Source: Patellaria atrata CBS 101060 (lineage: Eukaryota). From it: a stretch of 64,000 bases of DNA. Below, one piece after another: positions 1 to 64,000 of this stretch. Each line of letters starts with the position of its first letter. The stretch's first letter is position 1. Both the position numbers and the translations under genes were made by a program. The stretch lies in NCBI GenBank assembly GCA_010093705.1, contig MU006107.1, positions 170,031 through 234,030 on the forward strand, read 5' to 3'. Under the pieces are notes generated by a model, which made no database searches, was not told where the DNA came from, and saw nothing but the letters and a program-made list of their open reading frames with translations.

Positions 1-1992
1 TATCAATATTGGCGAGAACGGGGGACAAGACAATAAGAAAGTGGATACTAGCACTGTTGATCCCATTATGTTGAGTATATTCGCCCACAGATTCATGGCA
101 ATCGCAGAGCAGATGGGAAGAGCTTTGCAAAAGACTAGTGTTAGCACGAATGTGAAGGAGAGGCTTGACTATTCTTGCGCGCTCTTTGATGCGGATGGTG
201 GTCTTGTTGCGAACGGTAATTAAGCTCCCCTATGCTGCTACTGAACCTTACTAACAATATTTACAATAGCTCCTCATTTACCTGTCCATCTCGGCAGCAT
301 GTCGACATGTGTCAGGAAACAGGCAGAAATCTGGAAAGGAAAATTGAAGAAAGGAGACGTCCTCGTCTCTAATCATCCTATGTTTGGTGGGACGCATCTG
401 CCCGACATTACCGTTATCACACCCGCTTTCAGTGGTGATAAAATCGTGTTCTATGTAGCCTCAAGAGCACACCACGCTGATATAGGGGGTATCCTTCCAG
501 GATCAATGCCACCCAATTCTCGAGAGCTATTCCAGGAGGGCGCCGCAATCAAATCGGAAAAGCTTGTCTCCGAGGGCAAATTCAATGAGAAACGGATGAT
601 CGAGCTGTTGCTTCACGAACCCGCGCAATGGCCCGGGTGTAGCGGTACCAGATGTCTAGCAGACAATATCAACGATCTGAAAGCACAGATCGCGGCGAAC
701 CAGAAAGGCATAAACCTGATCAGTACACTCATAGAGGATTATGGGGAAGATGTTGTTCAATTTTATATGCATAATATCCAGGACAATGCTGAGTTAAGCG
801 TAAGGAATTTACTAAAGGACGTCAGTAAACGATTTGGAAGCGACAATCTGTCGGCGATCGATTATATGGACGATGGTAGTCCGATTAAGTTGAAGATTAC
901 CATCGACGCCGAGAAAGGAGAAGCTGATTTCGACTTCACTGGGACAGGAGCTGAAGTATATGGTATGATAAGTTATCATTACCTCGATAGATTATGGTCT
1001 AACCGTGACAACTAGGAAATATCAACGCACCCGAAGCAGTTTCTTACTCTGCGATCATCTACTGTTTACGGTGCTTGATATCACAAGACATTCCTCTGAA
1101 TCAGGGTTGTCTGAAACCAATTAACGTCAAAATACCGAAAAGATCTTTCCTTTCTCCTTCAGATAAGGCTGCTGTCGTTGGTGGTAATGTTCTTACGGTG
1201 AGTCTTATCTGGGTTATGATCAGTCCACCCAGTTAATTAGATACTAATATACCCTAGAGCCAACGTGTTACCGATGTAGTACTGAAAGCTTTTCGAGCAT
1301 GCGCTGCTTCGCAAGGCGACTGTAACAATCTGACATTTGGATTCGGAGGGAATCAATCAGGCGAGGAAGAAGTGAAAGGTTTCGGATATTATGAAACCAT
1401 TGCCGGAGGTAGCGGGGCAGGTCCTACATGGGACGGCACTTCTGGTGTGCACGTACACATGACGAACACTCGCATTACAGATTCAGAGATATTCGAGCGA
1501 AGATACCCGGTGATTCTAAGGGAGTTCAGTCTACGTGCTGGTAGCGCTGGGAAGGGGCAACATCCGGGCGGAGACGGAGTGATTCGAGATATAGAATTCC
1601 GAATCCCGGTACAGGTCTCCATACTTAGTGAGCGGCGGGTATACCACCCTTACGGTTTAGAAGGAGGTGAAGACGCAGAATGCGGGATAAATTATTGGGT
1701 GCGGAAGGTCGAGGATCTGGATCCGAACGCTGATAGCGCAGCGCCGGACGAAGGTGATCAAAAGGTAATGAAGACTGGAGCAAAGGCACCGGATGTCGAG
1801 TATGTCAACTTAGGAGGGAAGAATACGGCTAGCATGCGGCCCGGAGAGCGGATCATAGTTATGACCCCGGGTGGAGGTGGATGGGGTAAGGTTGGGGAAA
1901 AGAGTCAGGCTGTGAAAGGCAAAGAGCCAACGCATGCCTGGAGAAAGGGTAGCATAGCGGAACGCCAGGCGATGGCCGAAGCTTCGGCTTGA
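1..1992 (+). CDS. OXP1: 5-oxoprolinase (hydantoinase B/oxoprolinase C-terminal half), 5' part outside the window
   Basis: Motifs [42 protein letters not shown] and [16 protein letters not shown] introns at 216-269, 963-1015 and 1198-1257 join the ORFs in frame. TGA ends at 1992. Confidence 0.95.
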
Positions 1993-2603
1993 GTATGCCT
2001 AAGGTACCTAGTTCTAGGTGTTGTTAGGGTTACATCTTGCATAGAGTCCAGATGCAAGATGGAAAATGGTCGATTGACGAAACATGATCACGTGTCGGGA
2101 TGCGAAAATAACGATACTGTGACGTGCATATTGGTAGGAATGACTACTAAGATACCTCTTGTAGATGAATAGCGGTGATACCTTAAAAGCTGGTTGAAAG
2201 CCAAGACGGACGAATAGATTGATGAATGAAGCTGTAAGGTAGTGACAACAAGTCAAACACATGAGGTTACCCACTGTACCTTAGCTGGAAGTCAAAGGTG
2301 GGAAGGCACGGGGGAGGAAAGATGCGGGTCGATCTTGCGAGTTTCTGGTAGATCCACGTGACTTAGTGTGAGTTCAAAGCACGGTAACGTAAGCGGAGCT
2401 TGGCAAATAAACTGGTCCCTAAATCCCTAAATCTCTCAGCCACCCCACCAGCGTCAATCCTCTTTCCAACAACTTCAATCACATTCAGCTTCAACCACTC
2501 TCCACTCTACCTCCTTCAACAACCTCGTAGAACTACAGTTCATTGTTTCAAGCTCAGAATACCAGAACCTCTTTCTAGGAAGGTATCCGCAGAACACGAG
2601 TTT

Positions 2604-3320
2604 ATGTCCACTATCGAAAACCTCAAGACCTTTGGTAAGTTCCTTCGCCCCACGCCCCCAGCCCTGTTTGCCCTCTTTTCTCCTCCGTCGGGCACTTGCA
2701 CGGTCGTTGCTATGACCCTTTTGCTTCTTCAACTTCACTTGAAGAGACGTTCTCACGTTTTAGTTGCATAACGGACCTCCTGATCGAAGAGCTCATTCAC
2801 TCTTTCTCTTATCTCATGCTGACCTACCTCGTGTAACAGATCCCTTCGCCGAGGCCGACGCGGACCCTGGCGATACCAAGCAATCTCAAAATTATATCCA
2901 TATCCGTATCCAGCGTACGTTACTTCACTTTACTTTACTTCACCACGAATCATAAGAACTGGTAGCTTTGTTGCTACATAATAGCGTTGCGGCATGGTAC
3001 TGACATTCGCTCACAGAACGCAATGGTCGTAAGACCCTGACAACGGTCCAAGGCCTTCCAAAGAAATTCGATCAAAGGAAGATTTTGAAAGTCATCAAGA
3101 AGAAGTTTGCCTGTAATGGTACTATCGTTAACGATAGTGAGATGGTGCGTCATTCCTTTCTGCGGACTCGTTTTCCATGAGTCACCCGATACTGACTCTT
3201 TCATAGGGAGAGGTGATCCAACTCCAAGGAGATCAACGCAAAGACGTCCAGGAGTTTCTTACCGACAAGAAGGAGGGCCTCGAATTGGATGCTAAGACGA
3301 TCAAAGTCCACGGCTTCTAG
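2604..3320 (+). CDS. SUI1: Translation initiation factor eIF1
   Basis: Exons 2604-2634, 2840-2914, 3017-3144 and 3207-3320 give MSTIENLKTFDPFAEAD...IHIRIQQRNGRKTLTTVQG...KKKFACNGT...IQLQGDQRKDV...IKVHGF*. Confidence 0.97.
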
Positions 3321-4262
3321 TCGATACCACCTCGATCCATCACCTACCGTGTCTTCACCGCGACTGTCTCAGTTTCGCACCTAGGGGCTTCGACGTACGG
3401 TGTTATGCGATCTGATTGGCTCTCTCGGAGAGTTTTACTTCTCTTTCCTATGATAGGACATTAGATCTGATCCGGGTTTCACACTGTCATTATTCTGCAG
3501 CTTTAGTTTATTCTCAAGAGGCCTGCCCCCCATTCGCGGCACCTTTATGCGTGGTCTAGGTAGTAGCATGGCTTCGGCTTATACTCATGAATTGAATCGA
3601 GTTGTTGATTGGAACGCTGACCCGTTCTTCTTATCCCCACCCCAAATACATATACGTGCATGAGATGATCACTTGATTGCATAGAATTTACCATGACTGA
3701 CCAATTGACTATAAAAGCGTACGCAGGATGGTATTTGCACATTCTCCATCTGACTCCACAGTTTGAAGCTGCGTGCTTATCATCCCCCGCACTCCCAAGC
3801 ATCAGCTGTACAGCTAGGGTGGAGCCCCCCATATGTTCTTACTAAACATGGACTGTACACACGACACAAGTACAACCCAGCTAGCTAACTCAGTATCGTG
3901 AATTTCAAATCACAAGGACTCCAAAGGTAGGGCACATTATAGGTAGGTAGGTACAGATAGCTATACAATACAACAAGGCAGGTAGATTATCCACACAGAG
4001 AGCCAAGAACGGAGAGGTAGCATATAATATCGTCCCTGCATACCCTACTCGTAACGATATCTTTTCCTCCCTGGAACTCAGGCGTATGCACGAATGCAAA
4101 TATCAAACCCAAACCTAGACCTCGATATCCAAAGGCCCCCCAAAAAAAATATCCATAAACGCCGTGGGATGCTGTGACCTCGATACAAAAGAGAAGCTTT
4201 ACTTCAGACAAAGGGGAACGAAAGGATAAGGTAGGAAGATAGATTTGGGTTGGTTTGTACAT

Positions 4263-6196
4263 CTACTCCACATCCTGGAGCCTCTTGCTCGGACTCGCCC
4301 TCGATGAGCCAGCCGCATCATTCTGCCCTCCTACACCCCCACCCGGCGTCGGACCCGACGCCGACGAGTGCAAACCCAGCGTCTCCCTGATCAAACTCGC
4401 CGTGCTCTCCTGGGGCGGTCTCGGCTCCCCCTCCCGCTCCGGAACGGCCTCATAAACCTCACCGTGCTGCAAATGGGCCTCGAGACGGGCCTCGTCGCGC
4501 ATCTTGACGATCTTGAGGTAGTTGTAAGCGGCGATGGCGGCGATGGTGATGACGAGGCCGGAGACGTTGATCGGGGTGAGGGGGTCGTGGAAGACGGCGC
4601 TGGCGGCGGAGATGGTGACGACTTCCTTGAAGATGCCGCAGATGGAGAGGGTGACGACAGAGGTGCGCTTGAGAAGCGCGAACTCGGACGCCGTCATCAG
4701 GAACGCGAGACAGCCGGGGAACAGGAGCAGGGAGGGGGCGCGGCTGCCTTGGGTTTTGCCGAGCTCGACGAGAGCGTTTATGAAGGCGAGGGGCCCTTCG
4801 GCGGGGAGAGCGATGAGGAGGAGGGAGAGGAACATCACGGGCGCGAGGAAGAAGATGCTGCTGAAGGGGTTGCTGGTGGCCGGGTTGCGGAGGAGGAGGA
4901 TTTGCGTTAGCGACCACCGGAAGCCGGAGGAGGCGGCGGAACACATTATGAGGGCGAAGCCGCGGACGTCGAAGGCGGCTTCGCCGGCGACCATCATGAC
5001 GACGCCGACGGTCATGGTGGCTATGATGGCGAAGAGGCGCCAGGAGGGAGTTTCGAGGCGGAAGAGGAAGGCGAAGAGGAGGACGAAGCCGAGAACGGAG
5101 GATTTGCACATTGCTATAAGAGAGAAGAGGAGGTTAGATTGAACGTTGCGTGGGGAGGAAGGGAAGGGGCTTACTGAAGAAGGTGAGCGATATGAAGCGT
5201 AAACTCATGTTTCCTAGCCCGATGTCCATGCCCGTAGCTAGACCGCAGGGTCCGAGCCGCGTTAGGTAGAACCATCGTGTCATTAATGGCTTGTTGGGAT
5301 CTACCGGCTCTATCCTGGATTGTGTGGTGTGTGAATGGAGGTTTGATAACGAGTCGTGTCGTGGTCGGAAGCGTGGGAAGAGGAAGAGTACGAGGGAGGC
5401 GAGAGAGAATTGCACGACCATGTGCATGCAGGTGGTAAATAGGGGGTAAGGAAAGTTTAGATTCTTCCCGTCATCGTCCGAGAACATCCATTTGTTGTAC
5501 TATAGAGCCTGTTAGCAGATGAAGCGGGAGTGGGGGAAAGGGGGCATACAATTGATATTGATATTGAAAAGAGATACCTGAAATGTATATTTAGCCCAGA
5601 TATATCGACTCCACGCATAGTTTGACTCACCATAGTCCAATGAGCAAGGCATTGATCAGCGATGCCCTCACGATGCTCTTCGTCGCCAACTTCTTCTCCT
5701 CATCCGTGATCTTTACATCCCCAGCAATCCGCTCATCTATCCGCAACTTTCTCTTCTTTCTCCTCCGCCGACTCCGTCTATCATAACTTGTGAGCCCCGT
5801 CTCCTCATCATCCTCGAGTCCGTCATCGGAATGCATATCGTCAAGTTCCAAGTCTTCACTCCCCGACTCGTCGTATGATATAGATGATCTCCTACTATCA
5901 CCACCCTTACGTTCCTCCTCTTCCGGAATGTCTCCTGCCCTCTGTTTCGAATGCGGTCTAAGCGATGACGCTCTTCCTGTGCTTCCCTTACTTGCCAAAG
6001 AGGAGCTCCTTCGTCTTCTAGAATTGGACGCCGTATCATCCATCACCACGCTTCCAGGCCGTCTGGGAGAGATAATATGGCGACGGGGAGCGCCGCCTTT
6101 GGTGTCGGACGAAGCAGTGTCGTCGAAGCCAGAGAGAGGAATTGCATTGAGGTCCTGGAAGGGCGGTGGAGACACGTTCGCGGTTGAGGGAGCCAT
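4263..6196 (-). CDS. Triose-phosphate/nucleotide-sugar transporter family protein (SLC35C2/Ymd8-like)
   Basis: Spliced product contains LIGLWYLFSISISIYNKWMF, FPYPLFTT, DIGLGNMSL, MCKSSVLGFVLLFAFLFRLE and TSVVTLSICGIFKEV. Three introns, including a 28-nt exon at 5550-5577. ATG 6196 is the inferred start. Confidence 0.88.
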
Positions 6197-7023
6197 TTCG
6201 GTCAACCAAAAATAATGGGGCTTATTCCGGGGAAGTGAGAATGAAGCCCCTGGTAGGTCTGATGCCCGCGTTGGTGCCGCTTGGCTCACGCTTGTTCGGC
6301 ACGCGACAAGACGGTAGGAGAGTCTCGAAAGGGGCTTTTATCACGCATCCATCTTTTCACTTTTTCATCTCAGCAGACAGTTGGTGAATTTGTTGTTTTG
6401 TTGGGTGTTAGTATCTTCTATGGAGTACAGATCATATAAAGACGAGAATAGATATTGCGGCTAGGTCTCGCGTAATCTCCTTGTCTCAACACCGCATTAC
6501 AACTATCCCTCCTTTATGGGAAGAAAAATCGAATCAACTCTAGAGAGACTTTGGTGCTACGTTGTGAAAGTAGAGGAGATGCCAGGATATCACTTTGTAG
6601 GGTTAGATCTAGAACTGATGCCGGATGACAATATCATATGGTCATATATACAAAACCACATGACGGAAGCATGTTAAACACTGGCAAATTCTGTTTCACT
6701 TCCTGCATTAACAGTTTCCATTTCTTCTATAAAGAGTATTACGATGATGATATAGAACTAGAACTTTCATCGCTATCCGCTCAAGCATTCCCACATCGTC
6801 ATTTCTATAAACCATCTCCGCGTACTTTCATTCATCAGTCAAGCCCTTCCTAACTGAGAGCAATAATAGAAGATCTCTCCTGAACCTGTCCGCTGGGGAG
6901 GTCCAGTTGAATTGTATCCACTCCAAAATCACACCGAGAAGCGAACTGCAAACCTGCGTATGCCTGATGTGCTCAAAGCTCATTTTCGTCTCCGCTATCA
7001 CCTCTCTCCACTATGTCTCTCGT

Positions 7024-7635
7024 TCAAAATGGACTACTAGCGTTCTCAGCTCTAACTCTAGCTACCGCGTCTCTTGACTGTGTCAGTTCTTTTAAATGAT
7101 TCCTAGCCTCACCCAGCTCGATTTGATATAGAAGTCGATACACGTCCAGGATTCTCATAATATCAACATACGGACGCCCCACGAGCGCAACTTCCCAGAC
7201 ATGATCAGGCATGGGTATCTCACTGGTTTCTGGGCCAGGAGTCATTTTCAGTTTGGCCAGCTCGAATGCTGTTTTGAGAAGAACAGGATACCGCATGCTC
7301 CAGCCCCTGGGTTGCGCCTTTGTTACCGCTGAAATGAGCTCTACCCGGGTTATGTCAACCGCTGTGGCACAGGTGACAAGGTATTTGATGTCTTCGGTTC
7401 TAACTTTCCCTGCGACAGCGTTGTGAATCTCAAACATGATTTCTGCCAACTCTTCGATTTGACGACCAAGAGTGAGGGCAATGCTCTGATGACAACGTGG
7501 TCGGAGGTGGAAGACGGTCATCGATTGTGCTGTAGTATGTTCCTTCACTGCTCCTTTCCTGGGGATTTTTTGTACGATCACTCGACCAATCTTAGGTAAG
7601 GATGATATTCTTTGCGGGATACTCGTTGAATCCAT
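7024..7635 (-). CDS. Hypothetical protein (possibly degenerating)
   Basis: 203-aa ATG-initiated ORF with globular-looking composition. No family recognised. Confidence 0.4.
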   Translation of the reverse strand: MDSTSIPQRISSLPKIGRVIVQKIPRKGAVKEHTTAQSMTVFHLRPRCHQSIALTLGRQIEELAEIMFEIHNAVAGKVRTEDIKYLVTCATAVDITRVELISAVTKAQPRGWSMRYPVLLKTAFELAKLKMTPGPETSEIPMPDHVWEVALVGRPYVDIMRILDVYRLLYQIELGEARNHLKELTQSRDAVARVRAENASSPF

Positions 7636-8200
7636 GGCGATTTGAGGGTAGCTATAGTCTCAGGAAAGGATACTCAAGGAGAGATTCGGTAGGAAGCAAG
7701 GACCAGATATACAATTCCTGTCGACCATTAGCTCATAAAGTATTCCAGTAGTCACTTTAGACTTGTAGGTCTGCATGCAGTTTCGAAAACAAGAGTTTCC
7801 CTAAATAATGTAACCCTCACTTCTATCCATAAATCCAAGTAGTAATCCATAAACGAGTTAATAAGACAAGCCTGGTATCGTTGATGTGGTGTTGTGTGAT
7901 TTTCAACTCCTATACCTTATGATTTTTGGAGGGTTTAAGTCAGGATTTTAATACCTTCCCTCTTCTTGTTGCTAATGTGAAGATTGGAAAGTGCTGTCTG
8001 GATATCAGTTATTCACCTCACCTATTCGCACCGTCTTTCTGGGTGATGCAGCAATGCTTTGAACTGAGAAATAAATTGCATGAATAAGGATCAATTGTGC
8101 TAAAAGATGATTTACAATCATTTTGCGGCTACTATACGTCAATTGTAAGCCAACGAAGAGAGCATAGAACTTAATCGCTCAATCTGTCAAGGTGAGCTAG

Positions 8201-9385
8201 CTATCCCGCATGACTATACGAACATCGGTGACTTTGTTTTTCATGGTCTCTGTCACAGCTCTTGCTTTTTCGAGATCTGTCCAGACGAGATGTACGGTGT
8301 TTACGATCCCGACTCCTGGACCTATTCCTACTTCTACTCCTACGATGATGATGGTGATGGTGATGGTGATGGTGATGATGAGAATATTCATGGTGTCCCG
8401 ACTTGCTTTTTGAATCAGTAGCTGGCGAATCAAGTGTAAAATCTTCTAAATCATCTTCATCATGATGTCTTTTAGTCCGGCGACGACGTTCTCTCCTATC
8501 CTCACGCTCTTTCATAGAACGTATCTCCCTTACTTCTCTTTCCCTCTCCTTTTCCCAGTTGCTTCGTTCTTTCTCGACGTCCCTCAACTTAGATTGTGCC
8601 TGCTGCATAATTGCAAGTGGATCATTCAGTACTATCCTCGTACTCTCCCGCTCCTTTCTCTTGGAGTCAGGTCGACCAAACACATCTTTGCTTTCTACTT
8701 CAATGTCATGGGGTGTACCTTCCTTGCCTGATTTAGAAGATTGCTTGGTAGAACTCGACGTATACCAAGGGTTATGGATGCCATCTCTTCCAGCAGCATT
8801 AGAGAGGCGCATAGTATACAAATTCTCTTCTTCGCGCTTCTTCTTCTTCTTCTCGGCCTCGGCCTCTTCATTCTTTCCGGCACGACCTCGCGTCTGAATA
8901 GGAAATAGATCAATGTTCCCCGCATGGTTAGTGAGAGGAGCATCACTACTTTGATGTTTCTTAATCTTTCTGCTGTCATCTACTGCGGGTGAAGGGTTCG
9001 CTTGTGATCTTGCTAGCCTGATATCTCGGTCAGTGTCGTCTTCCCCCGCTAGACGACGGCGCTTGCGGTCCCTGCCATCGAACCGATCCTGACGTCTACT
9101 CTCTGACTTCCTTTCAGTAGATTTTTCATCTGACGGAGGATCAATTGGAGGCGGTGTCTGGCCACGTAAGAAAGCTATACGACGCGCAGTATCAATCTCT
9201 TGCATCCGTTGCTCTTCCTCGGCCTCCTTGGCTGCAGCTGCAGCTTCATCGCGTCGGACCCGTTCGATATTATCGGGATTATACACATTCCAGGACTTTT
9301 TACCGAGTAGATGGCTGGTTGGGTATGGTTGAGCATGGATGAAAACAAAGGATTGGAAGGTGACGTGATGTACTTACAGTGGCAT
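8201..9385 (-). CDS. Cir_N-domain (CIR1/LENG1-like) splicing-associated protein
   Basis: An 8-nt first coding exon (9378-9385) and an intron at 9315-9377 give MPLHLLGKKSWNVYNPDNIERVRRDE. The C-terminus is RS/His-rich. Confidence 0.85.
8344..8379. repeat. (GAT/GGT)n coding microsatellite encoding a poly-His tract
   Basis: gatgatgatggtgatggtgatggtgatggtgatgatg reads as a His run on the minus strand. Confidence 0.85.
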
Positions 9386-10349
9386 CGTGACGTTGAAATT
9401 GGAATTATGAAATATTAGGTGAGAGGAATGATAACGTGATACGTTCAGAAACTGGAATTAAAAGGAAGCATTTTGTTCATGAAGTCGAATAATATACGTT
9501 TTGTACCCTCCGTATGCAGCTTTTGGTGCATTAGAGCTGGAGCTCCCCCATGAAGCACCGCCTCGGCTCGGTGGTGGTGCCTTGGCTTAAGGCTGGGGAA
9601 GGCCTGAAGGGTTAAGCGTGACTCGCCGACTCGCTTGATCAAGAACTTTCAGAAATCAGAAGCCAAAAAGTCGATCGTCTGGGGCTGAAAAGGATCACAA
9701 ACAAGGGGACACCACATGCCCCGATGTCCAGCCCACATTCTTGGCCGGCTTGATCAGCATTTGCAATTCACTAACCTAACCTCTTCTTCTGAACTTATAT
9801 CAAGAATGTACTTCTACTTTCCTTTCACAGCTATCTTTCTGATATCCACGTCCATCTCAAGAGCAAGCATTGGAAAGCTCCTCCTTTACGACTCTACATT
9901 GACCTAGCTCTGAACAGCTACAACCGCTCAGTCAAGAGGAATAGTCAACTGCTTCTCTGTCAAAAGCAACTAGTCGCCAAGGGGGAAGCTCCTGTCAAGC
10001 TGGTACGAATTGCACGCGATGCTTGTTCTCTTGCAGCACCTCTGCCGGAATACCAGTTCGTAAACGTCTTAAGGGAGGAATCCTACCAGTACTGTTATTC
10101 AGTTGACGTACAGCAAGAGAAGAACACGCGACTCCGATAGCCAATCGAAGCTCACGCCCTACGTTTCAAGTAACACGGAACTCTATTCGTTGCGAGATCG
10201 AGTACAAGGCCTAGCCTATCATTTCCATACCATACTTTCAAGCTCCTGGAAGCTCATATATGCTCCTCCGGCTGTCCGATTGGCATCAATCGAATTGATT
10301 TACTCTTATAAGGCCGCCGAGAAAACGAGATCGAAGAGCATCGTGAACA

Positions 10350-11108
10350 ATGCCCACCTACCTCCTTCACGGTTTCCGCTGGCCGCGCCACTTGATACGC
10401 ATTCACATAATCCTCCAGAAACTCGATGACGCTGCTGCAGAATGGCTTATGGCGCCTGCAACTACAGCCGCCATGACTGAGAATTTCGAGGAGCTCTATC
10501 CTGACCTTATGACCGCACTCCCCGACTTGCGATTCATCGAACAATATGACATCAGAGAGACATCGTCGAAATCGCAGCCTTACGCCTACGTAGCAGACAT
10601 GTGCCATGAGGTAGATCTCGGTATTGATATTGATGAAGTCAGAGGGAAAGGCGTGAGCAACGACGCATGGGCCGCATTGATGGAACTTAGGGACAAGATT
10701 GCGCCTGGAGAAAAAGTTGCGTGGTTTGTAGTCGTGTGTGGGGATACAGAGAGATTTGCGCCCCCTCTAGAGGAAATCAGTGGAGGGAGTGCAACAAGTC
10801 GGGCAAGCGTGAGCGAAAGTGATGTGAGAGAAGATGTCAGTTTGCACTTCCTCTCCATCAACTGTATCCTAGATCTAACGGGTAGCAGGGTCAAGCAGTA
10901 TCACCTTCGAAAGGGGGTCTCAGAAAATGGTTCGGTGTGAAGAAGTCGAAAAGGTTACTTCCCCTTTCCAAATTTCCTGTTTTGCAGTATAGCCCCTGAC
11001 AGACAATTCAGCTCCAAATCTTTAAGACGGCCTATGTCTAATGGTTCCACGGTAGATGCTCCACCGCTTCCAAACTTAAACGCAAATCTGAATGGTAGGA
11101 GCTCATGA
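10350..11108 (+). CDS. FlbE-like developmental regulator family protein
   Basis: N-terminus MPTYLLHGFRWPR..IRIHIILQKLDDAAAEW and SQPYAYVAD resemble Aspergillus FlbE. Two predicted 3' introns (donors near 10836 and 10954) lead to TGA at 11108. Confidence 0.7.
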
Positions 11109-12736
11109 GAGTGCAATCTAAGCATATGCCGCATGTCATTGTGTCGCATGAACTGGTCTTATGCCCGGTGTTATTTCAAGTTGTTGATTTATATCATAAT
11201 TATCACTAAAGATATAAGGTATCCATCTCAGCACCATTACGAGCCGGTCAAAGCTGCAGAGCTACCTCTAGCCCGCAGCATCCACTCTGCTAAGGGTAGA
11301 ATACAAGAGGACAAGAGCTCACGGCTCTACACAATCGGCTTTGCTTCCTGCTTCGTACGTGTACTTGTATGAAAAGATTCGGAGATTTCTGCCTTTCGGT
11401 ATCTAGGCAATGTATCTATTTGAAAATATATGGGTACGAACCTAAATCTCTCCTACTTTAATCAATAGTACAACCTCATCGAGTGTCTCCCTCACGATAC
11501 AGTTACCCCTACTTTATTGTCCACCCCCCTTAATCGCAGCCAGCGCTTCTCGTCGCTGTACGTTTTACGTACATTTCCCCCGTACAGCGTACTCCATCTC
11601 CAGATGGAATTTCACCTCTCCGTACCACCGACCCCAAAACCACTTCAATCATACGAGCATACCTAGCCACAACTCCCGCAACAACGGAAGGATACAGCTC
11701 TGTCTCCGTTCAAAGTTTCCGCCGCTCAGTGGATCGCACGCTTCCGTCGCATTCGCACCTCCTGGACTCTCTGTCCAAAACCACTACGCTTTGTTAGATC
11801 TTAGATCCTGGTTTCGGTTGATTTTGACTACGTGGTATGAGCGACTGTACCGAGGACTCCGACATAAGGGCAGCTCCGCTAGACAGCCACCTTAACTGCG
11901 CTAGAGATTTGGTGCTATGTAGATCAACAGCAGAAGGACTATATCCCCGCTGTAGAGTAGACTGATAAACCCGTGGATCGTTCGGCTGAGGCTATGAGGA
12001 CATATGTAGAGCAACTGGTCCTTGGATGAAGGATAAGTCGTTTGGTAAGATGGGGGTTATGAGATATACTTGGGCATTGGTACTGGGTGCTCATGCTGGT
12101 ATATTGTACCCTCGGTAATTTTAACTTCTTATCGTGTGGGTTACTCGCATAGTCATCACTGCCTCTTGCATGAACTCTCCCTTTCTGACTTATGCTCTCT
12201 TCCGCATAGGACAGATACTATCACGAAAATAGTTGTTGATTTGCGAATGCAAATATCTTACTAGCTGGATGATTCGGTACTTGCTCATTGCTCGGAGGCA
12301 AGTCCAATTGCGTGGATCCGTACGTTCAGATGGTGAAGTTGTGTAGGGGTTCAGGAGTCTGGATATATGGTATTATTTTTGCGTTATCGCCCCCCAGGTA
12401 GATAGAACTGCGTTCAAATAAGACGTCCTCTTCTTCATCCTCTCATAAACAATTAAACAACAATATGGTGACACGGACAACGTAACCATGAACTTTTTCC
12501 TGCTGCCTTTTTTTTTTTCCCTTTTTATCGGAACAGTTAATAGGGAATTGGTTATAACCCGCTACACACTAGGCGTAAATGACGCGGTAAGTTTATACCA
12601 CACAAGAAGAGCAATGGTGAGAGAAAGTGATGAATTCACTATTGAAGAGAGCTTCAAATCGCAGCCCTCCCATTCATGATGGTCATAACATATCGTAACT
12701 CCCTTAACCCCTCTTTCCAGCCCAATCCCTTAACCG

Positions 12737-13817
12737 TTATCTCTTCAACATTGCAAACCTCTTCGCCAATTCATCAACATCCGGAATCTTGCCCCCAGGG
12801 CCCTCATCCTTCTTCTCCATCTTCTTCATCTTCGGTCCGGGCTTGAGATCCGGTGGCCCCGGCAACTTAACGCCCGGATCCGGATTCTCAGAACTAGGGC
12901 TCTGCGGCGCGATCCTAATGGGACTCTTCGCCAGCGCCTTCGGCGGCGTCGCGCGCGCCAACTCCTCCTTTCCCAGATTTGCTTTCAGCGGAGTTTCGAG
13001 CGCTTTCTCTTTTTGCCCACCTCCCTTGCCCTCGGCGTCGTCGTCGTCGTTATCGTCGGCGCCCCCCGCTTCTCTCTCCTCTTCTTCCCCTTCCTCTTCG
13101 GCGGCTTCGCCATACGGGATCCCGTATGTCCGTGCGATCTCCCTAAGATAAGCTTCTACTAATTCAGGTTTGGGTGTTTCGACTCTCAACTTATTGAGCA
13201 CCCTCTCCGCCACCCCCGTCCCCTCCATAGCGCTCAGGCTAAAGTCCTTCCCGAACTTCTCGACCAGCAGCGCGCGCACGGCGTGGAGTTCCTTGACCTC
13301 TGTTCTCGGCGCTGCATATATAATGCTGCGGACCGCTTCCTCGAGGCCTGGATCGGGGCCCGAGCTGCTGGGGGAAGAAGGTCGCAGGGAGGGGGAGGAG
13401 GGTGGGTCGAGGAGCTGGGATCGCGCGAGGAGCAGTTCGCAGTAGAGTTCGAGGATCTCGTGGAGTTCGGTCGTTATGTCGGAGCGGATTATGTTTTCTA
13501 TACGGATGCGGGCGGACTCGGTTTTGCTTTGCTGCGAGCAAGGTTGGTAAGATGGTCGGGGAATGGTTGGTGGGATGGGGGGTTGCCTGGTTCTAGGGGT
13601 TGGGAATGAAAGAGGATATGTACCTCGAGAAGCTGTGCTATAGAGCGTCGTGCTTGCTTTGCTAGAGCTGAGTCTTTCTGCTGCACCATACGGAGACGGG
13701 ATATGGAGAGCTTGAGCTGCACTTTCAGTTTAGACTATGGTGGATGAGGGATTAGCATGAGGTTTTTATAAGGTTTAAAAAGCTGATACTCACGACTAAG
13801 GAAGCTGGAGGAGGCAT
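12737..13817 (-). CDS. IST1: IST1 (DUF292) ESCRT-III-associated regulator of Vps4
   Basis: Spliced product KLKVQLKLSISRLRMVQQKD...ESARIRIENIIRSD...LELYCELLLAR, ending in the MIM-like tail VDELAKRFAMLKR. Two introns. Confidence 0.92.
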
Positions 13818-14024
13818 GGTGATACCTGATTCTTCTAATATTTCTTGGGGAAAGTGTGAAGAGAGAAATCGGAAGTTGTGAAGAGCAGTGCCTGATGAGA
13901 CTCGACGTCAAAGTGGGATGTTGTGAATCCTCCTTGCCGCCGCCCCTCCCTTCGAGGAATTCCCAAAGCTGCCCCATCCTCGCCGCCACACGGCCAACGC
14001 ACATGAAGAGGCGCAAGTCAAACC

Positions 14025-14815
14025 ATGGATATCGATGATATCCTTGCCGACGTATCCCACGATGCTACCCCCACCGAAACGCGTGAGCTGCAAGAGCTTA
14101 CACGCGCTTGGGTCGCAGAGCGCGTTGCGCCAGAGATATTGCCGTATCCAGAGCGGCTGATGGAGAATGTTCTGGAGCGGATACGGAAGCAGGTAAAGGA
14201 CCTCGAGTCTTAGCACTCTATGCATTTTTATGGAGTGAGAGGACTAATTGGATGGACAAGTAGATCGAGCTGGTGGAAGAGCAGACGGGAAACATGGATC
14301 CTAAGGCCAACTTCCGATTGATTATCCTCCAGACGGAGCTTGAGAGATTCAAGTTTCTCGTGCGCTCGTTCCTGAGGGCGCGAATCGCAAAGGTAGGGCT
14401 CTCTTACTCTCTAAGGGTGTGTATTAGACTAATTGTAAAACGGTAGATCGATAAATTTCCTATCCATCACCTTACAGATACCTCTACCATATCTCGGTTG
14501 TCGGCGAGTGAAACACAATATCTTAGAGCTCACCATGTCCTTTTATCGAACCACTACCAGTCATCTTTCCTCTCGCAGTTTCCTACTGCTCTGCAACGAC
14601 TGGACGATACTATTGGGGGAATCAGTATGATAGACGCACCGGACCTCGACACAGCAGTCTTCTGCCGCATCCTACGAGACTTGGGAAAAATGCTTATTGA
14701 AGGAAAAGATAGGGAGCACCATAGAGAACTTGATCTGAAGCGAGGTGAAATCTTCATAGTACGCTGGAGCTCAATCAAAGAAAGCGTTTTTGCAGGCGAC
14801 ATAGAATTGGTATGA
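14025..14815 (+). CDS. SLD5: GINS complex subunit Sld5
   Basis: [44 protein letters not shown] and [10 protein letters not shown]. Two GT-AG introns (from 14192 and 14393). Confidence 0.93.
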
Positions 14816-14850
14816 AGGACGCAAATTCCCGTCTATAGATCCGACTTTAC

Positions 14851-16028
14851 TCAGCCAATCGTACATATGATCTTTCCCTTGGTCTTATTCGCCTCCATCA
14901 ACTTATGCGCCTCCTGGATTTTTTCCCAGGGAAAGACCTTCTCGACATAGATCTTGAATGTACGGTCCTTGAACTTCGGCAACGCATGCTCGACCAAGTG
15001 GTCCCTCAGCTTGCCCTGATAATCTTCATCCCTGGATCTTAAACTGCTACCCTCAAATCTGATTCTCTTGCCAATAAACTTCGAGATATCAACATTCGCC
15101 GGCAATCTTGTTCCACCTAAGAACCCCAAGTTCACAATCCTACCATCCTTCGCTACCGCATCAATGTTGCCTTGGAAGTAACTCGCGCCGACGAAATCGA
15201 TGATGATATCAACACCCTTTCCATCCGTCGCCTTCAGCACCTCTTTCGACCAGTCCGACGTCGTCGTATTGAACGCCGCCGTCGCACCTAGCTTCTCGGT
15301 GATAAACTGGCACTTCTCATCCTGCCGTGCAGTCGCATATACTGCGGACGCCGATTCCGCGCGCGAGAGCTGGATCCCAGCAATGGACACGGAAGACGCG
15401 CCAGCATGCCAAAGGATCGACTTACCAGGCTTGAACTCGCCGACCAGGTAAATAGCTTGGAGGGCCGTGATCCAGGTCTACAATACGTCAACCTCAGGCC
15501 ATACGCATAGCAGAAAGAGCAGTCAGATATACCTCAGGAATCCCCGCGCACTCCTCCCAACTCAGCTCCTCCGGCTTATGCACCAGCATATGCGTCGACA
15601 CCGCAATATACTCTGCGTACGCACCCCCATACGCCAATCCAAACACCTGGTCACCTCTTTTAAACCCTGCCTCCGCCTGGTCGCCGAAGCCCTCGATCAC
15701 CCCAGAGAACTCGACGCCTAATGTCTTCGGGGCTTGCGGTGGGACGGGATACATGCCCTCGCGCTGCAGAAGGTCCATCCGGTTGAGCCCGAAAGCTTTG
15801 ATGCGTACGAGCGCTTGTGTGGCGGTTGGGACGGGTTTTGGTGTCGCATCGTTGATGAAGAGGGACTCTACCGAGCCGGTACCGTTTTTAATATCTTAGA
15901 GGGGTTAGTTGGGTTTGGGCTCAGGGAGGGCAGCGGTTTTGAGCAGATGGGAAGAGCATGGTGCGTGGATGCGCTTGGGGGAATATCTTAAGCTTGTACG
16001 AACCTACTGCACGCATTGTTTCTGGCAT
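14851..16028 (-). CDS. NADPH:quinone oxidoreductase (zeta-crystallin/PIG3-like MDR family)
   Basis: AFGLNRMDLLQREGMYP, LGVEFSG, GGAYAEY, HAGASSVSIAGIQL and NKTKGKII. Two introns. ATG at 16028. Confidence 0.92.
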
Positions 16029-16535
16029 GATTTTGGTTTCGCTTGAGGAGAGACTCTTGGTGTACTTTATCAAAGTGGGAAAAATTTCAAAATATCAGAT
16101 AGCTGGGGAGGTATTTAAGAATTGAAGAGACATCGAGGTTCAAATCATACCTTTCACATTCTGTAGCTCATGGAGAAATATAAGAGAATGAGTGACATAA
16201 CATTGCGGCGAACTGCAGAACCCGTTCGGGGGAATTACTTGCATGATTAAGGTACATAGAGCGCGGGGCAATATCAACCCCTTTGCCGCTTGTCGGCCGT
16301 ACGACTTTCAAACAAACATGCTGAGTAAACATCTAATGTTTCATTGCTAGATACCAGCATCTCAATCGAATAGACGTATGCTCTCAAGCCTTCGGGACGT
16401 TCAATTTAGTTTCTACCCCATCCACAGCAATCCCGCAAACGCCAATGCCAGACCTAGACGTGAGCCATGCATAACACAACTACAACGAAGTGTTACTGTA
16501 AACTCCTAAATACCAGCCGGAGACGCTTGATTTCC

Positions 16536-18561
16536 TCAACGGACAAATAGACTATCCGAGTCCAATGTGTATTGTTTTAGAATGTCGGTCAGTTTGGCAC
16601 ACTCCACTGTAAAGTTGAGTGGCCTAATGTTTGAGACGGTATATCGGGGTCTGTTGGAACAATTAGAAAGAAACTGAAACCGAAGAGAGGGAAAGCTCAC
16701 CTCTGTTGATCACCGAAAGTCTCGAGTTTCGCCCTGCAATTGAAGATGTACGTCTTACACGTCGCCTCTGCAACAACGTTGACCGAAGCTCTGCTATCGT
16801 TCTCCTGCAGTTCATGGAACTGCTCCGCTGTCATTCCAATGACTGTCCTACCCACCTCATCGAAGCAGGTGAGCCACATATTACCAGTATGGTCGCCGAC
16901 ATTTGCAGATAACATAAACCGATAATCAGGTTTGGGGAAAGACAAGTTGCAAGCCTCGCAGCGCCATCTATCAACCTCCGTCTGTGTGGCTTTTTTGTTG
17001 CACTTCTCGGATGCACAAGCCGGGTAGTAAAGGTTTTCTTGCCTCAGAAATACAACAGATGCTTTTAGGTCGTAGTATGCAGTTTCCTCGGTCGTGCCGA
17101 GACCCTCATCCTTCACTTGTGCAATGGTCTTGTATGACCGCTTAGAGCCAGTTCCTGATGACCCAGCCATACCTGCATGTGACTGAAAGTTGTCCTGCTT
17201 GCCTTGGGCGTCATACCAACCCTTTAGCTTGTGGGCATCATCAATATCGGGATCTACGGTCATAGATCCAGAAGCAAGCAAACTCAAACTTCGACCGCCG
17301 AAGTCTGAGACTTTGACACCTTTAAATGCAATGACGGACTCCGCTGGAGCATCAAAGGATTTTGCGGAGCTTCCCCAGATGGTCAAGCGGACGGAATAGC
17401 CGGTATTGTCCACTATAGTCAGTTCACGTTTGTCGTATGGTTTGCTCGACTTTGACCCAATAATCTGAGCGACTTCCCCGACTTCTCTGAGCACACCGAT
17501 AACGTCGATTGTAGTGTCTTTTTCGACCGTCTTGAGATCTTCGATGCTGGTGAAGTTGAATCGTATTTGTGGCGCATCGCCGTCGTCCTCTGCTTTCTCT
17601 ACCTGTGTACCTGCCATAAACCCCAGCTCATAGTCATTGTTGAGAGTTGAAAACTGCTTCTTCGCCAGTTTGACCTGGCATGGGCTGGATATGTAGTATA
17701 CACCGCCCTCTTGAAAGACTTCATAAAGCATATCCACTTGATCGTTGAATCCCGTCGCTCTGATTTCTCCGCTGCCATCTAGGAGGTTTACACTAAAGAG
17801 CTTGCCTTCCCCATTATTTTTATGCCACGTCTTGATATCCGACTTGTGGGTACATCGAGCTTTGATCGTCCAGGTATGAGCGTACGGGGAAAGTGCCTCA
17901 ATAGGATACAAGTTTGCATGAGATGAATTTGATGATGCACCGTTTGTCCTTGATGGAGCATGCTGTTGTGGGCGAGGCTGCTCAGGTTCGGGTTTAACAC
18001 CGTAGAAGTTGTTGGATTGGATGGAAGCTGGTTGCTTAACATCTTCTTCCTCTTTCAGACTCTCTAACGCCGTCGGCTCACCAATCTTTTCAGATTCTCC
18101 TAAGTGTGTTAGGACATCCAGGTCTAGTATGATCAATACTCTAGTCAACGTTAGCTTGCACGAGGTTATGACGCAGGGACTGTGATTACTTCTTATTCTT
18201 CACTGTGTTTGGGTGGAACTGATTCAGTTTGACAAAGGAGCCCTTCTTGAGCTTGCCATCAATCACGACATGATTTGCCTCTTGATATATGTTAGATGCG
18301 AAGGTATTATAACGCTATCAAGACCTACGGGTTGCAAGCATGCTTTGAATGAAGTTCCGGATATCACTAAAAACAACACGGTATCTCTCCGGCTGTCCCT
18401 CTCTCTTTTCCATGGCTTTGATTTGCACACATTGTAGTATCGGTTGTCGAACGTCTTCCCCATTGAAGATTGCCCTACGTATGGTTGGTTTCTGAATCCA
18501 TTTGGAGACCGATGAGTACTTACTGGAGGGCACCTTGGGTGATTTGAGCAGCGCCTGCCAT
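16536..18561 (-). CDS. RFA1: Replication protein A large subunit
   Basis: OB-fold motifs PIEALSPY..WTIKAR, GKLFSVNLLD and IAFKGVKVSDFGGRSLS, plus Zn finger YPACASEKCNKK..RCEAC. Four introns. Final exon ends DSLFVR*. Confidence 0.96.
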
Positions 18562-18668
18562 GACGATAATCTTATGTAGGATTAAAGTTAGGGTATAAAC
18601 TTCAGACAGAGGTGTTTAAACGATATCCTGAGAGGTTACGACGGCAAGGTCTATTTGGAACTAGAGAG

Positions 18669-18708
18669 ACGCGAACGCGTCCAGGCTGACGTTAAAGTGG
18701 TTACGCGC
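18669..18708. promoter_or_regulatory. MCB-like (MluI cell-cycle box) cluster upstream of RFA1
   Basis: ACGCGA (18669), ACGCGT (18675) and ACGCGC (18703) lie 110-150 bp upstream of the RPA1 ATG. Confidence 0.65.
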
Positions 18709-18854
18709 CTCCTGTCTGAACGAGCCCCGCCATTTTCTCGGCACAAAACCACCCCCTCATGCAGGGTTGCTGTAAGCTCCTTGTCAAGCTGTCCCAAGCA
18801 CAAAGTAACCCTTCCATCTCCACTACAAACTACATTTGCACTTTTATACAAACC

Positions 18855-20143
18855 ATGGCTGACGAAGAAGTTGCGACAAAAGCTCCTGAGAGTGATGCTC
18901 AGCAACAGAATCTATTTCCGGGAGATACACCAACCCAACAGGGCCCGAGCATGGGTGTAAGTGAATAGTTCCTGCTTGTATACCACCAAGCTAACGTTTG
19001 CCTAGGAACATTGCACTACAGATAGACCTACGCGTATGATGAACATACTCTCCCCAATTGTACTGCTTACTTATTGATAACGCATAGCTTCCGGAGAGGT
19101 TCCCACTGGTGTCCGTACTCTCGTTCTGTTGATTCGGAGCGCGCTGACGTAGTCGCTATAGGAAATATCGAAATTGGGCAACGTAGATGTAAGATGCAGG
19201 ACTACATGTCAAGAATATCTGATATTAAGAACTGTCTATACAGTGTTATATTACAAAGCCAAGTGATTACCCCCATAGCCCATCGAAACTACTCCTACTC
19301 CTCACAGGAGGTACCGGTGTCAAATCGAAAAACAATCAGTTACAAGCCGATAAATATGCAGCGGAAGGCTTTCTAGTAGTGATGCCGGATCAGTCAGTCT
19401 CCAAAGAACTCAAAATCGCTATAGGAGGAAGCATGGTTAATACCTTTGGACAGATTCGATGGGGACCCAGCACCAAGCGCTAGCACAACAACAACCGCTG
19501 AATCGGGTACTTCGCTCTTAGAACAGTTCAAACTCCGGACTGCCGAGACAGCAAAATCCTTCCTCATTGACATGTGGCTGGCACGGCATACACCAGAAAA
19601 AGTACTGCCCCTGCTGCACAAAGTTACCGAAGGCGCAAAAGAAGAGTTTGCCGACGCGATTGCGAATGGCGAAGGTATCTACGCAGTGGGCTACTGTTTT
19701 GGAGCAAAGTATGTCTTAATTCTGGCTGGTGAGCATCCAGACACCATTGGCTGGGGCCAGGCACCTGCAAAAGACGAAGAGCAGGGGACAATCAAGAAGG
19801 CTCCCATCATTAAGGCTGGTGCTATAGCTCATGGTACGTCAACATTAGTCCACTGCTATAGACAAGTATTGACAAATCAGGTACTTTGGTTGAGGTAGAA
19901 GATATTGAAGGGGTCAAGGTTCCAGTAACGATAGCGGCTGTGGAGGACGACCCTGTGTTCCCTGATGAGATCCGAGAAGCGGGTAAGAAAGCCTTGGAGA
20001 AGAACAAGATTGAACATGAGATTCAAGTGTACTCGGGAGTACCGCATGGATTCGCGGTCTTAGGGCAGTATGAAGACCGGAAGATCCAGGATGCCCAAAG
20101 ATCAGCTTTCGGGCAGATGCTTGGCTGGTTACAGGCTCATTAA
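18855..20143 (+). CDS. Dienelactone hydrolase family protein
   Basis: Nucleophile motif VGYCFGAKY, Asp in EDDPVFP and His in YSGVPHGFAV. Six introns, including microexons 19006-19033, 19088-19110 and 19162-19188. Confidence 0.9.
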
Positions 20144-20997
20144 AGGTAAAGAATGATTCATTGTTTCCAGAGTATGAGAGCTAGGCGTTGTAGGCATGAA
20201 CCTTATCTGAAACACCAGAAAATAACTACACTCAATGGGAAAGCTATGCTCTGACTTCTCATTTCGTCTCTTCTATTACATCGTATTAACATCACATCGT
20301 ATCACCGTTCCATAGCCTCATTATATCTAAGGGAGTCCGTGAAAGAGACCCCTTCCGCTTCGTCGAGTCGGAGGGATGTCAAGTAAAAAGGAAACCTGGG
20401 CTATATATTATCGAACTCCCTTTCATTTACACCGGTGTTTTGTATTAGGAAAGGATAACCGGCGACTCTTCCCTTAGTCATTATAATTACGTCCAAATCA
20501 TATATACTCCAGTAGTCTCACAAGCCCTATTATCACAGTTAGCGGCAGAAGACTCAACGGGTTGATAATATGCGTGATTGAAATGTATTGAATCATTTGT
20601 TGCATTAGGTGGGCAAACGAAGGACTGATGGGTACATGAGAACTATCAACATTTGATTCTAGCGTGCTCTAGTTTTCTTTATTGGGGTAATCTAGTTTGC
20701 TGGACGTCATATCCTCTTGACGTCTGCGATAGCATATGTTTGGACGGTATTTGGTAGGAGGGAACGAATGGTGGGGGAATGAAAAGATAAACCAAAGGAA
20801 CTCGGATTCAAAAGTAGAGGCTATGAAGACCCTATACGGAGCATAATTCGTGATTGTACCGTTATGTGTACAACAAATGTATGGTTCCGGGGGGTATTTT
20901 TGACTCTAATGAAGGGAAAATAATTCGGTAAAGGGGGAACAAAATCCAACTCACCGGTACCAAACTCCATCTTTACAATACACGGGGACGCGCACCC

Positions 20998-21438
20998 TCA
21001 GGCGACAAAGCTCATGGCTCTCCGTCTATTCCGCGAAAAGTTGGTAAATCCATGAAGGATACTCCCGTTCAGATAAGCCATGGTTTGTCGCTCATACACT
21101 CTCTGCAAGCATGCATCTGACTCCTTCACACGCAATTCACGTAAGGACGCTAATCGGGGCGAAGCTTTCCGCCGTAGACATGGAGTAGATGGTAATGATG
21201 GAGAAGTGGGAGTGGTGGTGGGAGAACTGCTTGTTGGAGAAGGGAGAAGCGATGTGCTAGATGCGAACCGAGGATCTTGTAGATCATAGATCTTAACGCG
21301 GATTTCTTGTGGCCCCTGAGACATCCAACGCGAATGACGTGGACGTGCTACTGAAAGAGGAGGAATGGGTGGTGGGAGCGAAAAAGACGTTCGTGAGGAG
21401 AACAGGGGTGCTGGGATGGGGATATCTGAGAAGTCCAT
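20998..21438 (-). CDS. Small Ser/Pro-rich hypothetical protein
   Basis: 146-aa ATG ORF with LRRKASPRLASLRELRVKESDACLQRVYERQTMAYLNGS. No function recognised. Confidence 0.55.
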   Translation of the reverse strand: MDFSDIPIPAPLFSSRTSFSLPPPIPPLSVARPRHSRWMSQGPQEIRVKIYDLQDPRFASSTSLLPSPTSSSPTTTPTSPSLPSTPCLRRKASPRLASLRELRVKESDACLQRVYERQTMAYLNGSILHGFTNFSRNRRRAMSFVA

Positions 21439-22818
21439 TGGAAGCGATCTTTCTCTAGTTGCGTATAACAGTACGGATCATGGATTGGGAATATTGAAGG
21501 TACGAAGGAGCTATTTAAGGTACAAATACGATAAAATATTTCGATAGCAAAACACAGACGGAGAAGAAAGAAATGGGCCGTCAGGATACGAAGATGGTGG
21601 CGGGCGTCGTGAGCTTGATATACGAAGTATCTGACCACCTACATTTGCTCCATCCCAGAGGACAAGCACCCAATCTAAGATCAGGTTTGGATTGATTGAC
21701 CAATACACATCCTTAGACGGTTGAATAGCCGACAAGATGAAGGAAGATCACCGAGTAGTTATGGTGGCAGGCAGTGATGTGTGATTCCAGCCGTTCAACA
21801 TGGCGAACCAGCCATCGCAAAAACGCAGACCAGCCACTCAGATCTGAGCGATTTTCTGCAGAAACAAGTCAATAGCAGCAACTATAGAATTACTATCCAT
21901 GCATTTGGTTTTGTACATAAGCTTCAGCTGCTTGGAGACCGATGCAGGTTTTGCTTGAGGGACGTCGTGATGCGGTGATATTTGTTGCTCTGGTTGGGTG
22001 ATGTTCTGAAGAGCCCCTCGGTAGTCAGGCCTTGCCACTTGTCTCGAACGGGAAATCGCGGAACTGATTCAAGTAATAACTGCACGCGGGGCAGGCTAGG
22101 TCTAAAAATAGCATACAGCACCTCAAAGATAACATACGGTGTATAGGTGGAGTATTGAATTTCAGACACCATCCATAGACATACAGATACCTCCGATTCA
22201 TTGCTTCGAAGGGAAAAGATTAGTTTCTGTGCTCTCCTAAAGGATAGAAAGAAGAAGCTCTCTTCTGAGTTTCATGCGAAATACATATATGAATTGTATG
22301 TATTCTACCTAAATAGTTGTGGGTGACGGGGCAACGCTCAGTGTAGTGAACTGATTCGGTCATCCCCTAGCCAATGCGCTTCGTATTTCTGCACTGATCT
22401 TCACACAAAGGAAATGATCATTTGCAAGGAAGCTTAGTTTTATTGAATTGGCGTCTAACGGTCCCCTTGGTCCTTCCATTGGAAGCAGTCTAATATCAAA
22501 CTTGATATGTATCTGTGACGGATACCTTCGTTATTAAGTATTCCTTAATGCTGGACTCAATGCGAGTCGCCACTTTAAAAGCTCCACGAGGAGCTAATTA
22601 TCAATTTTTCGGTTCATTGTAGGAAAGACGACCAGAATAGGTCCATACAGTGCACCAACAGTAACCAATCCCAAAATGTTGGTACAGCTAACCTATACAC
22701 CAGGTGATGCAAACATAATGATATGGCGGATTCCGTCCCTCCCCTCTCAGAGCTGGCCGATATTAGTATCATGAAAAGATGTAAGTAAATAAAAACGGCA
22801 TAAATCGTAAGTGCTTCG

Positions 22819-24568
22819 TCAATCGACCTCCCAATTGCTCCCCTGGCTCCTTGATCTTGTAGTTTTCGAGTATGAGTTCACACTTTTCAGAGGAATCCCG
22901 TAATCATCTTCCTCCCAGTCGCTGCTCTCGTCCTCACTCGATTCCCACGAGCAGGGAATCCGGTTACCTCTACCCGTAATGCTATGGGATAAAGCTTTAG
23001 TGCTGTTTGAGATACTTGCAGCTATTCGAAGCATGATCGCCACTAAGTGCGCTGGGGGTCCTAAAAGAACAGAGCATGTTTTTTGGACCAAGGCCGCAGT
23101 GAACTGTTTACGTCGTACAGTCGAAGGAGGGGAGAAAAGAACAGAGGGATGAGGCATGGGAGAAAGGCCCCGGTCAGATGCAGATGGATGAAGACGGCGT
23201 AGCCTAATAGCGTCGGGCGGCGTTGGAACGTCTGACCACGGCAGTTCCAAGTTATCATCGGAGTCGCTCACTAGCGGTGGGGTAGAAGGTCGTGACACGG
23301 TCCCCTCATCCTCTGAGAGTAATCTTGGAGAGTTCAACGCTCGTGAGACAAGGGATGTCGGTGTAATTGTTAGATCCGAGATATCCCGCTTATGCTTCGT
23401 GTTTAGAGGTGTAAAATGTGTCGACTGGTTATCAAAATCGTTCCCAGATGCTTCGGTAGGTTCGAGGTATGGAGGAGATGGTGGTGGTGAGGATAGTGCA
23501 TCATTCAGAGAATAAAAGGAATCTAAGCTAGAGGCTTCGCTAGATGTCTCTCCAATGGTCTCTGTAGATGAATTGGGTTTGAACTTCGCTATGGTCGGTG
23601 GCAAATTCTCTTTAGCAGAATGGGAGGGAACGCTGATCGACCTCAAGCCTAGAGACACTCTAGGATTTGTGGGAAGTTTCCACTCGGACGGGAAGTTATG
23701 TTCTACTTTGATAACTGGATGGACGGGTGTACCATCCTCATCCGGGCTGGGCGTCTTTACACTTGCAATATCATCATGAACGGATATAGAGAAGTCTTTA
23801 CTCCCAGAAGATGTATCACTGCGGTTCTCTACATCCTCCGGTAACCAAACCTTATCCAGTTTCCACTTTTTGGCTCTTTCCGAGGTACCCCTTGGTCGTC
23901 TTTTAACCGGAGTTTCCGGCGTCTGTGGTAGTTCCACTTCGAATTCTCTTTTGAAAGGGCACGGTGTTTTCTCATACTGTAGGACTTTATCTAGGACAGT
24001 TTTCAATTCCGCGGACTTCTGTTTGTCTTCGGGATTTTGATTCGGAAGCTCGATCCGATAGTAGGAGTTCATCCGGACTCTCAGAATGAAAACAGAGTCA
24101 CCGTCGACACACCAGCATTGGGATTTAGGGAGAATGGGATGCAGGAGCTTGCCAGAGTTCAAAAAGGAAACCGAGCCAGGTACGCGGTATATACGTAGCG
24201 GACCTATCGAACAGTTAGTATGACTTGTAGACTTAGGGCTGCCTTGAGGACTTTCCAGCCGCCATAGTTCTCTCCACTGTAGAACCCCAGGGGAGAGTTC
24301 CAGTTGTATTTTGATCGGATCCCGCAGCCTTACTACCATCCAAAGCACTCCCAGAAGCGCTGGTCGACGCAGTGAAGGATACGACTTTTCCAAATGAGTT
24401 CGAAAATAGAGTTTCGACACCTGCCCCGCCTGGATCTTGGTTGGAACCTATTAGCTTCGTCGGTTCTGCCAACTTCGCAGGGACTGTGAATGAGCGCCGC
24501 ACTCCATATTGTCTTGCTGGAGTAGTTGACCCATTATCTGGCGCCAGAGGTGGTGTCGATGCGCTCAT
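22819..24568 (-). CDS. INP1: Inheritance of peroxisomes protein 1 (Inp1 domain)
   Basis: GTLPWGSTVERTMAAG|PLRIYRVPGSVSFLNSGKLLHPILPKSQCWCVDG..F.LR...YYRIELP..VLQYEKTPCPFKR. Joining the two ORFs requires an intron at 24204-24255 with a GA donor. Confidence 0.85.
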
Positions 24569-25114
24569 TATTCGCTCTTCATCAGGGGCATGCCTGACTG
24601 GTAAACAGTTGTACAAGAGGTAGTTCTCTCGTAGCCTAAGCCCGTGATCAAATGTAAAGTTTGCTATGGCGCCTTAACCAAAAGTTATTTGCAAAGTGGG
24701 TTTGGAAGTATGGAGGCTGGTTCGAGAGAAGTCGGGAGGCTTGGGGAAGCTCAAACCCCAGATCTTCGCCAAGGACGCACGGATAATCTACATTGCTGGA
24801 TGGCACACGTCTGCTTTCTTCTACATATGTACAAGCTATAATGGACTGAAATTCTTGTTCGAGGTGTGTCTCTTTGATATTAAGTCACTGTAAACTTTTG
24901 TGTAATTACGGGGCATACATTGAAATCTTAATACCCAAGCTAAAGTCTTCGATGTATACTGTACCTTCGAAAAAGCGAATACGTCACCCCACATGCCAGC
25001 TTTCGAGGCTTGTCAGGTACGATATTTAGGACGAACTTCGAACAACAACCTGTCCCGCTTGAGACCAAAGAGGTAAACATATTTTACCTGCTGCCAACCT
25101 GATGACCTGACAAG

Positions 25115-26448
25115 ATGTCGAACTTCGAGCCGAATGCAATACTAAGAGGAGCACAGCTCACGCTGGTTGGGGGTACGAGCACGACACCCCAGAAGTGATA
25201 TACCATGATAGTTGATCCTAACTAACCCTACGTTAGCGAACCGAGCTCTTCAGAATCCATCCCTATTCACTTCAGAACACTACCGTCAAGCCGCGTTGGC
25301 CGTGGTAGCTGGTATTGTTATTCGAATGCTGGTAGCAATTCCGGTACGAAGTTGATTCGCGTCTTACGTCTAGCTATCATAGCTTATCCATTGCAGACGA
25401 TCGGAATTAGAGTCCTGATATGGTTATTATCGCTATTTATGAACTTGGAGAATTCCACCTGGGATAATGAACTTCTTGATGGACTTGTTTTCCTGGAGCA
25501 TACTGTATTACAAGCCCCGTTCTTTTTCATGTCCCTCATGCGGTATATTACGCCTACTCTGGACAATATGTATGTCTCGATCTAAAAACAAATGGCTAGA
25601 TCATAACTTACGAGAGACTCTAGGTTTATGCAGTCTTTGCAATGGGTAGACCAGACCTACGCTCAGAAGCACAAATCAGAGAATCCTAAAGATCTTCGGG
25701 GAATGTATTACCCTAACCTCCGCATGTATGCTATACATGGAGATACCAGCAGCCGGAAGAGTCCACGTGAAGCTGTTCAGGCCTTCCTCATCCGCTACAG
25801 CCGTAAAGCGGGGATTTCTCTAGCAGTATATCTGCTGACATTCGTCCCCTACGTTGGCCAGTTTGTCCTTCCAGCCGCAAGCTTTTATACCTTCAACAAA
25901 GCAGTTGGGCCACTGCCGGCTATGGTCGTATTTGGTAGCTCTCTCCTTATGCCAAAGCGATATCTTGTAGCATTCTTGCAGTCATATTTCTCTTCACGCA
26001 GTCTTATGAGGGAACTAGTAGGTGACTTTTCTTTATATATCCGCAAGATTCCTTTTTATATACGTGTCATCTAAGAAAATGATAGCTCGAACCTTACTTT
26101 GCACGGATACGGTTTAACAAAGAGCAAAAGAGAATGTGGTTTAGAGACCGCGAAGGTGTCCTATTCGGGTTCGGTGTAGGCTTCTTTACATTCCTGAAGA
26201 TCCCTTTACTCGGAGTTCTCATTTACGGCATCGCTGAAGCGTCGACTGCGTATTTGATTACGAAAATCACAGACCCTCCGCCGCCACCTGCAGAAGCCAA
26301 AGAGTATGCTGAATCACAAGTTAAATGGAAGAATAAGCAGATATTCCTCACACTCCCTCTCGCGAATCTGGATGCACACAACATCAAAACCTCGGAACGA
26401 GATCAAAATCCCCTTTATACCGAGCTTCCGAGTAAGAAGTTTACTTGA
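25115..26448 (+). CDS. usgS: UsgS-like (EI24-related) transmembrane protein
   Basis: MSNFEPNAILRGAQLTLVGANRALQNPSLFTSEHYRQAA..., FSSRSLMRELLEPYF and WFRDREGVLFGF. Four introns. Sits directly upstream of formamidase. Confidence 0.85.
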
Positions 26449-26498
26449 AGTTCAAGTTCCAGAAGCGGAAGAACGAGTAAGGGCGGGGTTCGGGGAAA

Positions 26499-26980
26499 TT
26501 ATCTCTAAATGATACAAGAGTAGAGTTTGTAACGTTTTCTAAAACATTCAGGAGATAATGGACTATCATGTAACGGCAATTGCTTTTTATGCATCTACCT
26601 TTCCAAGTGTCCTTCAGTTTAACTAATCGACGATATCCCCCGCCTTGCCATGACGACTTTTTGGGTCGTGTGCGAGCTTTAACAGCTACCCCGCGCTATG
26701 CCAGAGCATATTCTCTCTACATAGGTCCACGGAGCATCAGACAGCTCCCGCGTGTTCTTGACTAACATTCTTGCTTTTGATAGCCGTTATCATTCAGTGC
26801 TTACTAGGTCCCTTTCATCCAGCCGAATCATTATTCCGCTATCAAGCACTCCACGTTTCTTCTTATGGTATATCACCAGTACCTTCCCCAGAATGTCTTC
26901 CACAATCTCCAGGTCGAATTGTTCTTCTGTACTTAAGCCCATCACTCGTTCAAAGCTTCATTGTATTTCCTTGTTTATCT
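26499..26980. promoter_or_regulatory. HGATAR (AreA/NIT2-type GATA) site cluster in the formamidase promoter
   Basis: Sites at 26499, 26553, 26563, 26778, 26787, 26839 and 26975, including two closely spaced inverted pairs. Confidence 0.6.
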
Positions 26981-27004
26981 CCAGAGAAAAAACGAGTCTC
27001 TACA

Positions 27005-28752
27005 ATGGGCAAAAAAGAGATTCGTACTGCTGCTAAGGTGTCATTCGACCAGCCAGCTTCTGAGCAATCTGTTCTCCACGTAAGCTCTCTCAATGATAGG
27101 AAGTAGCTCAATGAGTAACGTAGAGCTTCAATAGAATCGTTGGCACCCAGATAGTCCGTTCTTGTCGATTGCTCTATCATGAGATGCGAGGCTGACCAAT
27201 TGAAGTCCCTACCTGCGGTACAATTAAAAATGGAGAAGTTGTGAAGATTGAATGTGTAGACTGGACCGGGTAAAGAGCTCCATCCATTGTTTTTGTCGGC
27301 TTGTACTGACTCAAGAGCGGTAGTGGCCAGATTAAAAATAACGACAGCGCAGACGATGTTAAAAATGTTGATCTCACCAGAGTGCACTATCTGACGGGTC
27401 CATTCGAGATCGAGACAGCAGAACCAGGTGACGTTTTGCTGGTCGAGATCCAAGACGTACAGCCCTTCCAAGATCAGCCTTGGGGGTTCACTGGAATATT
27501 TTCAAAGGACAATGGCGGAGGATTTTTGGATGAGATTTATCCTGAACCGTACGTAGCTCTCGCAACCGGCTAAGTCTGTTCATCCGTCCTAAAGTCTGTC
27601 ATTTTGAAACAGCGCTAAGGCGATCTGGGATTTTGAGGGAATCTTCTGTTCATCTCGTCATATTCCTGTGAGTTTATTCAAGTCCACGCTCTTGGCCATG
27701 TCTGAGAGAACACGTCATTGATATGTATTCAGGGCGTACGGTTTGCGGGTCTTATTCATCCTGGCATCTTGGGTTGTGCTCCATCGCACGAAGTCCTAGC
27801 AGAATGGAACCGTCGTGAGGGAGAACTAATCTCCGCGATGTCAGATGTCTCTCGGGTCGTTGCACTACCTCCTGAACCACAAAACGTACATGTTGGGAGT
27901 GCTAGCGACGAGATCAAGCAGAAAGTTGGACGAGAGGGAGCCCGCACTATACCAGGACGACCGGAACATGGAGGCAATTGTGACATTAAAAACCTTTCTA
28001 GGGGTAGCAAGGTATACCTTCCGGTCCACGTCCCTGGTGCGAAATTCAGCGTCGGCGATCTACATTTCTCTCGTAAGTGGCTCCATAGATATTGGTGTTT
28101 GATTCATGAATGCTGACATGGCTGCTAATAGAGGGTGATGGCGAGATATCCTGTACGCCAATTTGAAATGTGATACTCTCCTTTGATGTTTCCAATGCTA
28201 ATCGCGTAATAGTTTGCGGCGCCATTGAGATGGCCGGGGTTATAACCTTTAAGTTCACGGTCATGAAAGGAGGCATGGCCCAACTTGGTATGAAATCGCC
28301 TATCTATATCCCAGGTCCGGTTGAGCCGCAGTTTGGGCTGGGGAGATATATCTACTTTGAAGGGTTCAGTGTGGACGAGACCGGCAAACAACATTACATG
28401 GACGCCACGGTCGCCTACCGTCAAACTAGTCTTCGTTGCATCGAGTATTTGAGACGCTTTGGTGGGTGGACTGGAAACTTAAGCTCAATAATCACTAACG
28501 CTCTTCTAGGTTACAATGACTACCAGATTTATCTTCTTTTGTCCTGCGCACCAGTCCAAGGCCATGTTGCAGGCATCGTAGATGTAAGTTGATTAATCAA
28601 TCTTATCGTTATAGATGAGCAACTTACGTATCCAGATTCCAAATGCCTGTACCACCATGGGTTTGCCTATGGATATCTTTGACTTTGACATATCACCTAG
28701 TGCACTAGCAGAGAAGAGGGATCTCGGGACTTGTGCCTTTTCTAGCAAATAA
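27005..28752 (+). CDS. fmdS: Formamidase (FmdA/AmdA family)
   Basis: HNRWHPDIP, ECVDWTGGQI, HYLTGP..AEPGD, GRPEHGGNCDIKNLSRGS, SVGDLHFSQGDGEISFCGAIEMAG and GIVDIPNACTT. Nine introns, with 19-nt and 21-nt exons. Confidence 0.95.
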
Positions 28753-30017
28753 TCGTATATTTGATCATGTGATGATGTGCATAGACACGTTGTCTTCGAG
28801 CTCCCAGAGTTCGTAAAGCTCACACCGTATTTCGTTGCTTCTTCAGAATGTTCACCGAGATTGAAGAAGTGTACCGGACGCGAGGGACAATGTATCAAAA
28901 CCGTCAGCAAGTGGAAATGCACATATATTGAATCCGTAAAGTTTTGAGTTTCAGCTCGCTCTTCGATCAGCTAAATGTATGATTGTATGATTACTTTAAT
29001 AATTCCTGTCTTTTCCTGCTAAGCTTTTTATCCGACAAAATATACAACTCACTCGACAAGGGCGAATACCAGAGCTCAACTTCCTATTCCTTATCCGCAA
29101 ACATCTTCAAAGGGTTATGATGAGCGAGGTCAGACTGTATGGCGCATACGAAGTAGGAATCAATTCGTATGTCCCTAATCCTTCCATGTCCGGACGCATT
29201 TCACGATCTACCTACACGGGATTTTATTGATTATCGTTTAAGCATGTACCCATAGAGACTTTTGAAGACCATTGAAGACTTGAGAGCTGCATATGTCATT
29301 GTTCGGACCAATGACCTTCTACGTAACCCTTGACGATACTGGTATGACCGGGATAACCAGTAATGAATTCCTTAACGATGCTATGTTTAGCCGACAAAAA
29401 AATAAAACTCCGAATGTGTATAGATCTACACGATCTAACGGTTGCCGTATCCTTAGGTTCCCCGAATACGATTCTCTTTACTTCACACTTGAGATGCTTA
29501 ACTTGACCTCTGACGTTGAGCGAGGAATCGTTGTACCGCGAGTGCCGTCTTGACCAACTATCATGAGAATGTCTCCCATGTCCCACCTAGGCCAGCTCCG
29601 AAGGTTCTCCATCCCGGGCAATCGCTTCAACCGAGAGGCGAATGGTACAGTAGCATGGCCCAACGTCGCGTTAACCGACATCAAGGGTGCTTACATAGCA
29701 TATGCTTGCAACACGAGAAAGCCATGAAGGTCTAGTAGCGGTGGAAACTTCATGAATTGGAGGTTTAGTTGGGTAGGATACGAAGTGTTTACTCCACCCG
29801 GTCTGTTGATTTGTACTCAGATCGTCATCGTTGCTAATCCTGAATTGCCTTTGTCGCTACACTAACTCTATATAAAGGCTTTCGAAAGAGTACATTTAGT
29901 TCTCTTCTCATTATCACACAGCGATTCACAGTAATTCACGACTAGCGCCTATTCATTTCCAAAGATACTCCAAAAGCCTTCTTTTTTAAGTCTCAAACAC
30001 AAACCAACACCGCAACT

Positions 30018-30646
30018 ATGAAGTCCACAATTATCGCCTCGTCTCTCTTCTCTCTCTTGCCAGCCATTATGGCATTGCCTGCCCCGGCTCTAGCTCAAGA
30101 AGCTGAGGTCTCTAACAACTTCGTTGGCATCTCCGCTCGATCTGCATCTCCTATCCATTTATTACCTGTGGTCACTCACAACAGCGCATTCTGGCTTGGA
30201 GGAGAGACTTATTCCTACTGCCCAACTCAAGTTGAGCCTAACTGTCCCCCAGGCAACACAACTGTGTTCGCCGGAGGAGACGAGTATCTTGGCCTAGGAG
30301 TCCTGGTTCCAGGTGGCCAGAGCGGTAAGTCCAATTATAACTTTTGTCTGTTATTCAAGACTAATCTAGCATATCAGTCTATATTGCCCAGGACGGTTCT
30401 ATGACCCATACCACCGCCCATTCGGCCTATTACCCGCCAGGCGCAGTACGTGATGGGTGGACCAGGACTGAGGGAGAGAACTTCGGTCATTTGAGCCATG
30501 AAGCCGGACTTGTCGCCTGCCCTGTTGAGGGTGGATACAAGATCTTTGCCCAGATCCCAACATTCGTCGCGCCTAACGAGGATTGCCTTGGGTTTTCTTT
30601 CTTGACTGGTAACGTTACTGAACAGGTCGGCGCGTGGCAGTACTAG
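30018..30646 (+). CDS. Secreted cell-wall protein (PhiA/IgE-binding-protein-like)
   Basis: Signal peptide, SARSASPIH, FWLGGET.SYCP and VPGGQ|VYIAQDG..TTAHSA, ending AWQY. One intron from 30325. TATATAAA near 29868. Confidence 0.8.
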
Positions 30647-30648
30647 TT

Positions 30649-31176
30649 CTATTCAACGTACTTTCGATGAGTTGCATTTCGAATGTAGAGCGACCGGGAA
30701 CACATTTTGATAGTAATTAGCATATGCATGGGGTTAGGCGCAAGATATAGATATAAATTAGACACTCCTTCATTGACGGCTTCCTGCAATTTCTCTTTGG
30801 TCTTATTGACGACATCTTCTTCTGAACCATTAGCCTGAAAATTACCCATGACTACGATCTTATCTCTGGACTTCATTCCTTTGGCTATTTGCACATCTGA
30901 TTTTGGGACGTTCAATACCTACGAATAATTAGTTCCATCCATTCTAGTCCGATTACAACAACATACCTCCGCGATAAGCTCTCTGACCGCCTTGTTCGCT
31001 TCTCCTTCTCTTACTTGAGCAGCAACACAAAGTTCAATTGCCTCCGCATTGACTGCAGTAATACCTTCACATCTGGTACTTGTTCCTGGCTTCACATGGC
31101 AGGCTAAGTGTATTGCTCCGCCGCACTGCTTGGAGCTTTTTAGCAACACCCACCGGATAGCTGAAGAAGTGCTCGT
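30649..31176 (-). CDS. YggU/DUF167 family protein (no ATG found; ACG start or pseudogene)
   Basis: IHLACHVKPG..REGEANKAVRELIAE|VLNVPKSDVQIAKGMKSRDK. One intron at ~30919-30966. Confidence 0.75.
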
Positions 31177-31774
31177 TCGAGCTTGGGAGAGTAGAAGGAA
31201 TCTTCAGTTGAAATTTTCAGTGCGACCTGCCTATTCTAATATCCTTGTACCACGTCACATGTGATCCGGGAAAGAAAGGTTTATCGAGTCTCGAGATTAC
31301 AAAGGCAACCAGTAGAGTATTCTCATCGGAGCCGACGATGTGAGTCCAAAGCAATATCCCTTTCCTCATACATAAACGTGAATAGGATTCGATGATGAGT
31401 ATGTCAGATGGTGCAGCTTTCACCTTGGCAGATATGGACGAACTCCGTTGTCCGGTCACCCTGTCCGATTTCCGGCTGTTAGTAGTTTAGCCCACCGACG
31501 TCTCTCTACAACTTGCTTTTAGGGTATATCCTCAAATTCCATAAGAGCCACTTCCCCTAAGTGCAGCTGAAGGCGATATTAGCAACAATTCCGTCGTAAC
31601 CATGGGTTCTTTACGTAAAGAACGGCTTATCAAGATCCATCCAGGAATAACATAAATACCCCTCTTTGTCTGCTTTTCATAGCTTTTCAGAAATATCCTT
31701 AAACAGACTGTTCAACTGTAAAGCATTACCTTGACCATCACACCAACGGTAATTACAGCAACGCTTCCCAAAGG

Positions 31775-32864
31775 ATGACATCCGCGCCTACGTTGCAGCC
31801 AAAGTTCTTACCCCGTCGCGATGACCTGGGACTTGTCGCGGTGGGATTCTCTGGGGGTCAGGTAAGAGCCACAGGTCGACTCCACTATCATCAGCCAATA
31901 TCTAATACAGCATGTCCAGTGCAAAGCCGGCGTCGATGCTGCGCCCATGGCTCTAATTGAGTCTGGCCTTATCGATCAACTAAAGAATGATCTCGACTTC
32001 GATGTAACGTACGATGGACAAGTGCATTCTTACTCCGAGATGATACCCGCAGATGATCCGGACCACCGTGGTATGAAGAAACCGAGAGCTGTAAGTGCTG
32101 TCACAAAAGCTCTAAGTGAGCAGGTCTACGAGCATGCGTCCAAAGGAAGGTTCGTCTTGACACTAGGTGGAGACCATTCGATCGCGATAGGATCTATAGG
32201 AGGCACAGCGAAAGCGATTCGGGAACGGCTTGGACGGGAGATCGCTGTTATTTGGGTGGATGCACATGCCGACATCAACACGCCAGAGACGTCGGATAGT
32301 GGAAATATTCATGGGATGCCAGTCGCTTTTCTCGCAGGGTTAGCAAAAGAAGAGCGAGAAGATATTTTCGGATGGATTCAAGATGACCAGAGGATTAGCA
32401 CTAAGAAATTAGTCTACATTGGCTTGCGAGATATCGACCGCGGAGAGAAGAAGATTCTCAAGGAGAACGGGATCAGAGCGTTCTCAATGCATGACATTGA
32501 CAGGTGCGTATATTTTATGTTTAGAACAATTATTCTTCGGCTTCTAATAGGTAATCTTAGGCATGGTATTGGTAGGGTCATGGATATGGCTTTAGGTTGG
32601 ATAGGTACTGATACCCCTATTCACCTGTCCTTCGACATAGACGCATTGGATCCACAATGGGCACCAAGCACAGGCACCGCGGTTAGAGGAGGTTTGACAC
32701 TCCGCGAAGGTGACTTCATTGCAGAATGCGTAGCGGAGACCGGATCGCTTGTTGCCCTGGATCTTGTCGAAGTCAATCCCGCTTTGGACGAAGAGGGAGC
32801 ATATGAGACGATCAGGGCTGGCTGTTCAATCATCCGTTGCGCTCTTGGAGATACCCTCCTCTGA
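31775..32864 (+). CDS. CAR1: Arginase
   Basis: LGGDHSIAIG, WVDAHADINTP, SGNIHGMP, SFDIDALDP, TGTAVRGG and DLVEVNP. Two introns. Confidence 0.97.
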
Positions 32865-33413
32865 GAAATCAATACTGAATGTTTCATAAGCTGCTTCTTT
32901 TACTTCCACGGCTTGCGTGCATATAGCGGTTTAGAGGCTTAGAGGACCGCACTAAGGGGGCATTTGTTTCTGCATAAGACGGCTTTGGCGATAGCTCATG
33001 CTGTAATAAGACACATTTCGTTGATATATTCCCCTCCGCGATCATGCCTCAACGATACTGCTCCTTTGCTTGGACCACACATTTCACAGTAAACTCGCTT
33101 TGTTGCTGTTCTTTTTAGTATATACACTGCCACGGAACTCTCCTGTGACCATACTATCCGGCTCCTGTACCAAAGTACGCTTAGTCCTAATATACGTTGT
33201 AACATGCACCATTCCGAGAGATCAGAATGTGTAAGACCCTTAGATAAGTCAACTATCTTACCTCAGTCATGGTGGGTAACATCTAATTCATGCGACGTCA
33301 TTACTGCGAAAGTGCAAAAGCTACTGGTGCTACGAGAATGTTGATCTATGGAAACGCACTCTGCATTCTAATAACTTGAACATACTTTACGATTCGGTAT
33401 CTACCACTCCACT

Positions 33414-35249
33414 ATGCCTATCGCATTACAAAGACATCCAACTTCTGGCGGACTTCTGAGATCTGTTGGAGCAGTCGTAAAACAAGGAGGGCTATACGGA
33501 GCCCCACGGCTAGCTCCAATAGCTCCACATCTTTTGCAGCAGCGATCTCAACATCGGAGCATCACCATTCACACACTCGACCATGAGAGAGATAGTAAGA
33601 TCTTCTGGCATCAATGCATGTAAACGTAATTAACATAGTTCACTGCAAGTTAGAGAGCGCGTGGTTATCCTTGGTTCCGGTATGATCCTGATATCCAAAT
33701 AGAAATGTGAAAATTCAGCTAAAGTTAACCTGTAGGCTGGGCTGGCTATACATTAGCAACTCAGCTTGATTCGAAGAAATACCAACCCGTAATCGTATCT
33801 CCACGTTCCTATTTTGTTTTCACCCCTCTTCTTGCTTCCACGTCCGTCGGAACATTAGAATTCCGCACTGCTCTCGAACCAATTCGGAGCAGACGGACAA
33901 AGGTTTCGTTCTTCCAGGGATGGGGGGATGATGTCAACTTCAAGAACAAAACTGTGACGATTGAGGAAGGGGTTGATGACCCACGTCAAGGTTTAGCTCT
34001 AGCAGGCGATCGTCATGAAGATGAGACGCCGTTGCAAAGGGAGAACGAGAAAAAAGTAGAGGCCAAAAAGGGCGAATTGTTGGATCTCAAATACGACAAG
34101 CTTATCATTGCCGTAGGCTGCTACAGCCAGACGTTTGGTACTCCTGGAGTAAGGGAGCATGCTCTGTTTCTGAAGGACGTTGGGGATGCTAGGAAAATCC
34201 GCAACCGTCTATTAACATGCTTTGAAACCGCTTCACTTCCGACAACAACGGATGAAATGAAAAAGAATCTATTGAATTTCGCCGTCGTGGGCGGTGGACC
34301 CACTGGTATTGAATTTTCTGCTGAATTGCACGATATCATCATGGAAGACCTTGCTAAAATATATCCCGGGCTTATCAAATTTCATAAGATAACAGTCTAT
34401 GATGTGGCCCCAAAGGTGCTCTCTATGTTCGATGAAAATCTAGGCAAATACGCTATGGATACCTTCCGTCGCGAAGGCATCGATATCAAGACATCACACC
34501 ACGTTCAAGGATTACGGCTTGGCCTTCCAGAAGAAGCGGATAAAAGCAAGGTCAGAGATGACCATGGATGCTGGACACTCAAGTTAAAAGAGGAGGGCGA
34601 AGTCGGCGTAGGCATGGTGGTGTGGTCAACGGGGCTCATGATGAACCCTTTTGTGGAAAAGGCTTTGGGAAAGCCTCAGACTCTATCAAAACATGGGGTT
34701 AGATTCGAGACAGGAAGAATTCAAGATGCTACTCAGAAATGGGTTGTTAAGAAAGACAGTAAGTCTGGTAGTATCATAACGAATGAGCAGCTTAGAGTAG
34801 TCCTCGAGACTTCTGAAAAGGAAGTGAGCGCCTCTCGCGCTATATTGGAAGACGTCTTTGCTGTGGGTGACTGTGCAGTTCTCGAGGGAACCATGTACCC
34901 AGCTACAGCACAAGTCGCAAGTCAGAAAGCTGGGTGGCTTGCCAAACGATTGAATAAAGGAGACATTGATAACTCTGCTTTTCACTGGAAAAATATGGGC
35001 GTGATGGCTTACGTGGGCAATTGGAATGCCATCTTACAGGGTGGTAAAGGAGGGAACGTATCCGGCCGCGCAGCTTGGTTTATCTGGAGGGGCGCCTACT
35101 TAACCAAGGCTGTGAGTTGGAGAAATAAAATACTGATTCCGGTGTATTGGTATGTACTGTACTCTTCTACTCCATTTATGTGATCGGTATTCACGTACTT
35201 TCACAGGTTTGTCAACTGGGTATTTGGCCGGGACATCTCTCGATTTTAG
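33414..35249 (+). CDS. Type II (alternative) NADH dehydrogenase, mitochondrial
   Basis: Presequence-like N-terminus, RVVILGSGWAG, FTPLLAS..GTLEFR, VVGGGPTGIEFSAEL and ATAQVASQ, ending GRDISRF*. Three introns. Confidence 0.92.
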
Positions 35250-35844
35250 AGATGTAGACATCTTGCCAGATACTCAATAATTCCTTATAAGAGGGTTTAA
35301 TTGCTCGAACACTATCATGAACAATTTTTGTAAATAACGTACCTATTCAGGTAATCTACTATAATACTAAGTCACGTGGAGTTCATAGTGTCACCATGAG
35401 GTGGGAGGCGTTATAATAATTAAGTAGCAGTCGAACGATTGGGCTGTTTATTTGGGATTGGAACTGCCTCCTCTTCTATAGATATGGCAGGTTGTATATG
35501 ATATCTGTCGTGATTCGTTCATCACATTTTCGCAAGCGGTTTCTGGTCTCTCAGAACGCCAACGCATCTTGCTTCAACAGGATCCCTGGCCTGACCTCAC
35601 ATTAACAAGCCTCGTAAAGACGTCTCGTCCCACACGTCTCTTTAACGGATCTGCAGCTCATTGTCCTATTCACAGAAATGCAAGCAATCGCAGCGAAGCT
35701 CTCCGCTTTCCCTACCCTCCCTTCTGAGTCGTTCTCGTCCTTTGCGGCTAGCTGCATAGAACAATCTGCCATCCGACGGAGACAATATCAGATACACTGA
35801 CGAGAAACAGTGTGCCATCTGGCTTATCGCGTACACCTTTTGCA

Positions 35845-38468
35845 ATGGTACGCAATTGTTTCGTCTTTTACAGCACATATCTGTTCATTGGTAGTTAAGG
35901 GCCAATGTGCTAACTCTTCCAATCTTGTTGTACAGGTAGATCCTGACTTTACTCATGATCATCTTGGCCGCATCGCCTCGGCAAGCAATCCTCTAGAGCC
36001 TCGTTCAGAAATTCGGACCAAGTTGAAATCTTCCCAAGGCTCAGTATTAGAGTCGAGAAAACGTGCTCCACTGTCAAAAAGGTCCATAGACACAACTACT
36101 ACTCCGATCTCGCCTGTGTGGATTGATGTTGAAGAACACAATATAACTAGACCTCGAATTAAGCCTCGAAGGACTTCTGAGGGCACCAATCCTCATCGCA
36201 CTTCTAGCTCTGTTCATAGAGTATTAGCATCTGAACTCGGTAACCCAGGCAAGGAAGCATTGACCCAAGGGTTTCTACCTAAACTCAGTCAATTACTCGA
36301 AAGTAGAGAGGATTCGCCTGCAAGGTATCAAGCGGGGCCCCTTAATGGTGGAGCTCATCAGAATACCCAATCGGGCCCTCGTAGAAATCATAGAAATACA
36401 GAGAACGTATCTACTCAACGTGCGAAGCGGTCCGGTGATGGTTATCTTCAACGCCGGGGAGGCTTATTAAATTCTTCTACGCTCTCATTACTATCAAGTA
36501 TCACCAAATCATCTGGTACATCCAGTGGAAGTAATTCTACCATAACCCAAAAGTCTAACGATAGGGCATGTATAGCCAAATCTGAGCGGTCAAAGGAACG
36601 TCAGCGTCGATCTTCAGACACATCCGACACAATGGGTAAAAAGAACAAAAAGGGGAAGGCAAATCGTAAGAAGGGGCCATTAAATGTAGTTGACATCAAG
36701 GATGAGGAACAGGAACTACCTCAAGAGACTCGACCAGAGTCGCCATCCTCCGAGCAAGATACCCCCGAATCTCCACAAGACCGGTTTGTAGACTCTGGTA
36801 TTTCGGTTCGGGGGAGTAGTCCGGATCCTAGCGAACATACACAGGGGAGCGATAAACAATCGGTCGCTCATACCTCAGAACAAGAAGAAGAGACCGAGCA
36901 AGAAGAGGAGCTATCCGAACTGGAGGGAGAGGTGCCGGAGCAGGACGAAGAAGTTCAAGGACATGACGAAGAGGTGCATGTGGAGGATTATCAAGTGCAC
37001 GAAGAGGAAGAGGAAGAAGACGGACCGGAAGAGGATGAGGATCAGGTACTTGAGCAAGGGGAAGAACAGGAGCCAGAAGACGAAGAGGAAGAAGACGAGG
37101 ATGATGACGGCATCGGTCATGATAATGTCAGTAGCCCACACGACTACCATGGCCTTGCCCTAGATAGACTTCGACCTCTGTCAATACCTTCATCGCCACG
37201 AGGACGGTCACCAGGAGACGCAGAAGATCAACGTTTACGCAACCGACTTCATGAACGCGAGCAACAGTTACGACATCATGTTCTCCATAGTCCTCAACCA
37301 CAGCGCAGCCCTGGCGCCTATGAGAACAATTATCCTGGTCCTCCACCGTCCGCTCCACCCTTCGATCCTGAAATGCAATATAGCATGCCCCCTGGTTATT
37401 TCTACCAACCTCCACCACCGATGTCAACTGCAGGAGGGTATCTCGCCCCTGCTATGTCACCGCAGACACAGTTACAGCCGGTATACCCTAACCAAGTTGC
37501 ATCTCCAAGCCACGGATATGAAGCTGCACCACCAACTCACGGATATGATACGTCACGTACTACTGTGACCGGTTATGAGCTTCTTGCTGCAAAGCTGTCT
37601 GACTGCACAGATACCCGACATGGGTCTAGTGTTGGGATTCGGCCCATGTATCGGAAATTTGAGAAGTTAAACCATCGCGTGCTCTTACATTTACAAGATG
37701 AGATTGCAGAGCTAGAAGAGGAGCTGCGCTCATTAGATGAATGTGTGGCACAAATGGCCGAGAATACTGGAGCCGGGCGTACACAACCAGCATCCCGGCG
37801 AATGGATGCGCGATATGGAAGTGAATGGCATTTTAGGCGGACAGAGCTTCTCGGCAAAATATTCATGAAGCTCAATCAATATAGTGAGTCCCTTACACAA
37901 GTTGCCGCTTTGGTTTATCGCTGATTGTTTATAGATCAAGCACTTACCTCATATAACGGAGTGAGCACTTGTCTTGAGCCTGCCGCTATTGATAGCATCC
38001 GGGCATACAAAAAGTGGATAGAACGTAACGCATGCATTGATAAGTCGGAAACGCAGTTCTTGGACCATAAAAAGGACCTTCTATCGATGAAGGCATTCTC
38101 ACTTCAGGATACGGTACCGTCGGTGCCTTTAGCAACGCCAACGCCTTCAACCCTTTCGACTCCTTCGACATCAGAAAAGTCGGTCCGTATGTGCTTTACG
38201 TTGACCCTGCTTCTTCCTCTCTTGGTATTCGCATTTGTCCCTAGTGTCATAGGAAGACTGCTCGTCCTTACTGTGATTAGTGCTGTCGAGGTAGCTATCG
38301 TCTCCTCTACAGAGCTTCTACAGCTTTTGTCTACCAGCGAATGGATGACTTGTGGCGGGGTGTAAGTACAATGGCATACCTAAAAACAATTCTCTAAGGG
38401 TACAGTACTGATGCTAAGTTTGTAGTTATTTTGCCGTCATGGCTGTCGTTGCCGGCAGTTTCCAATGA
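35845..38468 (+). CDS. DUF6594-like protein with long acidic/low-complexity N-terminus and C-terminal transmembrane helices
   Basis: GYELLAAKLS..PMYRKFEKLNHRVLLHLQDEIAELEEELR..LNQY|QAL. The first coding exon is ATG only (35845-35847), followed by an intron at 35848-35935. Confidence 0.78.
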
Positions 38469-39422
38469 ACAATCAGTATAGCTTCATGAACGAGCAGGTC
38501 CAACAGGAAGATCTGAAGCTATCTGAATGAGTAACAATGAAGTTGATCTGTTTGCTATATTCATCCTTTACGAAATGATGTGCGTTCTAGCGATGGATGG
38601 CGTCCGGATTGACACTTTGACCTCAATTGGGGTTGAGGTGTTGGCGGATGGCGCTACAGCGGTGCAACCAATACCCCGGATATTGTTTTTGAGGCGTCTT
38701 GAGATCTACATCCAAGCGCCTCTGGGATGAGGGGAACTTTGGGGAGTTTGGAACTTTGGATTAGGATATACGAAGGGTTGCGGCATCATACCCGCCGTAT
38801 GCGATATTGCTCATTTCCTTCTTTCCTTCTTTCTCTTTTTGAGACACGCATTTTACTCCTGGCGTATTACGATGTTCGCGTACCACTCCTGCACGATGTG
38901 TAATGATAGATCAACGGCCTTTGCTTTGAATGATGATGATGATGATGAAATGAGAGACAACAATTATATTGCCAAGAGGTATGTGGAAATAGTGTGAAGG
39001 CGAGAGCGTTCTCTTCGACTTTACGGTACTTTCAATTCGATGAATAATGCATCGTGAGGACTCGGTACTCGTACTTACGTTATTAGCAGTATAAGTAGCA
39101 GACTACCTTACCGGTAACTGGTAGTAGCGTCTCTATTATTATTATTTATTTTCCATCAATGCGCCCTGAACCTGAAAGCCTTCATCCAAGAAATATTCCG
39201 ATCTGAAGCTCTGACTCTCTAGATGTTTGTCCTCATCATCGCTAGCATCATGCTGTGCCACACGCCTATCTCCAGCCCTTGTCTATCATCTGCTCGCCTC
39301 TAGAAATAACAGTGGGGGAGACAGTACCGCCTTTTTTAAGCCCGTGATAGCTGTTCAGCAGGAGATAGAGTAGACGGGTGCTCTGAGGAATAATGCCCCT
39401 GTAATTATCGAACGGGAAGTTC

Positions 39423-39460
39423 CAGTCGATGGCACAGTCGATGGCACAGTCTATGGCACA
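39423..39460. repeat. 12-bp tandem repeat x3
   Basis: cagtcgatggca cagtcgatggca cagtctatggca ca. Confidence 0.85.
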
Positions 39461-41027
39461 ATTGATCCGAATATCTTCTCTACTTTTTATATCTCGTTCG
39501 GTAGCTTACAATTACTATTGGTTTAGCAAAGCAATACGAGTTTGTCTGCTGACCTCGCCCGTAAAAAGCTAAGGGAAAAGAGAGGCAGTATCTCCGTTGT
39601 GGTGGCCCTTCGCCTCTTTTTAACCTAGCTTCCATAAGGACCATCTGTCCCGGCTGGCGAAGTGCCTGGCGCCGAACGTCAGTTCGAGTATTCGTAATTT
39701 GGTACCTGAGTGGCCCTGAAGCTAGGCCTTGGGCGGCATCCTGGACTGCTGTTTTTGAACCCTTGGTTTCTGGTTCCTTGTGTGATCGGTTCTGGCAGTT
39801 GCCGTCTCCCTACCTTCCGTTAAGCTCGACTTTCATACTCGATCCTTGGAGACGATGACAAGACATTCAGACTGCCCTTACCATCGACGTATTAATTTGT
39901 TACATGCGCACATGTTTGACGAGAAGACTAATTCGATGACAAGGGGCTCGCAATTGGAAATTTGAGGTTCTTTCGTGTTCCCTCTTTTGGGTGCTAACAT
40001 CCGGGTTGAGATATATCATGTAGATCGTTTATGTGAGCATAAAGGAGATGTAGATTGTTGGTTTCCCAAAGGGAGTGAGCCTTTCTTCTTCTTCCGGGAA
40101 GCTAAAAGTCTATCTGCACTTCTGCAGCCACGGTTATGCAACGAACCGCGTATTTTAAACATTTAGTTTGCTGTTGGTGCTGACGAAAGACCTGAGGAGA
40201 GGTGAGGTGGTATTTTCGAGTGTATCATCAAGCTCTCAAGGTTCATTTTATCTCTTGATCTACCATCTCTGCCCACATCCGGTCACATCATTCGCAAAAT
40301 CGCATGTCGTGACTCGTTCAGAAATGAGAAGCGGGGGTGGCATCTTACGTTTTCACCCCTCCTTTAGGTTCCTTGGCTTGTCTGTCTTCAAGTGTCAACG
40401 ACCGTTTCGCCGCCGCCATTATTGTTTCCAAGCTTCTCTTTAGTCCTTAGGGTGCCGAACTGCTTGAGCTTCCCCTGAAACCTCCAAATTATTGCGTTGC
40501 ATACAATGTCCCAACGTAGCGTAACCTGTGCCTGAAAAGTGGTGCCTTCCCCCCCCCCCCCAGATTGTGCATCGTCAACGCCCATCGCTGCACCCTTCAA
40601 AGCTCGCTTGCACGTTCCATCTGCTGGCCTCAAACTTCTTTTTTTTTTTTTTCTTTAAGCCCAAGTCTTCGGTAGCCTGTGCACAGCGTCAAAGGTTTTT
40701 CGGCAGCTATTCCAAAAAATTATTGCAAAGCAGGTCTTACTTGAGGCAGGAAAAGGGAGAAATCCGATCAGGAAGGAACGGAAAGGAAAGGAAAGGAAAA
40801 GGAAATTTATCTTATTATTACAGGTGGTGCATCGGCTGTAATTACTGCTCATTCCTCAAAAAGAGAGTTCCTTGTCCCACTTCCGGGTTGCTGCCCCCCT
40901 CCTCCTCCCTTCCCAAACGAGGCCATCTTGAAACAAACTGGAAAACCTCCCTATCGCAGATCGCACTTTGCCAGACAAATACGGAGTACATTTTGGTCGC
41001 GCTTTCCCATTTGTCCCTGCTTCCCAT

Positions 41028-41069
41028 TCTCCAATCTCCAATCTCCAATCTCCAATCTCTAACCTCCAA
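41028..41069. repeat. 7-bp tandem repeat (TCTCCAA) x6
   Basis: Four perfect and two degenerate units upstream of RasGAP. Confidence 0.85.
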
Positions 41070-41683
41070 CCTACTCTTCGACTTCTCTACACCACCTCAC
41101 AACCTCGAGCGTGGTTTTCCTGTATTCCATTGGCGCCTTCGTTTCCCGTTTCTGAAATCTCCCTGCGCCTCGTCGCTTCTAATCTCACCAATCTGCACAA
41201 TTTTCCTCTTCGCGCGCCCTGGCGACTCAAAGCTCGACCCTCTATCGCAACACCATCGCACTACAGTCGGAGAATAATAAACGCATCGTTTCAGGCTCGA
41301 CAAAACTCTGAATGCTGGCACCACTCAAATCTACGCTTCCAACATTGCGCTATCAACCTTGCCATCCCCGCGAATAGTTCGAAACAGAGATACCACAGTA
41401 GCTCTGGGAGCTGAACGTAACAGTTACCCCGGGTCCTAAGGCTCATATCAACAAACGTCCAAGGGCGTAGAATTGTTACGGACCCTAAGATTGAGTAGGT
41501 GACTAGCCTTGGGAACGGCGCGGTTGAGCACTGTTACGCGGTCCCTGGCATCACCTTTCTTTGTTTGACTTTCTGGCTCGGCGACAAACGAATCTCGTGG
41601 TTCCCTGCATAAAACCTTAAGGGTCAATAACCATCGTTGACCTTCTCCTTACGACCGACTCGAAAAGACAACCTTCATACAAA

Positions 41684-44288
41684 ATGTCGGTTGCAATGCT
41701 ACAAGCTCCTTCGAGGGCGTCGACCTCCTCCTCGTCTTCCTTTGTCCCAATGACACGACAGAACACGATGTCTTCTCACGATGGAAGTAGGTCTGCAAGG
41801 CAATCAAAGCGGTATTCCGTCACGGCACTGTACATGTCTATGTCGGCGAGGGACAAGGAATTAGAAATTGATGATGAACTAGCAAAAGGTATAACTCAGT
41901 CTCAAGATTTCTGTTTCTCGCAGAGGCTGACGGTTCGATAGCTCAGAAGACGTTGCGAGAAATAAAGTCGAAAATCTCATCGCAGTCGAAGAAGAACTTC
42001 GTGCTGGAAAAGGACGTCAGATATCTCGATTCGAGAATCGCTCTTCTGATTCAGAATCGCATGGCTCTTGAAGAAGTGAGTTCTCTTGTAGTCAATATGT
42101 TAGCTGTACGCTGACTTTTAAAAGCAAAATGAGGTAGCCAGCCATCTTGATGACGCCACCGACCTTCAGGAAGGCTTCTTCCCCAATGATGACAAGACTC
42201 AAAAGTATGGCAACTTGATGTTCCTACTCCAGACCGAGCCCCGACATATCGCACACCTTTGCCGCCTTGTGACGATGGCGGAGATCGACTCACTATTACA
42301 GACAGTCATGTTCACAATCTATGGTAATCAATACGAAAGTAGAGAAGAACATCTGCTTTTGACCATGTTTCAGGTTTGTGCATTCTTGTGTGGAATCTGT
42401 CTAGAGTTTTACTGATCATGTCACGTAGTCTGTTCTCACGTACCAATTTGATAATACAGCCGATTATTCTTCTCTGTTACGCGCAAATACCCCTGTTTCA
42501 CGAATGATGACAACGTACACTCGCCGAGGGCCTGGTCAGAGCTATCTCAAATCTGTGCTGGCTGAACGAATTAACTCTCTCATCGATATGAAAGATCTGG
42601 ACCTGGAGATTAATCCGCTCAAGGTCTACGAAACTGTGCTCAGGGAAGAGGAAGAGAAATCAGGATCGCTACCGGACCATTTACCAAAGGGTGTTACAGC
42701 TGAGCAAGCAGCCGAGAACGAACAAGTTAAACAAATCATCGCACCTAGGCTAGAAATGCTTATGGACATTGCGGACGGTTTCTTGGATACCATTATCAAT
42801 AACCTCGAGGAGACCCCCTATGGGATCCGGTGGATTTGTAAACAGATTCGAAGTCTTTCGAGACGCAAATATCCGGATGCGTCGGACACTACTGTCTGCA
42901 CCCTCATTGGAGGGTTCTTTTTTCTGAGATTTATCAATCCAGCCATAGTGACTCCACGGTCTTACATGCTCATCGATAGTGTACCAGCCGAGTACCCTAA
43001 GCGAACGTTAACCTATGTGAGTTACTCTACATATCACCAAAGCTTGCTTTAAACTAACGTCTTCCAGGTGGCGAAAATGCTACAAAACTTGGCTAATAAA
43101 CCTTCATATGCCAAAGAGCCCTACATGCAGGGTCTTCAACCTTTCATTGAGAACAACAAGGAGAGAATCAACCGGTTTATGCTTGATCTTTGTGAAGTTC
43201 AGGACTTCTATGAGAGCCTCGAGATGGACAACTACGTAGCACTCTCGAAGCGAGACCTTGAGCTATCCATCACTCTCAATGAAGTCTATGCAACCCACCA
43301 ACTGTTGGAAAAGCACAGCGCCGAGCTGACGAAAGATGAGAGTTCCCACCTGAGTATTCTACTCAAAGATCTCGGCCCTGCCCCAGCACAGCTTCCACGA
43401 AAGGAAAACAGAGCGATCAACTTGCCTCTTTACAGCAAATGGGAGGTCCCACTCGATGATCTAACAGCAGCCCTGGATATCGACCAACAGGAGGTGTATT
43501 TTATGGAAGCTAAATCGACATTTGTCATGATCATGAGATCGCTGCCACCAGATGCAAAAGTTGCCCGACGACCACTCCGCCTCGACAGAATTGCTGAACA
43601 AGCAGCAACGACGAGGAACGATGTTATGGTGAAGAAGGGCATCAGGTGTATTGAGCTTCTGAGTCAGCTGCAAGAAATTGGGGTTATCGACAAAGCTGAT
43701 AACTTCGCTCTTCTCAGAGATGAAGTGGAACAAGAGCTTGTTCACTTAGGCTCTATGAAAGATAAAGTTATAGAGGAAACTAACAAGCTTCTAGAGGTTT
43801 TCCGCACGATCCGTGACCACAACAATTACCTGGTGAGTCAGTTAGAGACTTACAAGTCATATCTGCATAACGTGAGAGGCCAATCCGAGGGTAAGTCAAG
43901 AGGCAAGCCGGAGAAGAAACAAGTCCTCGGTCCGTACAAGTTCACACACGCTCAACTTGAAAAGGAGGGCGTTATCCAGAAGAGTAACGTACCTGAAAAC
44001 CGACGTGCAAATATTTTCTTCAATTTCACCAGTCCATTACCGGGCACATTCGTGATTTCGTTACACTATAAGGGTTAGTTCCAGAGATGACAATTCCCTT
44101 TTAGTCCATAGCTCATTGATTATATAGGCAGAAACCGTGGTCTCCTCGAACTTGACCTGAAGCTCGACGATTTGCTTGAAATGCAGAAGGACAATCAAGA
44201 AGATTTGGATCTCGAATACGTACAATTCAACGTCTCTAAAGTTCTCGCACTACTCAACAAGCGATTTGCAAGGAAGAAAGGCTGGTAA
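41684..44288 (+). CDS. gapA: Ras GTPase-activating protein (GapA/Sar1 type)
   Basis: [63 protein letters not shown] and the RasGAP_C region. Five introns. Ends RKKGW*. Confidence 0.93.
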
Positions 44289-44641
44289 ATCACATTAATA
44301 TACCAGGCATCTCCTTAATACCTTGGACTTTATCACAACAGGCGTTCTCATCTTCGGTTTGGGTTGGATTCTTTGAAGCTGAGATTGCATCCCATCTAGG
44401 CACGGCGGGTAAAGGTGTTGACGGCTACATCTTATGGAAAGCGTTTGGAAATATCATCAGGGAAGGGAAGCGTCAGGTTCAGGGTCGGAAAATGAACGAT
44501 CCGGATGTACTTTTGGAGGTGCTCAGAGGGATGGAATGAGATGTTTATGATCCGGGCCTGTTGCTGGATGTGCTCTGGGGCGGTATATTGTGTTCCATGA
44601 ATCCCCCAAATTTGTGGATGGATTGGGAGGGTTCTCGGTTA

Positions 44642-44682
44642 TCTTCTTCTTCTTCTTCTTCTTCTTCTTCTTCTTCCTTCTT
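44642..44682. repeat. (TCT)n microsatellite
   Basis: About 11 consecutive TCT units followed by degenerate copies. Confidence 0.9.
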
Positions 44683-45482
44683 CTTTACACTCATTGTAAT
44701 GCACCCCTACAAAAGGGGCAAAGCTGGCTTTTATTATGGCTTTTAGGGATTTTGTAGAGCTTTTAGGTTGGAGGCTTTCTCCCCCCCTCCCTCCTCCCAA
44801 CCACCAATATCTCTGTGGCTGGATCGATGAATGTAAGGTGGAAGCAACTTGGGAGCTTTTTTGGCGTTCGGTATCCGATCTGTCGATGCTGCGAATGATA
44901 TCCAGGGGTGAAATTGTATAACATAACAAAAGGCAATTAGTCCCTCTCAATGAATGGTGATGGGTTTTTCTAAGTGAGTTGTCGGTTACGCTTTCTTTTT
45001 ATGTTCTTTAGTGCTCAATGCATAGGACCTGCAGCATGGGATTTCGTGAGAATCGTCTCAGCATGTGAAACGACTTGTTGGTGACTGCGAATTGCGTTAT
45101 GTTTCTATCACTTGTTGTGATAATGCGAAACTAATGGCTGCCTTGTTTTTTAGCAACTAGATAGGCGTCACAGCCTTTAGCTTTACAAAAGTACTATGAC
45201 TGTAACTTTGTACACCATATGCAGCAGCCCCCCGGGATAGACCGAGCCAGTCAGAGCTATCCCTGAATCCTTGGATCTACGAGTACCTTTACAGGCACCA
45301 AGGCACTTTGACTCTTCAGGCTCTCGCTCTCGTCTCTTCCTTTCATCCAGCTATCTTTCCTAACCTCAGATACTTGCAGAGTCTACGAACTCCCATTCTT
45401 ACTTTCTTATCTATTTGTGACCTAACACTGCTTCTTTCATCATACCAGTGCTAGATAGCTTCCTATACTCCCGTACGGCATC

Positions 45483-46117
45483 ATGTCCTCCTCTATTGCA
45501 ATCCCACAGAGGAAGAAGAACAATCCTATAAGCTTTCATAACTCTGCATCAAGCAGCTCCTCGCCATCATCCTATTCTCCATCATCCTCGTACTCGCCTA
45601 AGACAACGGAGGTGTCGTCGTCCATCGCATCGCCCTCCTCGTCATCAAGGTATCGGAATAGGCGGCCTTCCTTACTCGGTAGGTTCCCAAGATATGGAGA
45701 CCCAGCCGAACCCGAACCATAACAAGTCATGATGGAAGTATGAATGGACTCATAGTTAATAATGGGCATAGGCTCCTCTCTCTCCAAGTCAGAGCATATC
45801 GTCATCAATGTAGGGTCAGAGGATGCACCTAGATTAGTACGTCACATCTAATCGTGAGCGATAACGATGCGAATGATTCTGTAACTAACCGTTCGACCTC
45901 AGGTTACGTGTGTCAAGTCGTCACAGGGCTTCGACTGGAATCAGGGTAAGTCTCGTAGATAACCACCCCTCATCCCGTCATACTAATCTCTCCGATCATA
46001 GAAATCTTCCTACCTTCCTACGCCGACCACCACTTTTCCGATCTCGAGCGTAAGCAGGATCCAGTCTATGATATTATCCTCACCGATGAGGAGGCCGCCT
46101 CTATTCTTCCACAATAG
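45483..46117 (+). CDS. Small hypothetical fungal protein (Ser-rich N-terminus, RRPS motif)
   Basis: Four exons with canonical splice sites stay in frame: ...RRPSLLG|SSLSKSEHIVINVG..RL|VTCVKSSQGFDWNQ|EIFLPSY..DPVYDIILTDEEAASILPQ*. Confidence 0.8.
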
Positions 46118-46836
46118 TTGCGTGCTTTAATTTCTGGGCTGGTGTACAAATACATGCTGCGGGTGTTATTGGGGGAGAGGTGTCGTTTCGGTGCATTTGG
46201 AGCAGCATAATAAGGTATTCAGTCGCGGGTATGGCTCTACTCAAACCTTTCTGTGAATATCATTGGCTTGTTTGGTCTCATCTAAGCGTTGAGATTGTAG
46301 GGGTTCACAGGAGTAGGACGGGAGCTGCTACCCTCCCTATGATAATCTTATGGATATATGGATATGTTGGAGGCATTATGAACTTTATGTATAACTATAA
46401 ATCTGTGCTCGAATTTCTTTGAATAATCATGACGTGAATACAACAAGCCGTACTGTTATATGTTTGTTTGGTAGTTCTTCCCCATCTCACCTCTTTTGAG
46501 ACGGCTTCTATTATCGTCTTGATGACCTCGTCAGGGCACTGGACGCCCCACGCGTCCTCCGGTCTCGGTAAATTCTCTCCCGTCCGCGGAGGGTCACACC
46601 CCTGCGCGAATCGCACACCTGCAAGGCACAGCCGCTGCAAGCGCTCGTCGCATCAACAACCCAACCTAACATCAAACCAAACAAACAACAGCCCATACGA
46701 CAACCCCAAATTGGAGATCCCCCTTTCAACCGCACCGCTCAAAACGACCCGTCACTGCACCCCCAAAATCACGAGCTCCCCTATATCATTTGCATAGCCC
46801 ACACCCGAGGGGCAGAAGCTTAGTTGGCGAAAGAGG

Positions 46837-47757
46837 ATGGATACCGCACACAGAAAAATCGAGCTCCAGGCGCCGGGGGACCTGGCGTTTCTGGAGCAGA
46901 ACGCGAGAAAGGCGGCACGGGAAAGGATCGATTTGCATTTACCGCCTTCTGCGGCGCCGGTTGGCGGGGAGGATAAACTTAGAGGGCGGGTAGAGGAGTT
47001 GGTTGAGGAGGTGAGTGTTTTTTTTTTTTTCCCAATAATTATAGAGAAAGGACAATGGGAGAGATAAGAAGAGGGATGGGAGGAGATAATAGAGAATAAA
47101 GATGCACTGGCTTTATTTACTTACTTGGCTAATTTTTTTATTCTTATTTTTTTTGGTTGGGCAGTTCCTCACCCACACCTTCGCGGCCGCAAAACAGAAT
47201 ATCTGCGTCAACGGCATGGATTTGGAGGAGAACGGCACCAGGAACGTGGGAGAAGGTATATATCTACCCAATTACCCCCCCCCCCCCCCCCCCCCCCCCC
47301 CTTTCCCCTTCCCCTTCTTTCCCTTCCCGCACACACACAGAGAGAGAAACTCTCCCACACCAAACCATACTAACCCACCCTGTCCCAAACAGACTTCGAA
47401 CCCCTAGACACCCGCCTCGCAGACCGCCTCCGCGCCCTCGAACAGGCGAAAGAATCCCTCATAACCAAAGTCGCGGACCTGCGACGGACGGCGCCGGCGC
47501 TCGCGGCGCGCCAGTTCCAGTCGGCCTACGGGGCCTACGACGCAGGATTGCAGCAGCGGAGGCAGGAGGAGGAGGATGGAGCGGTGAGGGAGGCGCAAGG
47601 GGAGAGGTTGGAGGTGGAGCGGGTGGAGCGGTGGGATGAGGTTGAGGGGAGCTGGGAGAGGGCTACGGAGGGGTTGGTTGGGCTAAGGGGGGTTACGGAG
47701 ACGGTGGCGAGGTTAGTCAGGGCGGGGGAGGTCGTGGGGTATTTGGAGGGGAAGTAA
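46837..47757 (+). CDS. NSL1: Kinetochore Mis12/MIND subunit Nsl1/Mis14
   Basis: MDTAHRKIELQAPGDLAFL..IDLHLPPSA..LRGRVEELVEE|FLTHTF..NICVNG..|FEPLDTRL..LRRTAP..ARLVRAGEVVGYL. Two introns. Confidence 0.85.
47275..47301. repeat. C27 homopolymer within NSL1 intron 2
   Basis: 27 consecutive C, read directly from the sequence. Confidence 0.9.
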
Positions 47758-48180
47758 GGTGGGCTGGAGTTGTCATTCATTGCGTGAGGGCATGTTCGAG
47801 GAAAGCGGACATAGGGCAAGGCGTTCAGGCTAGGGATAGCTTTTACGGAGATGTGGGTTCGAGGGGCTTCTCGTCATCACGTTTGATATCCAGAAATGAG
47901 ATTTGATCAGATAACAGTCTGTGAAATTTTTGACTGTGCTTGGAAAAGGCCCAGCTGGTGGAGAAACTCAGGAGTTACGTTAAGCGCATGTCCTCCATAA
48001 TGCCGTCATAATGCTTCGGTAGGTTAGGGGTATGTTGAGAACATGTCCCGCTAAGCGCTACAAGTTGAAGGCTAGATAATTGATCGACCCGTCTAATATG
48101 CAGAAGACGCCATGCTGCTGTGATTCCCAGAGTGTTATAGTACATCCCTTGTCTCTTCGCCATTACTCCATCTCGATCTC

Positions 48181-49092
48181 TCAGACAATGTTTTCCAGCT
48201 GCCTCGCATAACTAAGCATGTTCTCGATTATTGTCCTGCTAGCTGAGGTGTTGTCTCTCTCCGAAGCTTGCAAATCGGCTTCCTTCGTGGGGAAATAGAC
48301 GTGCTCGTCCTTGATGATCCAGCCACGATTTTCGGCAAATTTCACGACGGCACCTTCAGAGTCAAGTTTGAGGACGTTCTTGGCACCGCGGACGGAAAGA
48401 TTCTTGTATGCAACTTCGGCGCAGGATGCAATTTCGGAGCGAATAGTGTCGCGAAGGATCTAGAGAGAAATGTCAGCCTTTTGTTCAAAGATCATACTTC
48501 TATTCGAGGTATCACTCACGTCGGAAAAGACTGCAAACTCCGGGCCTGGGACTTTCTCGACCATCGTCATGTTCCATGCGCGATCATAGGTTCCTTCTGA
48601 CAACGCCTCCTCGAGCTTCCTCGGATACTGTATGAACTCATCGTCTTCCAGAGGTTTGCCGGTGCCATTCTTTTCTGCCGCATACGCCGCATTTATCAGC
48701 CTTTCCAACATCGTGTGAAAGCCTGAAGTGTCGCCCTGACTCAACAGCAGTAGGAGGTACAAGCCCGTGATCCGGCTCTTGTTGGCACCTTCGTGGGAGA
48801 GCATCTCTTCGGGGAGGTCGTAGAATGGTTGAAGCTGCTGGAAGTATCGCGTGAAGCCTTCTGCGTCAGGGAACTTGATACAGACAAAGGCTCCAGCTTC
48901 GAAGACGTCACGAGCGAGCTTCAGGTGCTTTTCTGGCGTGTCGCGAGCTGGGATCAAAGCATTCAGCTGCAGTAGATTGATCTTAGCACGGGCGAGGAGA
49001 GGTTGTATCTGCGCCGAATTGGTGGCGCTGCCGGCAGTCTTGTGAATTCGTCCAAGGATCTCTTGGAGCTCTTTTTCGGCCTGGTACGCCAT
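48181..49092 (-). CDS. RPN12: 26S proteasome lid subunit Rpn12 (divergent; possible upstream in-frame start at 49416)
   Basis: FTRYFQQLQPFY, ITGLYLLLLLSQGD, FIQYP..LE..EG.YD, TIRSEIASCAE.AY and SYARQLENIV*. One intron at ~48460-48519. Confidence 0.9.
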
Positions 49093-50850
49093 CTTGATGG
49101 CGTTGAATTGTGCGGAGGTGGATTCTTCAGACCTACGCTCTAGAATTGTGGAGAGTTCTGGGGGAGTTGGTTCCTGTGTGGTACAGGGCGGTTCGAAGAA
49201 AGGAAGTGGAGTCGGAACTCCTTGTGCTGGAGAGTCCGCGGGAGGATTGGAAGACGGGTGTGATGTCTTCCAGGCGGTTCTGAGAAAAGTCGTCTCTTGT
49301 GAGGGACGGGAGTGATGGAGCTTTCGGGTAAACCTCGCTACGGCGCGTCTATAAGTAACAAGGGCTGTCAGTGACGTCCGCAGCTTGATAAGAACTTGCA
49401 CAAATCGTTTGAACATGTTCAAGTGTGTTTTGCCTTGAATTTTGGATACGAGGGGTACGCGTACAGACCATTCTTGAAGCTTCTAGCAGCAGTTCTTGAT
49501 ATACAACCGTTCAGTTAGTTAACAATACTGAACGATGTACACGTGAAGATATGGCCACATGAGCAAGCTGTGTGTCCGTAGATCCGATGTCTCGTACTGT
49601 GTATGAAGAGAAGGATAAGCAAGGCAAGTTGATACCATCACAGACTGATGGTCTCGTGTTTACTTTTCACCTTCAAACTCTATAACCTTGTCAGTCAAGG
49701 AACGATGCGTATTTTGGTAACAGCATCATTCCCGGAAATAGATGTCGTACTATTGTACGGTGATATCAGTATGCCATTCCATTTTGTCAGATCACTTACT
49801 TCGTCTTGGTCCAAGAAAGGAGCGGCATCTTAGGCGCCGTTGTTGAAGTGAGATGTTTTTTCAAGAAGTCTGAGGGCGAGGAAATCCAGTTGAATACCTA
49901 GAAGGTGGACCTACGCGTTTGCACTCATCCGTTTGCACGCGTTCACCTTCACTTTGAACAGCGGACTATGTCGAACTCTTCAACATTCAGATTTACTTAC
50001 TAGCTAGGTGAAAGCAAACAGGATATGAAGGCTCTCAGACCCGATTCTCAGTTCAACTCTACCAGCAGCAACGCCCCTCGATATTTCCAGACCTAAATTT
50101 CTAACAGTACCTCATATCTTCGTAGTGGCGTCTACACGTCTATCAGACCCCCTCGCTGAGCAGTACGCACTTCACGAAACACCACCTTCTCCCTAATTTT
50201 CCTCGTCAATTTCAGACAACGTCACCGGGAGCATGCGAAAGATCATTAAGAATCAGATCTGAGTACCCATAGAATAATAAGAATACCTCTTATTTCCTAC
50301 TATCACCACCCCGGCGTACACCACCGGTTGTACGCCTGCTACGTCCCCAGGATCTTCCTATAGTATAACTTTTCAGTCCATTCTCAGAAGTCCCGAGCGT
50401 ACAACACCAAGCGTAATACACCGCAAACCCATACCTAAAGTCAAAGAACCCTAGTATATTTCCCAAATATTAATGGTCTCCCCGGCCGGGAAGATCTATG
50501 TAAATGAGCAGTCCGGTCCCTGATTGAAACCCTAGATGGATAGAAGGGAGACTTGTACGGGATGTTTTGCCCTAATTTTGGTACTCTGTAAGTACGAAAG
50601 GTTTCGGAACGGGAGTAATTGGGGAAGAACTTATTTACCCAATACGTATGACGGGTAGCGATACAGAAGCGTATTTTCGTAGTTAAACGAGGACTATGGG
50701 ATTTGAGCAAAGTGCTATACTGACTCCGTAGCAACTAACAGTATAAATCCACTTGTTGTATTATATGTTCAATCAATATCTAATTACTAGAATCATAACG
50801 CAATGCAATAAACTAAAAATAGTTCATGTTATACAGTAATGTTCCAACAA

Positions 50851-52044
50851 CTATTCCCTCTCTCCATCTATCGATGCTCTCGGTGACGGGGGCAGAGGTT
50901 TCATATGCGGGTCGTGTCCTGGAGGCGCCCGCACCCCCAGTTCCGCGATCAGCGGTCCATGATATTCCTCCGCAGCTGGTGGGCTGCTTTTCACAGCGTC
51001 TTGATAACTAGGTGGATTATCATCCTCGTCTCTATTTGACAAGAGTCCCTCCTCTTCCATGTTCGCCACAGCATCCGTCAAGGTACTGGCATCAATGCCA
51101 TTATAGATCCTCCAACACACGTAAGCAAGTAAAGCTGCTCCTCCGACACTCGCCGCAATAATAAGCGCAACCGGCCAAAATGCCTCTGCGAAAAGTGTCA
51201 CATCGTCCCATTTGTCCAGTATGAAGTGTCGGAGCGAGCCAATCCTCCCGAAGCTATCAAATTCAGAGTACCAGATATACCGGTACCATGGGGAATCATT
51301 AAGGTCAGGGCAGCGCCAGGAACTACGATCGCAAGAGCCCACTGCGTGTGGGAGGGGTGGGAGATAATTGAACTGACGGCGGACTAGTTGAGCTTCCGTG
51401 ATGGCGTAGTTACGTCGGGGTGAGTCGGACCGAGAATGATTCTCGTCACTCAACACAATCTGAATTCGCATCTGGGATGGTACGTCTAGGAGGATGTGTG
51501 AGTCGTCGGCTGTGACGCCGATGAGATTTAGGTCTAGGGTGAACTCGGGGTTGTAATATGTTATGGATGGGTCATCCCGAGGGGTTATCAAGCGGTCGTA
51601 GTCAAGTTGAAGGAGAGGCATCGCTGTACCGATCCGGAACTGCATGTCGAGAGGCTGCCAGTCGTCTAAGATCAAGATATCGAGCTCTTTTGCAGTTATG
51701 TTAGCTGGGACTTGATATGCCACGAGTCTAGGAGGAATGTCCGGGTTTGGGAGAGGAAGGAAGGGATGATTGTTCAGAATGAGCGTATGGTTCATACGGC
51801 ACATGGTGAAGTTAAGGAGGACGGCGCTTGGGGAATCTGTTGGTATCCATCTGGGGACCCAGTGTCGATTGTCTTCATACAGTAATTTATACAGTGGTAC
51901 TCCGGGAAGGTCGAGCTTGACTATGAAACTGTGTGCATCTGCCGTCCATGTTATATTCGCCGCAGCGCGGTGATGTATATAAGCTCTTGACGGTTGTATG
52001 AAAGGGATCACGCCAACGAGGATAATTGAAATGAGAGACTTCAT
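50851..52044 (-). CDS. Predicted single-pass membrane protein (signal peptide plus C-terminal transmembrane helix), unknown function
   Basis: MKSLISIILVGVIPFIQPSRA signal-like start, TM segment FWPVALIIAASVGGAALLAYVCW and cytosolic PPSY motif. Confidence 0.7.
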   Translation of the reverse strand: MKSLISIILVGVIPFIQPSRAYIHHRAAANITWTADAHSFIVKLDLPGVPLYKLLYEDNRHWVPRWIPTDSPSAVLLNFTMCRMNHTLILNNHPFLPLPNPDIPPRLVAYQVPANITAKELDILILDDWQPLDMQFRIGTAMPLLQLDYDRLITPRDDPSITYYNPEFTLDLNLIGVTADDSHILLDVPSQMRIQIVLSDENHSRSDSPRRNYAITEAQLVRRQFNYLPPLPHAVGSCDRSSWRCPDLNDSPWYRYIWYSEFDSFGRIGSLRHFILDKWDDVTLFAEAFWPVALIIAASVGGAALLAYVCWRIYNGIDASTLTDAVANMEEEGLLSNRDEDDNPPSYQDAVKSSPPAAEEYHGPLIAELGVRAPPGHDPHMKPLPPSPRASIDGERE

Positions 52045-52241
52045 GATGCGTGGGATGAGACTATAAACACGTGGAGAATGTCTTAATGTAATGAAAAAGT
52101 GACATACTGTAGAAGAAAAATAGCAACGAAAAGGAATGATATGGAGGGTCCCTGAGGTGATGTTGATATCGGTGGCAGTGCAAAAGGAGCGAAGGATTCG
52201 ACCGCGAACCATTCCATGTCCACGACTCGAGCACAATTCTA

Positions 52242-53500
52242 CTTTGGTAGCCGGCATAAGTTTCGATAGTACGACCCCACCAAGCCACAAAATGAGGTTG
52301 TAATACAAATATATTTTTGATTATCTAATCCTACCACTTTGTGAATCCGCCTCCTGCTGTAACGACGCCCTTACAGCGTTGTTGCATGCTCTCAATCAGT
52401 TCATGAAGCTGCTCAGTTGTAATCGCCTCCCATGCTTCCTTCACGATAGTACGTAATGTATCGTATGTTGGATTTTCAAGAGCCCCATACTTATGCTGTA
52501 TGTAGTCCTTCATCCAGTTCCATACTGTCTCAATAGGATTGAGATCTGGTGAGAATGGAGGCCAAGTCATGGTGTTGATACCACGGTCTTGTAGCTCTTG
52601 AATCGTCGCTACCGCTGCCTGCCCAGGAGCATTATCTTGCATAAAGATTAAGCCTGGATTCGTCATTATCCACCCATGTACAATCGGTACGATACGATTG
52701 CAGCATGTATCTTGATTGATACTGCCCCATTCCTTCTCGCAAAAGAGACATGGCCCTTTTGTTGTACCGTTGAATGATGCCCAAAACATCCGGCCACGGT
52801 TACGAAGTCTCTTTGTAACCAGACATGTATCTTCTAGCTCTTCACTTTGTTCTCTTGTAACCCAAGTCTTTCGATGCCTTGTACCATTGACCCAGGTCTC
52901 GTCACTCCAGAGTATTGTCTCTGCCCAGGCTAATCTCTTCAAACAATTAGCCTCAGTTTAGGGAGATTTGGCTAATGCAATGTACCTTCGATATCCAGCG
53001 CGACGTAATGAGGATCGGATTGCATATTCACCAACACCCCAGTGTGCAAATATCTCAGTTGCGAGTCTCTGATAGCTCATACGACGTGTCTCTCGTGATT
53101 GAGGTATATATGTAATCAACTCTTCAACCTGCTTTTGTGATAACTATGGTGGGCGCCCGCTACGCTTCATTGGTGTAACTTGCTCGGCTTGACATGCTCG
53201 CTAAACTTGCTGGTATGAGAATCCAAGATGCTTGACAATTGCTTCATATGTAAGGCCAATTCCTCGTAATGTTTGGACTTGGATTCGTTGATCGCGAGTA
53301 AGATGATGGCGTCGTGGAGGCGTTGAGGGAGGCATATTCAGTATAGATAGATTTATAACACAAAGGTAATAACACGTGGACGCGAGGAGTGAATAGGATA
53401 TTAAATAAGACGCTGAGTAAGAAATAATAGTATGAATATGGTTAGTATATACAAAAGCTTGGTGGGGTCGTACTATCGAAACTTATGCCGGCTACCACAG
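52242..53500 (-). mobile_element. Tc1/mariner (impala-like, DD34E) DNA transposon, full-length 1259 bp, inactive
   Basis: 44-bp TIRs at 52242-52285 and 53457-53500 (one mismatch). TA on both flanks (52240-52241, 53501-53502). Internal transposase. Confidence 0.95.
52331..53335 (-). pseudogene. Tc1 transposase pseudogene
   Basis: ATG at 53335, GRP motif, ILWSDETW and FMQDNAP-(34)-SPDLNPIE. In-frame stops at 53201-53203 (TAG), 53144-53146 (TAG) and 52958-52960 (TAA). Confidence 0.92.
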
Positions 53501-54000
53501 TACTGTAGTCTGGTATCATCGAGGCACCGTCTCGACTCAATATTATCTATATCCTATGAATGTTGTTACTGAATTGAAGTTGAAAGGTCATTAACTACAG
53601 TATACAAGAGTATTGGACCGTTACGTTACACTAAGGAGTACCCTACTGTGTAGAGCGATTTGATTCGAAGCTGAGCTTCCCTTGAACAACGAACGCGGGG
53701 TAGTCTAAATAGACATACCTCTACTGTAGCTATTTTCTAGTTGTCGGTACAGATGTTATCAATTACTCTATTCTTGATACTTACTGTACTGTATGGATCC
53801 AGTCATGATGTAGGAATTCCATCTCCAATTGAATATCCAACCGATATCGGGACAGCAAATCGAAGAAAATTACCAGCTACAATTCACAATTCGTTGTAGT
53901 ACAGTCGAGGTATGCCGGCTTACTGCTATCTATCTTCCTTGAAAACAAGGCAGACGCCGATGAGTCTTTCGTACAGCCTGATGCGCGAAGTTTATATGGG

Positions 54001-55235
54001 ATGACATTTCTATCTCCAATTTATTCTCTTCTCGTATTCTGTAACAAGAGGGCCAGGGACTTCAATAACTTCGTCGAAGATATGCCTTCCTCCAGATCGC
54101 GAAAAGTGCTCAAGGGTATTAGTTGGACAGTCTTCTGCATAGTCTGCTCTCCCCTAGTCTGCTACTACACTATTGAAGTGCTGCTGGAAGATGTTATTGA
54201 TAAAAAGAAGCGTGAAGCAGCAAAGGTTAGAAGGAGAGAAAAGAAAGAACACCGAGAACGCGTTCCAGTTCCGTTACCAGGAGTACGGCCGCGACGTCTA
54301 AGTCTCCCTCTCTGTGAACCACCAGTTGAAGCTCAGCCGAACGAAAAGCGGCCTATACATGTGCTACCCATCAGGAGGAAAAATGTACGACAACCTGCAA
54401 TTGTTCAGACCACTCTTGACCAGCTACAATCCCCGCTCTTCAATACTCTACCCGCAGAAATACGAGTCCTCATATACCAATACGCTATTGGGAACCAAAC
54501 GCTACATATAACCCATTTGAATAAACGGCTGGGTCACATCGTATGCATGAACACAAGCTCTCAAAAACAATTTGGTGTGAGACGGCACTTTTGCTGGGGT
54601 TACGAGACAGAATCCAAGGAATTCATAAATGGCGATCCAGAGTTGTTTTCTAACACCATGGGCGAAGGATTTACCACTCCATCAAGTACAGGCAGTCTTC
54701 TTAGCCTTCTAAAATCCTGTCGACGAGTGTACGAACTTCCTGTCACACATAAAAATAGTAAAAGCTAATTCAAAAAAGATATTCAGAAGCAATCAGCATA
54801 CTCTACACACGGAACATCTTCGCCGTAAAGCATATCCGTACAGTAATCGACTTGAACCATACCATCCTAACTTCAAGACTCCACCAAATTCGAACACTAG
54901 ATCTGCGTTGGACCACACAAGCTCCGTGGCATGCGGAGAACATCGATAATCGCACGACAGTATATGACAAGAGGACTTGGGAGCACGTCTGGTCAATCAT
55001 AGCTAGAATGGATGGTCTTCGTAACTTGAAAGTCGAGATTGGAGGACCTGGTCTCTTGGAACCAGCACACGTTCTGGCTGTATTGAGACCCCTCTATCAC
55101 GTTAAACAGACGAATGTTTTTATGGTGACTATTGAGGATTGGCGAAAGAAGGTTCAGGGTGACCTACCTCCTGGTCCGTTCTTGCTGAGAAGCCGTTATT
55201 CGCGCACCAAAGAGGAAGTTGCATGGAACCCTTGA
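54001..55235 (+). CDS. F-box-like hypothetical protein
   Basis: QLQSPLFNTLPAEIRVLIYQYAIG and LLSLLKSCRRV|YSEAISILYTRNIF. One intron at ~54729-54779. Start is 54001 or 54082. Confidence 0.75.
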
Positions 55236-55585
55236 TGAGCCTGTATCGTCTCTTGGTTCTGCACGATCGATTATTCCATAGTAGATACATATAAAAGTAC
55301 TTGTACTATACCCTCGAAATTGAATCATCGATAGCTTACATTGTCCTATCATATCTTACTGAGTGATAAGAGTTCCATTGCGATTTCTGTGCTGTACTGC
55401 ACTCTACAAGACCTTGATTGCTGAAACATTCGAGTAGGGGCTCAATTATGTTACGTGCACTCGCTCAACTTCGTCGGGTACGGTGTACCTTACTGGAATG
55501 GATATAGAGCCGTCCACTTTGTGTGACTTTTGTGACAGCCTGTCAGGCTGCTACAAGGTATTTGGGGTGGCTTTTAACATCGATA

Positions 55586-56730
55586 TTGAGCTTACTGTTG
55601 GGGAAGTGTGGAGTGTCGAAAGCTGACAGAATCTAATATTCATCAGCTCCGCGACTCAATTCCGCCGGAAGACTTACCGATAACTTTTCAAGATGCAATA
55701 TACGTAACCAAATCTTTGGGCATGAGATACTTGTGGATAGACGCTCTATGTATAATGCAAGATTCTATAGCAGACTGGACAAAACAAAGCAGCTCAGGTG
55801 GAGAAGGTACATCAGAATGCTCGATGCTGCATTGCAGCTATCGATGCCCATAATGGTTCAGAAGGATGCGTTCACATGAGAAAGATAGATGAGCATGCTC
55901 TCCTATTTCTAGAGCATACCATTCCTGCCCCAAAACATTCCACATAGCTGCTCGTGACAGCCCTGATATTTATATCCCCTTCTTGGACGCCAGAGCTCAG
56001 ACCTATGAACAGCGTAATCCACGAAAATTACACTTCGGTAGATATGGTGTAGGTTAGGAGTGCCGTGTCTACACTGCGGACGAGTGAACTCCAAAGATGC
56101 ATCAGTTATATATGAAGCCGGAGTCGAGCTGAAGAATCTACTGTGTTATCCAGTTCGCAAGCTTTATCCATCTCCGCTTACACTGTGGTACGAAGCTGCT
56201 AGATAAGTACACTGGAGGCTCTTTGATAGTTTTAGACGACAAGCTAATGGCAAATTCAGCTATTCAAACCAAATACGGCCATTTCTCGGCGACCACGCGG
56301 CTGGTCTTTGGAGACCTGATCATAACGTTTTCCTAAAAGGTTTACTGAGGGAAGTCGAACGACATCGAGCTACAAGACCTCCCATTGTTACTACGAGTAG
56401 AGCTCCGTCATGGGGCTGGGCCGGTGTGGACTGTCCTATTGATTATCCCGTATATCCCAGTATGCCAGGAGGTGAAATTGCAATTCTTTAGCTAGTATAG
56501 AGGAAATAAAAATAGCTCTGAAAAGCAAGGAGAATCCTTTTGGTCAGGTGTTGGATGGATACATTGAGCTCTCTTCTTTCATTACCACGGGTATTGTGGC
56601 TAATGACAATGACAGCCTCAGACTTGTGTTGCTGGTTGAGGAAAAGTTTATGGGAACCAACCAGATCACATTGGATGGGGGATTCGAATTGTATAGCCGG
56701 GATCTCGATGATGTTCCTATCCTGTAGCGT
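55586..56730 (+). pseudogene. HET-domain (heterokaryon incompatibility family) pseudogene
   Basis: LS/YCWG (frameshifted), LPITFQDAIYVTKSLGMRYLWIDALCIMQDS..DW, then frameshifted EKVHQNARCCIAA, AGLW and RAPSWGWAG. Multiple frameshifts and stops. Confidence 0.85.
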
Positions 56731-58098
56731 ACTACCGTCACTTAGTCGCAAATTGTGAGGCTTATCGTAACTCAGACTCAGCGGGTTATATCCGTGTAGG
56801 CGTTTTTACAGTGACCGTAGCGCAGTTACGAGATAACTGAAGAGAGTTGACGGAGAGGAAGACGATAACAGATCGAGAGATGATGCGCCCCACGAAGTTG
56901 AACATCAGGATACCTATCCTCCTTGGACAAGAGCAAGGATTGGGGTAAGATAAATGCCACTGAAACGAGAGAGTTCGCCTCATTCCCAGTTCTACTTGAA
57001 AGAGGTTACAACACCTGGTAGATTTATATCCTGTTACTTGTCATCATTCGGACTGCTAAGTCATCATACGATTACGGTACAAGATACCATCTACTGTCGG
57101 TTTGTAGGCATGCAGCAAGACCGGAGTGTCAAGACTAGAGAGGAGACGAAGTGTCGGCTCTTTAGTTACGATGCGCTAGGACCGCAGACGAGTATCTTCA
57201 GATACCTTACACTGACGTAATTTATGTTCTTTCCATCATGTTCATATCAGGAGATAGTAGGTAAGTATGATCTAGGTAGCTGTGAAGCTGTATGGCTCAT
57301 TCCGAATTTTACGACGCCTAACAATGCGCATTTTTGCGGTGCTCATGGACTATGAGATAGAGAAATATAGAGAGGAATTAACAAATTTAGAATGTGTCGA
57401 TGTAAGTAAGAACAGATAGAAAGACGGAAGTTCTTTCAGATCATCTTTTCAATCGTAGCAAGTTTTTAGGTGGAGGTTAGCAAAAACCCCTGTCAGGACT
57501 GCAAACAGTCTAGCTCTAGTGGAATGCCAAGACCGTTTGGATCTTGCTTAAATTGTCGGCCGCCCCTCACTCTCGTGTTGCTCTTGTGCTTTCAAAGAAC
57601 CGAAGCCGTCCAACCTAACCGAGGAATTCACGTCTGTGCCCGCCGTGCGCCGAAATTCAAACATCCTGACCCTTTTTGTGACTTTCCAAAGAGCCGCATG
57701 ACGACGCATTCGGTCAACCTTCAAAGCTCTTTCTACCAATAAGATTAAACGCCTGCATTCGGCCTACTTCTTATGTTTCAATTACAAGCTCGAAACATAC
57801 ACGTCATTCGCAATTGAACCAGTCACTCAGCTCTTCTTGCAGACAGCCGCGTCTACAGGTACCACAAACATTCAACGCGACAGCGACTATCAACGCATCA
57901 AATCTTGCACTACAATACGCTACATCTAAAGGATCATTGCGTCCCTTTAGATTTCATCAACAATATTCGCATCACTCCCCCGCACTCGTCTTGTCCCTCC
58001 GAACGTCGCCGAGGACTATATCCAGAGCTATACGTATCACTCCGAACCCAACAACCTTTCATAAAAATTGATAATAGCTCGTTGAGCATGTAGTAGGA

Positions 58099-60753
58099 AT
58101 GCTGATTAAATCACCGAGAAACCTACACTATCCTATTACTGTCACGGAGCTTCTTAAGCGACCATCAGATGAGGTCGAGAGATTTGCGCCTTTGTTCTCA
58201 TACTACTATACTTCGAAGGTAACTGAACGCAACGAATTTGGCGATGAGTCCCAGGTTGAGCGGAAGTTTCCCACGAAGTTTGAGTGCGAGACCAACGGCA
58301 CAATCCTCAATTGGAAGATCAATGCAGAGACCGTCATAAGTGCTCCAGGGTATGTTGTAATATCCCCTATCTCAAACTATATCTAACGTGTATCATAGCA
58401 TCCCAATTGTCGAAGTAGATGAGCCATGTCGTCACGAGATACAGTTTGGTGGAATGTGTGCCACTTGTGGCAAGAATATGGATGAGTATGTAGCCAATTC
58501 CCATGAGTCTCACCTTATGCTAATATAAAAATAGAGTCAACTATGCGACTTCAGTGCGTGACTCAGCTCGCGCTCCTATTAATATGACACATGGTCACAC
58601 TGCTCTTACTGTTAGTCATACCGAAGCATCACGAGTCGAAGAGGAAGCTAAGCGCAGACTCCTGTCAAACAGAAGACTTTCGCTAGTTGTAGACTTGGAT
58701 CAAACTATAATTCATGCGACCGTAGACCCTACAGTTGCGGAGTGGCAAAAAGATGAGGATAATCCAAATCACGATGCAGTCAAGGACGTGAGAGCATTTC
58801 AGCTTGTGGATGACGGTCCCGGTGGCCGTGGCTGCTGGTACTATATTAAACTTCGGCCTGGCCTAGAAGAGTTCCTGAAGAACATTTCTAAACTCTACGA
58901 ATTACACATATACACCATGGGCACAAGAGCATATGCACAAAATATAGCGAAGATAGTTGACCCTGACAGGAAGATATTCGGCGATAGGATTTTGAGTAGA
59001 GATGAAAGCGGGAGCCTACAAGTAAAGACACTTCACCGATTATTCCCTGTGGACACCAAAATGGTCGTCATTATAGACGACCGAGGTGACGTCTGGAATT
59101 GGAGTCATAACCTAATCAAAGTCACAGCATATGACTTCTTTGTTGGAATTGGGGACATCAACTCGAGTTTTCTCCCTAAGCGTGACCCGCTCCCGCCCAT
59201 GCTGAAACCGCCAGTAATCGAATTAGCACCGGGACACGATCGAAACCAGAAGCCAGAAGGGGATGGAGGATCATCAATTCAAACAAAAGAACCTCAAACT
59301 ACAGAAACAACAGTCCCGGGCGTAGAAACTCCGGTATCTGCACTTGAACAGCAACTTGTTTCAATGGGAGGAGGTAGTGACCCAATCGTCTTGGAACAGC
59401 AGACTACTCAGCAAGAGGAAAAGATAACAGCCCAGGTCACAGATCGCCCCTTGTTGAAATTGCAGAAGAAACTAGACGAAGCGGATGAAGAAGCTGCTGC
59501 TATGGAGAACGGGAACAACGCGGATGAACCTTCCCAAGATTCTCATAAACACCGTCATAACCTCCTTCAGGACCATGACAATGAGCTTGCACACTTAGAA
59601 ACGAATCTACGACACATCCACGAGAAGTTTTTCGAAGAATACGAAAAGTCGCTGGCAAGTTCACATGGTGGAAGGGTGGCGGAGCTCAGAGGGGAAAAAG
59701 CCGCAAAAAAGAGACCAGTTGATGATCTTGAACTCGTACCAGACGTGAAGGATATCATGCCGTCCATGAAATGTGAGGTGCTGAAAAACGTGTCGATCGT
59801 TTTCTCGGGCCTTATTCCGCTAGGTACAAATATTCAATAGTAAGTAAACTTGGTCACACCACTAGTAAGTCCTAACCAATTACAGCGCCGATATTGCCAT
59901 CTGGGCTAGAAGCTTTGGTGCAGAAGTGACGCAGGACATCACCCGAAGAACTACTCACGTCGTCGCTAGCAAGCAGAGGAAGACGGCAAAGGTTAAACAG
60001 GCCGCTCGTAGGCCAAGAATCAAGATCGTTTCCCTTGATTGGCTTCTAGAATGCTTCCAGACGTGGAGACGACCGGAAGAAGTATTATACGAAATTGAAG
60101 TCCATCCTGACGAAGCGGGACCTCAAATAGCGCTTGCGAGCTCACCCTTGGAAGAGCTTCAAGATGGGGTTGTGCTATCATCATCCGAAGATGAGGCCGC
60201 AATCAATGATGAAACTACAGCTGCACCAACGCCGCTTAGCGTAATAACCGGAGACGTTAACGAAGCTGAGGACCTTATGCCAACATCGCCCATTGATGAG
60301 AAGGCTCTCAGAGGAACACAAGAGGAATGGGATTCAATGAATGCAGAGATCGATGAGATGTTAGCAGAGTCTGGATCCGATGACGACGGTGGTGAGAGCG
60401 ACTCGAGTATCGGAAGTTCAACAAGTTCAAAAAGCAATAAGAAAAGAAAACGAGGCACCGACTCCGGAAACTCGAGCGCAGCCGAAGATAGTGATTCTAG
60501 CGTTAAGAGCAGCCAAGGGTCAAGGCTGCAAAGACGTAAGAAGAGAGCATTAGAGCGCGTGACAAGTCTGACAAACGTTACGATAGCAGAAAAATCAACT
60601 GGTCTCCCAAGCCCGGATACAACTGGACCAGAAGATCCCCAAGGGGTGGAAGCTGGTGATGGCGAAGGCGACGATTTGGAGGACGACGAGGACTTTGAAG
60701 CAGAGATGATGGCGGAATTCGAGAGAGACGATGACGAGTCGGATGCGGGTTGA
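58099..60753 (+). CDS. FCP1: RNA polymerase II CTD phosphatase Fcp1
   Basis: EPCRHEIQFGGMCATCG, LVVDLDQTIIHAT (DxDxT motif), KLRPGL and IIDDRGDVW, plus a BRCT domain (TTHVVA..TAKV..WL). Three introns. Confidence 0.96.
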
Positions 60754-62065
60754 AATATAGTTTTCTTGTCTCGGCTATACCATGTTTCGTGACAAGATTA
60801 CCAGATTAGCATAGCCTAGCCGGCTTCACTGCTTCCGCCCGCACCTACTGTTCTGCCTCATTGCTGCCGCAGCCGCCATTCCTTCCTTCTACGTCCTGAG
60901 TCGTCACTTCCCAGTTCGTAGGGGGTCTCGTATTCTCCCGGTAAGGGTGGTTCTCGGCGGCTATCGTCAGGTTGTAAGCTTCGCATCGGCGCTTGAGCAT
61001 GAACTGGAAGGAAATGGAGTGTGATGCGGGCCACCTTGACGAGAATGAAGATCAAGCGTGAAAGAGGAGCCGCCATGTCCAGCTGTAAAAGAAAGATCAA
61101 CGGGTCATAGGAAAGTATCCGTAGTGAGGACCGCAGTATTGTAGGATTAGTGATCTAGGATCGGAATATCTTTTGGGTGAGATGGTAACATATACGGATT
61201 GAAATCGGGTTGGGATTCACACATGGACACGGATATGGAATACTTAGGAATACCTTCAGGTGGCGATATGTAGCGATAGTGGAATCATGAGTCTCTCGTC
61301 ACTTCTGTTGCTAATTGATTATGTGGACATGGTCCTCCCGCTCAAAAGGGCCAGTCGACGCTTCTTACCGTACCAGCATACGGTGACTTCCCCAGGGAGT
61401 ACGGACCACTTCAGATCTACGAGGTGCCTTCCGCATTCCTTCTATTACCGTCAATGTAGTATGGCCGCTGTCTTGCTACCTTCTACGGCAGCACGCAGAA
61501 TGGAGGCAATATGCTGTCCAGCATACGGATCTCCCGTCCTTGGTTTTTCACATCGCTATGTCCCCTAATCTAGAGCTGGAGAACGTATCTTATAAATTAG
61601 AACCTATCTCAAGTACGAGACTTTTCATTCCTCCAGTTCGATCGAGGCCCACCCATACCTTGATATTGAAATACTCGAGCAAAACTGAAAGTTTACGCTT
61701 GACTACCGGCGGAAGTGTTCTTTTAAACAAAATTTTTGCATTTCTTTTCTTCTTTTGGCGTTTGTATTATGTATATATCCCAGGAACGCGGTATACGAGG
61801 TTGTAGATTGAGTGTCTACTCCCGTGGGATAGTCACAACAGCGATAGGAGCGAACGATATAGTTCTACATTTGACTTTTCTATGACGTTACAAGTATAAT
61901 GGCATAAACTAGACATTAAGCCTCCCAACCTCTGGCACAGTTTCCACGGACCCTTGACTCCAACAACCAAGCAAACCTCCTGTATCAAGACAAAGGAAAC
62001 CCAAACGAAAGTACCCACACATGATTACCGTCTGAGACATACCATTGCAATGCAGAACCCACGCT

Positions 62066-63629
62066 TTAATGCTTCACCCCATTAACCAAACCCTCCCTCT
62101 TACTCACCGTCTTCGCGCCATCTCCATTCGGCATCCCCACCATCCACGTCGGCGGCACCATACCCGTCTGCTCCTGAATCGTGCTAAACAGCGGCGGCAG
62201 ACTCTGGAAAAGACTCCTAATCGGCGCGCCCGCGTCGACGCCCTCGCCCTGATTCCCCGTATTCCACACGCTGATCTTGGGCTGCAGGCCCTGCACCGCC
62301 GCCGCGTTCGCCTTAGCCAGCTTCTCGTACGTGTTGTTCTGCAGCATGATGTACTGTATGAGGCCCTGGGGCCCACCCAGCACGTCGGCCAGGGCCCCGT
62401 ACGCCTTCGCCATCTCCTGCAGGCCCTGTGCTTCCTTCTGGCGGGAGATGAAGGCGGCATCGGCGGCTTTGGCGGCGCTGATGTAATCCGCTTCCGCCGC
62501 CTTCTGGCGCGCGTAGAACTGCGCGTCCGCTTCGCGCTCTTTGGCTATGAAGGCCGCTTCGGCCTCCTTGGTCTCGCGGAAGAGGAGCGCCTCGGCGTCG
62601 GCTTGTTGCTGGTATTTGACACCGTCTGCCTTCTTCTCCTGCGTGTAGAGGTCCGCGTCGGCCTTTTGTTCGGCGCTTTCACGCGCGATTTTCGCCTGCG
62701 TGACGGTGGTGGCGCGGAGGCGCTCGAGTTCCATCTCCGCGCGCTTCTGCTCGACGATCTTCTGGAGTTCCGAGTCGCGCTGCTCGGCGGTGCGTTGGGC
62801 GAGGATCCGCTCGAGGTTCAGCTCCTTCTCGATCTGGATCTCCTTGTTCGTAAGTTTGGCGTCCGCTGCAGCTTTCTCGCCCTTACGCTCGGTTTCGAGG
62901 ACGGCGGTTTGCGCGTTGATCTTTGCGATCTCCTGCTTCGTTTGGCCTTGCTTGGACGCCTCGCCAATCTCGCCCGTCATGCGGGCGTGGGCGACGTCGA
63001 CTTTGGCCTGGTTGAGAGCGCCCTCATGTGCCTTGCGCGAGAGGAAGGCGAAGTACTCGCTTCCCGGTGTGTCTTGCAGCTCCTTGACGTTGGCGTTGTA
63101 GATCTTAAGGCCAAATTGATCGAGCTCGGTTTGAACTGATAAGATAACTTTATTCTTGAAAACTTGACGTTCTTTGAAGAGCTCTTCCATCGTCATGGTC
63201 GAGACGATGGACCTGGTCTCGCCCTCGATGATGCCCTTGACGATATCTTGGACGTGGTTGCGGCCTTCACCTACCGAGACGGTGGTTTTACTGGCAGATG
63301 CTGTGGGAGAGCCATCGGATTGACCGGTCAGGAGGACGGCGTATTTGGTCAATGATTCGACGTCGTCGGAGGGGCCGATGGTGAAGACAGCGGGAAGGGA
63401 GAACTTCAACTTCTCTATCGTCATGGCTTGAAGAGTCATCGAGAAGTCGAACGGTGTAACTGAGATTTTGGAGACCTGTACATGGTGAGCTGCGAGTCAC
63501 TTGGTGGTCGTATTGAACTAGTACCTTCTGAAAGGGCATCAATAGCGCCTTCTTCTTGATGAGCACCTTGTCGATACCAGCGCCAGTAATGACGAGGTAC
63601 GAGTTGGATTCGGCCACATGATACCACAT
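62066..63629 (-). CDS. floA: Flotillin (SPFH domain) protein
   Basis: YLVITGAGI, QAMTIEKL.F.LPAVFTIGP, GIIEGETR, IYNANVKEL.D, an AEA-rich coiled coil and GLQPKISVWNTG. One intron at 63476-63524. Confidence 0.92.
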
Positions 63630-64000
63630 CCTGTTGACTAATTTGATCGACTTGGTTGATTAGGAAGAGAAGAGGAAAAGCCTAAAATGAAGGTATGGAT
63701 TTGCGTTAAAGGACCAAATTTAGGGGTGTATTGGAACTCTATGCTACTAGATGTAGAATACTGAGTAAGATGATAAAGTAGAGATGGGAGAGTAAAGAAG
63801 TATGAATTACCGTGACCAGTTTATATACTACTCTACATGCTAGTCGAGATATTGACTGCGGTACATCTTCACCTCACCTTCCACGGTTACCGGCAACAAG
63901 CCACACAGGGATCCTCGGTTAATGGGGGTTAGTGAGGCAATCCCAATGTAGAAAATGCTAAGCAGTGAAATATTATGGATCGTTGTACGGTACATCGTGT

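Follow-up and report, generated by a model that had tools for sequence, protein, structure and literature searches.

A GA donor at an ancestral GT-AG intron of the peroxisome inheritance gene INP1 in Patellaria atrata, possibly spliced as a GA-AG intron

The window analyzed here is a stretch of 64,000 nucleotides (64 kb) from the genome of Patellaria atrata CBS 101060. On its minus strand, from 24568 to 22819, lies a two-exon gene. Exon 1 (24256..24568) starts with the ATG at 24568-24566 and comprises 104 codons, translated as MSAS...GSTVERTMAA, plus the first base of a split glycine codon; it ends ...ATG GCG GCT G at 24256. Exon 2 (22819..24203) begins GT CCG CTA CGT ATA TAC from 24203, thus supplying the last two bases of the glycine codon, and continues for 460 codons to the stop at 22821-22819. 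The intron between them (24204..24255) is 52 nt long, lies in phase 1 within the glycine codon, and has a GA donor and an AG acceptor. When 24255..24204 is removed, the junction reads ...GSTVERTMAAG-PLRIYRVPGSV and the full-length Inp1 has 565 residues. An initial sequence-only reading of this DNA had described the stretch, GAAAGT...TACTAAC...TAG, as splitting the INP1 frame, and all of its sequence details match ours. It also stated that the unspliced frame runs into a stop. Without splicing, the frame of exon 1 indeed reads ...ERTMAAGKSSRQP, continuing after its 104 codons as GKSSRQP, and reaches a TAA (24233..24235, read as 24235-24233) after 10 codons, giving a 111-residue product.

The gene is INP1 (inheritance of peroxisomes 1). 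For the Pfam family Inp1 (PF12634; cut-off 23 bits), exon 1 scores 23.5 bits, its residues 51-103 aligning with profile positions 2-56, and exon 2 scores 108.4 bits, its residues 1-77 aligning with positions 59-137 (of 137). The two halves of the domain adjoin at the junction with two profile positions unmatched, and the split glycine fills one of these. The proposal that intron removal joins ERTMAAG to PLRIYRV fits this succession of profile segments. A database search with exon 2 returned 675 homologues (E <= 0.001), and nearly all of those that carry names are called ‘inheritance of peroxisomes protein 1’. The best match is the public model for Patellaria atrata CBS 101060 itself (P0003, 527 aa). 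It is identical to exon 2 at 432 of 432 aligned residues, with a single 28-residue gap as the sole difference, and from the N-terminus through ...TLPWG it agrees with exon 1. The middle homology domain of Inp1 is reported to be PH-like and to comprise seven strands plus one helix (Krikken 2020, PMC7659721; PMC7659723).

Apart from one base, the intron carries the usual signals. The donor, CTG/GAAAGT, has GA at +1/+2 where U2-type introns normally have GT or GC, and agrees with the rest of the consensus (G at -1, and A, G and T at +3, +5 and +6, respectively). The donor hexamer GAAAGT spans 24250..24255 and the A at +2 is position 24254, a T on the plus strand. The branch-point motif TACTAAC (24214..24220) has its branch A at 24215, at a distance of 11 nt from the intron's 3' end, and is followed by the TAG acceptor (24204..24206), which is common to the public gene model; the pair corresponds to the CTRAY and YAG pattern. 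Cuts shifted by one base (GG..TA or AA..GG) would produce the same mRNA, and it is only with the GA..AG cut that the acceptor is AG. U12-type donors carry a long conserved minor-class motif. The donor GAAAGTCC shows no resemblance to this motif, and the branch motif is the U2-type TACTAAC. The sequence-only reading considered the intron typical in length, and 52 nt does fall within the 44-94 nt of the ten GT introns found by a strict scan of the window, as well as the 49-99 nt of the orthologous introns described below. Branch distances in the same ten introns are 5-28 nt, mostly 10-13.

The intron has clear counterparts in relatives. A scan of metagenome contigs provided 80 loci, of which 77 were examined; L029, L032 and L053, with a C-terminal match only, were left out. 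An intron is found at the identical codon position and phase, phase 1 in the glycine that follows the E-R-T-x-A-x motif, in 62 of the 77 loci. The location of the GA stretch is thus not a coincidence. These 62 loci represent 38 distinct sequences, all of which have GT..AG introns of 49-99 nt (most 50-60), and in most of the 38 introns a CTRAY motif lies 8-19 nt before the 3' end. The comparison with orthologues that the sequence-only reading had proposed therefore yields both a conserved position and a consistent GT donor. Since the relatives are only 35-47% identical to the window protein (best local segments up to 67%), the INP1 intron is old. Given that the donor is GT in 38 of 38 distinct relatives, the GA is a derived T-to-A change at +2.

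Some relatives are without this intron. It is absent from the INP1 junction in 13 of the 77 loci, and two further loci gave no motif match: L068, which is cut by a contig end, and L037, which by reading is intronless with a variant motif. Motif, glycine and core follow one another without an intron in L005, L012, L030, L037, L045, L054-L056, L058, L060, L065, L066, L079 and L080. The intronless relatives point to loss of the intron in some lineages or to cDNA-like records.

The residues upstream of the junction are conserved. E-R-T-x-A-x directly precedes the glycine in 59 of the 76 homologues with 10 or more residues upstream of a G..RIYRV-like core. In an alignment of 47 orthologues, with the numbering of orthologue P0028, T97, A99, G101, R104 and Y106 never vary, and W90 and E95 are almost as constant. 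An AlphaFold2 model of P0028 derived from the same alignment has R-T-x-A as a strand (96-99) and RIYRV as a second (104-108), with further strands up to residue 153 and then a helix at 159-175. On the basis of this model, the junction glycine is predicted to sit between two adjacent strands. Averaged in blocks of ten residues, pLDDT is 80-94 from residue 101 to residue 170; it is below 50 for residues 65-95. The mean for the whole model is 54, owing to disorder in the C-terminal two thirds. The isoform made by splicing from the cryptic GT considered next would lose the first of the two strands flanking the glycine.

Alternative junctions were compared across exon 1, in which 278 canonical, in-frame, stop-free donor/acceptor pairs were counted. 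Among the pairs listed (all donors from 24368 to the stop), none keeps ERTMAAG joined to PLRIY. The earlier statement that no GT or GC donor in the right phase keeps the motif thus stands for these pairs, with one addition: an in-phase GT does exist at 24285, and its use deletes the motif. This cryptic donor, GGG/GTTCTA (24280..24285), lies 30 nt upstream of the GA, shares its phase and its TAG acceptor, and defines an 82-nt intron whose removal leaves a protein without STVERTMAAG. With a profile made from 56 full-length orthologues, we obtained 586.8 bits for the GA-AG isoform, 555.9 for the cryptic-donor isoform, 542.5 for the public model and 498.9 for exon 2 alone; these differences are inflated by the choice of the 56 for their motif from 74 homologues of at least 540 aa. 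Six other canonical combinations score 500.8-574.3 bits against the same profile, all below the GA-AG isoform. The junctions 24277/24232, 24333/24204, 24336/24204, 24277/24148 and 24262/24148 were rejected with scores below that isoform, as was 24251/24224, which at 28 nt is also too short for an intron. By reading, pairing the normal acceptor with the GT located 4 nt into the intron (24251) would shift the frame. The only junction predicted to give the full Inp1 domain is consequently GA-AG.

A similar ranking was obtained for the donors themselves. We scored them with a matrix of the 38 orthologous donors, in which exon positions are constrained by coding and the penalty at +2 is limited by pseudocounts. 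On this scale, the GA site reaches 9.6 bits when +2 is disregarded, compared with an orthologous median of 8.6, and 5.3 bits when +2 is included. The weakest of the 38 orthologous donors scores 4.8 bits, less than the GA site, and the cryptic GTTCTA scores -4.8, below all 38.

The public model P0003 reads ...TLPWG-PLRIY... and so places the first intron base at 24285. It also contains a second intron (23649..23732) of 84 nt, in frame and stop-free, which accounts for the 28-residue gap in the public protein. Every one of the 29 orthologues of alignment A1 fills the columns corresponding to 23732..23649 with 23-43 residues, among which a P-x-R-P-[RK] stretch, loosely conserved, immediately precedes RS[IV]T. 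No branch-point motif was seen within 23649..23732 on reading of the sequence. It therefore seems probable that the second intron is an artefact and that 28 residues are missing from the public protein. The doubtful second intron in turn casts doubt on whether the public model rests on transcripts, and suggests an ab initio prediction instead of a transcript-built one. Overall, the public INP1 model appears to be wrong twice, omitting 10 conserved residues at the junction and 28 residues further on. A separate observation concerns the same region. A 218-nt contig of depth 2.4, from a run (X3) labelled with a different organism and study, is identical to window positions 23640-23857 and crosses the doubtful second intron unspliced; it may derive from DNA, RNA or sample carry-over.

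The GA base itself was examined in sequencing data. The sequence-only reading had singled out position 24254 for inspection in reads, and the GA is seen there in the contigs of two DNA runs. These contigs (20,353 nt in X1 and 19,015 nt in X2) show no other letters and no gaps over 22700-24800, at word depths of 331.7 and 462.7. The two runs come from one sample, which is probably the source of the assembly itself, so they do not amount to independent confirmation, and contigs drop rare variants. The runs rule out a slip of assembly and are still compatible with a mutation specific to the culture.

GA-AG introns were described in the sequence-only reading as a very rare splice class. This agrees with surveys, parts of which put them at roughly 0.006-0.04% of introns (PMC10668435, PMC11590231, PMC5714493). 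The INP1 intron would be a further member of this known class, which has already been documented in fungi. Passages of the respective reports describe GA-AG junctions in RNA-seq data from Fusarium graminearum (PMC3577648) and 35 GA-AG introns, or 0.038%, in Ganoderma lingzhi (PMC11590231); like INP1, these are fungal cases in which the class occurs at very low frequency. A close parallel is intron 12 of SYMRK in the plant Trema orientalis, where a single-base change produced GA and the gene is reported as fully functional (part of PMC10668435). As in INP1, a conserved intron was converted to GA by one base in one lineage, in a gene that otherwise looks intact. Another is the yeast ACT1-CUP1 reporter with a U-to-A change at +2; it resembles INP1 in its fungal spliceosome, in the change itself and in its TACTAAC branch site. 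According to the part of the report concerned, its lariat intermediates accumulate and the second step becomes limiting (PMC10578475). By analogy with this build-up, the fungal spliceosome may yield little mRNA from the INP1 intron. The INP1 intron differs from SYMRK, which had an ancestral GC and whose function has been shown, in belonging to a fungus with 50-nt introns and in descending from a GT. It differs from the reporter, which is engineered, tested in Saccharomyces and gives little mRNA, in being a natural allele of a Dothideomycete. The Fusarium and Ganoderma introns have transcript support and, in the passages of those reports, no analysis of orthologous introns, whereas the orthology of the INP1 intron is clear.

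Animal examples provide further points of comparison. Working natural GA-AG introns are known in human FGFR1-3 and ITPR1, as given in a passage of PMC4176328; the FGFR GA donors go back to Twigg 1998 and Brackenridge 2003, as cited in passages of PMC4176328 and PMC7072748. Like the INP1 donor, they are U2-type GA donors inside an otherwise good 5' splice-site consensus. The FGFR GA site is an alternative site, reported in those passages to need a canonical GT 6 nt upstream as well as intronic elements (PMC4176328, PMC7072748). In INP1, by contrast, the nearest upstream GTs are at 24277 and 24285 (22 and 30 nt away), a GT lies 4 nt downstream, and the site would be constitutive. No ‘parasitic’ GT of the FGFR type, about 6 nt upstream, is present at the INP1 donor, the nearest being 22 nt away. 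In human ITPR1, the GA-AG junction was misannotated as a nearby GT-AG, as recounted in part of PMC4176328, and we suspect the same kind of error in the public INP1 model. In human minigenes, six of 30 variants at +2T gave 4-81% full-length transcript, one of the six being T>A, according to part of one study (PMC12805630). GA donors occur at high frequency both in Eurytemora affinis and in Oikopleura dioica (PMC5714493; a passage of PMC7072748). As in INP1, these donors have A at +3. However, both species are animals with thousands of GA introns, in which the exon must end in AG and U1 may be modified, whereas the INP1 exon ends in TG.

On balance, we propose that the INP1 intron is a genuine GA-AG intron at an ancestral site, probably spliced inefficiently, and hold this reading with about even confidence. 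The INP1 coding sequence is interrupted by one ancient phase-1 spliceosomal intron, the donor of which has changed from GT to GA through the T-to-A substitution at +2. With all other signals intact, the U2-type spliceosome would still recognize the ancestral site. A GA-AG cut would then give ...ERTMAAG-PLRIYRV and the full-length protein of 565 residues. If the yeast +2 U-to-A reporter is a guide, the first catalytic step would proceed and exon ligation would be slow, and productive mRNA would thus probably be reduced, not absent. Both the use of the GA-AG junction and its inefficiency are points that we infer.

Other explanations have to be weighed against this proposal. It seems rather unlikely that the change is a recent or strain-specific loss-of-function splice mutation, with the intron retained or splicing stalled after the first step, so that the product is the 111-residue peptide or nothing, and with too little time for the remainder of the gene to decay. 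Retention would meet the TAA after 10 codons, part of the yeast study describes the reporter as blocked mainly at the second step (PMC10578475), and most human +2T>A minigene variants gave no full-length transcript in the part of the study concerned (PMC12805630). The analysis covered one sample of the species, which is compatible with a GA allele that is not fixed. The state of the gene argues in the other direction. Exon 2 is intact for 460 codons and keeps all invariant columns of alignment A1, the exon 1 motif is undamaged, no other damage is apparent in INP1, and orthologues of Inp1 occur in every sampled group of relatives (675 matches). An error of sequencing or assembly hiding a true GT donor, as the sequence-only reading had allowed for, is very improbable. 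GA is one base away from GT, the donor in all 38 distinct relatives, but the two runs, for all that they share one sample and probably the assembly's source, contain no other letter and no gap at high depth.

We consider it unlikely that the GA donor is dead and that splicing has moved to the cryptic GT at 24285, which would produce an in-frame Inp1 without STVERTMAAG. Pairing 24285 with 24204 gives a canonical junction that keeps the phase and introduces no stop, the resulting 82 nt lie within the 49-99 nt of relatives, and the public P0003 has exactly this junction. The cryptic donor has no G at +5, a base that five of the 38 orthologous donors also lack. Yet it matches the consensus at its G and T only and, as noted above, scores far below the minimum of real donors. 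Its use would remove two invariant residues, one nearly invariant residue and a predicted beta-strand, at a cost of 30.9 bits against the orthologue profile. The public model that uses it also removes the in-frame 84 nt that 29 of 29 alignment A1 orthologues fill. In addition, the 30 nt in question still encode an undamaged conserved motif, which is unexpected if they have long been intronic. Mixtures of GA-AG use, cryptic-donor use and loss of function are possible.

An extension of the GA-AG proposal is that GA is the fixed wild-type state and that slow ligation, as a throttle built into the gene, restrains how much of the Inp1 tether is made. We regard this as quite improbable. The idea that GA limits tether dose is speculation, consistent by analogy with the yeast reporter data. 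If it were true, INP1 would offer a natural, orthology-anchored conversion of GT to GA that is tolerated and perhaps made use of.

The case is of interest for its clear ancestry and for an evident fault in the public gene model. With an intron that starts with GA, the cell either splices a very rare type of intron or makes a damaged Inp1, a peroxisome-tethering protein. If the GA-AG junction is used, INP1 would be a clean natural example of a rare class in a filamentous fungus, for which the ancestral GT and the exact base change are known. It would likewise be comparable with the engineered yeast +2 reporter as regards the tolerance of second-step proofreading for GA. If the gene is instead broken, the strain would be a natural INP1 hypomorph or null. 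The public INP1 model also illustrates how predictors restricted to GT and GC donors swap a non-canonical junction for a nearby weak GT.

The whole 64-kb window was scanned for similar cases. A strict scan, under a branch-point and ORF-joining filter, found 10 distinct GT donors, two GC, three GA and no GG. A loose ORF-joining scan gave about 500-670 candidates for each dinucleotide tried and did not discriminate between them. Two of the GA candidates were rejected in favor of canonical alternatives. The candidate at 42335-42428 (plus strand) has an in-frame GT-AG alternative of 55 nt (42374-42428) with the same acceptor, and the one at 54725-54786 (plus strand) has an in-frame GT-AG alternative of 50 nt (54729-54778). 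INP1 is the only convincing GA donor in the window. No Pfam family was found for the short exon near 42.2 kb, and Rfam gave no matches in the 64 kb.

Finally, homologues with odd sequence ahead of the core were considered as possible non-canonical donors elsewhere. The nine that were checked proved to be in-frame read-throughs of the intron and are uninformative about +2. In these proteins (P0004, P0018, P0025, P0043, P0059, P0072, P0077, P0104 and P0121), the intron is read straight through, so that TERT.A.G is followed by 17-20 odd residues and then by G.LRIYRV. This is likely to reflect an intron whose length is divisible by three and which contains no stop. NCBI species names are attached to five of the nine, and the other four are from Logan assemblies. 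The insert of P0104 matches the intron of locus L035.
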